Assembly: GCA_050179685.1 (NCBI GenBank)
Contig: JBFXEW010000016.1
Coordinates: forward strand, 45,620-109,619
DNA from: Salinivirgaceae bacterium
GTDB lineage: Bacteria > Bacteroidota > Bacteroidia > Bacteroidales > SZUA-534
Length of the DNA: 64,000 nucleotides
Reading direction: 5' to 3'
Position 1 is the stretch's first letter, and the number at the start of each line of letters is the position of its first letter. This document shows, one piece after another, positions 1 to 64,000 of this stretch. A program made the position numbers and the translations under genes. The notes below the pieces were generated by a model. That model was not told the DNA's origin and searched no databases. It saw nothing but the letters and a program-made list of their open reading frames with translations.

Positions 1-568
1 ACGCATAATAAAAACCATGTCAACAGGTTTGTCGGGAGGTAGTTCCTTTATGGAAGATTATACCTACCATCTCGATCCGGCTAACGAAGGGGTTTTGGGT
101 TCGCACATGTTGGAAATTTGTCCGTCGATAGCTGCAGCTAAACCCCGATTAGAAGTTCATCCCCTGGGCATTGGAGGAAAAGATGCTCCCGCAAGACTTG
201 TATTTGAAAGTGCTACCGGAGCGGCTATGAATGTAACTTTAATCGACATGGGCAATCGCTTCCGCTTTATTGTAAATACGCTGGATGTAATTCAACCTTT
301 AGGAAAATTACCCTTATTGCCGGTTGCTTCGGCGTTTTGGAAAACACATCCCAACCTGGCCGATGGAGCCGCAGCCTGGATTTATGCCGGGGGAACACAC
401 CATTCCGCTTTTACTTTAGCACTTACCCCCGATTTTATCGAAACATTTGCCGAAATGGCCGATGTGGAGTTTGTTTTAATTGATAAGAAAACCAATGTAA
501 CAGATTTGAAGAAAGAATTGCGTTGGAATGAGATTTATTACATGTTGGCCAATGGGCTAAAAGCATAA
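1..568 (+). CDS. araA: L-arabinose isomerase, C-terminal part (starts upstream of window)
   Basis: Motifs [29 protein letters not shown]; frame is open back to the window edge (cgc ata ata aaa acc atg); upstream of araD/araB. Confidence 0.95.
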
Positions 569-599
569 TTACAGAAACGACTTTCAAAAACAAGGTGTC

Positions 600-1283
600 A
601 TGTTGGAAGAATTAAAAGAACAGGTATTTCGTGCAAATCTCGATTTGGTAAAGCATGGTTTGGTAGTTTTTACCTGGGGAAATGCCAGCGCTATCGATCG
701 GAAACAATCATTGGTGGTAATTAAACCCAGCGGCGTTGATTATCAAAACATGAAAGCCGACGATATGGTAGTGGTGGATATGGACGGTAAAGTAGTCGAG
801 GGTAAATTAAAGCCTTCGTCCGATATGCCGACGCATCTTTATCTTTACCAGCATTTTGAAAACATCGGGGGAGTTGTTCATACTCATTCAACTTATGCAA
901 CCGCATGGGCACAAGCTGGTAAGGGCATTCCTGTAATTGGTACCACTCATGCCGATTATTTTTTCGGAGAAATTCCGTGTACCCGTCAAATGACAGAACA
1001 GGAAGTGTTTAGTGCCTATGAAAAAGAAACCGGAAAAGTAATTGTGGAGCGTTTTAAACAATTGAATCCCAATGAAACACCCGGAGTATTGGTGCAGAAT
1101 CATGGTCCGTTTTCGTGGGGAAAAAATGTAAATGAAGCTGTTCATAATGCAGTGGTAATGGAAGAAGTGGCAAAAATGGCTTCTATTTCGTTTACCGTAA
1201 ATCCTCATTTAACCATGAACCCCCACCTGGTAAAAAAGCATTACCAGCGTAAACACGGACCCAATGCTTATTATGGACAATAG
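600..1283 (+). CDS. araD: L-ribulose-5-phosphate 4-epimerase
   Basis: [43 protein letters not shown]-terminus. Confidence 0.97.
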
Positions 1284-1304
1284 TTTATGAATTAAGGAAT
1301 AGCA

Positions 1305-2927
1305 ATGATGAAAAAATATGTAATTGGAATCGATTTTGGTAGCGACTCGTGTCGTGCACTGGTGGTTGATGCATCAAATGGAAAAGAAATAGCCACGTCG
1401 GTTAAATATTATCCTCGCTGGATGGAAGGAAAATATTGCAATCCGGCTAAAAATCAGTACCGTCAGCATCCGCTCGATTACCTCGAGGTGATGGAATCGT
1501 CGATTAAAGATGCCCTGGTACAGTGTGATGCAACCGTTAAAGCAAACATTGCGGGAATTTCGTTCGACACTACCGGCAGCACTCCGGCTTTAACCGATGA
1601 ACAGGGAACACCACTGGCATTATTACCCGAGTTTGCTGAAAACCCTAATGCCATGTTTATTCTTTGGAAAGATCATACCGCAGTAAAAGAAGCCGACGAA
1701 ATAAACGATCTGGCCCGCAAATGGGGTGTCGATTATACCAAATACGAAGGTGGAATCTACTCTTCGGAATGGGTTTGGGCTAAGGTATTGCATGTGCTTC
1801 GCAACGATAAATCGTTACATAAAAAAGCAGTCTCGTGGGTTGAATACTGCGATTGGTTACCGGCAGTTTTAACCGGAAAAACCGGCTTGCAATCGATAAA
1901 ACGCAGTCGCTGTGCTGCCGGGCATAAAGCGCTTTGGCATCCCGACTGGAATGGCTTGCCTCCCGAAGAATTTTTATCCCAATTGGGGCCCGAATTAACC
2001 GGAATGCGTGCTAACCTGTTTACTGAAACCTATACCAGCGATCAGCTTATGGGAACGCTTACACCCGAATGTGCCGATAAATTAGGTTTATCTACCCGGG
2101 TAGCAGTTGGTGTTAGCGCATTCGATTGTCATATGGGTGCAGTGGGCGCACAAATTGAACCCAATATGCTGGTTCGGGTAATGGGTACTTCAACCTGCGA
2201 TATTATTGTTTCGCCTTACGAGGATATGGAAGGTAAGTTAATTCCGGGAATTTGCGGCCAGGTTGATGGTTCGGTGATTCCGGGCATGGTTGGTTTGGAA
2301 GCCGGACAATCCGCTTTTGGTGATGTGTATGCCTGGTTTAAAAACCTATTAAGCTGGCCTTTGCAGTTTTTAGATGACGAAAACCAAAGAAAAACCATTG
2401 AAGATAAAATTATTCCGGCACTTTCGGCTGAGGCTATGCAGGTTCCGGTTGAAGAATCGACACTGATTGCTACCGATTGGTTGAATGGCCGGCGTACGCC
2501 TGATGCTGATCAGAATGTTACCGGAACCATCTCGGGACTTAATTTGGGTTCTACGGCACCTTTAATTTTTAGGGCTCTGGTTGAGGCTACAGCTTATGGT
2601 TCAAAAGCCATTGCCGACCGCTTTATTGAAAACGGAATCGAAATTAAATCGGTTGTAGGCATAGGAGGAGTGGCAAAAAAATCGCCCTTTGTTATGCAAA
2701 CCATGGCCGATGTAATGAATATGCCTATAAAAGTAGCCCGGGCCGAACAAACGGTGGCACTTGGTGCAGCAATGTTTGCTGCCGTTGCCGCAGGACTGTA
2801 TGCTACAATTGAAGATGCGCAAAAAGCCATGGGACAAGGTTTTGAAAAAGAATACCAACCCATTCCGGAAAATGTAAAAGCCTATGAGCTTTTGTATAAG
2901 AAATACCTGAAACTGGGAAACCCATAA
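1305..2927 (+). CDS. araB: Ribulokinase (FGGY family)
   Basis: GIDFGSDS, DTTGST, LWKDHTA, YSSEW, GTSTC, EAGQSAFGD, DWLNGRRTP. Confidence 0.93.
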   Translation: MMKKYVIGIDFGSDSCRALVVDASNGKEIATSVKYYPRWMEGKYCNPAKNQYRQHPLDYLEVMESSIKDALVQCDATVKANIAGISFDTTGSTPALTDEQGTPLALLPEFAENPNAMFILWKDHTAVKEADEINDLARKWGVDYTKYEGGIYSSEWVWAKVLHVLRNDKSLHKKAVSWVEYCDWLPAVLTGKTGLQSIKRSRCAAGHKALWHPDWNGLPPEEFLSQLGPELTGMRANLFTETYTSDQLMGTLTPECADKLGLSTRVAVGVSAFDCHMGAVGAQIEPNMLVRVMGTSTCDIIVSPYEDMEGKLIPGICGQVDGSVIPGMVGLEAGQSAFGDVYAWFKNLLSWPLQFLDDENQRKTIEDKIIPALSAEAMQVPVEESTLIATDWLNGRRTPDADQNVTGTISGLNLGSTAPLIFRALVEATAYGSKAIADRFIENGIEIKSVVGIGGVAKKSPFVMQTMADVMNMPIKVARAEQTVALGAAMFAAVAAGLYATIEDAQKAMGQGFEKEYQPIPENVKAYELLYKKYLKLGNP

Positions 2928-3031
2928 AGGTTTAGTCGATGGAAGCATGTTTTAATAGCATGCTGCTTTACTATTTTAAGTTATTGAATGTAATCAAGTC
3001 CTTATTATTGAAAACATAAAACTAAAAAGCG

Positions 3032-4561
3032 ATGAAGAAATTTACATGGAGTTTGTTTGCCCTGGTTCTTTTAATGGTTCCGGCAATAGCTCAAAACACT
3101 TTGACACTGCATGTTGATCAGGCCGAGACCAAAATCAATAAAGAAGTTTACGGACATTTTGCCGAACATTTGGGACGCTGTATTTACGGAGGCATATTTG
3201 TAGGCGAAGATTCCCCGATTCCCAACACCAGAGGATTCAGAAACGATGTGATTGGTGCCTTAAAAGAGATGCAAATTCCTTTGCTACGCTGGCCTGGTGG
3301 TTGCTTTGCCGATACTTATCATTGGAAAGATGGCGTTGGTCCGCGTGAAAACCGTCCATCGATTGTAAACACTCACTGGGGAGGCGTTACTGAAGATAAC
3401 AGTTTTGGAACGCATGAATTTCTTGAGTTTTGTGAATTAATTGATGCCATGCCATACATTAACATCAATGTAGGTTCAGGAACTGTTCAGGAAGCTGCCG
3501 AATGGGTTGAATACGTAACCAGCAGCAATGAAAGCCCGATGACCGACTGGAGAAAGCAAAATGGCCGCGAAGATCCATGGGAAGTTAAATATTGGGGCAT
3601 CGGTAACGAAAACTGGGGCTGCGGGGGACACATGACACCTGAATATTACGCCGATTTGTATAACCGTTTTGCCACATATTGCGGGGGTGCCAAATACAAA
3701 ATTGTTGGAGGCCCCAATGTTGCCGATTATAACTGGATGAAAGTAGTGATGGAAAAAACCATGCGTTATCCCTGGTTGGTTCAGGGTGTTTCGTTACATA
3801 ATTATTCGTTTGCCCATAGCTGGGAGCGTAAAGGCGATGCAACAGGTTTTGATGAGTCGGAGTGGTTCTCGAATATGCGCGATGTGCAACGGATGGAGGA
3901 ACTTATTAAACGCCATACGGCTATTATGGATCAATACGATCCACATAATCGGGTAGGACTAATTGTTGACGAATGGGGAAACTGGTTTAATGTGGAAAAA
4001 GGAACCAATCCCGGGTTTTTGTATCAGCAAAACACCTTGCGCGATGCGGTTTCAGGAAGTATAACCATGAACACCTTTAATAACAATGCCCATCGGGTAA
4101 AGATGGCCAATATTGCTCAAATGGTAAATGTATTGCAGGCAGTAATTCTAACTAAAGACGAGCAAATGGTTAAAACGCCTACCTATTACCTGTTTAAAAT
4201 GTACAGTGTGCATCAGGAGGCAACTTTGATTCCGTCGAATTTAAAAACCGAAAGCTATGAATTTGATGGGAAAAAGATTCCGGCGCTTAGTTCTTCGGCT
4301 TCAATAAAAGATGGTGTGGTAAATATTTCGTTAAGTAATGCAAATCCGAATAATGATTTAAAAGTGGAACTTGAAATTACCGGTCAGAATTTAAAATCGG
4401 CCAGCGGACAAATTATTTCGGCTCAAAATATCAACGATTATAACGATTTTGGTCAGCCTGAAAAGGTTACCTTAAAAGGATTTAAAGTTTCTGCACCCAA
4501 GAATGGTAAGTTAAGTGTTACCATACCGGCTCATTCGGTAGTACTGGTGCAGTTAAAATAG
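3032..4561 (+). CDS. Alpha-L-arabinofuranosidase, GH51, with signal peptide
   Basis: GHFAEHLGRCIYGG, RWPGGCFAD, GNENWGCGG, VDEWG, MANIAQMVNVLQ. Confidence 0.93.
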   Translation: MKKFTWSLFALVLLMVPAIAQNTLTLHVDQAETKINKEVYGHFAEHLGRCIYGGIFVGEDSPIPNTRGFRNDVIGALKEMQIPLLRWPGGCFADTYHWKDGVGPRENRPSIVNTHWGGVTEDNSFGTHEFLEFCELIDAMPYININVGSGTVQEAAEWVEYVTSSNESPMTDWRKQNGREDPWEVKYWGIGNENWGCGGHMTPEYYADLYNRFATYCGGAKYKIVGGPNVADYNWMKVVMEKTMRYPWLVQGVSLHNYSFAHSWERKGDATGFDESEWFSNMRDVQRMEELIKRHTAIMDQYDPHNRVGLIVDEWGNWFNVEKGTNPGFLYQQNTLRDAVSGSITMNTFNNNAHRVKMANIAQMVNVLQAVILTKDEQMVKTPTYYLFKMYSVHQEATLIPSNLKTESYEFDGKKIPALSSSASIKDGVVNISLSNANPNNDLKVELEITGQNLKSASGQIISAQNINDYNDFGQPEKVTLKGFKVSAPKNGKLSVTIPAHSVVLVQLK

Positions 4562-4574
4562 GTTTAGGTTAGTT

Positions 4575-4604
4575 TCCCTGCCACCCTGGGTGGTGGGGAT
4601 TTTT
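4575..4604 (+). terminator. Probable intrinsic terminator
   Basis: tccctgccaccc-t-gggtggtgggga stem followed by a T run, just after the GH51 stop. Confidence 0.6.
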
Positions 4605-4709
4605 AATTTTTATCATAAAACAAATACTTGGAATGAAACAGACCATAGCTTAGATTATAATTGAGTAATACAACAATTAAATCGGAGCATGTTCACAAAT
4701 AGTAAACAA

Positions 4710-5864
4710 ATGAAAAAAAGATTTATAAAATGGCTTGTTTTGCCTGCTTTGCTTTTTATCGTTTTTAGTTGCAGCAACTCAAATAAAACGGTTTTTACTG
4801 ATACGGTTGCAGCTATCGACGATGCTGCTTTTAATCAAACCATCGATGACCAGCCGGTAGCACTTTATACCCTGACTAATAATAGTGGAATGGGTATGAA
4901 GGTAACCAATTTCGGTGGGCGTGTAGTAGCACTTTGTGTTCCCGATTCCCATGGAAATCCAGTTGATGTGGTGCTGGGTTATAATACCCTGGATGAATAC
5001 GTGAATCAGCCTGAGAATTTTTTGGGAGCTGCCATTGGTCGTTATGGAAACCGGATTGGTGGTGCTCAATTCAGCATTGATGAAACGGTGTATGAGCTAA
5101 GTAAAAACGAAGGAAACAATCAGTTGCACGGTGGTGCAAAAGGTTTTTTCGATGTGGTTTGGAAAGCAAATCAGTTAAGTCAGTCGGCCATTGAATTTAC
5201 CTATCTTTCTATTGACGGAGAAGAAGGATATCCCGGAAACCTTTCGGTAAAAATGATGTACGAACTGACTCCCGAGAATGGTTTTAAAATTACCTATGAA
5301 GCAAGTACCGATAAAACAACAGTCTGCAATTTGACCCATCATTCCTATTTTAACTTGTCGGGTGAGGGCAGCGAAACTATAAATGATCATTTACTTAGCA
5401 TCCGTGCCGATGGCTTTACTCCGGTGGATAGTGTTTTAATTCCAAACGGACAAATAACTCCGGTAAACGGAACGGCTTTCGATTTTAATCAGGCCATTGC
5501 TATTGGAACCCGCGTGAATGAAGACGATGAGCAACTGGGTTATGGAGCAGGCTACGATCATAACTGGGTATTGAATAAAGAAAGTAAAGGTGTAGAACTG
5601 GTAGCTTCGCTTTATTCACCAATTAGCAAAATAAAAATGGATGTGCTTACCGACCAACCGGGTTTGCAATTTTATGGCGGTAATTTTATCGATGGTACTT
5701 TAACCGGGAAAAGTGGAAAGACTTATAAGCACCGCAGTGCTGTTTGTCTTGAAACGCAACATTTTCCCGATTCTCCAAATAAAGCAAATTTTCCATCTAC
5801 CTTATTAAAACCAGATCAGACTTATTCACATACTTGTGAATACCGGTTTTCTGTTGAAAAATAA
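4710..5864 (+). CDS. galM: Aldose 1-epimerase (mutarotase), lipoprotein; ATG at 4710 preferred over 4689
   Basis: GRYGNRI, LHGG, EGYPG, NLTHHSYFNL, GYDHNW, CLETQHFPDSPN; lipobox-like VFSC. Confidence 0.88.
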   Translation: MKKRFIKWLVLPALLFIVFSCSNSNKTVFTDTVAAIDDAAFNQTIDDQPVALYTLTNNSGMGMKVTNFGGRVVALCVPDSHGNPVDVVLGYNTLDEYVNQPENFLGAAIGRYGNRIGGAQFSIDETVYELSKNEGNNQLHGGAKGFFDVVWKANQLSQSAIEFTYLSIDGEEGYPGNLSVKMMYELTPENGFKITYEASTDKTTVCNLTHHSYFNLSGEGSETINDHLLSIRADGFTPVDSVLIPNGQITPVNGTAFDFNQAIAIGTRVNEDDEQLGYGAGYDHNWVLNKESKGVELVASLYSPISKIKMDVLTDQPGLQFYGGNFIDGTLTGKSGKTYKHRSAVCLETQHFPDSPNKANFPSTLLKPDQTYSHTCEYRFSVEK

Positions 5865-5893
5865 TTAGTTGATTGTGAGTTTAGGTTAAGTGT

Positions 5894-5930
5894 AAAAGCC
5901 TCTGAACTTAATTGTTCAGAGGCTTTTTTT
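5894..5930. terminator. Bidirectional intrinsic terminator
   Basis: aaaagcctctgaac...gttcagaggcttttt between convergent genes. Confidence 0.85.
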
Positions 5931-8900
5931 TAGTTTCTTTTTTTTACCAAATCGGAGGGGGCCTTTTTATAATATTTTTTGAATATGCGGCTAAAGTATT
6001 TGGGGTCGTTAAACCCGGTAGTATAAGCTACCTCGCTAATCTGTAATTCGCCCAGTTGCAATAATTCATGAGCTTTTTTCAGGCGATAGGTATTAATAAA
6101 TTCGTTGGCCGAAAGATTGGTGATGGCTTTAAGTTTATTGTAGAGCTGGCTTCGGCTTACAAACATTTCGGAGGCAAACTGATCGACATCGAAAGTTGGA
6201 TCGGTATAAAATTTCTTAACTATTTCGTTTGCTTTGGTAAAAAAGCGGGAGTCGAGGTTCGATAAAGTCAATTCATCGGGATTTACCTCTTCGAGTTTGC
6301 CAAACTTGGCGCGTAGTTTATTTCGGTTTTCAATAAAGCCCTGAATCTTGGCTAAAAGCAAATCCATATTAAAGGGTTTTACCATATAATCGTCGGCTCC
6401 TTGTTTAATGCCTTCAATTTGCTCATCGGTGGTAATTTTTGCGGTAAGCAGAATTATGGGGATGTGACTGGTGTAAAAGTTGTTTTTTATTTTTTTGCAC
6501 AATTCCAGCCCGTCCATTTCAGGCATCATTATATCGCTGATAATAATTGAAGGCGATTCTTTTTTAGCCAGTTCATAACCGATGCTTCCGTTTTCGGCTT
6601 CAATGGTTGTAAAATAAGGAGCCAGATTTGAACAAATAAACGAACGCATGTCGGTATTATCCTCGATAACCAGAACTTTTTCGATAACATCGCCCGAAAG
6701 GTTATATTCTGAAGTTTTGGTTTCAATAATTTGTTCGCTTAACAGGGCCACTTTATCTTTCAGGCTCGATTCAAAAATTTGTCCGGTAGTATCAATCTCG
6801 TGGCTTGCAAAAACATTTCGGTTAACCGGAATTTCAATTTTAAATGTGCTTCCTTTTCCGGGTTCACTTTCCACCGAAATGGTTCCGTACATAATCTCTA
6901 CCAGGCTTTTTACCATCGACAAGCCAATGCCGGTTCCGGCTCTTTTGTGCTTGCGCGATTCGGTGACCTGCAAAAACCGGTCGAACAGCTTTTTAATCTG
7001 ATTGGCTTCAATTCCTTCGCCGGTGTCGCTAATACTTATGGTGAGCAAGTCGTAAAGGTTTTCTTTTTTCGATGAGGCTGTAAGTTGAATGGAGTGGCCC
7101 TGTGGGGTAAATTTAAAAGCATTCGAGAGCAAATTGTAAAGAACATTTTCTAGTTTTTCTTTATCAATCCATGCGGTTTGCGATACCTGAATTTTATGCG
7201 AATAGTTTATCTGATTTTTCTGTGCAAGTTCTTCAAATGTGTTGAAAATCTCCAAAAGAAAAGGCTTGGTTTCAGTTAATTCAACCTGAAGACTTTGGTT
7301 TCCGGTTTCAATTTTTCTGATTTCGAGCAATTGCCTGATAAGCATTAGCAGGCGTAAAGCGTTTCGGTTGATAATATTTAGCAGATGGTGGGTTTCCTTA
7401 TCGTCTTTAAATTGTTTAAGTAAACGCTCAATGGGCGATAAAATAAGTGTTAGCGGTGTTTGAAATTCGTGCGAGATATTGGTGAAAAATCTCAATTGCA
7501 GCAGGTTTATTTCGTTAACTTTTTGATTTAATACAATGAGTTCGTCGCGCTGTTTTGATATTTCGGAGTTTTTTGATTCAAGTTCTTCTTTTTGATGTTC
7601 AATCTGTATTTGACGATTCTCAAGCTGATGGTTGGTTTCAATAAGTTCGTTTGCCTGTTGTTCCAAAATTACTTTCTGGTCTTCAATTTTTTGGGTTCTG
7701 CGTTGTACTTTTTCTTCGAGTAATTTTTTCTGAAGAATAATGCGCCGCATCTGATACCGGATAAAAAGATAGGTTAACAGCGTTACAAACAAGAACAGTG
7801 AGATGGCAAACCAAACTGTTTTCCAAAAAGGAGGCGTAACAATAATACTTACCTGGGTTGGTTCTTCGGTCCAGATTCCATCGCAGTTCGATGCTCTTAG
7901 CAAAAAAGTGTAGGTTCCGCCTTCCAGGTTGTTGTAGCTGGCAAAGCGGCGTTGTGACGATACATTCACCCATTCTTTATCAATTTCGCTCATTTTGTAT
8001 TCATACCTCGATTTTTCGGGCTGGTAATAATCAAAGGCAGAAAAATCGAACGAGATATTGTTGTCTTTATAGGTAAGGAAAATGGTATCTACATCGTAAA
8101 TTGGTTTTGTTATAACTACTTTTTTGTGAAATTTTGCGCCCGGATTAACTTCCTGATTATAAATTTTTAAACGGGTTATTTTAGGGGTGGGAATGTAACT
8201 GTAATCGTAAAAGTGGTCTGGATTAAAATAATTCAATCCCTGAATGCCTCCAAAGTATAAAATTCCATCTTCCGATTTATGCGAAGCCGACCAATAAAAC
8301 TGGTTGTTGAGTAAGCCGTCTTGTTTAAAAAAATTACGTATGGTATTGTTCCGGGTATTTAATACGCTTAATCCGTAGTCGGTACTTATCCAAATTTTAT
8401 GGTGTCTATCTTCCTGAATACCATATACAACATTATTGGCAATGCCATCTTCGCTGGTGTAGGTCTTAAAAACAAGTTCGTTTTCTGCATTGAAATACGA
8501 ATGCGCCAGACCATGTCCATAAGTTCCAATCCAGATATCGCCGTTGGAATCTTCCATTAATGAAATAACATAATCACCGGGCAGCGATGATTCGTTGTTG
8601 GGCAGATGTTTGTAAAACTCCAGTTGACTGATTATTATATCATCGTCTTTGGTTTCGCGCAAAGAGCTTTGCGGAAAACGAAAAAGTCCGTTGCGGGTGC
8701 CAATCCAATAATAGCCTTTTGAGTCGAGCAATACACAGCCAATTTCAGTTAACTGGGGATTGTGGTTAAGCGGTGCATTTAATGTGGTAAATTTGTGGTT
8801 GTTGTAGCTTAACATCGACAAACCACCTTGTGTTCCAATTAATAAATAACCCAATGGATTATCAACCAGCGATGATACAAATCCATCCACCAAATCGTTT

Positions 8901-10276
8901 GTGTATTTAGGATCGGATAAGGTAATACGGTCAATCATAATTTGCTTGCCATTGGTAGTAAGCGCATTTAAACCTCCGCCCCAGGTACCTACATACAATA
9001 TTCCGTTTTTTCCTCTGACAATTGAGGTGACATAATCGCTGCTTAACGATAGCGGATTGGTAGCACTATAAGTAAAATGTGAAAATTTATGCTGAGCAAT
9101 AGTAAGCAGATTCAAACCTCCGCCTGCGGTACCTATCCAAAGATTATTATTTTCGCGCAGTACTGAGTTTATGGTGTTGTTATTCAAACTGTTTGGGTTA
9201 TTTGGATTGTGGGTGTAAAACGATAGTGGATTTTGAAAAATATTAAATTTATTGATCCCTCCTTTTTCTGTTCCAATCCATATGTTTCCGCTGGAATCGC
9301 AAAACAACGCATTTACAAATTCGTTGTTAATCGAAAAGTTTTCCGGTCCATCTTTGCTAAAATCTGAAAAAATACCCGCATCAATATCCAGGCTTTGTAA
9401 ACCACCCAGCGATGCAATTAATATTTGTCCCGAGATATCCTGGCGAACCATATTTACGGTCCCGTGTTTCAGCGCGTTTGACGTATTTGATGCCGGATAC
9501 CAGTTTAGTGTTTTATTCTCGTGGCGAAGTATAAATAGTCCGTTGTTGGTTGCAAAGTACAGGTTTTTTTGGTTGTCGTCATAAATATCGTTAATATACG
9601 ATTCAGGAGGCAAAACCCTATCGGCCTCCGGCTCAATAAATTTATTGCTGATTGAATCAAAAATAAAATATCCATCACTGGTTCCCGCAAAAATATTTCC
9701 ATCACTTGCCTGGTATAAAACATTTACCTGGTTGTTAGCCAGGTTATTCTTTGCCTGACAGTATTGGGCGTGAATTTGATACGAATCTTTTAGTCCCTTT
9801 AATAAAAATATACCCTGATTGTCAGTAGCTACCCAAACTTTGTTTTTAATTGAAACGATTGAACTTACTTTACGGATGGGTTCTCCTAGCTCACTGCTAT
9901 CAGTAAATTGAGTGATTTGTTTTTTATTGTGGTCAAAATACGATAATCCTTTTAACGAACCCACCCATACCAGGTTACGGGTGCCGGGAGTTATGGTGCG
10001 AATTAAATTGTCGGGCAAAGCGTGGTGATTCGATTCATCAGCCTGAAACAATTCAAAATGATACGAATCGTAACGACAAATACCATTGTTGGTACCAAAC
10101 CACATAAAACCATAATGGTCTTTTGTAATGCAGGTAATGGTGTTTTGTGGTAAGCCATCTTCAATCATATAATACTGAAAGCGATAATTTCGCGAACTAT
10201 TTGATTGGCCAAAAGTAAGTTGCGTATTTGGCAATGAAAATATTAGAATAATAAGGAGGAGGATAAGTTTCGACAT
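5930..10276 (-). CDS. Hybrid two-component system sensor/regulator (beta-propeller, Y_Y_Y, TM, HisKA, HATPase, REC, AraC HTH)
   Basis: Repeated IWIGT/GG propeller motifs, PPFWKT plus TM, FFTNISHEFQTPL, NLLSNAFKFT, GTGIGL, SDIMMPEMDG, GFNDPKYFSRIFKK. Confidence 0.95.
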   Translation of the reverse strand: MSKLILLLIILIFSLPNTQLTFGQSNSSRNYRFQYYMIEDGLPQNTITCITKDHYGFMWFGTNNGICRYDSYHFELFQADESNHHALPDNLIRTITPGTRNLVWVGSLKGLSYFDHNKKQITQFTDSSELGEPIRKVSSIVSIKNKVWVATDNQGIFLLKGLKDSYQIHAQYCQAKNNLANNQVNVLYQASDGNIFAGTSDGYFIFDSISNKFIEPEADRVLPPESYINDIYDDNQKNLYFATNNGLFILRHENKTLNWYPASNTSNALKHGTVNMVRQDISGQILIASLGGLQSLDIDAGIFSDFSKDGPENFSINNEFVNALFCDSSGNIWIGTEKGGINKFNIFQNPLSFYTHNPNNPNSLNNNTINSVLRENNNLWIGTAGGGLNLLTIAQHKFSHFTYSATNPLSLSSDYVTSIVRGKNGILYVGTWGGGLNALTTNGKQIMIDRITLSDPKYTNDLVDGFVSSLVDNPLGYLLIGTQGGLSMLSYNNHKFTTLNAPLNHNPQLTEIGCVLLDSKGYYWIGTRNGLFRFPQSSLRETKDDDIIISQLEFYKHLPNNESSLPGDYVISLMEDSNGDIWIGTYGHGLAHSYFNAENELVFKTYTSEDGIANNVVYGIQEDRHHKIWISTDYGLSVLNTRNNTIRNFFKQDGLLNNQFYWSASHKSEDGILYFGGIQGLNYFNPDHFYDYSYIPTPKITRLKIYNQEVNPGAKFHKKVVITKPIYDVDTIFLTYKDNNISFDFSAFDYYQPEKSRYEYKMSEIDKEWVNVSSQRRFASYNNLEGGTYTFLLRASNCDGIWTEEPTQVSIIVTPPFWKTVWFAISLFLFVTLLTYLFIRYQMRRIILQKKLLEEKVQRRTQKIEDQKVILEQQANELIETNHQLENRQIQIEHQKEELESKNSEISKQRDELIVLNQKVNEINLLQLRFFTNISHEFQTPLTLILSPIERLLKQFKDDKETHHLLNIINRNALRLLMLIRQLLEIRKIETGNQSLQVELTETKPFLLEIFNTFEELAQKNQINYSHKIQVSQTAWIDKEKLENVLYNLLSNAFKFTPQGHSIQLTASSKKENLYDLLTISISDTGEGIEANQIKKLFDRFLQVTESRKHKRAGTGIGLSMVKSLVEIMYGTISVESEPGKGSTFKIEIPVNRNVFASHEIDTTGQIFESSLKDKVALLSEQIIETKTSEYNLSGDVIEKVLVIEDNTDMRSFICSNLAPYFTTIEAENGSIGYELAKKESPSIIISDIMMPEMDGLELCKKIKNNFYTSHIPIILLTAKITTDEQIEGIKQGADDYMVKPFNMDLLLAKIQGFIENRNKLRAKFGKLEEVNPDELTLSNLDSRFFTKANEIVKKFYTDPTFDVDQFASEMFVSRSQLYNKLKAITNLSANEFINTYRLKKAHELLQLGELQISEVAYTTGFNDPKYFSRIFKKYYKKAPSDLVKKRN

Positions 10277-10566
10277 GTCGTTTTTTTTTACCTTCTAAAA
10301 ATACAAATTCTTATCAAATTATTCTAATGCAGAAAACTGGTTTTATATGGGTTTGCTGCTGGTGTTTTAAAAAGAGTTTAGTCAGGTTAGAAATGTTTTT
10401 TTAACCGGTAAACAATATCAAATCTACGGTTCCTAATTTTAGAATATAGTTTATCTGAAAGTTTTTTGAATACAGAAATCAATTAAAAAGTGTGTTTTGC
10501 TTAAAAATCTTCTATTTAGTAAGGATAACAGTAACTTAGACTAGTTCTATTTTTACACTTTTATCC

Positions 10567-10626
10567 ATTTGTCCACCTCAAATACCTATGTGTACACTTT
10601 GTTAAGAAAGGTTAAAATTAATTTTA
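10567..10626 (+). promoter_or_regulatory. Putative HTCS tandem operator and -7 promoter element for the SGBP-susC-susD operon
   Basis: gtccacc (10571) and gtacact (10592) 21 bp apart, then TAATTTTA at 10619; same layout at 21949-22008. Confidence 0.6.
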
Positions 10627-10722
10627 TACCGAATAAAAAATGGCTAATACTATTTAGAAGGGTAAAAAGGGGATGAATTAAATCTAATTTATATATAATG
10701 AAAACAACTAAACTAGGGATTT

Positions 10723-12417
10723 ATGAAAACAACTAAACTATTGATGCGCGTTTTAAGCGTTGCAATTTTGGTAGCAATTGGCTTAGTTGGGTGCGACGAT
10801 TTGGATATTTATTCAATTGATGCACCCGCTGACCTGCAAGACAGGATTGACTCAATTGAAGCTGCCAAACCAAATACAGGTGACACTACGTACCTTACTA
10901 TTGCTACACCAATTGTTGGTGCTGAAGATAACAGTGCCGCCTGGTGGACAGCTTTTTCTGATTACTTCAGCATTCCTACAAACAAATTATTGCATTTAGA
11001 GTTTGTGAACCACGGAACCGGTGTAAACAACTGGAACAACTGGAATCTTGCTATTATCAATGAAATAGCAGACCGTGATGGTGAAGGTTATGCAGAATAT
11101 TTTGTGCTTCGTTCTGATGCTTATGGTTGGGGTAACGATGATTTCGATTTAGCTCTGATTTCCCACAATTATCCTGATACCGACGAGGATGGTGATATTT
11201 GGAACGACTTCCGCACTACCATGCAGGGCGCTTATGTTACTATCGAAGTTGACCACTCGCCCACCGGCAATGTCTTTTTAACAGCTACTGCCGAGGGAAC
11301 AAATGGTGTAGAACTGGAGATGACTTATAACCAGCCGGTTTCGGCCAGTGCCGATATCGTGGCTTTTTTAATTTGTGATGGCAGTTATTTTGAGATGAAA
11401 AAGGCCTACCTTATTCCATCAAAAGTAACTGCTGTAGAAGACGTAGCCCCTGTTTCTATTGCAGTGGAAGGAACTCCTGCTTTTGTTGAATTAGGCGACG
11501 AAGACTTTTGGGGTGATGCCGTAGCTACAGTTACTTTTGCTGATGGTTCTTCTACAGAAGTTGATACTGCAGATATAACTTTCAATGTTGTTCCCGATAT
11601 GACAACAGTCGGAGAAAAGACAGTGGTTGTAGCTTATAGCAAAACCAAGCAGGGTGCATTTAGCCAGGCTGTGTCAACCTTTTATACTTTGGTAGTATCT
11701 AATGCGGTTACTGTTCTTGAAGTTACTACGTTGCCAAATGTAACAACATATACTTTCCCGGGTCCGGCAGCACCTGTGTTTAATCCAACAGGTATGGTTG
11801 TAACTGCTACCTATTCTGACGGTACTACTGGTGTGATTCCAAATGAGAATCTTCGCTTCGCGAATCCGGGAGGAGATGGTGCGCAGGATGCTGTTATTAC
11901 TTATGTTGGCGCAACAAGTACAGTTACAACAACATGCCCGATAACTAATGTAATGGGAGGAGTCTATCAGGTAGGTACTGATTTGTTGACCGCATGGTGG
12001 ACCGTATTCTCTAATAACTATCCGGTTCCATCAGGTGAAAGTAGGACATTTAAAATGAAATGTTATTCCGATAATGCTGCTAATTGGCATAGCCCAAGTA
12101 CAATTCTTCGCAAAGCTAATATGGCAGAGTATGCTGTTGTCCGCATGGATAACTTTGGATGGGGCGATGGATATAGCACTGCAACATTAACATCAGACTG
12201 GGATTGGGATGTGTTTACAGCAAATATTAATGATTCTGATATAGAAATCACAATAACAAATAATGGTGACAATACAGCTGATATTGAATACAATGTTACC
12301 TACGCTAATGGTAATACCCATTTCCAAAAATATGCGGGTATAACTGTAGATAGTTCTGATTTAACTACAGCACTTGTGATAGAGGGAGCTTACCTCGATA
12401 TAACCTCAGTTGAATAA
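10723..12417 (+). CDS. Surface lipoprotein, probable glycan-binding protein with two related Trp-rich domains and two Ig-like repeats
   Basis: Lipobox LVGC; AWWT.FS...EY.V.R.D..GWG occurs twice; ATVTFADGS and TATYSDGT Ig-like repeats; first gene of the sus operon. Confidence 0.75.
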   Translation: MKTTKLLMRVLSVAILVAIGLVGCDDLDIYSIDAPADLQDRIDSIEAAKPNTGDTTYLTIATPIVGAEDNSAAWWTAFSDYFSIPTNKLLHLEFVNHGTGVNNWNNWNLAIINEIADRDGEGYAEYFVLRSDAYGWGNDDFDLALISHNYPDTDEDGDIWNDFRTTMQGAYVTIEVDHSPTGNVFLTATAEGTNGVELEMTYNQPVSASADIVAFLICDGSYFEMKKAYLIPSKVTAVEDVAPVSIAVEGTPAFVELGDEDFWGDAVATVTFADGSSTEVDTADITFNVVPDMTTVGEKTVVVAYSKTKQGAFSQAVSTFYTLVVSNAVTVLEVTTLPNVTTYTFPGPAAPVFNPTGMVVTATYSDGTTGVIPNENLRFANPGGDGAQDAVITYVGATSTVTTTCPITNVMGGVYQVGTDLLTAWWTVFSNNYPVPSGESRTFKMKCYSDNAANWHSPSTILRKANMAEYAVVRMDNFGWGDGYSTATLTSDWDWDVFTANINDSDIEITITNNGDNTADIEYNVTYANGNTHFQKYAGITVDSSDLTTALVIEGAYLDITSVE

Positions 12418-12443
12418 TCACTATGATAAAAAATATTTAAACT

Positions 12444-15400
12444 ATGAAATATTTATATTTAATTCTTTTGGGATTGCTGGCATTTGTACCGGCAACATAT
12501 GCCGAAGACAACGATAATGCTGATCAGAGGTCAATGGTTCAAACAGACGACATTACTGTTAAAGGTAAAATCGTTGACGAAAATGGCGAGCCCCTTCCTG
12601 GTGCAAGTATAATACAGAAAGGTACATCCATTGGTACCATTTCCGACGCTAATGGTAGCTTCCTGCTTTCAGTTCCTTCAGATGCTACACTAATTGTTTC
12701 TTTTATAGGATTCAAAAGTATTGAAGTAAACGTGAAGGAAGAACAGATCTTGGAGTCATCACCCTGGCTTCTGATTTAATTGGACTTGAACAAGTTGTAG
12801 TAATTGGTTACGGTACACAACGTAAGGTTGACCTCACGGGTTCCGTAGCTGTTGTTAATACTGAAGAGATGAAGAAAGTGTCACACTCAAACATCTCCAC
12901 AATGCTTGAAGGAAAAGTAGCCGGCGTTCAAATTACCAGCGACGGACAACCGGGAGCCGATCCTACGGTACGTATCCGTGGTATTGGTTCGTTTGGTAGT
13001 ACTGCACCGCTGTATGTTATTGATGGCGTTCCCATGGGTACAACCATACGCGACTTCTCACCAAACGATATCGAAAGCCTTCAGGTACTAAAAGATGCAT
13101 CTGCTGCTGCAATTTACGGTTCACGTGCAGCCAACGGGGTAGTTATCATCACTACCAAGCAGGGTAAAAAGAACCAGGCCATGAAGATAGACTACAGTGG
13201 TTATGTTGGTTTAGATAAAGTGAAGAGTGGAGTTTACGATGTAATGGATTCAGAGCAATACGGCCAATATATCAACATGGCGTACACGAACAGTGGCATG
13301 GATGTTCCTTTTGGTTACAATCCGACAAGCGACAAATATTTATATAACGCTGATGGTACTGCAAAAGTAAATACCAATTGGTTCGATGAAGCATTTAAAA
13401 CGGGCATTCGCCAGAATCACAACATCAATATGTCGGGAGGTGGCGAGTTTAATACCTATAATGTTGGTATTGACTATTATAGTCAGAACGGAACCATGGA
13501 AGGAGCCGGACCTAATTTCGATCGGTATACGGTCCGAATCAACAACAGTATGGATGTTAAGTTTATTAAATTCAAAACAAACATCGTATATAGTCACAGT
13601 GATCAGGATAATATGGCTCTCAGTAACGCCAATGAATACGTAGCGGGTCTCTATGGTGCACAATTTCCGGTAATGGCTTCAGCCCTAATTACACCTCCTA
13701 CCATAAGAGCTTATGATCCATCAACCTGGGTGCTTGACGATAAGATTTCAGCTGCATCGGAATACAGTTACGACTCGTACGGTTTTGGTACCTATTATGA
13801 TGATGTGCATGGAGACTTACGCGTAACGAACGTGTTACTTACCAATAGTTTGCTAAAAAGAAATTCCATTGTGGATCGCATTGTGGCAACTGGTTCTGTT
13901 AACGTTGACTTTATGGAAATGTTAGGCGTCAGTAACAATAATCATAAGCTGGCCTATAACCTGAACCTGTCGCAGAGTAAAACTGCTGTAAAAAGCCTTA
14001 CCTTTGTACCCTCATTTATACAGAGTACAACCAATTACTTATCAAAGAGCAGTGAGATTCTAACTCACGAGGCGGTTAACTATAGCGATGGGTTGATAGA
14101 AAATACCCTGACTTACGATGGTGTGTTCGGTCGCAATAATCTCAACGTGGTTGTTGGTCAGACTTTTGAACGCAATTATGAATACAGACTCACCGGTGTA
14201 GGCTATACCTTGTCGGAACCATACTATCTGCATTTAAACAATGCAGAAGAGAGTGATGCTACAAGCTATGAAAGCGAAAGTACACTGGCTTCGTATATCG
14301 GTCGTATTAATTACAATTTCGATGAGAAATACCTTTTGTCGGCAACTGTACGTCGCGATGCTTCAAGCCGTCTTTCAGCAAAAGACCGGACCGATTGGTT
14401 CCCTTCTGTTTCAGCAGGTTGGCGTATCGATCGTGAAAGCTTCTTTCCTGTAGCTCAAACCACAATTAACTTGTTCAAGATTCGCGGTAGTTACGGTGAA
14501 CTGGGAAATATTGTGAACCTTGGTCCTTACAACTACATGCTTACGATGTATCGAAATGACTATACCTATAGTTTTGGTAATTCGAAAGTGACCGGCTCAT
14601 CCATTTCAAACTATGTAAACGAAGTGCTTAGATGGGAAAAAAAGAAAATGCTTGATTTGGGACTTGATCTAGCTATGTTTAATAATAAGTTAGAGTTTAC
14701 CTTTGGTTACTATAAGTCTATTTCTGAAGAACTCCACTATGATGTGCCTGTTCCGGCAGAAGCTGGTGTTACTAACGATATTGTAAAAATGAATGCAGCA
14801 ACTATGGAAAACTCTGGTTTCGAATTCCTTCTTGCTTATCACAATCGCGATCACGCAGTTAAGTTTGATGTTTCAGCCAACTTATCAACTTTGGCGAACG
14901 AAGTAACCAAATTGGGTGTATTAAACACTCCAATTACCAATGGGAATAGCCGCACAGAAGTAGGCCGTGAAGTAGGCGAGTTTTATGGTTTGGTTTCTGA
15001 AGGCATCTTTCAATCGCAAGCGGAAATTGACAATAACTACAACGAGGAAGGCGGATTAGTGACACAGAATGGAGCACAACCAGGTGATGTGAAGTATAAA
15101 GATGTGAACAACGATGGTACAATTACCCTCGAAGGGGACCAAACATTCCTGGGCAGTGGTCTGGCTAAAATTCATTATGGCTTAAATGTTCGGGCTGAAT
15201 ATAAAGGTTTTGATTTGAGTGTTTCTACCTATGGAGCAGCTAAATTTAATGCAGTCGACTTTGTAGATGTTACCTTGCGTGGCTCATACGGCGCACTTAA
15301 TAAGAGTACCGATTTGTTGAATGCCTGGACTCCGGAGAATACAAACACAGATGTACCCCGCGTAGCCTACAAAACATCGAGTTCAATTACCAATGATTTG

Positions 15401-15658
15401 TTCAGCCAGCGTTTTATTCAAAATGCATCTTATTTTAAAATTGCAAATATCGAACTGGGTTATAGCTTTCCTGATAGCTGGTTTAATGACTATGTTAAAG
15501 GACTTCGAATTTACGCATCGGGTCAAAATCTAGCCACTTTGTCAAAATACAGAGGTTATAACGTCGATTTTGCCGGAGGTACATTCACTCCGGGATATAA
15601 CTATGCTTCGTACCCAACACCACGAACCATAATGTTTGGAGCGCAATTTTCATTCTAA
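12444..15658 (+). pseudogene. susC: SusC-like TonB-dependent transporter split by a 1-nt frameshift near 12735 (real lesion or sequence error)
   Basis: ORF 12444-12779 has signal peptide and N-terminal CarboxypepD-like domain; from 12737 the other frame reads GRTDLGVITLASDLIGLEQVVVIGYGTQRKVDLTGSV and continues into ORF 12869-15658 (LKDASAAAIYGSRAANGV, C-terminal F). Confidence 0.85.
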
Positions 15659-15683
15659 AATATAATTTTAATACGATATCAAT

Positions 15684-17438
15684 ATGAAAAGTTTAACGAT
15701 AATTCTAATACTGATGGCTCTTATGGGAGGTTTTACTGCCTGTGATGACCAACTCAATGTTCAGAATCCGAACAGTCAGACAACTTTTGACTTTGGTGAT
15801 TCTGAGTCAGAATTACAAGAAGCTGTTATTGCCTGCTATAACCGTATACGCCTTGAGGGAACTTTTGCCCGTGTTGGTTACACCATGGATGCAGTGCGTG
15901 GCGACGAAGTTTGGAACTCATCGCAACAGTGGTATGTCAACTATGATAACCTCAATTCACCGGGTACCATCGATATTGGCGACCAGTGGATGTGGCGTGA
16001 TAACTACCATGTGGTAAACCGTACAAACTTTGTATTGTCGAAAGTTGATGGAGTTTCCATGTCAGAAGATTCTTATAATCAGATAAAAGGACAAGCCTTG
16101 TTCCTCAGGGGGCTGGCATATTATAATTTGGCTACATACTACCAGACTGTCCCATTGTTTACCGATTATTCTGATTATTCAGACATCACTACCATGTATG
16201 CTGCCAATGCCACGCAAGACGAAGTGTTTAATCAAATAGAAAGTGATTTCACTAAAGCGATGCAAATTTTACCCTCGCGCGACAAAGGTGGCGAATGGGC
16301 GCAGGGACGTGCTACCAGTGGCGCAGCTGCTGGTTATTTAGCCCGTGCGTTTATGTTCCGTCATAAATTTGACACGGCCTTAGTTGTGCTTAATGACATT
16401 ATAGGCGGAAAGTTCGGACATTATGAACTTACAGCCGATTATGGTGACAACTTCAGAGAAGGAGCACAATATGAAAACAATTCAGAAAGCCTTTTCGAAG
16501 TTCAGTTTATGGATTTTGGTACTGGAGGTACCGACGAAGAGTGGACCCCGGTTAATATAAGCTCGGAAGCAACTCAGGGCCATGCTGTGGAAAGCAACTA
16601 CGCATCGCAACAGTTGGGTAGCTGGGGCGACCTCGCTGGTTCACCCTGGTTGTATAACCTTTTCAAAAAGGAAAACAGTACCGATGGTCGTCTCGATCCA
16701 CGCTTATATTGGACATTAGTTACCTACGAAACTGAATATGATGCTTATACCGACTTGAATACAGCAGCATATCCCACTGGAGATCCGCGTAGTAATATTG
16801 TTTATAAAGAGGAAATCACAGCAACTCCGGTATCAAACACCGCTCAGGGAGGTATTTCAATTGCTAAGTTCACCAATGCAAGAAATAACATCTATAGCTC
16901 AATTACAAATGGTTTAAAATGTGGTGTCAACCTGCGCCTCATGCGTTATAGCGATGTTTTACTGCGGGCCGCCGAATGCGAGAATGAAATTAATGGTCCA
17001 ACACAAACGGCTATCGATTACATTAACGAAGTGCGTCGTAGAGTTGCTCTTCCGGATTTAGAGCTAGTTAACTTCCCCACGGCTGATCATCTATTTGAAC
17101 AAATAGCCAATGTGGAACGGCCTAAAGAATTCGGTTGTGAGAATGGTCGAGGCATCGACCTGCTCCGTTGGGGATTCTTCTACGATGCAGCTCGTTTGAA
17201 CCAATTGGTTGAACATGCTTATTACAAGCTCGATGGTACGGCCAATACCGATGAACTGACTGCCGAAACCGCCAGTGCTTCATCGTTCCAGTATTTCTAT
17301 CCGGGTCACGAATATATCCCAATATATCAATCAACGCTGAATGCCAATCCTAACCTTACAGGTAACTCGGCTAATAAGAACGAAGATAATGGACCTGCTT
17401 TCTTAGCTAAATGGTCTGTTCGTCCTATTGTTGAGTAA
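15684..17438 (+). CDS. susD: SusD/RagB family lipoprotein
   Basis: Lipobox FTAC, GQALFLRGLAYYNL, RYSDVLL..AE, ERPKEFGCE..R..DLLRWG; follows susC. Confidence 0.92.
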   Translation: MKSLTIILILMALMGGFTACDDQLNVQNPNSQTTFDFGDSESELQEAVIACYNRIRLEGTFARVGYTMDAVRGDEVWNSSQQWYVNYDNLNSPGTIDIGDQWMWRDNYHVVNRTNFVLSKVDGVSMSEDSYNQIKGQALFLRGLAYYNLATYYQTVPLFTDYSDYSDITTMYAANATQDEVFNQIESDFTKAMQILPSRDKGGEWAQGRATSGAAAGYLARAFMFRHKFDTALVVLNDIIGGKFGHYELTADYGDNFREGAQYENNSESLFEVQFMDFGTGGTDEEWTPVNISSEATQGHAVESNYASQQLGSWGDLAGSPWLYNLFKKENSTDGRLDPRLYWTLVTYETEYDAYTDLNTAAYPTGDPRSNIVYKEEITATPVSNTAQGGISIAKFTNARNNIYSSITNGLKCGVNLRLMRYSDVLLRAAECENEINGPTQTAIDYINEVRRRVALPDLELVNFPTADHLFEQIANVERPKEFGCENGRGIDLLRWGFFYDAARLNQLVEHAYYKLDGTANTDELTAETASASSFQYFYPGHEYIPIYQSTLNANPNLTGNSANKNEDNGPAFLAKWSVRPIVE

Positions 17439-17459
17439 GGATTATTCGCTTAATTTAGT

Positions 17460-17503
17460 AACTTCCTTATCGACGTATTTTTGTATGTTGATAAGGAAGT
17501 TTT
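17460..17503 (+). terminator. Hairpin/terminator between susD and GH43
   Basis: aacttccttatc...gataaggaagtttt inverted repeat. Confidence 0.6.
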
Positions 17504-17524
17504 ATAATACTAAACAGATTAAAC

Positions 17525-19189
17525 ATGAGACTAAAATATTTATTGGTTTTATTTATCAGCATAATTTCTTTAAGCTTTATTGGGTGTGAGGACGATGGTG
17601 TTAAACCTGGTAATGGGGATCCCGATACCGTTTCAGGTTTTACCATACCTGATTATGCCGACGATTATTCATCGATAGCTTCCTGGAGTAACCGAAACGA
17701 ATGGAATCTGGCCAATGTTCACGATCCATCGGTTGCTTACTACAATGGCTATTACTATATGTATGGCACCGATGCATCTTATGGAAATGAAGCGTTGGGA
17801 CATGGGCATTTTCAAGGTAAACGATCAACCGATTTGGTTAATTGGGATTGGGTGGGTGGACCTTTTTACGATGCCCCCTCATGGGTAGCCGACTCGCTCA
17901 ATGCCATTCGTTTGCGCATGGGGCTCGATGCCATTCCCAAAGACAACATTGTTTATGGGTATTGGGCTCCGGTAGTTCGCCGGGTTAATATGGGTGGACA
18001 AGAGATTTTACGTATGTACTACAGTATAATTATCGATAACTACATAAAATCGGGCAACGCAAATACACCAGCCAATTTTGATGGAAGTTGGACTGAACGC
18101 GCTTTTATTGGCATGTGCGAATCGACCGATCCGGCAGGTGCTGTTTGGACCGATAAGGGTTTTGTTACAAGTTCATCGTCCGATTTAGGTATTGACTATG
18201 GTCGTTCCAGTTTATCGGACTGGAGCGCTTATTTCTACTACAATGCCATCGATCCTACCTATATAGTGACACCCGAAGGAAATCATTACCTGATTCATGG
18301 TTCGTGGCATAGTGGCTTTGCCTTATTGCAACTCGATGCAACAAGCGGTAAGCCGCTCAACTCACTTGGTGAGCCTTACGCAATCGGCGCAAGTGAATTA
18401 ACAGCGCGGTATGGATTGAGAGTTGGTACCCGCTCAGCCTCTTCGCGCTGGCAAGCCAGCGAAGCTCCCGAAATAATATACAAAGATGGTTACTATTACT
18501 TGTTCATGGCATACGATGGTCTTGATGTACCATATAATACACGGGTTGTCCGCAGTACCAACATTGAAGGTCCGTACCTCGATATCACAGGACGTAATTT
18601 TACTAACGGAAGAGGTGACTGCTACCCCATAGTAACCCACCCATACAAATTCAATCTTAGCTACGGATGGGTAGGCATAGCGCATTGCTGCGTATTTCAA
18701 AAAGAAAATTCGGATGAATGGTTTTATATGTCGCAGGGACGATTGCCAGCCAATGTTGGTGGAAATCCTTATTCCAATGCAATAATGATGGGGCACGTAC
18801 GTCGCATTGTATGGTGTCCGGCCTCTCCGGGCGAACCCGACAATCTTTGGCCAATAGCATTGCCCGAACGTTATGCTGCCGTACCCGATTACGGTACAAT
18901 TACTAAAGACTCGCTTGTTGGAACCTGGGAACATATAAATCTTGAATACCACTATGGTCAACAGAATGGAGCAGCTTCATTAAGCCTTAATGCCGACGGC
19001 ACGATGACGGGTGCTCTTACCGGCAATTGGAGTTACGATGCCACAACAAAGTATCTTACCTTAGGGAACGTTGTTGTTTGTGTGGAACGAGAAGTCGATT
19101 GGGAAGCAAATCCACGTCGCGTAACATTTGTTTATGCCGGAACTGAGAAAAATCTTAATGCAACTTATTGGGGCAAAAAGAAACGTTAA
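17525..19189 (+). CDS. GH43 lipoprotein, probable surface endo-1,5-alpha-L-arabinanase
   Basis: Lipobox FIGC; NVHDPS, WAP, NAIDP, GSWHSG, SEAPEI; C-terminal beta domain. Confidence 0.85.
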   Translation: MRLKYLLVLFISIISLSFIGCEDDGVKPGNGDPDTVSGFTIPDYADDYSSIASWSNRNEWNLANVHDPSVAYYNGYYYMYGTDASYGNEALGHGHFQGKRSTDLVNWDWVGGPFYDAPSWVADSLNAIRLRMGLDAIPKDNIVYGYWAPVVRRVNMGGQEILRMYYSIIIDNYIKSGNANTPANFDGSWTERAFIGMCESTDPAGAVWTDKGFVTSSSSDLGIDYGRSSLSDWSAYFYYNAIDPTYIVTPEGNHYLIHGSWHSGFALLQLDATSGKPLNSLGEPYAIGASELTARYGLRVGTRSASSRWQASEAPEIIYKDGYYYLFMAYDGLDVPYNTRVVRSTNIEGPYLDITGRNFTNGRGDCYPIVTHPYKFNLSYGWVGIAHCCVFQKENSDEWFYMSQGRLPANVGGNPYSNAIMMGHVRRIVWCPASPGEPDNLWPIALPERYAAVPDYGTITKDSLVGTWEHINLEYHYGQQNGAASLSLNADGTMTGALTGNWSYDATTKYLTLGNVVVCVEREVDWEANPRRVTFVYAGTEKNLNATYWGKKKR

Positions 19190-19346
19190 CATCCAATTGA
19201 TTTTAGGCAGTACAATTGCTCTCAAAAGTCTGAGAAGCTTTAAAGGGGTGAGAGTTAAGAGGTGTAAATATTCCTTTATTGCGAACCTTTGTATGGTCAT
19301 CTGAATATGGAGTGTGGGGTAAATTAACAGTTGAAAGCTTAAGGCA

Positions 19347-21725
19347 ATGATACGATTACATTTATATTTTTTTATAGCAGTTTTATTTTTACTGTCAGTT
19401 CTTTCGGCTTGCAATAATAAGCACAGCAGTAATTTACAGGAGTTTAAACTGTCTGAAGTTCAAATACATGAAGGGCCTTTTTTACAGGCGCAACAAGCTG
19501 ATTTAGCTTATTTGCTGGCTTTGGAACCCGATCGCCTGCTGGCACCTTTTTTAAAAGATGCCGGTTTAAAACCCATTAAGGATAATTATGGCAATTGGGA
19601 AAACACCGGGCTCGATGGGCATATCGGCGGGCATTACCTTTCTGCTATTTCTTTTATGTATGCCACTACCGGAAATCAGGAATTGTATGATAGAATAGAG
19701 TATATGATTTCCTGGTTGCATCGCTGTCAGGTTAAGAATGGGAACGGTTATGTAGGGGGAATTCCTTATGGCCAGGAACTATGGAAAGAGCTTGCTGAAG
19801 GTAAGATAAATGCCGGAGTCTTTTCATTAAATAGCCGATGGGTTCCTTTGTACAACATACATAAACTCTTTGCCGGATTGTATGATGTTTATGTCAATAC
19901 TGGGAATGATGATGCCCGGGAGATTCTCATCAATCTTACGGGTTGGTTTTATGAAACCACAAAAAATCTAACCGAAGAGCAGGTTCAAACAATGCTTATC
20001 AGTGAACATGGCGGCTTAAATGAAGTATTTGTAAACGTAGCAGAACTTACAGGGAATGATAAATACCTGGAAATGGCCCGGAAATTTTCGCATAAGGCTG
20101 TTTTGGAACCTTTGATTCAGCAAAGAAACGAATTAACGGGTCTTCATGCCAATACACAGATACCAAAAGTTATTGGTTTTGAGCGTTATGCTCAGGCTGC
20201 ACAAAATAAAGCCTGGGATAGTGCGGCTGTCTTCTTTTGGAATACTATAATTAATCAATGGACTATTTCAATTGGAGGAAATAGCGTACGGGAACATTTT
20301 CATCCACTTAACGATTTTTCAGCGATGATTGAATCGGAACAGGGGCCGGAATCATGCAATACCTACAACATGTTAAAATTGACTAAATTGTTGTATTTGG
20401 CGCATCCCGATGGAAAATATCTTGACTATTACGAACGTGCCCTGTTTAATCATATTTTATCATCGGAGCACCCGGTAAAAGGCGGATTTGTATATTTTAC
20501 CCCCATGCGTCCCCGACATTATCGGGTTTATTCTCAGCCGCAAAGTAGTTTTTGGTGTTGCGTGGGTTCCGGACTTGAAAACCCGGGCAAATATGGCGAA
20601 ATGATTTATTCAAAGAGCAATAATCAGCTTTTTGTAAATATGTTTATTGCTTCAAAAGTAAACTGGAAAGAGAAACAGGTAATTCTGTTGCAGGATACAA
20701 AATTTCCCAATCAATCGTCCGCTCATTTCACTGTGAATACGAATAAACCACAACATTTTTCGCTAAATATTCGGGTGCCTCAATGGATGTTTGCAGATAA
20801 ACTGGATATTAAGGTAAATGGTAAGCCGGAAAATAATCTCAAAATTTCCGATGGATTCGTCAGACTGAAACGAAAGTGGAACGATGGAGATAGAGTTTCT
20901 ATGCATTTCGAAATGAAGACTTATGTCGAGTTTTTACCGGATAGTTCTCGTTGGATTTCCTTTTTACATGGTCCCATTGTATTGGGAGCTATTACCGATA
21001 CTTCTGATTTGGTAGGTTTATGGGCCGATGGAAGTCGTATGGGGCATGTTGCCAGCGGACCAAAATATCCTTTAGATAAAGCTCCTGCACTTATTGTTGA
21101 AAATCTTAGCGACTTATCTTCGTTGGTAAAACCCATCGATTCATTACCCATGCATTTTACCCTGTCTCATTTAATAAATGCTCCCAATGGGGCTGAGGTA
21201 TTACAACCCTTTTATACCATTCACGAAGCGAGATATATGGTTTATTGGCCGGTTTATACGCAAAATGAGTACGATGCAAAGCAAGCCGAATTGGTTGAAA
21301 AGGAAAACGAAATGCAAGAGTTGAATCGCAGAACCATTGATTTAGTTTGGCCGGGTGAACAGCAACCCGAAGCTGACCATTTTATTAAATTTAAGGATTC
21401 AAGAACAGGAGTGCATAAAAACAGGCATTGGCGCGATGCTTCAGGCTGGTTTAGTTACCAACTGAACAATCCTAAAAATGAAGAATGTGTCATCAATATA
21501 AGCTATTTTGGTCTGGACAATCACAGAGATTTTAGCATTCTTATTAATGAAGTAAAAATAGCTGATGTACATCTTGATGGTTCAAAAGGTGATGTTTTTT
21601 TTACGCAACAATACGCTATTCCAAACGAGTTAATAAGCAACAAAAAGTCATTTGAATTAAAGTTTGTTGCTCACAATGGCTCGATTGCTGGGGGTATTTA
21701 TGGCATAAGGTTATTGCGTAATTGA
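19347..21725 (+). CDS. Beta-L-arabinofuranosidase, GH146/GH127 family
   Basis: GHIGGHYLSA, EHGG, HANTQIPKVIG, ESCNTYNMLKL, FWCCVGSG Zn/Cys motif. Confidence 0.88.
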   Translation: MIRLHLYFFIAVLFLLSVLSACNNKHSSNLQEFKLSEVQIHEGPFLQAQQADLAYLLALEPDRLLAPFLKDAGLKPIKDNYGNWENTGLDGHIGGHYLSAISFMYATTGNQELYDRIEYMISWLHRCQVKNGNGYVGGIPYGQELWKELAEGKINAGVFSLNSRWVPLYNIHKLFAGLYDVYVNTGNDDAREILINLTGWFYETTKNLTEEQVQTMLISEHGGLNEVFVNVAELTGNDKYLEMARKFSHKAVLEPLIQQRNELTGLHANTQIPKVIGFERYAQAAQNKAWDSAAVFFWNTIINQWTISIGGNSVREHFHPLNDFSAMIESEQGPESCNTYNMLKLTKLLYLAHPDGKYLDYYERALFNHILSSEHPVKGGFVYFTPMRPRHYRVYSQPQSSFWCCVGSGLENPGKYGEMIYSKSNNQLFVNMFIASKVNWKEKQVILLQDTKFPNQSSAHFTVNTNKPQHFSLNIRVPQWMFADKLDIKVNGKPENNLKISDGFVRLKRKWNDGDRVSMHFEMKTYVEFLPDSSRWISFLHGPIVLGAITDTSDLVGLWADGSRMGHVASGPKYPLDKAPALIVENLSDLSSLVKPIDSLPMHFTLSHLINAPNGAEVLQPFYTIHEARYMVYWPVYTQNEYDAKQAELVEKENEMQELNRRTIDLVWPGEQQPEADHFIKFKDSRTGVHKNRHWRDASGWFSYQLNNPKNEECVINISYFGLDNHRDFSILINEVKIADVHLDGSKGDVFFTQQYAIPNELISNKKSFELKFVAHNGSIAGGIYGIRLLRN

Positions 21726-21948
21726 TATAGTATGAAATATAGAATCTCATTCTTTTCTCAACCAACTGATGCGATGCTGTTTATGTATGTGTCTGGCAAA
21801 GTAAAAAACTCATTTTATTCTATTGTTTGTAGTTTAACAAAAATTAAGACAGGATAGGGTTTACTCCCTTAAAAGCCGATCCAATACCATTGAATCCAAA
21901 AGAATTATATGAAAATTAGGCACTTATATTTTGAAAACGAATTTGTGA

Positions 21949-22008
21949 ATACGTCCACATTACATACTTAAAAATCCACCTGAATAGGAGGTATAAAAAG
22001 TAGTTTTG
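21949..22008 (+). promoter_or_regulatory. Putative HTCS tandem operator and -7 promoter element (TAGTTTTG)
   Basis: gtccaca (21953) and atccacc (21974) 21 bp apart; TAnnTTTG at 22001-22008, same spacing as at 10567-10626. Confidence 0.62.
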
Positions 22009-22028
22009 GAAAAACAGAAATTATTAAA

Positions 22029-23630
22029 ATGTATTATAGCATGAAAAATATGGTAAAAAAAAGTATAGTACTTCTATCCACTGTAATATTTTGCGCAGTT
22101 TATTCATCGGCACAAAATGCCCGCATCAAAATTGATGTCGATCGCCAGGTGGGAGAAATTGACAAAAAGCTTTATGGAAATTTTGTGGAACACCTGGGAC
22201 GTTGCGTTTATGGCGGAATCTATGATGAAGATTCTCCATTGTCCGACGAGAAAGGCTTCCGTAAAGATGTGCTTAAAGCCGTGCAGGACCTGAATGTTTC
22301 CATTACCCGCTATCCGGGTGGTAATTTTGTTTCTAATTATCATTGGAAAGATGGTATTGGTCCCAAAGATGAACGTCCACCCAGAATGGAACTGGCCTGG
22401 AACCGCTTGGAGACCAACCGGTTTGGAACCAACGAGTTTATGGAATATGCCCGCTTAATGAATACCGAGCCCTACTTTTCGGTAAATATGGGAACAGGAA
22501 CTATTGAGGAAGCACAGCAGTGGGTTGAGTATTGCAACGTAAAAGAAGGCCCTTATTATGCCGAATTGCGTAAAAAGCACGGATATACCGAACCACATAA
22601 CATAATTTACTGGAGTTTGGGAAACGAAATGGACGGATTTTGGCAAATGGGTCACTTGAATGCTGAAGATTATGCCAAAAAAGCCCGCGAGGCTGCCAAA
22701 CTTATGAAGTTAACTTCTCCTGAAATTAAATTAATTGCTGCCGGTTCGTCTAATTATCGTCCCGATGCCGATCCCAACGAGTGGAATGCTACTATTTTAA
22801 GTGAGTTGCGCGATGTGGTCGATTACCTGGCTTTGCATATGTATGTGGGTAACCCCGACGATAATTACTACAACTACATGGCCACACCCATGGTGCTCGA
22901 CGAGCGCACCCGTGTAGTAAAAGGTTTGATTGAACGCGAAATGGCCAATGCCAACCGCAACGGACGTGAGCCCATTTACATTGCCTGGGACGAATACAAT
23001 TCGTGGTACCGCGCACGCGATGCCGAAACCATGTCGGGCACACGCGCTTTGGAAGAATTGTATAATCTGGAAGATGCGCTGGTTATTGCAGGATTCCTGA
23101 ATTCATTTGTACGCAATGCCGACATTGTAAAAATGGCTAATATGGCACAGTTGGTAAATGTTATTGCACCCATTTTCACCAACGAAACCGATATGTTCCT
23201 TCAAACCATTTACTATCCTTTGCAGTTATTTGCCAAAAATGTGCACGGAACCTCACTCGATGTTTTTGTCGATTGTGAAACGTACAAAACGGAAGAGTTT
23301 TTTGTTGGGCTGGGTGAATCAACCACGCAGCAGAATGCGGTACCTTACCTCGATGTGTCGGTGGCTTATCAAAACAAGGAATTGATTATAAATGTGGTGA
23401 ATCGGCATCACGACAAAGCCATCACAACCGATGTTATTTCACAATCAGGTGCATTCGACGGGGCAATTGAAGTGCTCGAAGTTAATGGGAAATCGGTTAA
23501 AGCTAAAAACGATTTTGGGGTAACCGAAGTAAAAACCCAGGAAAAACAGTCGGTAAAAGCAAAAGGAAATGTATTGACTTATAGTTTCCCGGCTCACTCA
23601 TTCACTCAGTTAAGGGCAAAAATTAAATAA
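22029..23630 (+). CDS. Alpha-L-arabinofuranosidase, GH51 (second copy; start may be 22041 or 22050)
   Basis: GNFVEHLGRCVYGG, RYPGGNFVS, LGNEMDG, AWDEYN, MANMAQLVNVI. Confidence 0.92.
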   Translation: MYYSMKNMVKKSIVLLSTVIFCAVYSSAQNARIKIDVDRQVGEIDKKLYGNFVEHLGRCVYGGIYDEDSPLSDEKGFRKDVLKAVQDLNVSITRYPGGNFVSNYHWKDGIGPKDERPPRMELAWNRLETNRFGTNEFMEYARLMNTEPYFSVNMGTGTIEEAQQWVEYCNVKEGPYYAELRKKHGYTEPHNIIYWSLGNEMDGFWQMGHLNAEDYAKKAREAAKLMKLTSPEIKLIAAGSSNYRPDADPNEWNATILSELRDVVDYLALHMYVGNPDDNYYNYMATPMVLDERTRVVKGLIEREMANANRNGREPIYIAWDEYNSWYRARDAETMSGTRALEELYNLEDALVIAGFLNSFVRNADIVKMANMAQLVNVIAPIFTNETDMFLQTIYYPLQLFAKNVHGTSLDVFVDCETYKTEEFFVGLGESTTQQNAVPYLDVSVAYQNKELIINVVNRHHDKAITTDVISQSGAFDGAIEVLEVNGKSVKAKNDFGVTEVKTQEKQSVKAKGNVLTYSFPAHSFTQLRAKIK

Positions 23631-23639
23631 GAAAAAGCC

Positions 23640-24629
23640 ATGATCAAATACTTAGCAACTTTAGTTTTAGGGGTACTTAGCTTAAGCGGATACGCCCAAA
23701 GTACGCAGATTGTGGTACACGATCCGGTAGCCATTGGGGCCGATGGAAAATACTACATGTACAGCACCGGAGTTGGTATTGCCAGTTGGCAATCGGACGA
23801 TTTGGTGAACTGGAAGTTTTTAGCCCAGGTTTTTGCCGAAATTCCGGCCTGGTGTAAACAGGAGGTTCCCAGGTTCGATGGTAACATTTGGGCCCCCGAT
23901 ATTTCATTTCATAAGGATAAATACTATTTGTATTATTCCATATCGTCTTTTGCAAGCAATCGCTCAGTAATTGGGGTGGCTACCAATGTAACCCTCGATC
24001 CGAATAATGAAAATTATCGTTGGGTCGATCACGGACCGGTAATTGAATCGGTCCCCGGACGCGACAATTGGAATGCTATTGACCCCAACCTGATTTTTGA
24101 TGAAAAGGGAGTTCCTTACCTTACCTTTGGTTCGTTTTGGGGCGGTTTAAAATTGGTGCGTTTAAATCCCGATTTACTTTCTGTGGCAAAACCTCAGGAA
24201 TGGGAAACACTGGCGTCCCGTGAACGTGATTTTCAGTTGGACGATAAAGATCCGGGAAACGGAGCCATCGAAGCGCCTTTCATTATCAATGCCAATGGAT
24301 ATTACTATTTGTTTGTATCCTTCGATTTGTGTTGCCGTGGTTCACGCAGCACCTATAATGTTCGGGTAGGACGTTCAAAAGAGCTTATGGGACCTTATCT
24401 GGACAAAGAGAATACACCCCTGACTCAGGGAGGAGGAACGCTTTTGGTTAAAGGCGATGAAAACTACTATGGCATTGGCCATAACTCTGTATATGAGTTT
24501 AATGAGCAGTATTATATGTTTAGCCACGCTTACGACATTCACGATAAGGGCAAACCCAAATTGGTGGTTCATAAGCTGAATTGGGATGCTGAAGGCTGGC
24601 CCCTTGTTGTTGAACAACCCAATCCATGA
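23640..24629 (+). CDS. Endo-1,5-alpha-L-arabinanase, GH43
   Basis: VHDP, WAPDI, WNAIDPN, FGSFWGG, AIEAPF, FDLCCRG, GHNS. Confidence 0.9.
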   Translation: MIKYLATLVLGVLSLSGYAQSTQIVVHDPVAIGADGKYYMYSTGVGIASWQSDDLVNWKFLAQVFAEIPAWCKQEVPRFDGNIWAPDISFHKDKYYLYYSISSFASNRSVIGVATNVTLDPNNENYRWVDHGPVIESVPGRDNWNAIDPNLIFDEKGVPYLTFGSFWGGLKLVRLNPDLLSVAKPQEWETLASRERDFQLDDKDPGNGAIEAPFIINANGYYYLFVSFDLCCRGSRSTYNVRVGRSKELMGPYLDKENTPLTQGGGTLLVKGDENYYGIGHNSVYEFNEQYYMFSHAYDIHDKGKPKLVVHKLNWDAEGWPLVVEQPNP

Positions 24630-24747
24630 TTTCATAAATCAATATAAGTTAATAAAGTAGCAAAAGGATCGTTTCAGTAAAGTTGAAACGATTCTTTTTT
24701 TTTATTTTGGTTCACAAAAAGAACTGGCAACACCTTGGTAAAAAAGT

Positions 24748-24755
24748 TACCTTTG
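24748..24755 (+). promoter_or_regulatory. Bacteroidota -7 promoter element for recQ
   Basis: TACCTTTG matches TAnnTTTG, 18 nt before the GTG start. Confidence 0.55.
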
Positions 24756-24773
24756 CATTAAACCAGATAGTGC

Positions 24774-26693
24774 GTGGATCAATATCAGAAAATACTGACA
24801 AAATATTGGGGATATGCCAACTTCAGGCCTTTGCAGCACGACATCATCCGGTCGGTGGGCGAGGGACGTGATACCCTGGCATTAATGCCAACCGGGGGAG
24901 GAAAATCAATAACCTTTCAGGTGCCGGCTTTGGCTAAAGAGGGTATTTGCATTGTGGTTACCCCGCTTATCGCGTTGATGAAAGATCAGGTTGAAAACCT
25001 GAAAGCCCGCAAAATTAAAGCAGTTGCCATTTACTCGGGAATGACCCGGCACGAAATTGATGTGACCCTCGAAAACTGTGTCCACGATGCCAACATGAAG
25101 TTCCTGTATTGCTCGCCTGAACGTTTGGGAACTGAACTATTTCGTACGCGGGTTAGGCAGATGCATGTGAATTTGCTGGCCATCGATGAGTCGCATTGTA
25201 TTTCGCAATGGGGCTACGACTTTCGCCCATCGTACCTGAAGATTGCCGAAGTACGCCAGCTCTTGCCCGGTGTGCCGGTATTGGCGGTTACTGCAACGGC
25301 CACCTCACGCGTTATCGACGATATTCAGGAGAAACTGGGCTTTCCCGAAAAAAATGTATTCCGTAAAAGTTTTGAGCGTAAAAACCTGGTTTACATGGTT
25401 CGCGAGGTGGAAGATAAGCAGAAACACCTGATTAAAATAGCCCAATACTTTCCAGGTAGTACGGGTGTGGTTTATGTTCGCAACCGGCTTCATACCAAAG
25501 AGATATCTTTATTTTTAAATCAGCAGGGATTTTCTGCCGATTATTATCATGCGGGACTTACATCGGCAGAGCGCGATTTTAAACAAAATCAATGGAAAAA
25601 GGGAGCCATCCACATTATGGTTTCAACCAATGCCTTTGGAATGGGTATCGACAAAGCCGATGTGCGCTTTGTGGTTCATATGGATTTACCCGATACGCTG
25701 GAAGCCTATTTTCAGGAAGCCGGACGCGGGGGGCGCGATGAGAAAAAGGCTTATGCCGTTTTACTTTACCATCCGGGCGACCGCAAAAAGCTGGAGCGCC
25801 GCATCGATTCAACTTTTCCCGAAGTCGATGAGATTAAACGGGTGTACGAAGCCCTGGGTAATTTTTTTCAGTTGCCCGTGGGTGGTGGAAAGGGAATGGG
25901 CTTCGATTTCGATATATCGGCTTTTGTGAAGGCCTACAAGTTCAATATTTTGAACGTTTACAACAGCCTTAAACTGCTTCAGCAAAGCGGGTATCTCGAA
26001 TTGAGCGAAGAAGTGGACAATCCATCGCGAATAATTTTTACCGTTACCCGCGACGATTTGTACAAATACCAGGTAGCCAATGCGGCCGAAGATGCCTTTA
26101 TTAAGCTGCTGTTGCGGAGTTATTCGGGAATGTTTACCGAATACCGGCCCATCGATGAAGGCGATTTGGCACGCAAAACCAACGCAAAACCCGAAATTAT
26201 TACAGCCTTCCTGATTAAACTGGGACGCGACAAGATTATCAATTACATTCCACGGAAAAAAGTTCCCCAGATTTTTTATACCGAAGAGCGACTGCCTACA
26301 GCTTCTTTGTTATTTACCCGCGAAAAGTATCAGGACCGGAAAAAACTTTACAGTGAAAAAATCTTCGCCGTAGTTGATTATGCCACCCGAAAAAAATGCC
26401 GCTCGCAGCAGTTGTTGAACTATTTTGGTGACATGCAGGCTACCCGTTGCGGGGTTTGCGATGTTTGCACCGAACGAAACAAACTCGATTTAAGCAACAT
26501 GGAATTCGATTTGGTGGTTGAAGCTATAAAAGCAGCGCTTCGAAAACAACCCTTAAACCTGGAACAACTGGTCGATGCCATTAAACAACCCAACGAAAAA
26601 GCAGTTAAAGTAATTCAATGGCTGCTCGACAACCAAAAACTATACCGCGACGAATCCTTACTGCTGCATTGGAAAAAAACCGAAACAGAATAA
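24774..26693 (+). CDS. recQ: RecQ-family ATP-dependent DNA helicase
   Basis: MPTGGGKS, DESHCISQWGYDFRP, TATA, FGMGIDK, QEAGRGGRD, Zn motif CR...CGVCDVC. Confidence 0.93.
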   Translation: MDQYQKILTKYWGYANFRPLQHDIIRSVGEGRDTLALMPTGGGKSITFQVPALAKEGICIVVTPLIALMKDQVENLKARKIKAVAIYSGMTRHEIDVTLENCVHDANMKFLYCSPERLGTELFRTRVRQMHVNLLAIDESHCISQWGYDFRPSYLKIAEVRQLLPGVPVLAVTATATSRVIDDIQEKLGFPEKNVFRKSFERKNLVYMVREVEDKQKHLIKIAQYFPGSTGVVYVRNRLHTKEISLFLNQQGFSADYYHAGLTSAERDFKQNQWKKGAIHIMVSTNAFGMGIDKADVRFVVHMDLPDTLEAYFQEAGRGGRDEKKAYAVLLYHPGDRKKLERRIDSTFPEVDEIKRVYEALGNFFQLPVGGGKGMGFDFDISAFVKAYKFNILNVYNSLKLLQQSGYLELSEEVDNPSRIIFTVTRDDLYKYQVANAAEDAFIKLLLRSYSGMFTEYRPIDEGDLARKTNAKPEIITAFLIKLGRDKIINYIPRKKVPQIFYTEERLPTASLLFTREKYQDRKKLYSEKIFAVVDYATRKKCRSQQLLNYFGDMQATRCGVCDVCTERNKLDLSNMEFDLVVEAIKAALRKQPLNLEQLVDAIKQPNEKAVKVIQWLLDNQKLYRDESLLLHWKKTETE

Positions 26694-26947
26694 TGGTTTT
26701 TACAGCCTTTCACACTAAGGTTTCAGCCTTGCAATCCTACCGACTACCTGCTTTTAATCAGCACGGTACGGTGGAAAAGTCATTTGTTTCTTTTGGTCAC
26801 AAAAGAAAAAAGGAAGGCATAGGTTATGGAACTATGTTTTTTGTGTTTGTAATAATTTAGTAAAGCGCGTTAATCGTTGCGTCTTCATAGCTTTAAGGCA
26901 CAATAATTAATTCCCGCTCTTACGTCCTGTTTCCGTTTTTTGCCTTT

Positions 26948-27042
26948 GTCGCAATTTTAATTTGCTTTTAGTTATAGTTTTAGCATAAATGCAAGAAACA
27001 AACAACGCAACTGCGTTTAACGCCAGGGTTGTAACCAATTGT
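26948..27042 (+). repeat. attC-like site, right part (copy of 28879-28973)
   Basis: ~90 bp similarity to 28879-28973 including identical aagaaacaaacaacgcaactgcgttta; similarity ends at GTT (27028). Confidence 0.7.
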
Positions 27043-27102
27043 GGAATTCCAGAGAAATTGGACTAAGAAATAAATTTTTGTATTTTTACTTAAAAATAAG
27101 AT

Positions 27103-27291
27103 ATGGCGACAAAGGAGATAAAAGATAAGATCAATAATGTTATTGATACTATTCCGGATGACATATTAGAAGATGTGCTGGAGTATCTTAAGTCATTGAC
27201 AAATAAGTCAAAAAATAAAATAAATTTATCTCAGAATTTGAGTAAGATACTTGATGAGGATAAAAACTTGCTTGAAAGACTGGCTCAATGA
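27103..27291 (+). CDS. Putative antitoxin (62 aa)
   Basis: Small helical protein; stop overlaps the Doc start (ATGA); ends LLERLAQ. Confidence 0.7.
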   Translation: MATKEIKDKINNVIDTIPDDILEDVLEYLKSLTNKSKNKINLSQNLSKILDEDKNLLERLAQ

Positions 27292-27659
27292 TATCAACAG
27301 ATGAGGCCATTCGGATACAATCGGTTCTGATTGAAAAATTTGGCGGTACGGATGGATTACGTGACAAAAACCTGCTTGAATCTGCCTTGATGAGGCCATA
27401 TCAAACATTTGATAATAAAGACTTATACCCAACACCTTCAGAAAAAGCTGCTGCAATTATTGAGAGTGTATTGATTAACCATCCATTTATTGATGGAAAT
27501 AAAAGATTTGGATATGTTGCTATGCGCTTAACTCTAATGGATTATGGTCTGGATATACATACTAATGAGGATGATAAATACGACTTTGTGATAAAAATTG
27601 CTATTGGAGATTTCAAATTTGACCAAATTCTCAATTGGATAAATGACAAATTGAAGTAA
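27288..27659 (+). CDS. Death-on-curing (Doc/Fic) family toxin
   Basis: GG.DGLRD..LLESA..RP, KAAA, HPFIDGNKR (Doc-type Fic motif). Confidence 0.9.
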   Translation: MISTDEAIRIQSVLIEKFGGTDGLRDKNLLESALMRPYQTFDNKDLYPTPSEKAAAIIESVLINHPFIDGNKRFGYVAMRLTLMDYGLDIHTNEDDKYDFVIKIAIGDFKFDQILNWINDKLK

Positions 27660-27897
27660 GAACAACTGCCTATACTAATTAGGACGCTGAGTGTTCTGTA
27701 TTTCGGAAGCCATCGGAACAGCAATGAGTTCCCCGGGGCAATCGGGGCAGGAGACCTGTACTATTTTCTTAATACAGTTTTTGTTTTAACCCTACTCATA
27801 GTAAAAACCCTCCATTTAAGGCTTTGCTTGCCGGCCGGTAAGGCACGTTCTTTTATAAAAAAGCCAATCAAAATACCCGGCGTATCAAATTATTTCC

Positions 27898-27905
27898 TAG
27901 CTTTG
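27898..27905 (+). promoter_or_regulatory. Putative -7 promoter element upstream of cassettes 2-3
   Basis: TAGCTTTG matches TAnnTTTG; 20 nt before an A-rich-preceded ATG at 27926. Confidence 0.45.
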
Positions 27906-27925
27906 GTTAAGTAAACCAAAAAAAC

Positions 27926-28069
27926 ATGAACCCAAACACTACCTATAATACAACCAAACGTAACAGGGTGCCTATAGCATACCAATTTTGGGTAGATAAA
28001 AGAAGGTGGGCTGCGGTTATCTTGTGGTTGGCTGCAACCTTAAAAAACATCGATTTAAAAACGTATTAA
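27926..28069 (+). CDS. Putative 47-aa leader peptide spanning a cassette junction
   Basis: Own translation: MNPNTTYNTTKRNRVPIAYQFWVDKRRWAAVILWLAATLKNIDLKTY*; stops 4 nt before the ATG at 28074. Confidence 0.35.
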   Translation: MNPNTTYNTTKRNRVPIAYQFWVDKRRWAAVILWLAATLKNIDLKTY

Positions 28070-28073
28070 TGTA

Positions 28074-28826
28074 ATGATGAAAAGATTTATTGCATATTTT
28101 GATTATTTGGGATTCAAGAAATTTATAGAAAATAATGACCTAGAATATCAAAAAAGAATTATTGGAAACAATTTTCGAGATATAGAAAATGCTTTAGGTC
28201 ATGGAAAAACAAAGGAAGCCTCTAGAGGAGTAATAGCTGATTTAGAAATGTCGATTATTAATTGTATTAATTTCTCGGATACAATTGTTTTTTGGACAAA
28301 TGATGATTCGGAAGATTCACTCTTAGAAATTCTTAAAGTTGCATATCGATTTAACATGCATGCCGTTGATTTCTTTTTTCCTGCAAGAGGAGCATTGGTT
28401 TATGATGAAATAATTTATATTGACGTTAAAAAACAAAACGAAGCAGGTGGACTTTATAATATTAATTCAGTATTTGGAAAAGGACTAGTTAAAGCTCATG
28501 AAAAGGCAGAAAAACAACATTGGGCAGGTACTGTAATTGATAATTCATTTATTGAAGAACTTGCAAATAGAAACTATGAAATTGATACTTTTTTGTCTTC
28601 GTATGCTAAGAAGTTTAAAGTACCATATAAGAATGGACATGAATTACCCGATGAATATGTTCTTAATATTATTGAAGGAAAATTGACCAATGAGGGTTTG
28701 AAAAACTTTGAAAATAGAATAAAAGAAAATTTTTCTCGTCATAAAAAAACAATTGATAACCAATACATTCAAGAGAAGATTGATAATACCCTAAAATTCC
28801 TAAATAGCTTTTATAAAAATGATTGA
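28074..28826 (+). CDS. Hypothetical protein with class III nucleotidyl-cyclase-like motif pattern
   Basis: FIAYFDYLGF...FSDTIV...ARGAL...VFGKGLVKAHE parallels the FxDxxGF / GD / RxG / GxxVNxA order of adenylate/guanylate cyclases; AT-rich. Confidence 0.6.
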   Translation: MMKRFIAYFDYLGFKKFIENNDLEYQKRIIGNNFRDIENALGHGKTKEASRGVIADLEMSIINCINFSDTIVFWTNDDSEDSLLEILKVAYRFNMHAVDFFFPARGALVYDEIIYIDVKKQNEAGGLYNINSVFGKGLVKAHEKAEKQHWAGTVIDNSFIEELANRNYEIDTFLSSYAKKFKVPYKNGHELPDEYVLNIIEGKLTNEGLKNFENRIKENFSRHKKTIDNQYIQEKIDNTLKFLNSFYKND

Positions 28827-28827
28827 A

Positions 28828-28973
28828 AAGGCAGCGGCCAACCCGCGCTCAAACGTCTTGCTTGCGGCAGTTGGAAAAGTCACAATTTCAATTTACTTTT
28901 AGTTTTGAATTTTAACATAACAATAAGAAACAAACAACGCAACTGCGTTTAGCGCCAACGTTAGCGGTCATTT
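28828..28973 (+). repeat. attC-like imperfect palindrome between cassettes
   Basis: gccAAC (28837-42) ... GTTagc (28960-65); inner arms gcgct-c-aaacg (28845-55) and cgttt-agcgc (28946-55) pair with one unpaired C; AT-rich loop. Confidence 0.7.
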
Positions 28974-29005
28974 AAGAAAACATCCATGCATTAACTATAG
29001 AAAGA

Positions 29006-31018
29006 ATGAAAAAAATTGATTTCCATATTCATACAATGCAATCTATTAGTGATTCACTTTTTGATTTTAACTTGGATAAACTAAAAGAATATGTTGACAA
29101 GATGGAAATTGATTGCATTGCTATAACAAATCACAATCTATTTGACAAAGCTCAATTTCTTGATATTTGTAGCAATCTACAAATAAAAGTTTTTCCAGGC
29201 ATTGAAATTGATTTAGAAGGAGGTCATATTCTACTTATTTCTGAAAATGAAGATATAGAGGATTTTGACTCTAAATGCCGTAGAGTGAAAGGATTAATAA
29301 CTTCAGTAAACGATTCAATAACTTACGAGCAATTAATTGAGATTTTTCCTTTGCTTAATAAATATTTGTTAATTCCACATTACGATAAAAGTCCTAATCT
29401 TAAGGAAGATACATTACAAAAATTAGGAGACAATATATTTGTTGGAGAGGTTACTAGTATACGAAAATTTAAAGCATGTATAAGAGAATCAAATAAATTA
29501 GTGCCTGTTATATTTAGTGATTTTAGGTTTACAGATAAAATTTCAAATTTTCCAACAAGGCAAACATTTGTAAATGCAGGTGATAATTCACTACGTTCAA
29601 TTAAAGGTAGTCTGTTTGATAAATCGAAGGTATCACTTTCAAGAGATGATGGGAATGATTTTTTCCAAGCTACAGACGATGGTATAATATTATCAACAGG
29701 TTTAAATGTTATTATAGGAGAACGTTCAACGGGGAAAACCTATACTCTTGATAAAATTTGCAACAATTTTAGTAATGTTAAATACATCAGACAATTTTCA
29801 TTACTTCAAAATGACGAAGAAAGCTTTAAAAAACTTGTAACCACAAGACACAGCTTAGTAACAGAATCCTATCTAAAAGAATTTAAAGATGTTGTACAAG
29901 ATGTTAATCAAGTCGATTTAAAAGGGAATGAAATTAAACTGGGTAAATACATTGATTCATTGAAAAAGTTCGCCTCAGAAAGTGATAAGCTTGATACATT
30001 TTCAAAATGTAAATTGTATAATGAGACTAATTTTGAGATAAATGATTTAAGTAATTTAAAAACACTTATTAAAGCAACTGAAACTTTGATTGAAAATATT
30101 GAATACAAGACTATTGTAAATAAACACATTTCAGAAGCTTCATTGAAGGCATTAATTATCGACTTAATTAAAAAGCATAATGAACTGTATGAATCAAATT
30201 TGAAAAAATATTGGTTGAATGAACTAATAAACAATATTAAAGATTCATTGCGTTTTAGGTCAACTACAACAGCAATTGAGGACATAGATTTTTATAAGTT
30301 CAAAACTGAAAAAGTAAAAGTTGATAAATTCATGCGTTTAGCTAAAAATCTGCAAGATGAAAAAGAAATTGATAGCAAAGAAATTCGTGGATTTAAAGTA
30401 GTAGCAAGAACAAAAAAATATACTGGAGCAAGTCAACTAAAAGCAAAAAGTAAAAGTCAACTTTCTTTTAGTAATGCTTTTGATAATTATAGTAATCCAT
30501 ATAAGTTTTTAATCGCTCTTCAAGGAGTTGGTATTGAGGAAACAGAATTTTACAAATACTTTGTTGATATAGAGTATAAAACATTAAATAAACATGGATT
30601 CCCAGTTTCTGGTGGTGAACGTTCTGAGTTTAATCTGCTTCATGAAATTAATGATGCATTGAAACATGATATTTTATTAATTGATGAACCTGAATCTTCT
30701 TTTGACAATATTTTCTTGAAAAATGATGTAAATGTCTTAATAAAAGAAATTTCCAATGAAATTCCGGTTATTGTTGTAACCCATAATAATACAATTGGAG
30801 CTTCGATAAAACCTGATTATGTAGCCTATACACAGAAAAAATTAAACAATGGGGGTATTGAATATTCAGTTTTCTTTGGCCATCCAATGAGCAAACAACT
30901 TAAAAATGCAAAAGGTGAAACGATTGAGAATCTAGATATATTATTTAATTGTTTGGAGGCTGGAGAAATTGCTTATTATGAACGTAAATCACGAGCTTAT
31001 GAAATACTTAAAAATTGA
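29006..31018 (+). CDS. PHP-domain + ABC/SMC-like ATPase fusion (Ppl/TrlF-like)
   Basis: DFHIHT, ITNHN, PGIEI, HIL, IPHYD, FSD (PHP); GERSTGKT Walker A, long helical insert, VSGGERS signature, LLIDEPE Walker B, VVTHN H-loop. Confidence 0.85.
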   Translation: MKKIDFHIHTMQSISDSLFDFNLDKLKEYVDKMEIDCIAITNHNLFDKAQFLDICSNLQIKVFPGIEIDLEGGHILLISENEDIEDFDSKCRRVKGLITSVNDSITYEQLIEIFPLLNKYLLIPHYDKSPNLKEDTLQKLGDNIFVGEVTSIRKFKACIRESNKLVPVIFSDFRFTDKISNFPTRQTFVNAGDNSLRSIKGSLFDKSKVSLSRDDGNDFFQATDDGIILSTGLNVIIGERSTGKTYTLDKICNNFSNVKYIRQFSLLQNDEESFKKLVTTRHSLVTESYLKEFKDVVQDVNQVDLKGNEIKLGKYIDSLKKFASESDKLDTFSKCKLYNETNFEINDLSNLKTLIKATETLIENIEYKTIVNKHISEASLKALIIDLIKKHNELYESNLKKYWLNELINNIKDSLRFRSTTTAIEDIDFYKFKTEKVKVDKFMRLAKNLQDEKEIDSKEIRGFKVVARTKKYTGASQLKAKSKSQLSFSNAFDNYSNPYKFLIALQGVGIEETEFYKYFVDIEYKTLNKHGFPVSGGERSEFNLLHEINDALKHDILLIDEPESSFDNIFLKNDVNVLIKEISNEIPVIVVTHNNTIGASIKPDYVAYTQKKLNNGGIEYSVFFGHPMSKQLKNAKGETIENLDILFNCLEAGEIAYYERKSRAYEILKN

Positions 31019-31295
31019 AGACAATAAAGGTTATTTTCTAAAGGATAAAACAAATCCCGATGAATGGACTGAAATTGACCAAATTGAAAAAAATGACTTA
31101 ATGAAATTATTAGAGTCTGCATCAGAACCTGATTTTGAAATGGATGCTTATAATGAAAGTCTGATTCAACATAAAGCACATCAAATTATATATAAAAACC
31201 TTACAGAGAAGTTTGATACATTTCTATCAAATAAGAGTAGATTTATTGATGAGTCTGAATCTATTTATAAAACAGCTTTAGAGAAATATCAATAA
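30999..31295 (+). CDS. Small acidic hypothetical protein (98 aa from ATG 30999)
   Basis: MKYLKIEDNKGYF...; overlaps the ATPase 3' end by 20 nt; same AT-rich composition. Confidence 0.75.
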   Translation: MKYLKIEDNKGYFLKDKTNPDEWTEIDQIEKNDLMKLLESASEPDFEMDAYNESLIQHKAHQIIYKNLTEKFDTFLSNKSRFIDESESIYKTALEKYQ

Positions 31296-31314
31296 AAAAA
31301 CAGAGAAGAAACTT

Positions 31315-32286
31315 ATGGAAAAAATACTTGCATTTGTTGATTTGCTAGGTTTTAGTCAAATGGTGAATACTGATGAAAATAAAGCTAGAATTATTCTGAA
31401 TGACTTTTACAATATTGCTTTCACTGAAATCAAAGGCAAGCCAAATGTAAATGGACATTTGTTTTCTGATTCACTATTAGCATATTCAAGTTCTAGAGAA
31501 GACTTGATAAATTGTCTTGCCGCTATTTATCAAAAATGCCTTTTGAAAAATGACTCTTACAGCGAGTTGTCAAAGTTTTTTCTTTTACCTCGTGGTGCAA
31601 TGAGTGTAGGTATTGTGAATGTTGAAGACAGGCAAACAGCTCCAAACCTTACTAAAGATTTTATTGTGAGTCAAGCATTAGTTCATTCAGCAAAACTGGA
31701 AGCGCAAATCAAGGGAAGTCGCTTGCTTGTTGCTGCCAAAAATGAAGAACAACAACAAATGCAACTTGATTGGAATAGAAATATTAGATATGGTTTGTAT
31801 CAGGACGATGCTCTTACATTCCTTGAAAATTATAAATACAAAGACGTTTTATGGTTTTCATCATTTGACGATGGAAATAACCAACGGGATAACCTCATAA
31901 ACCTAATTGACATCGCAATAAAATTAGTCAAAGACAATTCAAGAAATGAAAAAGTTTTATTACAACATATTTGGACATTGAGAATCGGTCTTTTATCGTA
32001 TTCTAAATATTTAGGCCAAGAAAGTGACCCTGTTTTAAATAGAATTATAAGAGAGTTTAAGGCAGACCAATATTGGCTATTGTGGATGACACTAATTGAA
32101 ATGATTGTAAATAGCACAACTGAATGGAAATATGCAGCAAGTAAAAAAATTGTTGATTTTTACAAAAAAACAAGTTTGAAAAAAGGTTGGAGTAACTTAA
32201 TCGAAGAGTTGAACAAGCCAGGAGAACAATATGCATTAAAATGTTTTGAGAAATTTATAGATGAAATGTCAATTCAAACAATATAA
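31315..32286 (+). CDS. Nucleotidyl-cyclase-like N-terminal domain plus helical C-terminal region
   Basis: ILAFVDLLGF...LFSDSLL...LPRGAMSVG...SQALVHSAKLE; 19 nt downstream of the small gene. Confidence 0.6.
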   Translation: MEKILAFVDLLGFSQMVNTDENKARIILNDFYNIAFTEIKGKPNVNGHLFSDSLLAYSSSREDLINCLAAIYQKCLLKNDSYSELSKFFLLPRGAMSVGIVNVEDRQTAPNLTKDFIVSQALVHSAKLEAQIKGSRLLVAAKNEEQQQMQLDWNRNIRYGLYQDDALTFLENYKYKDVLWFSSFDDGNNQRDNLINLIDIAIKLVKDNSRNEKVLLQHIWTLRIGLLSYSKYLGQESDPVLNRIIREFKADQYWLLWMTLIEMIVNSTTEWKYAASKKIVDFYKKTSLKKGWSNLIEELNKPGEQYALKCFEKFIDEMSIQTI

Positions 32287-32287
32287 A

Positions 32288-32360
32288 AAACGAACCACTA
32301 ACACTTACCCTCCAATAAAGCCTTGCTTGTATACGCTTTGCATTGGAGGGTAGGTTGAAC
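32288..32360 (+). repeat. attC-like hairpin closing the three-gene cassette
   Basis: accactAAC, then taccctccaat/aaagc pairing with gcttt/attggagggta, then GTTGAAC (GTTRRRY) at 32354. Confidence 0.65.
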
Positions 32361-32522
32361 TAAACATGGCCTGCTTACAACTACCTTCCGATTAGTTGTT
32401 TGAGCATAGTGTTTCCAATCGGTTTTTTTCAAGAGCTCCCGAGGCGATTTTTCAGGGTTTTCATAATCCAAGGTTTGGTATAATACGGGAATGCGTCGGC
32501 GTTAGTAGGAATTCTAGTTAGC

Positions 32523-33052
32523 ACGGTGCGGTGGGCATGCAAAACCAGGTGTGGAATTGTCGATAAGGGTAAAGTGGCACCAGTGTTTCAGGACGAAACC
32601 AAACCTTCACGACCTTGAGTTGGGGAACTTGCAAAGCGCAGGGAAGTTCTTATCTCTAAACTCCACCAACTTTAGTCACTCAAGTTACTCCAAATACTCC
32701 AACCACAAGCCCCAGCGGGGCGTAAGCTTGGTAGCCCCGGGTTTCAACCCGGGGGATAAGGAGTATGAAAGAATAAGCGGTGCAAGCAGCAAAACAACCA
32801 TAAAAAACAGGCCATTTATGCACCGCAAAAAGCGGCAGGCCGCAATTAAAACCATCAATACAAACAAAAATATTCATTAACCATGTCCTCACCTTACGCA
32901 ATCTAAAATTGCCAATCTGAAATCGTTAATCGCTTATCTGAAATCATTAACCACAAAAACCTCATGAAATGTCTTGTGTCTTGAGTCTTAAGTCTAGCGT
33001 CTAAACGCTAACCCCCCATGTTCATCGAACAGGCCTCTAACCCCCATCAACT
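32523..33052. repeat. Long direct repeat copy A (non-coding, REP-like hairpins)
   Basis: Colinear with 34420-35138, e.g. aaaaccaggtgtggaattgtcgataagggtaaag and ttgcaaagcgcagggaagttcttatctctaaactccaccaactttagtcac identical. Confidence 0.9.
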
Positions 33053-33073
33053 CATCGCCACTCTACTCCGGAC

Positions 33074-33107
33074 AAAAAAAAATGCGCCTTAGTCCTTAGC
33101 GCATTTT
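33074..33107 (-). terminator. Intrinsic terminator for the minus-strand 230-aa gene
   Basis: aaaaaaaaatgcgc...gcgcatttt just past the stop codon. Confidence 0.65.
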
Positions 33108-33130
33108 CGTTTCGTTTCCCGCTAGTTGAT

Positions 33131-33823
33131 TTATTCTTCATTGGCAATTTCCTCTTCTTCTTTTTCATAGGCTCCCCGTAAATCAACAATTACTCGGGCA
33201 GCCTTATACTCATTGTAAAACACCGGCTCCTGGTCCTTTATAACCAGCATCAGTTTATCCATTTGCTCACGCAGCAGGGTATTTATTTCCTTAAAAAGCT
33301 CCTGCAGGCGCGAGGTTGCTGTACTGCGGGCAACAATTGCGGTGCGTGGTTTGGCTACCAGAGCGGCAAAATCATCAATTTCTTTCCGCAGTCCGCTGGT
33401 AGTCTCCGGTAGCAATCCATAAGGAGCCAGGGCTTCAGCATCCAGCCCACTGGCAATTTGGTGTATCCGGTTGCAACGATTCAGTAAACTGTTGTCGCCT
33501 ATCGTTTTTAAATACGAAGGCGACACTTTGACCTCTTGTTGAAGTTCCAGATTATTTTGGTCCACAGCATACACATAGATAGACGCTGCAACACGCAGGG
33601 TAATTTCTATCATTTCAGCTTCTTCTTTTTGTTTTTGAAGGGTAGTACCAGTTGACTTTCCTTCCTGAATTTGCTGAACTTCTTTTAGTTCTTCAAGCAG
33701 TGCCATAAATTTGCTTACAACAGCTGCAATTGCCGGCACTAAGGCCAGCTTAGCTCCATATTTGGTCAATATATTGGCTACGGCCAGATACGAAGACAAA
33801 TGATTATTTTGTACACGATTCAT
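33131..33823 (-). CDS. Hypothetical alpha-helical protein (230 aa)
   Basis: Clean ATG ORF with AT-rich leader and terminator; helical; ends FYNEYKAARVIVD plus acidic tail; resembles an uncharacterised Bacteroidota family from memory. Confidence 0.8.
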   Translation of the reverse strand: MNRVQNNHLSSYLAVANILTKYGAKLALVPAIAAVVSKFMALLEELKEVQQIQEGKSTGTTLQKQKEEAEMIEITLRVAASIYVYAVDQNNLELQQEVKVSPSYLKTIGDNSLLNRCNRIHQIASGLDAEALAPYGLLPETTSGLRKEIDDFAALVAKPRTAIVARSTATSRLQELFKEINTLLREQMDKLMLVIKDQEPVFYNEYKAARVIVDLRGAYEKEEEEIANEE

Positions 33824-33978
33824 AATATAATGGTTTTAGTTAGGGGAAACGCAGACTAAATTAAACCAATTCCTATAAATTTGCAAGAGGCAAAAACATG
33901 TTTCTGATCACATACTTGCTTGACAGTTAAATTGCTAACTAAGGTTAGGACCGATGCAAAGTAACCGTCCCTGGTGTT

Positions 33979-34335
33979 GTACCCGGCAACTATTTTGATG
34001 CACCCCATAACCTTAGCCTTGTTCCCGGCAACATCAAGGGTGTGCCAGCCAACATTAGCACCGTACCCGGCAACATCATTCGCATATTAGGCAACATTAG
34101 CATCGTACCAGCAAACATTAGCGTCGTGCCCGGTAACATCATTGGCATACTAGCCAACATTAGCATCGTACTAGCCAACACCAGGGGTGTACTAGCAAAC
34201 ATTAGCACTGTACTAGACAACATCATTGGCGTACTGGGCAACATTAGCATCGTACTAGGCAACATCAGGGGTGTACTAGCCAACATTAGCACCGTACTGG
34301 GCAACATCACGGGTGTGCCGTACAACTTCAGCTCA
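33979..34335. repeat. Tandem array of ~17 degenerate 21-bp units, consensus approx gtactaggcAACattagcatc
   Basis: Units read in register from 33979 to 34335 without indels; AAC invariant. Confidence 0.92.
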
Positions 34336-34419
34336 CACCTTTGGAGCTTGACCGGTTTACTGAGACCGATCCTTTTTTTGAAAGCTGTAATCACGATTAT
34401 TTATTGGAATTTAATTCGT

Positions 34420-35138
34420 ACGGTGCGGTGGGCACGCAAAACCAGGTGTGGAATTGTCGATAAGGGTAAAGCGGCTGTACCCATTCAGAACGAAACCGTA
34501 CATTCACAACCTTGAGTTGGGGTCTTTGCAAAGCGCAGGGAAGTTCTTATCTCTAAACTCCACCAACTTTAGTCACGCAAATTACTCCAAATACTCCAAC
34601 CACAAACCCCGAAGGGGTGTAATAATAATAGCCCCGGGTGTGAACCCGGGGAATACAACCACACAAGAAAGAGCGGTGCAAGCACCACAACAACCATAAA
34701 ATCAGGCCATCCATGCACCGCAAAAGGTGACGGGCCGCAATTAAAACCGTTTATATAAACAAAAATCTTCATTAACCAAGTCCTCACCTTACGCAATCTA
34801 AAATTGCCAATCTGAAATTAATGTCGTTTAGTTAAAGAAATTCACCCCTATAATCCCCTCAAGGGGATACCTGCAACGATGGAACAGAGCTGGTCCTTCC
34901 GCCGCGGCGGAGAGGTGCCCGCCTTGGCGGGCGGAGAGTGAAGTCTGCTTAACTAAACGACATTGAATCTGAAATCGTTAATCGCTTATCTGAAATCATT
35001 AACCACAAACTCCTCACAAAATGTCTAGCGTCTTAAGTCTAATATCTAACTTACCTGCCACACAGGCAGGAGTCTCGTGTCTTTAGTCATTATTCTAACC
35101 CGTCTATCCATCAGACAGGCCTCTAAACTCCATCAACT
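34420..35138. repeat. Long direct repeat copy B (interrupted by a MITE)
   Basis: Colinear with 32523-33052 apart from the insertion at 34819-34975. Confidence 0.9.
34819..34965. mobile_element. 147-bp MITE with IS4-like terminal inverted repeats and 10-bp target duplication
   Basis: TIR taatgtcgtttagttaa / ttaactaaacgacattg; aatctgaaat at 34809-18 and 34966-75; empty site with one aatctgaaat at 32914-23. Confidence 0.88.
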
Positions 35139-35393
35139 TTAGTCACTTTATGAACTTAAGCCACTTTAAGTACTCATCTTAACACGCACCGTCTAGGGTG
35201 TAACACGCGCAATGCATGGAGTGACACCAAATAAGTTTACTGTATTATTTCCGTCAGCACACGGTGTTGAAAAGGCTTTTTCGATAAAAATAAGGACATT
35301 ATAGCTTTTTAGCTGCTCAATGTCATAAACTACAGATAAATCATTCGTTGCTTAATAAGGATAGGTTTATTACTTTTGCCCATATTTTTATTT

Positions 35394-36017
35394 ATGGAAC
35401 ACGATATTGAGAACCGGGTTTATTCTGAAAACGTAATTGGTTTTACCACTTTAGCAGTTGAGTACTGTAACCTGCTCGACGGGGTAGCTTTACTTTCACA
35501 AAAAGATTTTATCGACAAGGCACACCGCTTGTTGCCGCTTATTTATTTAAAAGCCATTATTCTGCCCGAAGTGGAACCCGAGATGCCCGATATGATTGAT
35601 AAATCGGTTACTCAGGAGGAATGGGAGGCGGTGCATACTACCCTGTTAAAGAAGCTTAGCGGAGTGGATGAATACCAGGAAGTATGGGATTCCCTGAACG
35701 ATTCGCAGCAAATGAATAGTTTATCGGAAGGCTTTACCGATATTTATCAGGACTTGAAAGATTACATTGCTCTTTATAATATGGGAACTCCCGAAATTAT
35801 GAACGATGCCATTTGGGAGTGCAAAAACAATTTCAAACAGTTCTGGGGCCAGCGCCTGATGAATATTACCCGGGTTTTGCATCATCTGTTGTATGGCGGA
35901 GTTTCCCTTAACGAGTCGGATGCTTTAAGCGAAGCGGACTTTGATCCCGAAAACTGGGGCAAAAAAGATTGGTCCGATTTGGGCTTCCAAAGCGAAAGTG
36001 AAGATACTTATGAATAA
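35394..36017 (+). CDS. DUF5063-family protein (ATG 35394)
   Basis: NVIGFTTLAVEYC...LLPLIYLKA...LSEGFTDIYQDLKDY...WGQRL; TACTTTTG promoter motif at 35371. Confidence 0.75.
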   Translation: MEHDIENRVYSENVIGFTTLAVEYCNLLDGVALLSQKDFIDKAHRLLPLIYLKAIILPEVEPEMPDMIDKSVTQEEWEAVHTTLLKKLSGVDEYQEVWDSLNDSQQMNSLSEGFTDIYQDLKDYIALYNMGTPEIMNDAIWECKNNFKQFWGQRLMNITRVLHHLLYGGVSLNESDALSEADFDPENWGKKDWSDLGFQSESEDTYE

Positions 36018-36591
36018 ATCGATTTCAAAAGAAGAATTAAATGTACTTCCCATACAAAGTTTCGAAGGGGAAATTGTGGTAATCGACTATGCCCGCGACC
36101 TTAAAAAGATACTTCCCTATTTGTTAAAGCAAAAGGTATTGGGTTTTGATACCGAAACCAAGCCAACCTTTGCCAAGGGAAAGAAAAACCAGGTTGCCTT
36201 GCTGCAATTAGCTACCGAAAAATCAGCTTTTCTTTTCCGAATTAATAAAATGGGCCTGCCTGCCGAACTGGTTGAGGTTTTGGCCAGTCCCGGCATCACC
36301 AAAGTAGGAGTGGCCATTAATGATGATATTAAGGCACTGCGCTGTCTTACCAATTTCAAGCCCGGTGGCTTTGTCGAAATTCAGGAAAAAGTTAAGGACT
36401 TTGATATCGAAAACTTTGGGTTGAAAAAACTTTCGGGCCTGCTCCTGGGGTTCCGCATCTCAAAAGCACAGCAAACATCGAACTGGGAAGCTGAGCAACT
36501 CACCGAAGCGCAGCTAAAATATGCTGCCACCGATGCCTGGGTTTCGCTCGGAATTTACAACCGATTGCTCGAGATTGAGCAGGCATCATAA
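36010..36591 (+). CDS. 3'-5' exonuclease (RNase D/WRN-like DEDDy); ATG 36010
   Basis: GFDTETKP, LLQLA, KVGV, SNWE, YAATDA. Confidence 0.88.
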   Translation: MNKSISKEELNVLPIQSFEGEIVVIDYARDLKKILPYLLKQKVLGFDTETKPTFAKGKKNQVALLQLATEKSAFLFRINKMGLPAELVEVLASPGITKVGVAINDDIKALRCLTNFKPGGFVEIQEKVKDFDIENFGLKKLSGLLLGFRISKAQQTSNWEAEQLTEAQLKYAATDAWVSLGIYNRLLEIEQAS

Positions 36592-36627
36592 ACCACACAA
36601 AACTAAACGGCTTAACACAGTAAACAC

Positions 36628-37812
36628 ATGGAACTGATTCAAGTGATTTTAAAATCGGGTAAGGAACAATCCATCCGCAGGTTGCATCCCTGGGTTTTTT
36701 CGGGAGCCATTAAAGAAATGAGCCGTAAACCAGCCGAAGGCGATGTTGTGGAGGTATTGGACAACAAGAACGAGTTCCTGGCTTTAGGGCATTTTCAGGT
36801 TGGTTCCATTGCGGTGCGTATATTTAGTTTCGAAAAAGTTCGTATCGACGATATTTTCTGGAAGAATAAATTAAAAGCAGCCATTAACTTCCGCCAGCAA
36901 TTAGGATATTTTGATAATCCGGACTTAAATGTTTTCCGGCTGGTTCATGGCGAAGGTGATGACATGCCCGGCTTAATTGTGGACTACTACAACGGAACGG
37001 CAGTTCTGCAAGCTCATTCGGTGGGCATGTATTTGCTTCGCGAAAAACTGGCCTTGCTCTTAAAGCAATTGTTAAGCGATAAACTTACGGCGGTTTACGA
37101 TAAAAGCGAAGGAACTTTACCATTTAAAGCCGGTTTAGATCCACACGATGCTTATTTGCTTGGCGAATCCCAACAAAACGAAGTTATGGAGTACGGCAAC
37201 CGTTTTTCCATCGATTGGGAACAGGGCCAAAAGACTGGTTTTTTTATCGATCAGCGGGAGAACCGGAAACTGCTGGCAGATTATTCATCAGGCAAAAAAG
37301 TATGCAATGTGTTTGGCTATACCGGAGGTTTCTCAGTTTACGCCTTAAAAGCCGGAGCCACACTCGTTCATTCGGTCGATGCATCGAAACAGGCCATTGA
37401 ACTCACCCGTAAGAATGTGGAATTGAACTTTGGCAGTAATGCACCCCATGAGGGTTTTGCCAGGGATGCCTTCGATTTTTTTAATCAGACCAAGGAAGCT
37501 TACGATGTTATCGTTCTCGATCCGCCCGCTTTTGCCAAACATCAGAAAGCCTTGCACAATGCCTTACAGGGCTATAAAAAGATTAACCAGAAAGCATTGG
37601 AACAGATAAAGCCGGGTGGTATTTTATTTACATTTAGTTGCTCGCAGGCAGTAAGCCGCGAGGAGTTCCGCAAGTCGGTTTTTGCTGCCAGTGTAAATGC
37701 CGGACGTAAGGTACGCATCCTGCATCAGTTGACTCAGCCGGCTGATCATCCCATCAGCATTTACCATCCCGAAAGTGAGTATTTAAAAGGCTTGGTGCTT
37801 CATGTAGAATAA
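36628..37812 (+). CDS. RlmI-like SAM-dependent rRNA methyltransferase with PUA domain
   Basis: HPWVFSGAI, GEGD.MPGLIVD, GQKTGFFIDQR, FGYTGGFS, LDPPAF, TFSCS, YLKG. Confidence 0.88.
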   Translation: MELIQVILKSGKEQSIRRLHPWVFSGAIKEMSRKPAEGDVVEVLDNKNEFLALGHFQVGSIAVRIFSFEKVRIDDIFWKNKLKAAINFRQQLGYFDNPDLNVFRLVHGEGDDMPGLIVDYYNGTAVLQAHSVGMYLLREKLALLLKQLLSDKLTAVYDKSEGTLPFKAGLDPHDAYLLGESQQNEVMEYGNRFSIDWEQGQKTGFFIDQRENRKLLADYSSGKKVCNVFGYTGGFSVYALKAGATLVHSVDASKQAIELTRKNVELNFGSNAPHEGFARDAFDFFNQTKEAYDVIVLDPPAFAKHQKALHNALQGYKKINQKALEQIKPGGILFTFSCSQAVSREEFRKSVFAASVNAGRKVRILHQLTQPADHPISIYHPESEYLKGLVLHVE

Positions 37813-37906
37813 AACCTGTTGCTTTGTTTTATTGAACAAAACCTGTGTTGAAATTTCTTGCTTTCAGCAAAGATACAATCGTGTTTTTTCCTGGAAGGAA
37901 GTAAGT

Positions 37907-39361
37907 TTATCCCGGTATCCGGAATCCGATTAAAAGCATGTCGTCAATTTGTTCTGCCGGGTTTGTGGTATTGGTTTCCATCCATTCATCCATTTGGTAA
38001 GCAAAAGCTTTTTGCTGTTCAATGCTATTTTGATTGCTGACCTGTAAGAGCCATTTTTTCAGATTCGTTGTCATCAGGCGCTTGCCTTTGGTATCAACCT
38101 GATCGGTGATGCCGTCGGTAAACATATAAATCATTTCGCCACCTTCTAAATTATGTGTGGTATTTGTAAAAAGCCGTTCGTTTAAGTAAATGCCAATGGG
38201 CATGTTATCGCCTTTAAATACGTGCAGGACATTGTTTTTTATCAGGTAAATCTGGCTTCGGGCGCCGGCAAATTCCATTTGTTTGCTGTCGGGATAATAA
38301 AGAATCAGCGAGAGTTCAATTCCGTCGCGCTGTTCATCGGGTTTGCCGGTTTGGTTCAACGCCACTTTAATTTGTTCGCGCAATTGGTTTAGCATGTCAG
38401 CGGCACTGCAAAACTGGTTGTCGCGAATTATTTCGTTCAGGTGCGACATACTCAGGATACTCATAAAACCTCCGGGAACCCCGTGTCCTGTGCAATCGGC
38501 GCAAATTAAAGCAAGACAGTCTTTACCCTGTGTTTTAAATTTTTTGAAGAAATAAAAATCGCCACTTACAATGTCGCGGGGCTGGTAGTAAACAAAGCTG
38601 TCGGTAAAGTACCTGTTTAAACGATCTTTTTCGGGTAAGAGTGCGTTTTGTATGCGTTGGGCGTACTGAATGCTGTTGGTAAGGTCGCTGTTTATTTTAT
38701 TAATCTTGTGGTTGGCATTTTCAAGCTTTTTATTCTGAGCCAGTATTTGTTCTTCCGATTTGTTGTTGATGTGATTCAGGAAAATAAACCCGGAAATAAG
38801 AATAATTATGGGGAAAATGATTAGATAATTCAAACGGTCGAAGGAATCGAAAGAAACCAACGAAAAATCGAGACCTACGCCCATGCTTTTATTCAGGCTG
38901 TCGACCCAGTAAATACAAGCCAGGTTGACAAAGATGGCCAATGCCAGGTGAAATTTACTTTTTGCATCGATAATTACCAGCGGAATAATTAAAAAACTTA
39001 ATAAAAAGACTTTGGGAAAAATATAAACCTCGAGGGGTATGGGCGGGGGAACCAACGTTTTGTTAACACTGCTGAACAGGGTAAGCGAAATAGGCATCAG
39101 CACAGCAAATAAAAAAGCAGCCATTTTATGGTGACCCAGTTTGTTTAACAGCGGGGTGCTTAAAATGATCAGTGAACTGGCCAGTCCTACGGCGTCGAAC
39201 GATACACTTTCGATAAAAATGAAAGCGATGTTCATACCAAATACTACAGCAAAGGTAATGTAAGCCAACTGGTTGGTCAGTATGGCTTTGCGGGCAGCAA
39301 TCATGCTCAGCGAATGATCGATACCAAAGTTTGAAAGTCGTGTCCAGAGTTGTTTTACCAT
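37907..39361 (-). CDS. Membrane-bound PP2C/SpoIIE-family phosphatase
   Basis: Several N-terminal TM segments, coiled coil, SIQYAQRIQNALLP, VSGDFY, ADCTGHGVPG, TDGITDQ, QIDDM. Confidence 0.88.
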   Translation of the reverse strand: MVKQLWTRLSNFGIDHSLSMIAARKAILTNQLAYITFAVVFGMNIAFIFIESVSFDAVGLASSLIILSTPLLNKLGHHKMAAFLFAVLMPISLTLFSSVNKTLVPPPIPLEVYIFPKVFLLSFLIIPLVIIDAKSKFHLALAIFVNLACIYWVDSLNKSMGVGLDFSLVSFDSFDRLNYLIIFPIIILISGFIFLNHINNKSEEQILAQNKKLENANHKINKINSDLTNSIQYAQRIQNALLPEKDRLNRYFTDSFVYYQPRDIVSGDFYFFKKFKTQGKDCLALICADCTGHGVPGGFMSILSMSHLNEIIRDNQFCSAADMLNQLREQIKVALNQTGKPDEQRDGIELSLILYYPDSKQMEFAGARSQIYLIKNNVLHVFKGDNMPIGIYLNERLFTNTTHNLEGGEMIYMFTDGITDQVDTKGKRLMTTNLKKWLLQVSNQNSIEQQKAFAYQMDEWMETNTTNPAEQIDDMLLIGFRIPG

Positions 39362-39518
39362 TACTGCTTTGCTTTTTGGTAAACCCGTCGGCTATAAACG
39401 CATATAGCTGGCGGGTTTACCCTATTTAAGCCGGATAAAGATAACTAACAAATTCATTGTTACCTACTTAAATTCGTATGCTTTACAAATTATCGCCTTG
39501 TAAAAAATAACTTTCCGG

Positions 39519-42341
39519 TTAGTTGCCGTTTTTTTGTCCCTTATCCACTGCCCGAATTCCTTTCAACATCCACTCGGGTGCAGGTTCTCCCTTCAAGTAA
39601 TGGTCAAAGAATTGTAGCATCCGGGTGCTTAAATCCATGCGATTGGCCCAGTATTTCGATGCAATATTGTGCTCCATACCGTTGTAGTTTAACAGCCAGA
39701 CGGGTTTGTCGAGCCGGCGCAGAGCTACAAAGAACTCAATTCCCTGATACCAGGGAACAGCTCCGTCGTTGTCGTTATGCATCATCAGTAAAGGTGTATT
39801 TACCTTTGGCGCGTAAAACAGCGGAGAGTTCTCGATGTAGTGCCAGGGTTTTTCCCAAAGGGTTCCCCCGATACGGCTTTGTGTATGCTCGTACTGAAAC
39901 ATCCGGCTCATACCGCTACCCCAGCGAATGCCCCCGTAGGCGCTGGTCATATTGCTGACCGGTGCTCCTGCCATGGCTGCGGCATACATATCGGTACGGG
40001 TAATCAGGTAAGCTGTTTGGTAGCCACCCCAGCTTTGTCCCTGCAAACCTATTTTTTCTGCATCCACAAAGGGAAAACTATTAATCAGGTACTGGGTGCC
40101 GCTTATTATGGCGTCGTAGGCATTGGGGCCGGGTGCCCCCGTCGTGTAAACTATGTCGGGAACAAATACCAGGTAACCCCGGCTGGCATAAAAGGTTTTG
40201 TTAATAATGGAATGGCTGGGATAGGGGGTGTAATGACGATTTATTCCCTGCGAGCTGCGTTCGTAGAAATAAACCACCATGGGATATTTCCGGTTGGGAT
40301 CGAAATCCTCAGGTTTGTAAAGCAAACCGCGCAAGGTGTCGTTGGCAAAACTTTTCCATTGTACCAGTTCCACCGTAGCCCAATTGTATTTTTCCTGATG
40401 CGGATTGGCCCGCGAAAGGGTAGTAACTTCTTTAAAATAGGGTCCGCTGAGTTTAATGTCGGGGTACTGGCTTATGGTTTGTGCCGACCAGATAAACTCT
40501 TGGCTTTCTTTTGCCTTATCGAGGCTACCCAGCATATAGTTTCCTTCAACTAGTACCTTCGGATTTTGTGCCTGATTCAAGCGGGCTGAATAATACCCCT
40601 CGCTGTAGGTTTTTTCGTTAAAGGCTTGCAGAATAACGTCCTGTTCCAGAGGAATAAACACCTCCTCGGGATCAGGCTTCTGGTAGCGGAGCCGGGTGCT
40701 GTTTTTTCGTCCCCAATGGTTTGTAATGTTTACAGCAGCTTGTTTTCCCCTGGGATCGAGTTTCCAGATGTCGAAGCGATCGTACACCAGCACATAAGCA
40801 TCGTCAGATGCCCAGCCGGCAAGGCCATAAGGCCAGGGATCGCTGGGAGTGTCGTGCAGTTCGTCGCAGAATAGTACCGGCAGGTGTTTGGTAAGTGCAA
40901 GCTGCTGACCGGTTTTGGTGTTGAGGCTGTAGTAGCTGCTGTCGGTGGCATTGTACCAAAGCACGTATTTGCCGTTTGGCGACAGATATACCAGGCTTTG
41001 CCCGCGCAGCACCTGCTTTTTATCGCCGGTTTTCAGGTTCAGCAGGTAAACATCCATCAGGCGCTTGCCGGTCCACGACGAGGCACGGGCATAAGGCTTG
41101 CTATCGAAGCCCAGCGCCAGTTCGCCATTGTTTTGGTTAACCAGGCGCACGCTTTCAATCAGGGTGTCAGCCAGTTGCAGCAGTTTCTTTTCCTTAATGC
41201 GGTAAACGGCCAGGTAGTTTTGTTTCAGATCTTTATCAAGGTTCTTGAGTTGCATGGGTTGCAATTCGAGGTCGGTCCAGCTCCATACATCGAGTTTGGC
41301 TTTTTCATCGTCGGGTAGGGTGTCTTTTTGCGGAACCTTTGGCCGGGGAGCAGTCCCCAGGTATAGTTTGGTGGCATCGTCGGAGAAAAACAGTGTTCCG
41401 TTTTCGCTGGGAGCCCATTGTGCGGGTAATCCTGTGCTTAGCGTGTCAACAAGGCGTGCGGGGCTTGTTTTTCCAGGCTCACAAAGAAATAGGGCATAGG
41501 TCTTTTGTTTTACGGTGTCGGCACTGGCCAGGTAAGCCAGTTGTCTGCCGGCCTTGTCGAAGGTGAGGGCTTTAAAGCTGAGTGAATCCTGTACCAGGGT
41601 ATCGGTTTCTACTGTTTCGGTATTTACGGTAATCAGTGCGAAGACCTTTGCGGTATCGTTAATTTTCGAAACCAAAGCAAGACGGTTTCCTTCGTCTGAA
41701 AGCACATAGCTCTCCACCCGGTTAAATACCAGTTGTTGTCCGCTAAGCGGGTTAATCAGCAATAAATCGTTGTTGTCTTTGCCCGGCTTCTTCCGGCTTT
41801 TTTTCTTTTTAGGCTTGTCTTCCTTTTTTTCAGGTTGCGCCAGGGTGTCGGCAGCAACTGCCGTTGTATCGGCTTTGGGCTCCTGGTGTTTCAGCAAAGC
41901 GGCCATCCAGTTTCCTTTTTCTTTAGGTACTTGAAAGGAAATCAGGTCGGGGTATTTTAGCCAGCTCTTGTTGCTTAAAATATAGATGCCCAGCGAATCC
42001 TTAGGCATCTTGTCTTTGGCTGTTTTGGCCAGTTTTAATTTACGGATGCTGTCGGTTGGGGTGGTGAGTTTCAGGGCAACAAAGTTTTCGTTGGGTGCAA
42101 ACTTTGCCTGATGCGCCAAAGGAACGGTGTCGTTGGTTTTACTTTGAACCTGGTAAATGATGACTTGTCCGTCGCCTTTTTGCGCGTTAAGCTCATACAT
42201 TACGTAAGCGCCGCGTTGGGAGATTTGTCGGTCTTCAATGCGTTTCCATCCGGCAAAGTCGCTGGTCGATAATACCTGTTTCTGGCTGAAAGCCGTAAGG
42301 CAAAAGGCTGCAAGCAGCAGCAGGAGTCCTGTTTTCTTCAT
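39519..42341 (-). CDS. S9 prolyl oligopeptidase-family peptidase (start MKKTGLL at 42341)
   Basis: GQSWGGY nucleophile motif, NDNDGAVP, HN; signal peptide. Confidence 0.9.
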   Translation of the reverse strand: MKKTGLLLLLAAFCLTAFSQKQVLSTSDFAGWKRIEDRQISQRGAYVMYELNAQKGDGQVIIYQVQSKTNDTVPLAHQAKFAPNENFVALKLTTPTDSIRKLKLAKTAKDKMPKDSLGIYILSNKSWLKYPDLISFQVPKEKGNWMAALLKHQEPKADTTAVAADTLAQPEKKEDKPKKKKSRKKPGKDNNDLLLINPLSGQQLVFNRVESYVLSDEGNRLALVSKINDTAKVFALITVNTETVETDTLVQDSLSFKALTFDKAGRQLAYLASADTVKQKTYALFLCEPGKTSPARLVDTLSTGLPAQWAPSENGTLFFSDDATKLYLGTAPRPKVPQKDTLPDDEKAKLDVWSWTDLELQPMQLKNLDKDLKQNYLAVYRIKEKKLLQLADTLIESVRLVNQNNGELALGFDSKPYARASSWTGKRLMDVYLLNLKTGDKKQVLRGQSLVYLSPNGKYVLWYNATDSSYYSLNTKTGQQLALTKHLPVLFCDELHDTPSDPWPYGLAGWASDDAYVLVYDRFDIWKLDPRGKQAAVNITNHWGRKNSTRLRYQKPDPEEVFIPLEQDVILQAFNEKTYSEGYYSARLNQAQNPKVLVEGNYMLGSLDKAKESQEFIWSAQTISQYPDIKLSGPYFKEVTTLSRANPHQEKYNWATVELVQWKSFANDTLRGLLYKPEDFDPNRKYPMVVYFYERSSQGINRHYTPYPSHSIINKTFYASRGYLVFVPDIVYTTGAPGPNAYDAIISGTQYLINSFPFVDAEKIGLQGQSWGGYQTAYLITRTDMYAAAMAGAPVSNMTSAYGGIRWGSGMSRMFQYEHTQSRIGGTLWEKPWHYIENSPLFYAPKVNTPLLMMHNDNDGAVPWYQGIEFFVALRRLDKPVWLLNYNGMEHNIASKYWANRMDLSTRMLQFFDHYLKGEPAPEWMLKGIRAVDKGQKNGN

Positions 42342-42456
42342 GCTAAATGCGTTAGTGATTAACAAAACACAAGTATAGCAAAAAATACCGAAAGCTCCTT
42401 GCCAAAGCCGGAATACAGCCTCTGCCCAGTAGTAGCGTCTTGTTTCTAAAGCGGGT

Positions 42457-44331
42457 TTACTCCACAATCAGGTTTTTTTGTTTGGGAAACTTAACCACAT
42501 ATTTTAAGTCGAATACCTTTTGTTCACCGGGTTCGAGTTCAAATTCCCATTTTACTTCGCCTGTTTCGGTATCCAGTTTTCCGCCCGAAATGGTTTGTAG
42601 CTGTACTTCGATTTCCTGATTGGTTGATACGGGAACCTGGTCGAGTACCGTCATTTTTACCGACTGGCTCTTGTTGTTCCGCACGCTTATTTTCCAGGCT
42701 CGGCTTTCTTCCTTTTTATTGCCGATGAATTGCCGGGTGCTCAGGTCTTTAACTTTTTCGCGCTGAAGGCTTACCTGCTTGTCGCGCCCCAGCGACAGCT
42801 CCAGTGTATCGGTGGCGTAACGCACGTCGAGCAGGGTCTTGCCCACGTAAGTATCTTCAAAAAATACATTGGCTTCGCCTTCGAGTAAGTTGTATTTTTC
42901 CCAATCGACCAGGTAGGCAATTAAAAAGGCATCCTTATCAATTTTTGGGATGCTGAAGTACTGAAAGGCAGCCGGCAACTGGTAACTTTCCAAATCGACC
43001 GTGTAGTTTTTGTTATCGCTTTTGATGGTATAGGGTACTTTTACCTCGAAATCGACGGTAGTCTGGTTCTCGGTTTGTGCTGTGGGCAGCGACAGACTGC
43101 TGCTTACAGCCCTTTTACCCGACAGCGATATGCCCGGGGCTTTTCCCTGAAGCTGTCGCGAAAGCGCCCGTTCTTCCACACCATAGCCCATAACCACTAC
43201 CTCGTCCAATTGCATCTGCGAGGGGTGCAGCACCACATGCATGCTGTTTCCCTGAATGGGCAGGGTCTGGGTTTCGAAACCAATAAAAGAATAAACCAGG
43301 TATTCGGCGTGTTGAGGAATGGTGATGCGGTAGTTGCCGTCGATATCGGTAACCGCCCCGATGGTGGTTCCCTGTACCATTACGGTAGCACCGGGCAGCG
43401 GCTGGTGGTCGTTATCGAGCACCCGGCCACTTACCGCATTCGACATGATTTTATAGCTGGGTGGTCGGGTATTGTAATTCAGGAAGTAAGGCTTGAGTTT
43501 GGGCGCCACTCCCGATACATTGGGATTGGCCGACGATAATTTCAGGCTTACGTTGTTCCAGTCGGTTTTGGTGTCTTGTTTTACATGGGCTTTGTAAGCC
43601 AGTTGCACCGGCTGGTCGATGTTTTTTGCCCTGATATCGTAGCTGGGGTACCAGCCCGCATTGCCTACCAGGTAAGTGAGTTCAAATACCGCATTTACCG
43701 CGGCAGGAGCGTCAACAGTAACATAGATTTCGCCGCTGGGGAATTCCTTTTTGTTGGTCAGGGTGTTCAGTTGTTTCTGAAGGTCGTTGCGTTGCCGCGA
43801 TAGTTCGCTTATGGTACGATTGTGTTCAATCTCTTTAAGTTTTAAAGCCGTATAGCGTTTACCAAAAAAGTCGGCGGTTTGTTGCAGGGTAAGCAGACTC
43901 ACTGCTTCGTTTTTACCGCTCAGGTCGCGGTTTTCGAGTAAAAAGGCCAGTTCTTCGCTAAGAATAGCCAGGTAGGTTTGTTCCAGGTTTATTTTTTGGT
44001 TCAGGGCTTCAATGGCTTCCTGCAACCGGCTGGTTTCTTTCGATTTTTCGGCTTTGTTCAGGTAGTTCTGTTGATGGTTTACGTTTAACACAGTTAGGGC
44101 ACCCTCGGCTTTTACTTGGACGCTCTGTGCATCGATAAAGGGGGAGAGCATCTCAAATTTCAGCCGGGTTTTTCCGGCAGGTACGCTCACGGCTTTGCGG
44201 CGAACCAGTTGCGCCCCGTCGATAAAAACGCTTACCTGAGTTACTTCGGTTTTTACCGCTTTTTCGGGGAGTTCCTGTGCGGCCAGTGAGCCGACAAACA
44301 GACTAAGGATAATAAGGGCAAGTTGTTTCAT
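42457..44331 (-). CDS. DUF4140/DUF4139 (MuiA-like) protein with inserted CarboxypepD_reg-like domain
   Basis: VTQVSVFIDGAQL, AGWYPSYDIR, QDTKTDWNNVSLKLSS, PLPGATVMVQGT, VLDQVPVS, GEVKW. Confidence 0.82.
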   Translation of the reverse strand: MKQLALIILSLFVGSLAAQELPEKAVKTEVTQVSVFIDGAQLVRRKAVSVPAGKTRLKFEMLSPFIDAQSVQVKAEGALTVLNVNHQQNYLNKAEKSKETSRLQEAIEALNQKINLEQTYLAILSEELAFLLENRDLSGKNEAVSLLTLQQTADFFGKRYTALKLKEIEHNRTISELSRQRNDLQKQLNTLTNKKEFPSGEIYVTVDAPAAVNAVFELTYLVGNAGWYPSYDIRAKNIDQPVQLAYKAHVKQDTKTDWNNVSLKLSSANPNVSGVAPKLKPYFLNYNTRPPSYKIMSNAVSGRVLDNDHQPLPGATVMVQGTTIGAVTDIDGNYRITIPQHAEYLVYSFIGFETQTLPIQGNSMHVVLHPSQMQLDEVVVMGYGVEERALSRQLQGKAPGISLSGKRAVSSSLSLPTAQTENQTTVDFEVKVPYTIKSDNKNYTVDLESYQLPAAFQYFSIPKIDKDAFLIAYLVDWEKYNLLEGEANVFFEDTYVGKTLLDVRYATDTLELSLGRDKQVSLQREKVKDLSTRQFIGNKKEESRAWKISVRNNKSQSVKMTVLDQVPVSTNQEIEVQLQTISGGKLDTETGEVKWEFELEPGEQKVFDLKYVVKFPKQKNLIVE

Positions 44332-44446
44332 CGTTATTTTTTTATGCAGGTTATACATGTACTCAGGCTTTGCATTGGCTTTTGCCTGGTATTACGTTTA
44401 TACAAATATAGGCTTTTAAGCGATGCCGGACCCCGGTAAAAAAACA

Positions 44447-44475
44447 AAAAACCATCCCTGCCTGGGGATGGTTTT
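44447..44475 (-). terminator. Intrinsic terminator
   Basis: aaaaaccatccc...gggatggtttt. Confidence 0.65.
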
Positions 44476-44499
44476 AAGCTTAGTGTTTCCTATAAGCCG

Positions 44500-44736
44500 C
44501 TATTGTTTTTTGGCTTTCTTGAGTTTCTTTTTTAGTTTTTTCACTTTCTGAATGGCGCCTTCCAGCTTTTTGCTCAGGGTTTCGGCGGTTTGTTCGCGAT
44601 CTTTGTTCTTTTTGGTTTTTTTAAGCTTCTTCTCGAGTTTGGCAGCAGCTTCGCCACTTTCGTTTATTTGCTTCTCGGCCGTAATTACTTCGGGCTTCTT
44701 CTCTTTTTTTTCTGCTTTCTCTTTTTTCTCGCTCAT
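44500..44736 (-). CDS. Small Lys/Glu-rich protein (78 aa)
   Basis: ATG start, own terminator, low-complexity charged sequence. Confidence 0.55.
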   Translation of the reverse strand: MSEKKEKAEKKEKKPEVITAEKQINESGEAAAKLEKKLKKTKKNKDREQTAETLSKKLEGAIQKVKKLKKKLKKAKKQ

Positions 44737-44855
44737 AAGGCATTAGTTTTAAGTGAATATTTTGTGGTAGCGGGCTTTTGTACAGGCCTGCCTTTGGAAT
44801 AGATAACAAGCCGGGCTGCCTTATTGTTAATAAAAAACTCCTATTTAAAAGCAGA

Positions 44856-44888
44856 AAAAAAACCACCCGGCTTAGGGGTGGCTTTTTT
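44856..44888 (-). terminator. Intrinsic terminator after OTC
   Basis: aaaaaaaccaccc...gggtggcttttt. Confidence 0.6.
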
Positions 44889-44958
44889 ATAGTATTGAAG
44901 CACCTGGGGAACTCCTGAAACAGGAATTCTTATCCTTAGGGCTTTGTTTTATTGTCTT

Positions 44959-45960
44959 TTATTGGCCCAGGGTGGCAACCATTACCGCTTTAATGGTGTG
45001 CATACGGTTCTCGGCTTCGTCGAACACAATGCTGTGCTCGCTTTCGAACACATCTTCGGTTACTTCCATGCCGTCGAGTCCAAACTTCTGGAAGATTTCT
45101 TCGCCCACTTTGGTATCGCGGTTGTGGAAAGCCGGTAAGCAATGCATAAATTTAACCTTGGGATTACCGGTGGCTTTAATTACATCCATATTAATCTGGT
45201 AAGGTTTCAGCAGGTTGATGCGTTCTACCCAGACACTGTCGGGTTCGCCCATGCTTACCCAAACGTCGGTGTAAAGGAAATCGCAATCTTTAACGCCTTC
45301 GGCTACCTTGTCGGTAACGGTAATTTTAGCGCCGGTTTCTTTGGCAATTTCCAAGGCTTTGGCCACCAGTTCCGCATCGGGTTGTACCGATTTGGGAGCT
45401 ACCGAACGGAAATCCATACCCATTTTGGCTGCACCAATCAGCAGCGAATTGCCCATGTTGTTGCGGGCATCGCCTAAATAGGCAAATTTAACCTGATGCA
45501 GGGGCTTGTCGCTGTGTTCCATCATGGTCATGAAGTCGGCCAGAATTTGTGTGGGGTGGAATTCGTTGGTCAGGCCATTCCATACGGGAACTCCGGCGTA
45601 TTTGGCCAGTTCTTCCACAATGTCCTGTCCGTAACCGCGGTATTCAATGCCGTCGTACATACGGCCCAGAACGCGGGCGGTATCGGCCATACTTTCTTTT
45701 TGTCCGATTTGCGATCCCGATGGACCCAGGTAGGTTACGTGGGCTCCCTGGTCGAAAGCGGCCACTTCAAAAGCACAGCGGGTACGGGTCGACGCTTTCT
45801 CGAAAATTAAGGCAATGTTTTTACCTTTTAGGCGCTGTTGTTCCGTTCCGGCGTATTTGGCCTTTTTCAGGTCAACCGAAAGGTCGAGCAGGTATTTAAT
45901 CTCTTTTGGACTAAAGTCCAGAAGCTTTAAAAAATGACGGTTTCTTAAATTGTAAGCCAT
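44959..45960 (-). CDS. argF: Ornithine carbamoyltransferase (probably catabolic, arcB-type)
   Basis: [33 protein letters not shown]; downstream of carbamate kinase. Confidence 0.93.
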
Positions 45961-46016
45961 AGTTGTATAGTTTAAAAAATTAGTCTTACTGTTTTCTGAC
46001 TGCTAAGTTAATGTTT

Positions 46017-46991
46017 TTACTTTTTCTTTAAATCCGCTTCGTCGTATTCCATGGTAATTTTGGTGCCGTAACTTTTGTCCTGAAGTTTTTTGGCTTCGGT
46101 AATTACGGCTTTTTGTCCACCTTGTTTAACAAAATCGAGACAAGCGTTAATTTTTGGGGCCATGCTGCCTTCGCCAAACACACCCTGCTCCAGGTAATTC
46201 TGGGCGTCGGCGTAGTTCAGGAATTCCAGCACCTTTTCGTCGGGTTTTTTGTAGTTCAGGTACACAAAAGGCACGTCGGTTAAGATGTAGTATTCTTCGG
46301 CATTCACTTTTTTTGCCACCATGGCAGCAGCCAAATCCTTATCAATAACTGCATCGAGCGGACGTACGCGGTTTTCATCGTCGATGTAAACCGGAACTCC
46401 GCCACCACCCACGGTAATTACAATATTTCCTTCGCGGGCCATTTGTTCTACCGTTTCGGAGTTAAAAAAGTCGAGGGGCTTGGGCGATGGAACCACGCGA
46501 CGCCATCCACCATGAGCTTTTACTTCTTCTTTAAAAATCCAGCCTTTATCGGCAGTCAGCTTTTCAGCCTCTTCTTTGGTGTAGATTTTACCCACGCGTT
46601 TGGTAGGGTTTTGAAAGGCGGGATCGTTTTTATCGACCATTACCTGGGTAACCAGCGTAATAATATTGCGTTTGATGTTGTGTTTACGCAATACATTCAA
46701 AAGGCAGCGTTCCAGCATAAAGCCAATGCCTCCCTGAGAGTCGGCCACGCAGATATCCAAAGGCATCTGGGGAATTCCGTACATTTGCTCGCCGGCATCG
46801 TTACGCATCAGGATGTTTCCCACCTGGGGACCGTTTCCGTGTGCAAAAATTACGTTGTATCCTTCTTTAAAGAGGTATACCAGGTTTTCGAAAGTTTCGG
46901 TGGCGTTATCTTCTTGTTCTTCAATGGTGCCTGCCTGGTCACCCCGCAACAGGGCGTTTCCTCCTAAAGCAATAACAGCTAGTTTGTTCAT
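46017..46991 (-). CDS. arcC: Carbamate kinase
   Basis: ALGGNAL, HGNGPQVG, RRVVPSP, GGGGVPV, AVIDKD, GSMAPK. Confidence 0.95.
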   Translation of the reverse strand: MNKLAVIALGGNALLRGDQAGTIEEQEDNATETFENLVYLFKEGYNVIFAHGNGPQVGNILMRNDAGEQMYGIPQMPLDICVADSQGGIGFMLERCLLNVLRKHNIKRNIITLVTQVMVDKNDPAFQNPTKRVGKIYTKEEAEKLTADKGWIFKEEVKAHGGWRRVVPSPKPLDFFNSETVEQMAREGNIVITVGGGGVPVYIDDENRVRPLDAVIDKDLAAAMVAKKVNAEEYYILTDVPFVYLNYKKPDEKVLEFLNYADAQNYLEQGVFGEGSMAPKINACLDFVKQGGQKAVITEAKKLQDKSYGTKITMEYDEADLKKK

Positions 46992-47354
46992 AGTATTTTA
47001 TATTAAATATCAATTTTTCAGGAACTGCAAATCTAAACTATTTTTTGATAGCTTACAGTGCTTTTCACCGGCTTAACAACATGATTAAACACCACAAATT
47101 CAATGTTTTAAGCCTAATTATTTTATTAAACATGTTTTTGATGTGGTGATTTACCGATTTGCTTGCAGTAAAAAGCATTGGCCCGGACATTTAAGCGGAT
47201 TGATGCAGCACAAAAACCGGCTTGTTAATGAATAGAATTTTGTAGGCTTAATATTTTATCTATATTTGTTTTGCAGTGTCAACTAAACAATCAGTAAAAG
47301 TACGCGTACAAGTCATCTCTATGAATACCCTAACCCTGTTTACCCTATTTGTTT

Positions 47355-48041
47355 ATGCAGTCGAGGCTTAAGTTGTTGTTGGTGGTTCTTGTTGTAGGCC
47401 TTTTGGTGGGTTCCTGTCAGCTTAAGTTGGGTCACAGCGGTATTGACGAAGGTTCAATTCGCTACAAAATTAACTACCTGCAATCGGAGAAGGAAAACCC
47501 CATTATTGGGCTGATGCCGGGGTATCTGACCATGCAGTTTAAGAATAACTCGGTGCGAATGGATGTGGAAGGTTGGATGGGTGTTTTTAAATCGACCTTT
47601 ATCCGGCAATACGAACAGCAGAAGTCGGTAAACCTGCTAAAGATGATGAGTAAACGTTATTACTATACCTGTACCGAAACTACGCAGTTCATGGGCATGG
47701 ATACCTATCATTCGGTTGATGTTGCCTTTGATAATGAAGTCCGCGATATACTCAATTTTAAATGCAAACATGCCAGGGTGTCGGTAAATAATGGGGCTGA
47801 AACCTTTAGCGTATATTATACCCGGCAAATAGCCATTAAAGAGCCCAATGCCCAAACTCCCTATTTCGAAATTCCGGGAGTGCTTATGGCTTTTCAGATT
47901 GAAGTTAACGGAATAGCCATGTATCTCGAGGCCGTTGAAGTGCTCGAGCGTGAAATTCCGGATGCCGTATTTGAGATTCCCGAAGGCTTTGAAGAAGTTC
48001 CTAAAGCCAGCATCGACGAAATATTTTCTGCACTAAAGTAG
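47355..48041 (+). CDS. Hypothetical lipoprotein (DUF4412/GLPGLI-like)
   Basis: Lipobox VGSC; ILNFKCKHA...IPGVLM...FEIPEGF pattern. Confidence 0.6.
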   Translation: MQSRLKLLLVVLVVGLLVGSCQLKLGHSGIDEGSIRYKINYLQSEKENPIIGLMPGYLTMQFKNNSVRMDVEGWMGVFKSTFIRQYEQQKSVNLLKMMSKRYYYTCTETTQFMGMDTYHSVDVAFDNEVRDILNFKCKHARVSVNNGAETFSVYYTRQIAIKEPNAQTPYFEIPGVLMAFQIEVNGIAMYLEAVEVLEREIPDAVFEIPEGFEEVPKASIDEIFSALK

Positions 48042-48207
48042 CCGGGGACTTTCCCTGACTCCACTTATAACCCGGGCGGGAATCGATGGTCGGGCTTACT
48101 CACAGGTTAATAAGGAGTGCCAGGGTTGAAGGCATTAAAATTAAAAGCCTGCCCGTTTTTTATTAATTGATTAAACATGTTATTTTTGCCTAATTAAAAT
48201 ACAATTC

Positions 48208-50760
48208 ATGGCCGATAAGAAAAAAACACCAACCAAAGGTGGAGAACGAAAAACAGTTAAAGGGAAAAATTTTGCCAACGATGAGCGGGTTAAAATCATT
48301 GTAGGTGTTTTTCTTATTTCTGTGGCTGTGTACCTGCTGTTTGCCTTTGTGTCGTATTTTTTTACCTGGCAAATCGATCAAAGCAAACTCGACCTGTCGC
48401 TGGTCGAATTACTTAAGAATGCTGAATTGGTGGTTGAGAACTGGTCGGGTAAACTCGGCGCCCTGTTTGCCCACAAATTTATGCACGACTGGTTTGGCGT
48501 GGCTTCCATGAGTTTTGTATTTCTTATGGCTTTGTTGGGCATTCGTTTACTGGGTTACCGCCTGCTTCCGCTGAAACGCACCACTAAATACGTGTTGGTG
48601 GCTACCTTATGGTTATCGGTTAGTCTGGGCTTTATATTTCGCTCATCCGATTTTGTTCCCGGCGGGGCCCATGGCTATTTTTTAAGCAACTGGTTAATTT
48701 CCTTAATCGGGAATATTGGAACCGGTTTTTTACTTGCCATAGTGCTGTTTGCTTACCTGGCCTTTTTATTCGAAGGCTTTATCGATGCCGTTCGCTCCAT
48801 GGTTAAATCGGTTTTCGAAGCCCGTGTGATTGATACCCGCTTGAATCCTGACGATGATGTTTTACTAAATATTCCTGAAGAAAAGGAAGCGGATACCGCA
48901 GCAGCAATACTTCCTCAAAACAAAGAGCCCGAAACTGAAGTTCAGAATCAACTGCTTGAAGCCGATTCCGATGATGACGATTCCTTTGTTGTGGATTACA
49001 CTACCCGCCACGAGGAAGCTTTGGCAACTGACGAAGAAATAAATAAGGCGGAGCCAACGGATGATATTGACCCCTTCGATAACCTGGAAACCATCGAGAT
49101 AAAGGTTGTTGAAAATGCAAATGAAGCGCAGGAACAGTCAGCAAATCCTGAAAAGGAGGCAGCAGCCGACGAGGAAATTGAACTGTCGATTGAGAACCGC
49201 ACCAGTGAGGATGATGCACCGGTTAAGAAAATTGGCGACAAACCACAGGGCGATTACGATCCCACCATGGATTTGTCGCAGTACAAATTACCTCCCATCG
49301 AGTTGTTGGTTGAGCATAATGCAGGCAATGTCAGTGTTTCGGAAGATGAACTGCACAGCAACAAAAACCGGATTGTTGAAACCCTGGCCAATTATAAGAT
49401 ACAGATTGATAAGATTAAAGCCATTGTTGGCCCAACCATAACTCTTTACGAGATTGTTCCGGCTCCGGGTGTGCGTATTTCAAAAATAAAGAATCTCGAA
49501 GACGATATTGCCCTGAGTCTGGCAGCTCTGGGAATCCGTATTATTGCACCCATCCCCGGACGGGGAACTGTGGGTATTGAGGTGCCCAACCTGAAGCCCG
49601 AAGTGGTGGCCATGCGCACTATTATTTCATCGAAGCGCTTTCAGGAATCAAAATTTGAATTGCCCATAGCTTTGGGTAAAACCATATCGAACGAAACCTT
49701 TGTGGTTGATTTGACAAAAATGCCGCACCTTCTGGTAGCAGGTGCAACCGGGCAGGGGAAATCCGTCGGACTGAATGCAATTTTAACTTCGTTACTGTAC
49801 AAAAAACATCCGGCACAATTGAAGCTGGTTCTGGTCGATCCTAAAAAAGTGGAACTTACCCTTTACCAAAAACTGGAAAAACACTTTTTGGCCAAGTTAC
49901 CCGATTCTGAAGAATCGATAATTACCGAAACGCTTAAAGTAGTTAATACGCTGAACTCGCTTTGCATCGAAATGGACAACCGCTACGATTTACTTAAGGA
50001 AGCCCAGGTTCGGAATATTAAAGAGTACAATACCAAGTTTATCGGGCGTAAGTTGAATCCGCAGAAAGGACACCGCTTTCTGCCTTATATTGTGGTGGTT
50101 ATCGACGAGTTTGCCGACCTTATTATGACTGCCGGAAAAGAAGTGGAGTTACCGATAGCGCGTCTGGCGCAATTGGCCCGGGCCATCGGTATTCACCTGA
50201 TTATTGCCACACAGCGTCCCACTACAAATATTATTACCGGTTTAATTAAAGCCAACTTCCCGGCGCGTATAGCTTTCAGGGTTACCAGCATGATGGATTC
50301 GCGTACCATTCTCGATTCACCCGGTGCCAATCAGCTGATTGGACGGGGAGACATGCTTATTTCGCAGGGCAGCGAAATGGTACGTCTGCAATGTGCTTTT
50401 ATCGATACGCCGGAACTCGAATCGATTGTGAATTACATTCAGGGGCAGCAAAGTTATCCGGGTCCGTATCCATTGCCCGAATATGTGGGCGAGGATTCAG
50501 GCAGCGATTTGGGCGAAGTTGATTTGTCGAAACGCGATGCCTTGTTCGATGATGCTGCCCGGATAATTGTTGCCAATCAGCAGGGTTCCACCTCCTTAAT
50601 TCAACGGAAGTTTTCTATCGGATACAACAGGGCCGGGCGTATTATTGACCAATTGGAAGCAGCCGGAGTAGTAGGTTCTTTCGAAGGGAGCAAGGCACGC
50701 CAGGTTTTAATTCCCGATGAATATTCTTTGGAACAGTTATTGAATGGTTTGAACAAATAA
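48208..50760 (+). CDS. ftsK: DNA translocase FtsK
   Basis: N-terminal TMs, PHLLVAGATGQGKS, DPKKVEL, IDEFADL, ATQRP, gamma domain SLIQRKFSIGYNRAGRIIDQLE. Confidence 0.96.
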   Translation: MADKKKTPTKGGERKTVKGKNFANDERVKIIVGVFLISVAVYLLFAFVSYFFTWQIDQSKLDLSLVELLKNAELVVENWSGKLGALFAHKFMHDWFGVASMSFVFLMALLGIRLLGYRLLPLKRTTKYVLVATLWLSVSLGFIFRSSDFVPGGAHGYFLSNWLISLIGNIGTGFLLAIVLFAYLAFLFEGFIDAVRSMVKSVFEARVIDTRLNPDDDVLLNIPEEKEADTAAAILPQNKEPETEVQNQLLEADSDDDDSFVVDYTTRHEEALATDEEINKAEPTDDIDPFDNLETIEIKVVENANEAQEQSANPEKEAAADEEIELSIENRTSEDDAPVKKIGDKPQGDYDPTMDLSQYKLPPIELLVEHNAGNVSVSEDELHSNKNRIVETLANYKIQIDKIKAIVGPTITLYEIVPAPGVRISKIKNLEDDIALSLAALGIRIIAPIPGRGTVGIEVPNLKPEVVAMRTIISSKRFQESKFELPIALGKTISNETFVVDLTKMPHLLVAGATGQGKSVGLNAILTSLLYKKHPAQLKLVLVDPKKVELTLYQKLEKHFLAKLPDSEESIITETLKVVNTLNSLCIEMDNRYDLLKEAQVRNIKEYNTKFIGRKLNPQKGHRFLPYIVVVIDEFADLIMTAGKEVELPIARLAQLARAIGIHLIIATQRPTTNIITGLIKANFPARIAFRVTSMMDSRTILDSPGANQLIGRGDMLISQGSEMVRLQCAFIDTPELESIVNYIQGQQSYPGPYPLPEYVGEDSGSDLGEVDLSKRDALFDDAARIIVANQQGSTSLIQRKFSIGYNRAGRIIDQLEAAGVVGSFEGSKARQVLIPDEYSLEQLLNGLNK

Positions 50761-50783
50761 ATCAACATTAAAACAATTTATTT

Positions 50784-51446
50784 ATGATAAAATATTTAGT
50801 AATCAGCGTTTTTACGCTTTTTGTAGGAACGCTTTCAGCACAGAAAGATCCCGCAGCAGAAGCTTTGTTAAAGGCCATGGCCAACAAAGCCCAAACCTAT
50901 AAATCGATGGATGTTGAATTTGAATACACCCTCGAAAACAGTCAGAACAATTCCAAAGAGAATTACAAGGGTCGTGTGCTGATTAAGGGAAATAAATTCA
51001 GAATGCATATTGATGGCACCATTACTTTTAGCGATGGAAAAAGCCGATGGGTGTATCTGGAAGAAAGTAACGAAGTAAACGTTTCTACAGTAATTGAATC
51101 CGACGAATTGGAACCTGAAGAGCGCTTTATGAATCACCCGATGTCGTTATATACCCTTTACGAGAAAGGTTTTAAATATACGCTTACCGGAACGGAAACG
51201 GTTGATGGTGTGAATTATAATTTGGTTGATTTAACACCCGAAGATATTAGTAAACCCTATTTTAAGATACGTTGCTGGATTACTCCTCAAAATGAATTGA
51301 ATGCCTTAAAATACTTCCAGAAAGATGGAACACGGATTCTTCTGAAATTTATTTCGGTTGAGCTCGATAAAAAGGTAAAAGATAGCGATTTTGTTTTTTC
51401 TCCGAAGGATTATCCCGGAGTTGAAGTGATTGACATTAGAGACTAA
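50784..51446 (+). CDS. lolA: Outer-membrane lipoprotein carrier LolA-like
   Basis: Follows ftsK; signal peptide, KGNKF, DGKSRWVY..E.NEV, F.F...YPGVEVIDIR. Confidence 0.8.
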   Translation: MIKYLVISVFTLFVGTLSAQKDPAAEALLKAMANKAQTYKSMDVEFEYTLENSQNNSKENYKGRVLIKGNKFRMHIDGTITFSDGKSRWVYLEESNEVNVSTVIESDELEPEERFMNHPMSLYTLYEKGFKYTLTGTETVDGVNYNLVDLTPEDISKPYFKIRCWITPQNELNALKYFQKDGTRILLKFISVELDKKVKDSDFVFSPKDYPGVEVIDIRD

Positions 51447-51449
51447 AAC

Positions 51450-51483
51450 AAAAAAGCGAAGACCTTTAAATCTTCGCTTTTTT
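51450..51483. terminator. Bidirectional terminator
   Basis: aaaaaagcgaaga...tcttcgctttttt between convergent genes. Confidence 0.8.
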
Positions 51484-51503
51484 ATTTTAACCTGTTTAAG
51501 TTT

Positions 51504-51893
51504 TCACTGATTACGAATAATCTCGTCGATGGCGTTTTTAACGTTCTCGAACGCATTGTTGTCTTTTACTACATAGTTGGTAGCATTTTCGCGAACAAAA
51601 TCGTAAACCAGGTTACCGTCTTCCTGACCTGAAAGTATGATAACTTTTGCCTGAGGGTTTATGGAGTGAATCTCACGAAGTATTTCTAATCCGTTTTTTG
51701 CTTTGGGGTTCTCGCTATTCAGGTAATAGTCGAGTACAATTACATCGGGATTCAGATGCATGTGATTGATACACTCTTCGCCGGTTTGGAATGCTACGAT
51801 GTTGTAATCCGGATTATCAACCAACGATTCTTTCAGCATCTCCAAAAAAATAAAATCATCATCAACTAAGATGATATTGTACGTACCGTTCAT
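51504..51893 (-). CDS. Single-domain response regulator (start MNGTY at 51893)
   Basis: ILVDDD, PDVIVLDY, NGLEIL, IILSG, YVVK. Confidence 0.85.
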   Translation of the reverse strand: MNGTYNIILVDDDFIFLEMLKESLVDNPDYNIVAFQTGEECINHMHLNPDVIVLDYYLNSENPKAKNGLEILREIHSINPQAKVIILSGQEDGNLVYDFVRENATNYVVKDNNAFENVKNAIDEIIRNQ

Positions 51894-51973
51894 ATAATTT
51901 GACTGTTTAGGGTTATTTTGGCTAAAAATAGCATTTTTTTTATAAATTATTTTCTTCAACTATTGTTTTTGCT

Positions 51974-53323
51974 TTAACGCAATCCTTTGTGCCGGGTTAC
52001 AAAATAAAATATTTTTTGTTTAAGCTCTTCAGGATTAAAAGGTTTGATAATGTACTCGTCCATTCCATTTTCAAGAGCCTGATTTTTTTCACTGGCGTAG
52101 GCGTGGGCTGTCATGCCAATGATTGGAATTTGGTTGTACGGTGCTTCCATTTTGGTTCTGATGTATTGCGTAGCTTCATGTCCATCCATTTCTGGCATTT
52201 GAATATCCATTAAAATGAGATGGTATTTCTTTTTTTGAAGAGCCTCAATGGCTTCCTTGCCGTTTTCAGCAATATCCACATCAAAAGGTTCCTTCCACGA
52301 GAGAATGGTGTCTTTAGCCAATTCCTGATTAATCAGATTATCTTCAACCAAAAGTATCTGGATATTTTCGCCTTCCCGAAACAGATGTTCAATGGGTTCT
52401 TCGTGAATCTGACTTATTGTTGGTTCCGAGTCAGATACAATAGGAAACGGGATATTGAATGAAAAAGTTGAGCCTACATTTGGTTTGCTTTTTACTTCGA
52501 TGCTTCCGTTTTGCATGCTTACCAGTCGTTTAACAATGGCGAGTCCCAATCCGGTTCCACCGTAAAAGCGGCTGGTGTCGCTTTGCGCCTGCGTAAAACT
52601 CTCAAAAATACTTTCCAGTTGGTTTTCATCAATGCCAATTCCCTGGTCGGTAACGGCAAATTGCAGGTTGCATGTGTCGTTGTTTTCGGAGCAATCGACC
52701 TCAATGGAAATATTTTGGTTTTGGTGAGAAAACTTAATGGCGTTGCTTATTAAATTGACAATTATTTGTGACAATCGGTTGGGGTCGCCTTTCAAAACGC
52801 GTGGTAATAGCGGGTTGATGTGTATTTCGAGCGAAACGTTTTTTTCTTCGGCTTTAAATTTTAAAGTTGAAATGGCTTGGGTAATAATCTCGAGTGGACG
52901 AAAATTTATGGTTTCCAGAATCATTTTTCCGGCTTCAATTTTCGAGAAATCGAGTAAATCGTCAATAATAATTGCCAGGTTGTCGCTGGCCTGAATTATA
53001 TTGAACAAATAAGGATTGGCTTCTTTGGTTTTCGATTTGGCTTCCATTAATTTGGCGTAACCAATTATGGCATTCAGCGGGGTGCGAATTTCGTGGCTAA
53101 TGTTGGCTAAAAACTGGCTTTTAAAATCGGACAGTCGTTCGGCGCTTATTTTTGCTTCAATTAACTGAAGGTTGGTGTTTTGCAAATCTTTTTTTTGATT
53201 TTCAATTTTATCCTGTTGGTCGTGTAGTTTTTTGTAAGCTTTTTTCATTGTAAATGAAAAATAAGCTATGTAAGCTATTGCGGCCAATAATAATACAGTA
53301 ACAATAATTGTTAACAACGACAT
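51974..53323 (-). CDS. Hybrid histidine kinase (TM, coiled coil, HisKA, HATPase, REC)
   Basis: FLANISHEIRTPLN, NLISNAIKF, GGTGLGL, LMDIQMPEMDG, KPF. Confidence 0.92.
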   Translation of the reverse strand: MSLLTIIVTVLLLAAIAYIAYFSFTMKKAYKKLHDQQDKIENQKKDLQNTNLQLIEAKISAERLSDFKSQFLANISHEIRTPLNAIIGYAKLMEAKSKTKEANPYLFNIIQASDNLAIIIDDLLDFSKIEAGKMILETINFRPLEIITQAISTLKFKAEEKNVSLEIHINPLLPRVLKGDPNRLSQIIVNLISNAIKFSHQNQNISIEVDCSENNDTCNLQFAVTDQGIGIDENQLESIFESFTQAQSDTSRFYGGTGLGLAIVKRLVSMQNGSIEVKSKPNVGSTFSFNIPFPIVSDSEPTISQIHEEPIEHLFREGENIQILLVEDNLINQELAKDTILSWKEPFDVDIAENGKEAIEALQKKKYHLILMDIQMPEMDGHEATQYIRTKMEAPYNQIPIIGMTAHAYASEKNQALENGMDEYIIKPFNPEELKQKIFYFVTRHKGLR

Positions 53324-53562
53324 GGTTTTGTTTTTAGTTAATGGTGTTTTAATACCATTTGGTTACTTCATTATTCTACTTTATTCGGCATATTAATAAA
53401 TTGATATAGTGCATTCTAGTATCGGGTTCTGATGAATAAAATGCAAAAACACCAACGGGCCAAAAGTACATAATAGTTAATTAAAATAACTATTGTTTAG
53501 AAGCATTATTTTAATCTGTTTTACTATTTCGTTAACTCAATTGTAAGCAAAGAATAGCCCAA

Positions 53563-55824
53563 TTAGTTAAGGGGTTTTGATTCGAGATAAGCTTCGATTT
53601 CTGGCGTGGCTTTTTCCCAATAAGTTTTAATTTCAAGAATTAGTTGTTCTATCTCTGGTTCTTTCGATTCGGGTTTTTGCGAAAGCAATTCTATATTTTT
53701 GGCATTTTCCTGCATCGTTAACATGCCAAGATAACCCAGCTTTGGTTTTAGCGCATGTGCTTTGTTGCGAAGCATATTCCATCCTTCCTGATTGTACGAA
53801 TCCTGTATTTCACTCAGTTCATTGGGAATACTGTCGAGACACATTTTTACAATCTTTGCAATCTTATCGTGATTGTTTTGGTAAATTTTTACCAGATTAT
53901 CGGTATTAAAATAATTAAAGGTAACCGTGGTAGCCACCGATTCAGGTTTTTTGCTTCGTGGTTTTTCCGATGGAATGCTTTGAGAAACAGCTTCAATTTT
54001 ATTGTTTGCAAATTGTAAAATTTTGGCAAATAGGTCTTCCGGGTCAAAGGGTTTCGATATGTAATCGTTCATCCCGATTGTCAGGCAATTGTCTTTTTCG
54101 TTTTTAAGTGCATGAGCTGTCATGGCAACAATGGGAGTCTGGCTTTTTGAACCGGGCAGTTTTCGTATGGTTTTTGTGGCTTCAATGCCGTCCATAACCG
54201 GCATTTGTATGTCCATCAGAACTAAATCGTAATCAATTTCTTTAATCTTATCAAGAGCGATGCTTCCATTTTCAGCAACATCAATTTTTATGTTCGGGTT
54301 CCATGCTTTAATGGTGTCAAAAGCCAGTTGCTGATTTATTATATTGTCTTCGACCAATAAAATATGCATCAGGTTGGCCGGTTCATGACTGAGTTTTTTC
54401 GAAGTGTGAACAACCTGCGATTGGGTGTCATCATTTCCGGCCAGCATCAAAATATAAAAAGTAAATGCGGTTCCTTTGCCCGGTTGCGATTCTACGGTTA
54501 TTTCACCTTCCTGCAATTCAATAAGTTGTTTTACTATCGATAAGCCCAGCCCGGTACCACCGTACTTACGGGTTGTATCGCTTTCGCCCTGGGTGAAACT
54601 CTGAAAAATATTCTGAAGTTTGTCGTGGGCAATCCCAATTCCGTTGTCTTCAACCTTAAATAATAATTTAATTTTATCTCCGGTGGTTTTGCCTTTGGTG
54701 GTTATGAGCCGCACGTAACCTCCCGGATTGGTAAATTTTATGGCATTGCCCAGCAGGTTAATCAGAATTTGATTTAAACGAACCGGATCGCCGACAATTA
54801 CCTGCGGAATGTCGTTCGATACATCGAAACTTAATTGAATATCTTTTTCCTGCGATTTTACCGAAAGTGTGCTTATGGTGTGTTTTATCAGGTTTCGGAA
54901 ATCGAATTCAATTTGTTCCAGGGTAAGTTTGCCCGATTCTATTTTTGAGAAATCTAAAATATCGTTGATAACCACTAACAGATTGTTTCCCGAAGCTTTT
55001 ATATTTTCGAGGTATTTGGTTTGGTGCTCTTCAAGCTTGGTGCTTAGCAGCAGGTTGGTAAAGCCAATAATGGCATTTAACGGCGTGCGAATTTCGTGAC
55101 TGGTATTGGCCAGAAAGATTTCTTTCATTCGGCTGCTTTCCCTGATTTCCTGGTTAGCCCGTTCTAATTCAATTTTTTGCTTATTTATTGTATCGAGCGC
55201 ACTTTCGAGCTCGTTTTTTTGAATTTCAATTTTGCGCAATGCTTTTTGTAATACAATGTGGTGCTTGCTCGATTTTTTAAAAGCCAGCTCCAGTTCACTT
55301 TTTTGTGCTTCAATTTCGTCAATTTGGCGAAGTGCGAAGTTTCGTTGTTCTTCCAAATCTTTGTTGGGTTCGTTAGCAGCCTGGCGCGAGTTGGTCGATA
55401 TAAGCTCCTGTAAAACAAGAATTACACCCTGAATTTCATCTTCTTCAAAAATTGGTGTAAAAATTAAATCGCGACGGGTAACTACATTTTTATCGAGTTC
55501 TTCAAAAAGCTTAAGCGAAATATTTTTTTTATGCTTGATGGCCGAATCGAAATACTTATCGATATTTTTTAAGCGATGCAGTTCGGTTATGTGTTGCCCG
55601 CTTTCTATTTTAAAAAGGTTGTTTAAAGGGCTCTGATTATTTGATTTTGAAAGCAGTTTACCGTCGGGCGAAAAGAAAAAGGAATAGGTTTTTTTCTGAA
55701 CCACATTATCTTCGTTGAGCACGCCCACATCAATCGATTTGTCCTGCTGCTTAAAGATGGCATAAAACAAGGTTCCAACCAATGCCAGTAAAAAAATAAT
55801 AGCCCCAATGAGTACCGATTCCAT
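53563..55824 (-). CDS. Hybrid histidine kinase with REC and C-terminal Hpt domain
   Basis: FLANTSHEIRTPLN, NLLGNAIKFT, GGTGLGL, LMDIQMPVMDG, AHALKPKLGYLG. Confidence 0.9.
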   Translation of the reverse strand: MESVLIGAIIFLLALVGTLFYAIFKQQDKSIDVGVLNEDNVVQKKTYSFFFSPDGKLLSKSNNQSPLNNLFKIESGQHITELHRLKNIDKYFDSAIKHKKNISLKLFEELDKNVVTRRDLIFTPIFEEDEIQGVILVLQELISTNSRQAANEPNKDLEEQRNFALRQIDEIEAQKSELELAFKKSSKHHIVLQKALRKIEIQKNELESALDTINKQKIELERANQEIRESSRMKEIFLANTSHEIRTPLNAIIGFTNLLLSTKLEEHQTKYLENIKASGNNLLVVINDILDFSKIESGKLTLEQIEFDFRNLIKHTISTLSVKSQEKDIQLSFDVSNDIPQVIVGDPVRLNQILINLLGNAIKFTNPGGYVRLITTKGKTTGDKIKLLFKVEDNGIGIAHDKLQNIFQSFTQGESDTTRKYGGTGLGLSIVKQLIELQEGEITVESQPGKGTAFTFYILMLAGNDDTQSQVVHTSKKLSHEPANLMHILLVEDNIINQQLAFDTIKAWNPNIKIDVAENGSIALDKIKEIDYDLVLMDIQMPVMDGIEATKTIRKLPGSKSQTPIVAMTAHALKNEKDNCLTIGMNDYISKPFDPEDLFAKILQFANNKIEAVSQSIPSEKPRSKKPESVATTVTFNYFNTDNLVKIYQNNHDKIAKIVKMCLDSIPNELSEIQDSYNQEGWNMLRNKAHALKPKLGYLGMLTMQENAKNIELLSQKPESKEPEIEQLILEIKTYWEKATPEIEAYLESKPLN

Positions 55825-55962
55825 AAATTGGTGTGTTCCTTGTTGATTAAGACGTGAAATTTAACAGTATTTAAAGATAAATTCAAGCAAAACGGGCTAA
55901 AATTTAAGCATCATTAAAATGTTAAACTTTTAATTGAATAAAATTCAGGCGTCAATTCAATT

Positions 55963-55998
55963 AAAAAAGGCCCAACCCTATTTGAGTCAGGCCTTTTT
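55963..55998 (-). terminator. Intrinsic terminator
   Basis: aaaaaaggcc...ggccttttt. Confidence 0.55.
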
Positions 55999-56014
55999 AT
56001 CAAAAGGTAATATT

Positions 56015-57346
56015 TTAGAATAAAAAGTTTAATCCAATGTATAAGCCCATATCCCCATCTTGTTCTTTAAGCGGGAAACCGGCATCTACTGCCACAATAA
56101 AATTCTGGTTCATGGCAATACGGAATCCGGTACCATAGGTAATATGAACTTTATCTTCTTTAAGTTCGTTGTCAAAGTATTCGTCCTGATTTACAGTTAG
56201 CGGAATTGACGATTTGTCAATTTTTTTATCCTGAAGCACTTCTCCAAAATCCATAAACGGACTTAAGGCCAGATAGAAGTTTTGGTTTTTAAAGGTAAAG
56301 TGGGTAAACTTCCAACGTAATTCCAGGTTTCCATACATCATGCCTTTGCCAACCACACGGTTACGCACCAAGCCACGAACCGATTTTGAACCACCCAATC
56401 CATCGGTTGTTGACGAGGGAATAAAGGAGAAAACCATATTGGGCAGCGCATAAAAAGGTGCATCGCCGGCAATTATTCCCTGGTAGCCCAGGCGATAAGC
56501 AAACGAAAGGTTTTCATCAATTAAAGTGAAATATTGACGATGGGTTATTGCCAGTTTGGTATAAGTAAAGTCGGAATTAAGCGATTGCGCCACCACCACT
56601 TCCGACCATAAACCTTTCATGGGGTTTGGCTCGTTGTCGCGGGTATCGAAAACCACTCCGGCTTTTAAAGTAGTGAAAAATCCGCCATCGGTTTCTTCGG
56701 GTTTAATAATGCCCCATTCCACATAATTATCAAATAATGTAGCAGTGTCAGGCAGTATTTTATCGCCCGATTTTCCTTTGTTCAATTTGTCAACATCTAC
56801 AGTAGAAATTACTATGTTGTTTAATTCAAGTCCGGCAGCCCAGTTTAGGTTTTCCAAACCGGTTTTTCCCTGAAAATCGAGCTTGGTGCGAAACATGTTT
56901 CGCTTGTGTTTATAAAACATACGGGTCTTATACGAGTCGCTGGAATCATCTTCCCAATCCTTATTTAAAATAGACTTATATCCGTTAAATCCATAAAAGT
57001 CAAGTGCCTCATCTGGTAAATAGGCAATATCGCCGGTAAACCGGATGTTTGGAATCAGAAATTTTGAGTCGTAAAAAAATCGGTAAATACCGCTTCCTTT
57101 GGTATAACGCGAGATTTCAGCATAAAACGAGTGATAATACATGGGATAAGCTTTCCCGTCGCCGTAATTATAAATATTTGTGAGTGCTCCGTATTGGAGT
57201 CCCAGGTCGGTATTGTAGGTTATTACCGGTAAAGCTCCAAAGTTCCATCCGGTTTTTGTTTTTGTTTCTTTCTCGGCTTCCTGCCCCAGAACAACCAGGC
57301 TACAAAGCAATAGCAAGGCACCCAAAACTGTTTTTGATTGGCTCAT
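56015..57346 (-). CDS. Omp85/BamA-TamA family outer-membrane barrel protein without POTRA domains
   Basis: Signal peptide, FDTRDNE.NP..G, GGSKSVRG, ELRW, FMDFG, YGTGFR, C-terminal F. Confidence 0.8.
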   Translation of the reverse strand: MSQSKTVLGALLLLCSLVVLGQEAEKETKTKTGWNFGALPVITYNTDLGLQYGALTNIYNYGDGKAYPMYYHSFYAEISRYTKGSGIYRFFYDSKFLIPNIRFTGDIAYLPDEALDFYGFNGYKSILNKDWEDDSSDSYKTRMFYKHKRNMFRTKLDFQGKTGLENLNWAAGLELNNIVISTVDVDKLNKGKSGDKILPDTATLFDNYVEWGIIKPEETDGGFFTTLKAGVVFDTRDNEPNPMKGLWSEVVVAQSLNSDFTYTKLAITHRQYFTLIDENLSFAYRLGYQGIIAGDAPFYALPNMVFSFIPSSTTDGLGGSKSVRGLVRNRVVGKGMMYGNLELRWKFTHFTFKNQNFYLALSPFMDFGEVLQDKKIDKSSIPLTVNQDEYFDNELKEDKVHITYGTGFRIAMNQNFIVAVDAGFPLKEQDGDMGLYIGLNFLF

Positions 57347-57564
57347 ACGTTTTTAATTTATAGTTTATGTTGTTTGCATTCCTAAGCAGCTAATATAAGT
57401 AGTTTTTTAATACCATTGCCAGTAGTAGCTTTTTTGTGCCAATTTTTCAGGTGTTATAATGCTTTATAATAGGCCAAAACTTTAGGTTGTTAATGGGGCT
57501 TTACTTATTTTCGGTTCCTGTTAAGTGAATCAATTTCGATGGATATTTTTTAAATATTTAAGCA

Positions 57565-58809
57565 ATGAAAACTGTATTTACCCATATAAAAAGCCTTATT
57601 CAGGTGGAGGAAACTCCCCGTAAATGGGTGGCTGGAACCGATATGGCCCTACTTCCCGTGCTCGAAAATGCCTATTTGGTAGTCGATAAGGGATTGATTG
57701 TTGATTTTGGTTTGATGAGCGCCATGCCCGACTTTTCAGCAGACGATTCGCTTTTGGAAATTGATGCTACCGGACGAATGATTTTACCTGCATTTTGCGA
57801 TTCACACACGCATCTGGTTTATGCCGGAAGCCGCGAAATTGAATATGTCGATAAAATTAAAGGCTTAAGTTACGAAGAAATTGCCCGGCGGGGAGGTGGA
57901 ATCCTGAATTCGTCGAAGCGTCTTGAGGAGGCTTCTGAAGAGGAACTTTACGATGATGCAGTTGAGAGGATTCGTGAGATTGTGTCCTTTGGTACCGGCG
58001 CTGTTGAAATAAAAAGTGGTTATGGTTTGTCGACCCAAAACGAGTTGAAGACTCTTAGGGTAATCAAAAAACTAAAGGAAACCATGCCGGTTGAGATTAA
58101 AGCTACTTTTTTGGGAGCTCATGCAGTTCCTATGGAATATAAAGGGCGCCAGAGCGCGTATGTTGATTTGATAATTAACGAAATGATTCCTCAGGTTGCA
58201 TCCGAAAAATTAGTCGATTATGTTGATGTTTTCTGCGACAAAGGGTTTTTTACAGTCTACGAAACGGAACGCATCTTATTGGCAGCTAAGAAATATGGCT
58301 TACGCGGGAAAATTCATGCCAATGAACTCGATTATTCAGGAGGAATTCAGGTGGGGGTAAAACACAATGCCCTTTCGGTTGATCATTTGGAATATGTTGG
58401 CGATGCTGAGATTCAGGCATTATTGGGTTCTGAAACCATGCCAACTATTTTGCCGGGAGCTGCATTTTTTCTGAATATGCCTTACTCTCCGGTTCGTAAA
58501 ATGATGGACGCAGGACTGCCAATTGCCCTGGCCAGCGATTTTAATCCGGGTTCCTCACCATCGGGAAATATGAAGTTTATTATGTCGCTGGGTTGTATCA
58601 ATTACCGGATGACCCCCGAAGAAGTTATTAATGCTACTACCATTAATTCAGCTTATGCTATGGGAATTCAGGAAACACATGGCTCTATTTGTCGTGGAAA
58701 AGTGGCAAACCTGTATATTACCAAAGAAATTCCAACTTACCATTATCTGCCTTATGCTTATACCAGTCACCTGGTCGACCGGGTAATGCTAAACGGTGAG
58801 TTTGTTTAA
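57565..58809 (+). CDS. hutI: Imidazolonepropionase
   Basis: DSHTHLV, GGGILNS, EIKSGYGL, FLGAHA, IHANE, SVDHLE, ASDFNPGSSP. Confidence 0.95.
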   Translation: MKTVFTHIKSLIQVEETPRKWVAGTDMALLPVLENAYLVVDKGLIVDFGLMSAMPDFSADDSLLEIDATGRMILPAFCDSHTHLVYAGSREIEYVDKIKGLSYEEIARRGGGILNSSKRLEEASEEELYDDAVERIREIVSFGTGAVEIKSGYGLSTQNELKTLRVIKKLKETMPVEIKATFLGAHAVPMEYKGRQSAYVDLIINEMIPQVASEKLVDYVDVFCDKGFFTVYETERILLAAKKYGLRGKIHANELDYSGGIQVGVKHNALSVDHLEYVGDAEIQALLGSETMPTILPGAAFFLNMPYSPVRKMMDAGLPIALASDFNPGSSPSGNMKFIMSLGCINYRMTPEEVINATTINSAYAMGIQETHGSICRGKVANLYITKEIPTYHYLPYAYTSHLVDRVMLNGEFV

Positions 58810-58967
58810 CGAAACACATATATTATATATAGTGGCTCCTTTTATAACGATAAGGACAGGGCTTGAGAATAAAAACTAATTTATGTAGCCAGAAGTTAAA
58901 AATGAAGTAGCAAAAAATTGTAAGTAGAAATTCAATTGTAATATTTCTGATTTAATACCTTATAATA

Positions 58968-60665
58968 ATGAATCAAAAACTTATAGAATGTGTTCCCAAT
59001 TTTAGCGAGGGAAACGATATGCACCTGATTAACCAGATAACCGCCGAAATTGAGTCGGTAGATGGGGTTAAATTAATTGATGTGGATCCGGGTAAAGCAA
59101 CCAACAGAACAGTAGTTACCATGGTTGGAACTCCCGATGAAGTTTGCGAAGCGGCATTTCGGGCAGTTAAAAAAGCCTCGGAACTTATCGACATGAGTAA
59201 ACACAAAGGAGCGCATCCTCGTTTTGGTGCTACCGATGTTTGTCCTTTAATTCCGGTTTCGAATATTACTATGGAAGAAACTGTGGCTTATGCCCACAAG
59301 CTGGCCGAGCGAATTGGTAAGGAATTAGCCATTCCGATTTACTGCTACGAATCGGCAGCAAAAGAACCCAAGCGAAAAAATCTGGCCAACTGCCGGAGTG
59401 GAGAATACGAAGGATTAAAAGAAAAACTTTCCAATCTCGATTGGAAACCTGATTTTGGTCCTGCCAAATTCGATGAAAAAGTTTCCCGCACGGGAGCAAC
59501 AGCAGTGGGCGCACGCAATTTTTTGATTGCTTATAATGTGAATTTAAATACCACATCAACCCGGCGGGCAAATGCTGTGGCTTTTGATCTCAGGGAACGG
59601 GGCCGGGCTAAAACCGATCCAAAAACAAGCAAGCCGGTTCTCGATGCTAAAGGAGAACCAGTTTTTGAACCGGGATTATTAAAATCAGTTAAAGCTATTG
59701 GGTGGTTTATCGAGGAATTTGGTATTGCTCAAATAAGCATGAATCTTACTGACATTTCTGTTACGCCGCTTCATGTAGCCTTCGATAAGGCTTGTGAACG
59801 GGCACAAGCCCGTGGGCTTCGGGTAAGTGGTTCCGAATTGGTAGGTGTGGTTCCCCTAAATGCCATGCTCGAAGCCGGAAAGTATTTTCTGCGCAAGCAG
59901 CAACGTTCGGTAGGCGTTTCCGACAAAGAACTTATAAAAATTGCTGTTAAGTCCATGGGTCTCGACGAATTGTATCCTTTCGATCCTGATAAAAAAATAA
60001 TAGAATATATATTGGCTAAAGAGGAGCAAAGTGGTAAAAAGCAATTGGTTGATATGTCTTTAACTGCATTTGCTGAAGAAACGGCTTCTGAATCACCGGC
60101 CCCTGGTGGCGGCTCCATAGCAGCTTACATGGGAGCTTTGGGTGCATCGTTGGGAGGAATGGTGGCAAATTTATCATCGCACAAACGAGGTTGGGACGAG
60201 CGTTGGGAAGAATTCAGCAACTGGGCTGAACGCGCAAAAACTTTCCAGGTACAATTATTAAAGATGGTTGATGAAGATACCAATGCTTTTAATAAAATAA
60301 TGGATGCTTTTGCTTTGCCTAAGAACTCTGATGAAGAGAAGCAACAAAGAACCAAAGCAATTCAGGAGGCTACCAAATATGCTACCGAAGTGCCTTTTCA
60401 AACCATGAAGTTATGTTTTGAATCGATGCAGGTAATGAAAGCAATGGCTGAAACAGGAAATCCAAATTCGGTAAGCGATGCCGGAGTTGGTGCCATTGCG
60501 GCCCGGGCAGGTGTTGCAGGTGCTTTTTTGAATGTCAAAATAAATGCTGCCGGTTTAAACGATAAGGAATTTGCTACATATATAATTAATAAGGCTAATT
60601 CGTTGTTGAAAAAAGCCGGCGAATTAGAAGCTGAGATTCTCGATTTGGTTGAGAAAAAAATATAA
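58968..60665 (+). CDS. ftcd: Bifunctional glutamate formimidoyltransferase/cyclodeaminase
   Basis: ECVPNFSEG, NRTVVT, HPRFGATDVCP, QISMNL, SPAPGGGS, NPNSVSDAGV, NVKIN. Confidence 0.93.
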   Translation: MNQKLIECVPNFSEGNDMHLINQITAEIESVDGVKLIDVDPGKATNRTVVTMVGTPDEVCEAAFRAVKKASELIDMSKHKGAHPRFGATDVCPLIPVSNITMEETVAYAHKLAERIGKELAIPIYCYESAAKEPKRKNLANCRSGEYEGLKEKLSNLDWKPDFGPAKFDEKVSRTGATAVGARNFLIAYNVNLNTTSTRRANAVAFDLRERGRAKTDPKTSKPVLDAKGEPVFEPGLLKSVKAIGWFIEEFGIAQISMNLTDISVTPLHVAFDKACERAQARGLRVSGSELVGVVPLNAMLEAGKYFLRKQQRSVGVSDKELIKIAVKSMGLDELYPFDPDKKIIEYILAKEEQSGKKQLVDMSLTAFAEETASESPAPGGGSIAAYMGALGASLGGMVANLSSHKRGWDERWEEFSNWAERAKTFQVQLLKMVDEDTNAFNKIMDAFALPKNSDEEKQQRTKAIQEATKYATEVPFQTMKLCFESMQVMKAMAETGNPNSVSDAGVGAIAARAGVAGAFLNVKINAAGLNDKEFATYIINKANSLLKKAGELEAEILDLVEKKI

Positions 60666-60685
60666 ACAAAACCCTCGAATTAAAG

Positions 60686-60719
60686 AAAAGGTGAATCTTT
60701 TAGGGGATTCACCTTTTTT
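60686..60719 (+). terminator. Intrinsic terminator
   Basis: aaaaggtgaatc...gattcacctttttt. Confidence 0.8.
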
Positions 60720-60983
60720 ATTTATACCGTGGCAACTAGTATTATTAGCCAACATGCTCTTTAACATTAACTTTGAAAGTTAAAATTCAAGTTCTTAAAA
60801 ATTAAGCAGTTTGCCAGAATATATAATCGTATTTTAACGATGAATAAAGCGTAAAAAACGGTAAAGCCTTTGCAAAACATGAGTTTTCTCAGTTAAAAGT
60901 TTGTTTGTTTCCATTTTTTTCCTCAATTTAGTGCCTGCATAACAACATTTAACAACTATTTATTAACTTAAATTTGTTTATTT

Positions 60984-63900
60984 ATGAAGAAATTTACCAT
61001 GCTATTTGTGTGCTTAGTTATGCTAGGTGTACATATAGTTAATGCGCAACAAAAGACGATTACCGGTACGGTAACCTCCTCTGAGGATGGTATGTCAGTA
61101 CCTGGTGTATCAGTCGCTGTAAAAGGTACCACTGTGGGTACTATTACCAATATTAATGGTCAATACTCATTAGATGTCCCCGCCGATGCTCAGGCTTTGG
61201 TTTTTTCCTTTGTTGGGATGAAAACAACTGAACAGCTTATTGGTGGAAGATCAGTTATTGATGTAGTATTAGAGCCAGAAGTTATTGGTGTTGACGAAGT
61301 GGTTGTAACTGCTTTGGGTATTTCCCGCGAGAAGAAATCGTTGGGTTACGCTTCACAATCTGTTGGAGGTGACGATTTGGTTTCGTCCAATGACATTAAC
61401 CCCATTTCTTCACTTTCAGGAAAAGTTGCTGGTATGCAGGTTTCTGGACAAAACTTTGGCGGTTCAAAGAATGTGCTTATTCGTGGTGCAAGTTCTTTCA
61501 CGAATAACAACCAACCTTTATTTGTGGTTGATGGTGTTCCCATTAGCAATGAAGGTTTTAATTCTTTAGAAACACAAAGAGGTGGTGGAGGTTACGACTA
61601 TGGTTCAATGACTAACGACTTAAACTCCTACGATATTGAGAATATTGAGGTGTTAAAAGGTAGCGCTGCTTCTGCTCTTTATGGTAGTCGTGGACAGAAC
61701 GGAGTAATTATGATTTCCACCAAAAAAGGTAAAAAAGGTAAAGAACATTTCTCTGTAGATATTAACTCAGGGGTTACTTTTGATCGTGTTTCAATTCTAC
61801 CTAAATTGCAAAGAGAATATGGTGGTGGTGCTATAGTTGCAGATGTAGATGGTGGCGTTAATGGTTTCGAACAAGTTACTATTAATGGTGTGAATTATTC
61901 TATACCTCAATACGGAGTTGATGAAAGCTGGGGTCCAAAGTATGATGGTCAACAAGTATTGCACTGGTGGGGAGCTGCAGACTATGAAAAAGGAATTACT
62001 GCTACTCCTATAACTGGTGAATGGAAAGCTCCGGATAATGATGTGGATTCATTCTATGAAACAGGTATTACTTATACCAACTCCGTGAATGTAGTTTCCA
62101 CATCAGAGAAATCAGCGGTGCGTTTTGGTTATACCAATGCAAACATGACCGGTATTGTTCCCAATTCCAGCCAAAAGAAACACAATTTTAACCTGAATGG
62201 ATCAACTTCATTGTTTGATGATTTTATTGCATTAGAAGCCAATATGAATTTTGTACAAACCGATACCAAAGGTCGTCCACAATTTGGTTATGGCGATAAT
62301 TCGCAATCCCAAAAATTCTTTCAGTGGGGACAACGTCAGTTGGATTTTGAAAAACTAAAAGATTATATGAATCCGGATGGTACTATGCGTACATGGAATC
62401 GTACATCTGTTTTTGATGGTACACCCGTATATTCCGACAACCCTTATTGGACAGCTTATAAAAACTACCAGGATGACGATAGAACGCGTGTTTTTGGAAA
62501 AGCAGGTGTAACAGCGAACTTTACTGATTATTTAAGTGCCAGTGGTACGCTGTATTTGGATACTTATACATTCAATCAACGGGAACGGGTAGCTAAAGGT
62601 TCGCAAGCGTTAGCTTCCTATCATCAATGGAATCGTCAGGCAACTGAAACTAATCTAGAAGGTAAGCTAAATTTTAACAAAAATATTAATGACTTTAGTA
62701 TTCTGGCCATGTTAGGTGCTAACAAACGTCAGGAGAATTACAGCCGTTTTGAAGGTCAATCAGATGGTGGATTAGTTGTTGATGGACTGTACAACCTAAA
62801 TAATTCAGCTGGAGCTCCTTTGTTAGACGATTACAAGAGAGAAAAGCAAGTTAACAGTTGGTTTGTATCGGGAAGTGTTGGTTGGAAAAACATGGTTTAT
62901 GTTGATGCTACTTATCGATCAGACTATGATACTTCTCTACCCAATGATGAAAATAATTATGATTATTCTTCTGTTTCTGCAAGTTTTATTGCCTCAGAAC
63001 TAATGGATTTTGCTTGGATGGATAATTTGAAATTACGTTTAAACTATGGAGAAACCGGTAATGGTACTGATCCTTTTAGTGTTTTTAACACCTACCTTAT
63101 AGCCGATCCTTTTGGGGGTAACCCACAATTTACAAATAGTGTTCGTTTAAAGAACCAATTTTTAAAACCTGAAATTACTAGTGAAACAGAACTTGGTCTT
63201 GAAGGAGTATTTTTCAAAAACCGTTTAGGATTTGACTTTTCTTGGTATAGTCGTGAAACAAAAAACCAAATTGTTCCTGTTGAAATTTCTGGAGCATCAG
63301 GTTATACCGAACGAATTATTAATTCAGGTATTGTTGATAACTCAGGTATTGAATTACTTGTTTATGCTACTCCAGTTAAAATGGGCGACTTTTCATGGGA
63401 TATAAGCGTTAATTTTGCAAAAAATAAGAATGAAGTTATTGAACTTGCGGACAATTTGGATAAACTTCAAATTATTGGGGCTCCTTTTGGAGGAGCATTT
63501 GTCAATGCTGAAAAAGGTGCAACTACACAGGAAATTTATGCTTATGATTACGCTTATGATGATGCTGGAAATATTGTTGTAGATGATGGTGGTTGGTTTG
63601 TACGTGGTGATTTAAAATCAATGGGTTCTGCTATGCCAGATTATACAGCCGGTATTCGAAATAATTTCCGTTATAAGATGTTTGATTTAGCAGCACAAGT
63701 TGATATCTCAAAAGGTGGAGTTTATTATTCGCTGTCAAACATGTGGGGAATGTATTCTGGTATGTTAGAAGGTACAACAACTCCTACGTCTGGTGGAAAT
63801 ACCATTCGTGAAGATGGTTTAATTCTTGATGCTGTAATTGATAACGGTGATGGAACTTTTAGAGCTAATGATGTAAGAATTGGAGCCGATGAATATGGTT

Positions 63901-64000
63901 GGATGCATTACCATGGTTTTGGAACGCCGAGTGCAAGTAGCGTCTTTGATGCCTCCTATATTAAATTGCGGGAAATTTCATTTGGATATACTTTACCTAA
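60984..64000 (+). CDS. SusC/RagA TonB-dependent receptor, truncated by window end (absent from ORF track because no stop)
   Basis: Own translation: MKKFTMLFVCLV...VPGVSVAVKGT...VVVTALGISREKKSLGYA...LKGSAASALYGSRGQNGVI; last codons IKLREISFGYTLP are in the same frame. Confidence 0.92.
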   Translation, partial: MKKFTMLFVCLVMLGVHIVNAQQKTITGTVTSSEDGMSVPGVSVAVKGTTVGTITNINGQYSLDVPADAQALVFSFVGMKTTEQLIGGRSVIDVVLEPEVIGVDEVVVTALGISREKKSLGYASQSVGGDDLVSSNDINPISSLSGKVAGMQVSGQNFGGSKNVLIRGASSFTNNNQPLFVVDGVPISNEGFNSLETQRGGGGYDYGSMTNDLNSYDIENIEVLKGSAASALYGSRGQNGVIMISTKKGKKGKEHFSVDINSGVTFDRVSILPKLQREYGGGAIVADVDGGVNGFEQVTINGVNYSIPQYGVDESWGPKYDGQQVLHWWGAADYEKGITATPITGEWKAPDNDVDSFYETGITYTNSVNVVSTSEKSAVRFGYTNANMTGIVPNSSQKKHNFNLNGSTSLFDDFIALEANMNFVQTDTKGRPQFGYGDNSQSQKFFQWGQRQLDFEKLKDYMNPDGTMRTWNRTSVFDGTPVYSDNPYWTAYKNYQDDDRTRVFGKAGVTANFTDYLSASGTLYLDTYTFNQRERVAKGSQALASYHQWNRQATETNLEGKLNFNKNINDFSILAMLGANKRQENYSRFEGQSDGGLVVDGLYNLNNSAGAPLLDDYKREKQVNSWFVSGSVGWKNMVYVDATYRSDYDTSLPNDENNYDYSSVSASFIASELMDFAWMDNLKLRLNYGETGNGTDPFSVFNTYLIADPFGGNPQFTNSVRLKNQFLKPEITSETELGLEGVFFKNRLGFDFSWYSRETKNQIVPVEISGASGYTERIINSGIVDNSGIELLVYATPVKMGDFSWDISVNFAKNKNEVIELADNLDKLQIIGAPFGGAFVNAEKGATTQEIYAYDYAYDDAGNIVVDDGGWFVRGDLKSMGSAMPDYTAGIRNNFRYKMFDLAAQVDISKGGVYYSLSNMWGMYSGMLEGTTTPTSGGNTIREDGLILDAVIDNGDGTFRANDVRIGADEYGWMHYHGFGTPSASSVFDASYIKLREISFGYTLP

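What the first reader, a model, noticed from the sequence alone, without database searches (positions are those of the whole stretch)
26948..32360. Integron-like gene-cassette array without an integrase in a Bacteroidota chromosome
Seen: three AT-rich, co-oriented gene units, each starting with GTT and ending just after the last stop codon in a near reverse complement of its own start. Unit 2: GTTggctgcaacctt (28027) vs aaggcagcggccAAC (28828-42), 12/15 complementary. Unit 3: GTTagcggtcattt (28960) vs aaacgaaccactAAC (32288-302). Unit 1: GTTgtaaccaattgt (27028) vs degenerate acaactgcctatac (27662-75). Junctions fold into imperfect hairpins, one with a single extrahelical base (gcgct-c-aaacg / cgttt-agcgc). 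Two junctions share ~90 bp whose similarity stops at the GTT (26948-27030 vs 28879-28962). Established: self-complementary AAC/GTT ends and bulged hairpins are the signature of integron cassettes that circularise and recombine at attC. Inference: a cassette system whose cores deviate from RYYYAAC/GTTRRRY, mobilised by a recombinase encoded elsewhere; integrons are considered rare in this phylum.
Basis: partly seen in the sequence, partly recalled or inferred. Interest (0 to 1): 0.88.

Follow-up and report, generated by a model that had tools for sequence, protein, structure and literature searches.

The report
Integron-like cassette array, non-IntI recombinase
The region is a row of mobile gene cassettes separated by hairpin-forming recombination sites, built like an integron but apparently driven by a different recombinase family found across Bacteroidota, a phylum thought to have almost no integrons.

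Summary
Window 26912-32362 holds three low-GC, co-oriented cassettes: a Doc toxin-antitoxin pair, an unknown 250-aa gene, and the candidate defence system PDC-M49 plus one gene. They are separated by elements bounded by AAC...GTT.

- **Repeat families.** The 116-nt junction element has 30 copies in this genome. Related elements form 13 co-oriented clusters.
- **Variable site.** Close relatives show an empty site, or a different cassette, at the same place after recQ.
- **End rule.** Cassette starts read GTT-N7-A.. and ends read .AC-N7'-AAC, with N7' the reverse complement of N7.
- **Recombinase.** No IntI is present. A single-copy 482-aa Xer/IntI-like tyrosine recombinase heads such an array in this genome, its relatives, Carboxylicivirga and Pontibacter. 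It lacks the IntI insertion and has a duplicated N-terminal domain and a conserved Zn-ribbon neighbour.
- **Wider range.** Shorter homologues in Flavobacteriales, Cytophagales and two Bacillota loci are followed by the same arrays: 99 strict end pairs downstream against 7 and 6 in upstream controls.
- **Strand bias.** The bottom strand usually folds better.
- **Not shown.** Excision, and catalysis by this recombinase.

Eight literature searches found no description of this system.

The parts
24774..26693 (+). recQ-family helicase: conserved left flank of the variable site
   Evidence: Pfam DEAD, Helicase_C and RecQ_Zn_bind. It is 88-89% identical in relatives G004 and G005, whose similarity ends at window 26726-26906.
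26777..26905 (+). Repeat module 'A'. It directly precedes a J2 element at five loci (C3, C5, C16, C26, C30); truncated copies lie on C17 and C30. Role unknown.
   Evidence: BLAST copies on C3, C5, C17, C26 and C30, always co-oriented with J2. Also present at the empty site of G004.
26912..27027 (+). J2-family attC-like element, copy 1. Its 5' triplet is degenerate (AAT at 26909-26911).
   Evidence: nhmmer hit C16:72532-72648, alignment, similarity to copy 2 ends at GTT 27028-27030.
27028..27675 (+). Cassette 1: 62-aa putative antitoxin (27103-27291) and Doc/Fic toxin (27288-27659). Start GTT-GTAACCA-ATT; 3' end decayed.
   Evidence: Pfam Fic 1.9e-16. A homologue in G031 is a clean cassette. 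Logan contigs of runs X3 and X4 carry this unit nearly alone.
27676..28026 (+). J1-family long attC-like element. The conserved part is 27781-28026, and its 3' end reads GCGGTTATCTTGTG before the GTT.
   Evidence: About 20 BLAST copies. 11 of 14 copies that reach the 3' end have GTT at the predicted place. Matches in G004 and G005 stop at 28025-28033.
28027..28842 (+). Cassette 2: 250-aa protein of unknown family (28074-28826). Ends GTTGGCTGCAACC... / ...GGCAGCGGCCAAC.
   Evidence: No Pfam or PADLOC hit. Ends 12 of 16 complementary and abutting the elements. Coding DNA not found in 40 relatives.
28843..28959 (+). J2-family attC-like element, copy 2: AAC-CC-GCGCT-C-AAACG ... CGTTT-AGCGC-CAAC-GTT
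   Evidence: Best nhmmer hit, alignment, fold. Three Logan records of run X2 diverge directly after 28962.
28960..32302 (+). Cassette 3: PDC-M49A (PHP + ATPase, 29006-31018), PDC-M49B (31000-31295) and a 323-aa unknown gene (31315-32286).
   Evidence: PADLOC PDC-M49A 2e-295 and PDC-M49B 3.1e-36. Start GTTAGCGGTCATT pairs with the end AACGAACCACTAAC with one mismatch and one indel.
32303..32362 (+). J3a short hairpin element: 13-bp stem (12 of 13 complementary), 25-nt loop.
   Evidence: DNA fold z -3.4 on both strands. Five copies in the genome, co-oriented in arrays.
32363..35242 (.). Rest of the variable island, not resolved. It holds repeat modules B, J3c and J3d in two copies, a 230-aa ORF on the - strand and a 21-nt tandem array.
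   Evidence: Absent from G004, where similarity resumes at window 35243. Repeats D1-D6.

Best explanation
The region is a cassette array of an integron-like site-specific recombination system.

**Anatomy (shown).** Each cassette is one gene or small operon that starts GTT-N7-A(T/A)(T/A) and ends (A/T)AC-N7'-AAC, where N7' is the reverse complement of N7. Each cassette is followed by a 40-650-nt element. The element has a short unpaired spacer, an imperfect inner stem carrying a bulge or an A.C mismatch, a variable middle, the returning stem arm, a 4-7-nt spacer, and then the GTT of the next cassette.

**Mechanism (inferred).**
- When a cassette is circularised, its own start and end form a 9-bp outer stem next to the inner stem. 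The layout matches the R box, unpaired spacer, L box and variable loop of attC (layout recalled, not tested here).
- The recombinase is not IntI. It is a Xer/IntI-like tyrosine recombinase that lacks the IntI insertion and carries two N-terminal beta-beta-alpha-beta-beta-alpha-beta repeats. In this genome it is single-copy, on contig C44, where it heads its own array.
- I infer that it acts in trans on the window's array. That array grew at a solitary element downstream of recQ.
- I infer that it recognises the folded bottom strand and exchanges strands at or next to the G/TT.
For: **Repeat family and clustering.**
- The J2 element has 30 copies in the genome.
- In 13 of 13 clusters all J1, J2, J3a, A and B copies share a strand.
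- In 13 array loci, 77 of 80 low-GC ORFs are co-oriented with the elements.

**Boundaries.**
- Similarity among copies runs from the AAC to the GTT, and the base after GTT is A or G in every copy that has the GTT.
- An exact N7' followed by AAC lies downstream of 4 of 21 element ends, against 1 of 418 non-self pairings.

**Comparative genomics at this locus.**
- G004 has only one element between recQ and window 35243.
- G005 has a J1-type element followed by a different cassette, whose ends are 14 of 15 self-complementary.
- G004 has one extra cassette plus its element inserted exactly at a GTT relative to G000 contig C44.
- The Doc cassette homologue in G031 has ends GTT-GGAGGCA-ATT / AAC-AGCCTCC-AAC.

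**Recombinase linkage.**
- The gene is followed by co-oriented arrays in G000, G001 and G004.
- Carboxylicivirga linearis has six consecutive one-ORF cassettes, four with an exact N7.
- Pontibacter oryzae has five cassettes, two of them separated by 52-54-nt hairpins. P. diazotrophicus and an uncultured Bacteroidales contig also have arrays.
- Among 30 loci with shorter homologues, 27 have strict end pairs downstream: 99 pairs in 247 kb, against 7 (same strand) and 6 (opposite strand) in 300 kb upstream.

**Not IntI.**
- The best TIGR02249 score in the genome is 190.7 bits, against a cut-off of 265.
- Aligned to IntI4 (PDB 2a3v), chain residues of about 200-241 have no counterpart in the protein.

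**Strand bias.**
- The bottom strand is more stable in 9 of 11 sites.
- Minimum-energy folds of 15 sites hold 39 G.T pairs on the bottom strand and 11 on the top.
- Position 11 of the outer stem is A in 16 of 16 starts, opposite C in 14 of 16 ends. That is a mismatch on the top strand and a G.T wobble on the bottom.

**Cargo.** It is typical of sedentary integrons (their typical cargo recalled): ParDE, TacA plus a GNAT acetyltransferase, MNT/HEPN, Fic, SIR2, PDC-M49 and a CAT-like gene.
Against: - No excision product, circle or rearrangement was seen. Only assembled contigs were available.
- The window's J2 element folds no better than shuffled sequence (z -0.33 and +0.67). The window's J2 and J3a elements also lack the bottom-strand advantage.
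- Only 4 of 21 element ends have an exact partner; the rest are degenerate or terminal.
- A genome-wide scan not anchored on elements is weak: 7 exact low-GC pairs against 2 and 1 in controls.
- Cassette 1 has a decayed 3' end.
- Of 13 full-length recombinase loci with at least 500 nt downstream, 6 gave no pair by the simple rule. By eye, three showed degenerate pairs and the rest were cut short by a contig end or left unresolved.
- The recombinase-proximal junction does not fit a simple G/TT crossover. G005 lacks the first cassette yet keeps the 3' 118 nt of its element, and G006 compared with G001 behaves likewise.
- The 16 cassettes used for the position table were chosen by N7 complementarity, so their stem strength is partly built in.
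- The link between this recombinase and the window's array rests on shared element families, not on adjacency.
Confidence: 0.8

Rival explanations
1. A cassette system of the same anatomy, but recombined as double-stranded DNA in the manner of Xer/dif modules. The recombinase would bind duplex sites at the element ends, and the long-range complementarity would be a by-product.
For: The catalytic half is as close to XerA, XerC and XerD as to IntI (189, 178, 170 and 191 bits). The best solved relatives are XerA structures. The protein lacks the IntI insertion that reads extrahelical bases (that function is recalled). The window's J2 fold is not better than shuffled sequence.
Against: The N7 arms differ between cassettes while staying self-complementary. 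That fits recognition of a shape, not of a duplex sequence. The bottom strand folds better in 9 of 11 sites, with 39 against 11 G.T pairs, and a duplex site would not produce that bias.
Confidence: 0.13
2. An ordinary integron remnant (CALIN): true attC sites once served by a canonical IntI that is lost or lies in an unassembled part of the genome.
For: AAC/GTT triplets, a bulged inner stem, co-oriented cassettes and toxin-antitoxin or defence cargo. The genome is a 50-contig draft.
Against: No match over the TIGR02249 cut-off in a 99.6%-complete genome. Arrays start directly after the non-IntI recombinase in many genomes of several orders, and on the same strand. Only 6 pairs lie in the divergent position that canonical integrons use (the canonical layout is recalled). 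All ten homologues scanned score 197-224 bits, below the cut-off.
Confidence: 0.04
3. Interspersed intergenic repeats (MITE- or REP-like, or shared promoter/terminator modules) that are unrelated to gene movement. The cassette look would come from a horizontally acquired island.
For: Several repeat families (B, A, J3c, J3d) fill intergenic DNA here and elsewhere, and some are not co-oriented. The conserved middle of J2 could carry a promoter (inference).
Against: Repeats of that kind do not explain gene-specific inverted ends that bracket each ORF, whole gene-plus-element differences between relatives at GTT, or the linkage to one recombinase family. Sense-strand hairpins are the weaker ones, which argues against terminators.
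Confidence: 0.03

Closest known systems
Sedentary chromosomal integrons and CALINs (IntI, attI, attC cassettes)
   Same: Arrays of co-oriented, mostly single-gene cassettes. Each cassette is followed by an imperfect palindrome bounded by AAC...GTT, with an inner stem carrying a bulge or mismatch and a variable loop. Element sequence is conserved within a lineage, as in Vibrio repeats (recalled). The complementarity is restored by a cassette's own start. Arrays also exist away from the recombinase. Cargo is toxin-antitoxin and defence genes.
   Different: The recombinase lacks the IntI insertion and scores below the IntI model cut-off. It has an N-terminal extension, of two beta-beta-alpha-beta-beta-alpha-beta repeats in the 480-aa form. 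It lies upstream on the same strand as the cassettes, not divergent. The outer stem is 9 bp plus a conserved A.C mismatch, against a 7-bp R box (canonical size recalled). The spacers are 2-3 nt and 4-7 nt. A Zn-ribbon gene is a conserved divergent neighbour.
Xer-type recombinases (XerA, XerC/D) and dif modules of Acinetobacter plasmids
   Same: The catalytic and core-binding domains are most like XerA. Gene modules are bounded by inverted recombination sites (dif-module layout recalled).
   Different: The sites here are not a conserved 28-bp sequence. The arms vary per cassette and keep only complementarity. The arrays are chromosomal, co-oriented and headed by the recombinase gene.
'Integron-like' subgroup of simple tyrosine recombinases (Smyshlyaev et al. 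2021, PMC8138268; passages seen)
   Same: That paper states that the insertion in the catalytic domain is not fully conserved within the subgroup. The proteins here hit the IntI model best or second best.
   Different: In the passages I saw, the paper does not link insertion-less members to cassette arrays. Membership of that subgroup was not tested here.

Membership tests
Integron (canonical) | IntI integrase with the IntI-specific insertion in the catalytic domain | tested here: not met
   No genome match over the TIGR02249 cut-off. P0001 scores 190.7 against 265 bits, in two stretches. IntI4 residues of about 200-241 have no counterpart.
Integron (canonical) | attC architecture: AAC...GTT triplets around R-L / L-R imperfect inverted repeats with a variable loop | tested here: met
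   Alignment of 30 J2 copies. Junctions in Carboxylicivirga, Pontibacter and G001/G004. Folded circular forms give a 9-bp stem, an asymmetric loop, a 9-bp stem and a loop. The canonical definition itself is recalled.
Integron (canonical) | Extrahelical bases on the bottom strand that set strand choice | tested here: inconclusive
   J2 has one bulged C on the top strand, which is a G on the bottom. Other elements have A.C mismatches instead. The bottom strand is favoured in 9 of 11 sites, but not in the window's own elements.
Integron (canonical) | Integrase divergent from the array, with attI and Pc between them | tested here: not met
   Arrays lie downstream on the same strand. In 30 loci there are 99 pairs downstream against 6 in the divergent position.
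Integron (canonical) | Sites recognised by the IntegronFinder attC covariance model | not testable with these tools
   The model is not in Rfam. The Rfam scan of the window gave only Acido-Lenti-1.
Integron (canonical) | Integrase-dependent excision as circles and re-insertion | not testable with these tools
   Only assembled contigs of public runs were available.
CALIN (attC cluster without nearby integrase) | Two or more sites in a row and no integrase nearby | tested here: met
   At least four elements lie in window 26912-32362. No tyrosine recombinase match on contig C16. This holds only if the elements are accepted as attC-like.
Xer/dif module | Conserved XerC/XerD binding sequence at both module ends | tested here: not met
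   The N7 arms differ between cassettes: in the non-self comparison 0 of 240 pairs match 7 of 7 and 5 of 240 match 6 of 7.
MITE / REP-type repeat | Self-contained repeat inserted independently of neighbouring genes, in either orientation | tested here: not met
   13 of 13 clusters are co-oriented. 77 of 80 ORFs are co-oriented. Gene-specific ends pair across each ORF.
PDC-M49 candidate defence system (cassette 3) | PDC-M49A and PDC-M49B genes side by side | tested here: met
   PADLOC 2e-295 over the full length and 3.1e-36.
Phd/Doc toxin-antitoxin (cassette 1) | Doc (Fic-fold) toxin preceded by a small antitoxin gene | tested here: inconclusive
   Fic/DOC 1.9e-16 for the 123-aa protein. The 62-aa partner has only sub-threshold hits.

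The most novel reading that the evidence does not exclude
This is a second lineage of integrons. The cassettes are captured by a XerA/IntI-like recombinase that has no IntI insertion. Instead it uses N-terminal structure-specific DNA-binding repeats, perhaps together with a Zn-ribbon partner, to recognise folded bottom-strand sites. The lineage is widespread in Bacteroidia, Flavobacteriia and Cytophagia and reaches some Bacillota. It would be either the ancestor-like form of integrons or an independent invention, and it carries a large untapped pool of defence and toxin-antitoxin cassettes.
Probability: 0.55. Interest if true: 0.93.

Novelty: new variant of a known kind. Interest (0 to 1): 0.9.

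Why it matters
Integrons are the textbook device for capturing and shuffling genes. They are defined by IntI and are reported as nearly absent from Bacteroidota (passages in PMC9024848, and bioRxiv 2024.07.02.601686).

If the same logic runs on a different recombinase across Bacteroidota and beyond, several things follow:
- Integron surveys that key on IntI may miss a major share of cassette-borne gene flow; whether their attC model detects these sites was not testable here.
- The origin of integrons from Xer-like enzymes becomes testable with living intermediates.
- A new pool of compact defence and toxin-antitoxin cassettes, with precise boundaries, becomes minable by a simple rule (GTT-N7-A ... 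AC-N7'-AAC).
- A recombinase that reads DNA shape without the IntI insertion would be a new subject for structural work and tool-making.

Tried and rejected
- **Rfam.** The scan of the window gave only an Acido-Lenti-1 hit at 34605-34651, outside the finding.
- **Unanchored genome scan.** The first script was killed. The rewritten script showed that, without anchoring on elements, the signal is weak: 16 against 4 and 5 strict exact pairs, and 7 against 2 and 1 with low GC. I therefore used the anchored test.
- **Thermodynamics of single junctions in array context.** This was not informative for J2.
- **Fold of the recombinase N-terminal half.**
  - Foldseek found nothing at E <= 0.001.
  - VIA-align gave a best Z of 6.0 (rmsd 2.3, 63 aligned) to the UvsW N-domain, and 5.9 and 5.8 to XPB damage-recognition domains.
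  - That is within the range the tool calls common, so the idea of a domain that binds distorted DNA is only a lead.
- **The 250-aa and 323-aa cassette proteins.** They have no Pfam or PADLOC family.
- **The coding DNA of cassettes 2 and 3.** It was not found in the 40 relatives searched, so no second context for them could be examined.
- **Public runs.**
  - They are held only as contigs, so rare excision junctions could not be sought.
  - The listed joints lie in repeats and have short sides, and I do not use them.
  - Small word shares in runs X3-X12 were not used for any statement about habitat.
- **Modules B and A and the tail 32363-35242.** I could not assign them a role.
- **The recombinase-proximal junction.** Comparing G005 with G000 and G006 with G001, it is not explained by a crossover at the element's 3' GTT.
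- **Literature.**
  - Eight searches found no description of cassette arrays tied to this recombinase family.
  - I read passages in PMC9024848, PMC13616975, PMC8138268, PMC8618304, bioRxiv 2022.02.06.479319 and bioRxiv 2024.07.02.601686.
  - One search was badly posed and says nothing.
  - Supplementary tables of the IntegronFinder papers, which may list CALINs in Bacteroidota genomes, could not be seen.
  - Subscription journals are not covered.
Full report
**What is in the window.** Downstream of a recQ-family helicase (24774-26693) lies a stretch of GC 0.25-0.36, in a genome whose flanks run 0.42-0.49. It carries three co-oriented gene units:
- a 62-aa gene plus a Doc/Fic toxin (27103-27659);
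- a 250-aa protein with no family (28074-28826);
- the PADLOC candidate defence pair PDC-M49A/B plus a 323-aa unknown (29006-32286).

The two junctions share about 116 nt whose similarity ends at a GTT.

**The junctions are members of genome-wide repeat families.** Iterative nhmmer with the 28827-28975 junction finds 30 copies in the 4.56-Mb genome. Aligned, they run from an AAC to a GTT. The consensus is ..YYAAC-CCa-CGCT-C-AAACG, then a conserved middle, then AACGCAACTGCGTTTAGCGCCAAC, then GTT followed by a purine. Beyond either end the sequences are unrelated.

A second, longer family (J1; window 27781-28026) and a short hairpin family (J3a; 32303-32362) behave the same way. In 13 of 13 clusters all copies of these families share a strand. 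In 13 such loci, 77 of 80 non-overlapped low-GC ORFs are co-oriented with the elements.

**The locus is variable between close relatives, with breaks at the elements.**
- G004 (88% identical in recQ) has a single J2-like element after recQ, followed at once by the sequence that in the window begins at 35243. The 8.2 kb in between is missing.
- G005 (89%) has a J1-type element followed by a different low-GC gene. That unit begins GTTGTGCCTCATAAT and ends ATTACGAGGCACAAC, 14 of 15 complementary.
- In 40 relatives the coding parts of units 2 and 3 were not found. J1 and J2 matches there stop within 5 nt of the GTT.
- A 68%-identical homologue of the Doc unit in G031, a different family, is bounded by GTT-GGAGGCA-ATT and AAC-AGCCTCC-AAC. 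A hairpin element and the next GTT follow it.
- Logan contigs from other samples agree in a modest way. Three records of run X2 match the J2 element and diverge right after 28962. One record of X3 matches J1 up to 28029 and then goes on unlike. The Doc unit occurs nearly alone on contigs of X3 and X4.

**The end rule.** Across loci the start of a unit reads GTT-N7-A(T/A)(T/A) and its end reads (A/T)AC-N7'-AAC, with N7' the reverse complement of N7.
- In this genome an exact N7' plus AAC lies within 7 kb downstream of 4 of 21 element 3' ends. The non-self control gives 1 of 418.
- The other 17 have weaker partners or none. The window's units 2 and 3 are of that weaker kind (two mismatches; one mismatch plus one indel), and unit 1 is decayed.
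- A scan not anchored on elements is barely above control.
- In 16 cassettes from four named loci, position 11 is A in 16 of 16 starts and faces C in 14 of 16 ends. These cassettes were picked by N7 complementarity, so only the flanking positions are independent observations.

**A recombinase that heads the arrays.**
- The genome has no match above the integron-integrase model cut-off.
- The best match is a single-copy 482-aa protein on contig C44. It scores 190.7 bits on TIGR02249 (cut-off 265), 189 on XerA and 178 on XerC. Aligned to IntI4 of Vibrio cholerae (PDB 2a3v), chain residues of about 200-241, where the IntI insertion lies, have no counterpart.
- Directly downstream, on the same strand, come an MNT/HEPN toxin-antitoxin cassette, a J1-type element, an ORF-less cassette (GTTGTAATTT...AAATTACAAC) and a J2 element at the contig end.
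- Orthologues in G004 and G001 are followed by arrays with the same rule. G004 carries one extra cassette plus its element exactly at a GTT relative to G000.

Full-length homologues (40-90% identical, named only 'tyrosine-type recombinase/integrase' or XerD) are numerous in Marinilabiliales and related groups. In named genomes:
- Carboxylicivirga linearis FB218 has six consecutive one-ORF cassettes after the gene, four with an exact N7.
- Pontibacter oryzae KIRAN has five, with 52-54-nt hairpin elements between two pairs.
- P. diazotrophicus and an uncultured Bacteroidales contig also show them.

Of 13 full-length loci with at least 500 nt downstream, 7 gave clear pairs. The other 6 did not by the simple rule; three of them show degenerate pairs by eye, and the rest are cut short by a contig end or unresolved.

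**The family is wider than the 480-aa form.** Thirty loci with shorter homologues were scanned with the strict rule. They come from Flavobacteriales, Cytophagales, a Desulfitobacterium and a Bacillota MAG, among others. Of these, 27 have at least one pair downstream. The totals are 99 pairs in 247 kb downstream, against 7 on the same strand and 6 on the opposite strand in 300 kb upstream. Pairs are not cassette counts, because some starts pair with two ends. Ten of these proteins score 197-224 bits on TIGR02249, and six of the ten pass NF040815, 'site-specific tyrosine recombinase/integron integrase'.

**Shape of the sites.** Element sequences differ between lineages but keep one layout:
- after the AAC, 2-5 unpaired bases;
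- a 7-13-bp stem with one bulge or mismatch;
- a variable middle of about 20 to 600 nt;
- the returning arm, then 4-7 unpaired bases, then the GTT.

Folding the presumed circular form gives a 9-bp outer stem, an asymmetric internal loop, a 9-bp inner stem and a terminal structure.

The mismatches are mostly A.C on the coding strand, which become G.T on the other strand. Accordingly the bottom strand is more stable in 9 of 11 sites. It also holds 39 G.T pairs against 11 on the top strand in 15 sites. In four of those 15 sites my coordinates missed the AAC or GTT triplet at one or both ends. The window's own J2 and J3a elements are exceptions. This strand bias is independent of how the cassettes were chosen, and it argues against sense-strand terminators. 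It cannot tell single-stranded DNA from antisense RNA. The recombination context makes DNA the likelier reading, and that is an inference.

**The recombinase and its neighbour.**
- AlphaFold models (pLDDT 85-87) show that residues 5-74 and 108-176 are two copies of a beta-beta-alpha-beta-beta-alpha-beta unit, placed ahead of the usual core-binding and catalytic domains.
- Fold matches are weak.
- A 117-126-aa protein with an N-terminal CxxC...CxxxC motif is encoded divergently just upstream in 10 of 11 loci examined. It also lies next to all 6 order-level full-length homologues.
- Complex prediction gave weak support: score 0.33, best control 0.00, runs agreeing in at least 94% of contacts, partner pLDDT at least 79. 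At scores of 0.60 or under, the mark was reached by 7 of 80 solved complexes and by 2 of 110 mismatched pairs. I therefore treat binding as open.

**How it most likely works.** The following is shown:
- the anatomy of the cassettes and elements;
- the family-wide end rule;
- the differences between relatives at the elements;
- the linkage to one recombinase family;
- the strand bias.

The following is inferred:
- the recombinase excises a cassette by recombining two elements on the folded bottom strand at or next to G/TT;
- the circle re-forms a complete site from the cassette's own start and end;
- circles re-insert at the head next to the recombinase or at any resident element.

The window's array would then have grown at a solitary element after recQ, served in trans from contig C44.

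**Comparison with what is known.** The system works like an integron and the sites look like attC. The defining IntI feature and the divergent layout were tested and are not met. I therefore do not file it as a canonical integron. Passages I read say the following:
- Only In0 elements, plus one complete integron in Salinibacter, had been found in Bacteroidetes (PMC9024848).
- Bacteroidota is among the clades previously found without integrons (bioRxiv 2024.07.02.601686).
- Two texts list Bacteroidota among phyla where integrons were detected.
- The 'integron-like' subgroup of tyrosine recombinases is said to include members without the insertion (PMC8138268).

None of the eight searches returned a description of these arrays. 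Supplements and subscription journals were out of reach, so prior description cannot be excluded.

**Verdict.** The system extends far beyond the window.

Noticed in passing
window 32515-32996 and 34412-35048: A repeat of about 480-640 bp in two copies (86-89% identical). The copies flank a 230-aa ORF on the - strand (33131-33823, no family) and a tandem array of 21-nt units (33967-34344). An Acido-Lenti-1 RNA motif hit lies at 34605-34651 on the - strand.
   Followed up: partly
window 26752-26774, 32512-32534, 34409-34431: A shared motif, TTTTAATCAGCACGGTACGGTGG, starts module B. B followed by A precedes a J2 element at three array loci (C3, C26, C30); on C17 B is followed by partial A copies without J2. 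Its role is unknown; it could be a promoter, an ORF-less cassette or a small RNA.
   Followed up: partly
G000:C44:3224-3604 (L023), and upstream of the recombinase in L065, L066, L067, L069, L070, L072, L073, L074, L076: A conserved 117-126-aa Zn-ribbon protein with no family is encoded divergently next to the recombinase. A second copy lies at G000:C44:13927-14280. The family was found in 66 of 201 genomes of the order, and several copies sit next to shorter recombinase homologues.
   Followed up: partly
L054 (G005) and L059 (G006), first 200 nt after the recombinase: The recombinase-proximal junction keeps the 3' part of an element even where the first cassette is absent. This suggests a second crossover point, or an attI-like site that shares its 3' half with J1-type elements. 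In Cytophagales and Carboxylicivirga the heads end in a small hairpin followed by ACAG..TA before the first GTT.
   Followed up: partly
L153 (G000:C5:123500-130500), 4580-5212 on the - strand: One cassette encodes a 210-aa protein matching Pfam CAT (chloramphenicol acetyltransferase, 3e-30). Other cassettes encode an enolase, an ABC-2 transporter pair, SIR2, YLATT, Fic, ParDE and TacA plus a GNAT acetyltransferase.
   Followed up: partly
loci L025-L030, L056, L057, L060: Many recombinase homologues sit within 4-300 nt of a contig end on their 3' side. That would be expected if the repeated elements downstream break short-read assemblies, so draft genomes will under-report these arrays.
   Followed up: no
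L144 (Desulfitobacterium sp. Sab5), L120 (Bacillota MAG): Strict cassette end pairs (8 and 5) lie downstream of homologous recombinases outside Bacteroidota.
   Followed up: partly

Follow-up and report, generated by a model that had tools for sequence, protein, structure and literature searches.

A probable composite mobile cassette joining the catalogued candidate pair PDC-M49 to a cyclase-like protein in a Bacteroidota chromosome

On a Bacteroidota chromosome, three tightly spaced genes within a low-GC island raise the question whether they encode one anti-phage system or whether separate modules have come to lie side by side. A first-pass annotation of the window, i.e. the whole stretch of 64,000 nucleotides that was analysed (contig JBFXEW010000016.1 of a Salinivirgaceae bacterium), had proposed the former: a combination without a name, in which a PHP-ATPase and a cyclase-like protein form a joint nucleotide-signalling or nucleotide-depleting module. 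We compared the locus with defence models, with relatives of each gene in other genomes and with metagenome runs.

Layout of the three-gene cassette

The three ORFs lie on the same strand inside a single inverted pair of core boxes. Gene 1 (29006..31018, plus strand) encodes a protein of 670 amino acids with an N-terminal PHP phosphoesterase domain and an ABC/SMC-type ATPase. Gene 2 (30999..31295, plus strand) encodes 98 amino acids. Since its relatives open with MKYLKIE, the ATG at 30999 is its most likely start, and gene 2 therefore overlaps gene 1 by 20 nt. Gene 3 (31315..32286, plus strand) encodes 323 amino acids and is separated from gene 2 by a junction of 19 nt (31296..31314, plus strand). 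We looked for a core box between genes 2 and 3 and found none, so that the tight spacing and the lack of an internal att-like site described in the first-pass annotation were both borne out. Purifying selection acts on each of the three genes.

On the left, the cassette is bounded by an R'-like core box, GTTAGCGGTCATTT (28960..28973, plus strand), whose exact copy is unique in the window. The right end (32295..32350, plus strand) consists of an R''-like box, CCACTAAC (32295-32302), a hairpin, and the motif GTTGAAC (32344-32350). By inspection, 8 of 10 positions are complementary between the left and right boxes. The predicted DNA fold of the right-end hairpin has a z-score of -4.4, which none of 200 shuffled sequences equalled, and hairpins of this type occur elsewhere in the same genome on contigs C28 (two copies), C4 and C3. 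A promoter and terminator scan gave signals at or below the level of shuffled sequence, with none between genes 2 and 3. An Rfam scan of positions 26500-35500 returned a single match, Acido-Lenti-1, located outside the three-gene cassette.

Genes 1 and 2 and the candidate system PDC-M49

Gene 1 matched the PADLOC model PDC-M49A over its full length (E = 2e-295; residues 1-670 aligned to positions 1-674 of a profile of 674), and gene 2 matched PDC-M49B (E = 3.1e-36). In all 74 M49A relatives with at least 330 nt of downstream sequence, M49B follows M49A directly, with gene order and overlap identical to those seen here; the two genes are an obligate pair. By these profile matches, the first two genes of the cassette constitute PDC-M49, a candidate system already catalogued in PADLOC, and the earlier view that the combination is unnamed does not apply to them. 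The locus differs from PDC-M49 in its third gene, for which the PADLOC models matched provide no counterpart. The 145 PDCs are described as untested candidates in the source preprint (Payne et al. 2024, 10.1101/2024.01.29.577857). As PDC-M49 is such a candidate, the name alone assigns no function, and a full-text literature search for the name 'PDC-M49' returned no paper. For gene 2, neither a PDB relative nor a named Atlas relative was found.

The domain assignments of gene 1 agree between profile libraries. The protein matches Pfam PHP (E = 1.3e-7) and, at residues 524-609, ABC models; among PDB profiles it matches a PHP phosphoesterase (residues 3-69) and PstB (residues 526-595). A long insert separates Walker A from the signature motif of the ATPase. 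The variant PHP motifs and the ABC ATPase motif set reported for gene 1 are real and are kept across 57 distinct full-length relatives. Among these, H7 and H9 occur in 57/57, T41-N42-H43-N44 in 57/57/56/57, and E67, H125, S171-D172 and R174 each in 57/57. The ATPase motifs G238..G243-K244, Q263, SGGE (535-538), D560-E561 and H593 are likewise present in all 57. The dN/dS ratio of M49A is 0.05-0.07.

Ppl and the TrlF family (NF045780) have the same kind of fusion as M49A, in which a PHP phosphoesterase domain is joined to an ABC-like ATPase. Ppl reportedly combines these two domains in a single-gene defence system, and the PADLOC library should include a Ppl model. None of the five PADLOC families matched at E ≤ 0.1 is named Ppl, and the model for the TrlF family AAA-like ATPase (NF045780) gives M49A 91.8 bits, well short of its cut-off of 350, covering residues 3-394 only. 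What sets M49A apart from Ppl and TrlF is its obligate small partner, together with PHP motifs in the invariant variant forms TNHN and SDxR. A literature search on 'TrlF' led to a Photorhabdus temperature-restriction locus, not to defence. PDC-M49 may combine an ATP-driven sensor with a nuclease (or phosphoesterase) directed against phage nucleic acid, and M49B, its translationally coupled small partner, would be a regulator or adaptor.

Gene 3 and its family

The N-terminal domain of gene 3 (residues 1 to approximately 184) has the fold of a class III nucleotidyl cyclase homology domain; it is followed from residue 188 by a helical C-terminal domain (188-323). Both the cyclase fold and the two-Asp pattern with a helical tail had been suggested earlier and are now supported. 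In an alignment of 24 sequences, D9 of the FVD motif is nearly invariant (at least 90%) and D52 of the FSD motif is invariant. D9 ends strand 1 and D52 lies in the hairpin joining strands 2 and 3, a placement that, at the level of secondary structure, resembles F-x-D-I and G-D of canonical cyclase domains. At the position of the N-x-x-x-R motif, H124 is invariant and residue 127 is variable; by inspection, the family has not retained the Asn/Arg pair of cyclases. Gene 3 had no match to Pfam PF00211 at E ≤ 0.1, the best match in a PDB profile search was unrelated (E = 0.4), and hhalign against three cyclase domains of its own genome gave a probability of 1.6%. Because sequence kinship to canonical cyclases is not detectable and the Asn/Arg pair is not kept, cyclase chemistry of gene 3 is putative. 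The same features, together with its own helical C-domain, distinguish gene 3 from class III cyclases including Pycsar PycC. Pycsar systems pair a cyclase gene with an effector gene. In contrast, across 30 gene-3 loci no neighbour is conserved as a partner and none recurs as an effector gene. Against PADLOC v2, gene 3 had no significant model, the sole match being Cas11b (E = 0.011).

A second cyclase-like protein, of 250 amino acids, is encoded at 28074..28826 (plus strand) in the preceding cassette, and its N-terminal 110 or so residues are related to gene 3 (BLASTP, E = 4e-5, 27% identity; hhalign, E = 3.9e-4, probability 36%). Roughly 100 representative clusters, with proteins of 220-280 amino acids, have the N-domain alone in common with gene 3. 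The same preceding cassette carries, at 27103..27659 (plus strand), a phd-like antitoxin gene (27103-27291) and a Doc toxin gene (27288-27659), the latter matching Pfam Fic/DOC (E = 1.9e-16) and, above cut-off, TIGR01550 (E = 9.9e-16).

The gene-3 family occurs in at least eight phyla, as named in database records, with near-identical copies across Bacteroidota families and also in other phyla. Its dN/dS ratio, determined against seven relatives, is 0.02-0.03, indicating very strong purifying selection. Elsewhere gene 3 is solitary, either as an integron-type cassette or within restriction-modification, BREX, AbiU or Qat loci. These neighbourhoods are rich in defence genes: the gene is embedded in type I and type III restriction-modification operons and in BREX operons, it adjoins AbiU and QatCD in some loci, and in 13 of 30 loci at least one of up to four nearest ORFs has a PADLOC defence match. 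In six of 29 loci, as read from the coordinates by inspection, gene 3 lies within 12 nt of, or overlaps, an upstream gene, and these upstream genes are of four unrelated kinds, among them HsdS, a type III Mod gene and AbiU. Two genomes (L018 and L019) contain another three-gene arrangement with a gene-3 relative in last place, which hints that gene 3 may partner other modules. A literature search for integron cassette genes of this solitary, cyclase-like kind returned nothing specific.

Following the published guilt-by-embedding logic, the position of gene 3 inside defence operons makes it a defence candidate, and its family is the new lead here, an uncatalogued candidate defence protein. In such a role, gene 3 would be a self-sufficient single protein in which two acidic residues stand in a metal-site motif context; the helical C-domain could serve as sensor or regulator, and the protein may convert or consume nucleotides upon infection. 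Alternatively, gene 3 may have no part in defence and be a regulatory or signalling relative of cyclases, or else a selfish passenger or an addiction gene, hitch-hiking in variable regions. This would fit the 17 of 30 loci in which none of up to four nearest ORFs is a PADLOC defence match, the missing conserved partner gene, and the cassettes of its own genome, whose cargo is chiefly toxin-antitoxin pairs along with some genes that are plainly unrelated to defence. However, the embedding in restriction-modification and BREX operons, the adjacency to AbiU and QatCD, the spread of near-identical copies over Bacteroidota families and other phyla, and the very strong purifying selection argue against it, and we consider this alternative unlikely. 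More tentatively, and with somewhat less than even confidence, we propose that the gene-3 family is a new stand-alone anti-phage protein with a divergent class III cyclase fold, which travels as a single-gene cassette in at least eight phyla and docks behind unrelated defence operons. In the present lineage it would have become welded to PDC-M49 in a three-gene cassette that is mobile as one piece and may benefit from the pairing.

Independence, fusion and the cassette row

The two parts of the cassette are independent at the family level. Gene 3 was present in none of 49 M49 loci with at least 1350 nt of downstream sequence, and the 30 gene-3 loci never had M49A/B within 8 kb. Among 400 other sampled genomes of the phylum, none had gene 3, and the single genome with full-length M49A lacked it as well. 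Gene-3 relatives at 94% protein identity are solitary and have their own end boxes, and an M49 pair that is 82% identical has its own site immediately 3' of gene B. The breakpoints of nucleotide homology follow the same division, lying at 28960, approximately 31300, and 32303-32304. Homology to the closest M49 relative (L033) begins exactly at 28960; that to M49 loci stops at approximately 31295-31326, mostly at 31288-31300, and that to gene-3 loci starts at 31299-31315. Homology to gene-3 relatives and to the metagenome run X2 stops at 32303-32304, just past the right box. At the site equivalent to the junction, relatives display ACCGC[CT]AAC after M49B and GTTAGCGG before gene 3.

The fused trio nevertheless recurs. 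It was found in at least two other metagenome runs (X5 and X2) at approximately 92% identity and without indels in the ORFs. In run X5 a single contig of 3496 nt spans positions 29002-32289; its alignment contains 13 gap letters, all in the junction, where the X5 sequence is 12 letters longer and 1 shorter. In run X2 a contig bridges 31231-31618. Run X4 was left out of the bridging runs because its contig of 151 nt enters gene 3 by only 11 nt. The M49 relative L033 has the same leader as the X5 contig and, directly upstream, a tyrosine recombinase, which is not the neighbour in the window. Since the trio recurs and the left flank of this close relative differs, the composite probably moves as a unit, in line with the cassette-like mobility supposed in the first-pass annotation. 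Conservation of the trio at approximately 92% without ORF indels suggests that selection may favour the combination.

These data bear on a true three-component system, in which the PHP-ATPase is controlled by a nucleotide signal that the cyclase-like protein makes or removes, or vice versa, and the proteins depend on each other. The 20-nt overlap and 19-nt gap, the single pair of end boxes, the intact ORFs of the fused copies in X5 and X2, and the gene-3 relatives that close a different conserved set of three genes in L018 and L019 are all compatible with it. However, at the family level the trio does not co-occur, a result that the first-pass annotation, like a match to an already named system, had listed as counting against its reading: each module was missing from the other's loci, the gene-3 relatives at 94% identity and the 82%-identical M49 pair have their own boxes or site, and gene 3 sits just as tightly behind HsdS, type III Mod, AbiU and other genes. 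Because genes 1 and 2 match PDC-M49, the families do not co-occur, and gene-3 relatives at 94% identity are solitary, a joint signalling module is improbable, and we assign the three-component system the smallest chance of the readings considered here. We favour, with moderate confidence, a composite mobile cassette in which two independently evolving and independently travelling putative defence modules became fused when the recombination site separating them was lost, within an integron-like cassette row. The site that normally parts the two cassettes would have been lost, and the fused pair, enclosed by one inverted set of end boxes, would be mobile, and probably transcribed, as one unit. 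In this reading the domain and fold assignments, the family-level independence, the recurring fusion and the defence-rich surroundings are observed, whereas the anti-phage role, the chemistry and the route of recombination are deduced.

Several observations link the row to integrons. Complementary core boxes bound the unit and travel with the gene, and relatives of both modules have complementary end boxes of their own. A box of the GTT[AG]GCGG type lies 30-50 nt upstream of the gene in 14 of 59 M49A relatives and in 8 of 29 gene-3 relatives, with downstream box counts of 17/73 and 8/25, compared to approximately one by shuffling. In other phyla, gene-3 relatives have classical GTTAT.../...ATAAC cores (downstream in six loci and upstream in four, by inspection). 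The ORFs of the row are co-oriented with the repeat sites, of which the genome has at least 20, the cargo is rich in toxin-antitoxin genes, and a distinct clade of IntI/Xer-like recombinases is located upstream and co-oriented in four independent loci. The preceding cassette ends in an attC-like repeat of approximately 130 nt (28835..28967, plus strand), which is a direct repeat of 26915-27030 and whose consensus is an inverted repeat, though an imperfect one: 74.7% of its cells are paired compared to 23-35% when slid, but the pairing shows no covariation.

The same row could consist of dispersed MITE-like or terminator-bearing repeats in an ordinary defence-island hot spot, with exchange by homologous recombination. 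A whole-genome search for an integron integrase gave at best 114 bits, below the cut-off of 265; related recombinases, scored whole, reached 176-209 bits, the match falling into two stretches that leave out the insert region. The 130-nt repeat is present in at least 20 copies on 14 contigs, in small scattered groups. Its centre is highly conserved, its pairing shows no covariation above shuffled alignments (263 of 500 scored as high), RNAalifold recovered four pairs only, and the promoter and terminator scan marked a terminator-like hairpin on its minus strand. Homology also breaks at both inverted boxes rather than past the site body; as it ends at the first box after gene 3, the body of the site is not carried along, unlike in classical cassettes. 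A genome scan with the strict motif at two mismatches was uninformative (218 matches compared to approximately 130 by shuffling). Against an ordinary hot spot stand the end boxes, which are complementary within each module and travel with it across unrelated genomes, the classical core boxes in other phyla, the common orientation of ORFs and sites, and the recombinase clade. On balance we judge repeats of this kind to be a rather unlikely explanation and retain the integron-like row.

Anti-phage systems carried as chromosomal integron cassettes are described in a recent preprint (Darracq et al. 2024, 10.1101/2024.07.02.601686). As in the cassettes described there, the genes of the present row are compact defence and toxin-antitoxin genes, poor in promoters and stored between sites of the folded type. 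The row differs from them in its Bacteroidota host, in being small and dispersed, and in its recombinase, which is without the integron-specific insert and does not reach the cut-off scores. In that preprint's text, the words cyclase, PHP and PDC are all absent.

Taken together, the analysis separates a catalogued part of the cassette, PDC-M49, from an uncatalogued part, gene 3, a strongly conserved and horizontally spreading protein with a cyclase-like fold that matches no model of PADLOC v2. The locus adds a Bacteroidota case in which defence and toxin-antitoxin cargo lies behind an integrase relative without the integron-specific insert, and it suggests that cassette rows can assemble multi-gene units through loss of the site between cassettes. 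If gene 3 protects against phage, it would represent a one-protein, nucleotide-based defence that acts with no separate effector.

Layout and setting of the three-gene cassette

The cassette lies on a Bacteroidota chromosome segment (positions 45620–109619 of contig C16 in a 4.56-Mb genome of 50 contigs) with SusC/SusD-type loci, hybrid two-component regulators and arabinan-degrading enzymes. It occupies a low-GC stretch bounded by recQ (24774–26693) and a DUF5063 gene (35376), with a GC content of 27.7% at 28960–31298 and 31.7% at 31299–32304, compared to 40.8% for the whole window. No integrase was found within the 64-kb window. Gene 1 (29006–31018) is overlapped by 20 nt by gene 2, whose most likely start is the ATG at 30999 because 61 relatives begin with MKYLKIE, and gene 3 (31315–32286) follows after a gap of 19 nt. 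The left end at 28960 is marked by GTTAGCGGTCATTT, the sole exact copy within the window. On the 3' side of gene 3, CCACTAAC at 32295–32302 is followed by a strong hairpin (z = -4.4) and then by GTTGAAC. Both inner boxes, after gene 2 and before gene 3, are missing, and the two parts of the cassette therefore share a single outer pair. The close packing within one pair of complementary ends, as described in the first-pass annotation, was thus borne out, and its observations as a whole were confirmed.

Further elements were observed nearby. A non-coding element of about 500 nt occurs in two direct copies that are 86–89% identical (32515–33000 and 34412–35048), and each contains a hairpin of the form CCCCGGG...CCCGGGG. 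Rfam recognises the Acido-Lenti-1 RNA in the second copy (34605–34651, minus strand) at 43.8 bits, which exceeds the gathering score. Between the copies are a 230-aa ORF of no family (33131–33823, minus strand) and 21-nt tandem repeats in about 11 or more registers (33967–34344), which yield repetitive ORFs on either strand.

Genes 1 and 2 as PDC-M49

The three genes had been proposed as an unnamed combination; the PADLOC search did not uphold this, as genes 1 and 2 match the already named phage defence candidate PDC-M49. PDC-M49A matches gene 1 over its whole length (E = 2e-295) and PDC-M49B matches gene 2 (E = 3.1e-36). The source preprint, which itself describes its 145 PDC systems as untested candidates, obtained them from BREX, DISARM and type I restriction-modification loci by "guilt-by-embedding" (Payne et al. 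2024, 10.1101/2024.01.29.577857). A full-text literature search for the name 'PDC-M49' returned no paper.

In gene 1, Pfam identified a PHP domain, and NCBIfam indicated ABC-ATPase similarity and a TrlF-family match below threshold. Among solved structures, a profile of 53 relatives matched ABC nucleotide-binding domains as well as one PHP phosphoesterase. All motifs listed earlier for gene 1, including the unusual PHP forms TNHN and SD-x-R and a complete Walker A/Q/signature/Walker B/H set, are present and vary little or not at all among 57 distinct full-length relatives; an insert of roughly 290 residues separates Walker A from the signature motif of the ABC/SMC-type ATPase. The family is large: of the candidates scored, 1838 clusters had E ≤ 1e-50, and many of these are flavobacterial and there named histidinol-phosphatase or PHP domain protein by the sources. 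We surveyed 80 M49A loci, 79 from metagenomes and one from a genome. M49B overlaps the end of M49A in all 74 loci with at least 330 nt downstream and is an obligate small partner of M49A; no recognisable relative of M49B was found among solved structures or named Atlas clusters.

PDC-M49 thus comprises a PHP phosphoesterase whose metal site is a conserved variant, an ABC/SMC-type ATPase and the small partner. It might act on phage nucleic acid as an ATP-dependent sensor and as a nuclease or phosphoesterase, with the partner as regulator.

Predicted fold and family of gene 3

Gene 3 had no match in Pfam or NCBIfam and a sole, insignificant match in PADLOC (Cas11b, E = 0.011); in PHROGs, one family of unknown function matched (E = 1e-5). 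An AlphaFold2 model built from 24 relatives was confident (pLDDT 84.6, pTM 0.86), and the top Foldseek matches of this model in the PDB were only class III adenylyl/guanylyl cyclases (E from 3e-8). Together with a helical region at residues 188–323, the model supports the earlier description of a cyclase-like protein with a helical tail. The family carries F-x-D-L-L-G-F-S (D9) at the end of strand 1 and L-F-S-D-S (D52, invariant) in the next hairpin, and canonical cyclase domains of the same genome carry F-x-D-I and G-D at the corresponding places. Read from motifs and topology rather than from a superposition, D9 and D52 would be equivalent to the canonical Asp pair. The family resembles class III cyclases in fold but differs in sequence, as sequence methods recovered no link between the two, and where cyclases have the Asn/Arg motif, the family has an invariant His and a residue that varies. 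Gene 3 has a predicted cyclase-like fold and belongs to no named family.

An exhaustive profile search yielded 173 representative clusters, about 16 of them full length and about 100 consisting of 220–280-aa proteins that share the N-domain only. Purifying selection on gene 3 is very strong (dN/dS 0.02–0.03). A 250-aa ORF at 28074–28826, which shares the preceding cassette with phd/doc, belongs to this wider N-domain-only group. This second cyclase-like protein shares with gene 3 a related N-terminal stretch of about 110 aa that includes the F-x-D-x-L-G-F, F-S-D and R-G-A motifs; its C-terminal part is unlike that of gene 3.

Association and mobility of the modules

Contigs of four public metagenome runs were compared over 28700–32600. 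Run X1 covers the entire stretch; as the probable source sample, it was left out of the recurrence count. In run X5, from another study, a single contig of 3496 nt spans 29002–32289 and differs at 251 letters; the 13 gap letters all fall in the junction of genes 2 and 3, and the three ORFs are therefore intact. The same junction is bridged by a 388-nt contig in run X2, from a third study; identity to the window in that run is about 99% over pieces of gene 3 and about 88% over pieces of M49A. The leader of the closest M49 relative (L033) is present on the X5 contig, and in L033 itself the cassette directly follows a recombinase and not the window's phd/doc/250-aa cassette. Homology with relatives ends at 32303–32304, right after the first box (...CTAAC A) 3' of gene 3 (L002–L008; X2 and X5), and three different sequences follow in the window, X5 and X2. 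The fusion thus recurs with differing flanks, so the composite has been kept and, as previously suggested, probably moves as a unit.

At the family level, the expected co-occurrence was not found. None of 30 loci encoding a gene 3 relative in a species-level genome collection had M49A or M49B within 8 kb, and gene 3 was absent from all 49 M49 loci in which the downstream sequence reached 1350 nt or more. Among 400 other genomes sampled in the phylum, one had full-length M49A and none had gene 3. For the closest gene 3 loci (83–87% nucleotide identity, several Bacteroidota families), homology is confined to 31299–32304; with M49 loci it covers about 28991–31300, starting exactly at 28960 for the closest locus.

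No conserved neighbour of gene 3 was found across the 30 loci. In 13 of them, a PADLOC defence protein is among up to four nearest ORFs; PADLOC and Pfam identified type I, IIG/ISP and III restriction-modification, Mrr, Vsr, BREX, AbiU, QatCD, PDC-S01 and PDC-S63. In several cases gene 3 is embedded in the operon, flanked by HsdS and McrBC, by type III Mod and Res, or by BrxC and PglX. By coordinates, 6 of 29 loci have gene 3 overlapping its upstream neighbour or no more than 12 nt away from it, and these neighbours are of four unrelated kinds; the tight spacing behind M49B would therefore be a habit of gene 3 and not a sign of shared function. Another conserved three-gene unit (L018:6174–8960 and L019:6288–8957) points the other way. 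It ends in a relative 50% identical to the window's gene 3. Of the two preceding proteins, one (317–356 aa) shares 48% identity between L018 and L019, and the other (247 aa), which matches DUF4145 weakly (E = 0.02), shares 79%; in L019 a single pair of core boxes encloses the unit.

In other genomes, GTT[AG]GCGG(T)(A/C)ATT precedes the starts of M49A and gene 3 by 30–50 nt, and the complement ACCGC[CT]AAC directly follows M49B and gene 3. Box counts were 14/59, 8/29, 17/73 and 8/25, compared to about 1 in shuffles. In our reading, the boxes flanking gene 3 relatives of other phyla are of the classical integron core type, GTTAT.../...ATAAC. Each module behaves as a cassette. We favor, with moderate confidence, a composite of two independent modules, M49AB and gene 3, fused by loss of the recombination site between them.

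The 130-nt repeat preceding gene 1 (26899–27042 and 28831–28972 in the window) occurs in at least 20 copies, in small groups on 14 contigs of the genome, with co-oriented ORFs alternating with sites. The rows, which besides the window lie on C3, C5, C6, C9, C10, C23, C26, C28, C30, C33, C42 and C44 (loci L120 and L122–L132), are rich in toxin-antitoxin pairs (HicA, ParDE, TacAT-like, HEPN/MNT, HigBA-like, Fic) and include a SIR2-like protein and a CAT-family acetyltransferase. The C44 row begins behind a 482-aa IntI/Xer-like tyrosine recombinase (C44:1626–3074, minus strand) with an MNT/HepT pair. Such recombinases lie upstream and co-oriented in four independent loci (C44, L019, L004 and L033) and are 37–49% identical pairwise; their best families are integron-integrase models, below cut-offs and without the insert region. 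Next to the C9 row is a gene for a group II intron reverse transcriptase/maturase (L124:12056–13147). In two metagenome PDC-M49 loci, phd/doc relatives occur about 4.3 kb downstream (L074:10502–11040 and L075:7032–7570; Doc 62% identical to that of the window), so the proximity of these cassettes is not limited to the window.

According to a review, Bacteroidota are one of the phyla that have integrons. The row layout is like that of a classical integron, but no integron integrase above curated cut-offs and no covariation in the 130-nt repeat were found, and homology stops at the box, so that the downstream site body, which a classical cassette carries along, does not travel with gene 3.

The fold, acidic pair, very strong selection and defence-type neighbourhoods characterize gene 3. 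A two-gene logic as in Pycsar is argued against because no conserved effector gene lies beside it. Instead, gene 3 may act as a one-protein system: infection would be sensed by the helical domain, and nucleotides would be converted or depleted by the cyclase-like domain. Of the earlier interpretation, the recurring unit and the cyclase-like fold held, and the novelty of genes 1 and 2 and a family-wide trio did not. PDC-M49 is already catalogued; the gene 3 family and the fused three-gene cassette are new, within known kinds.
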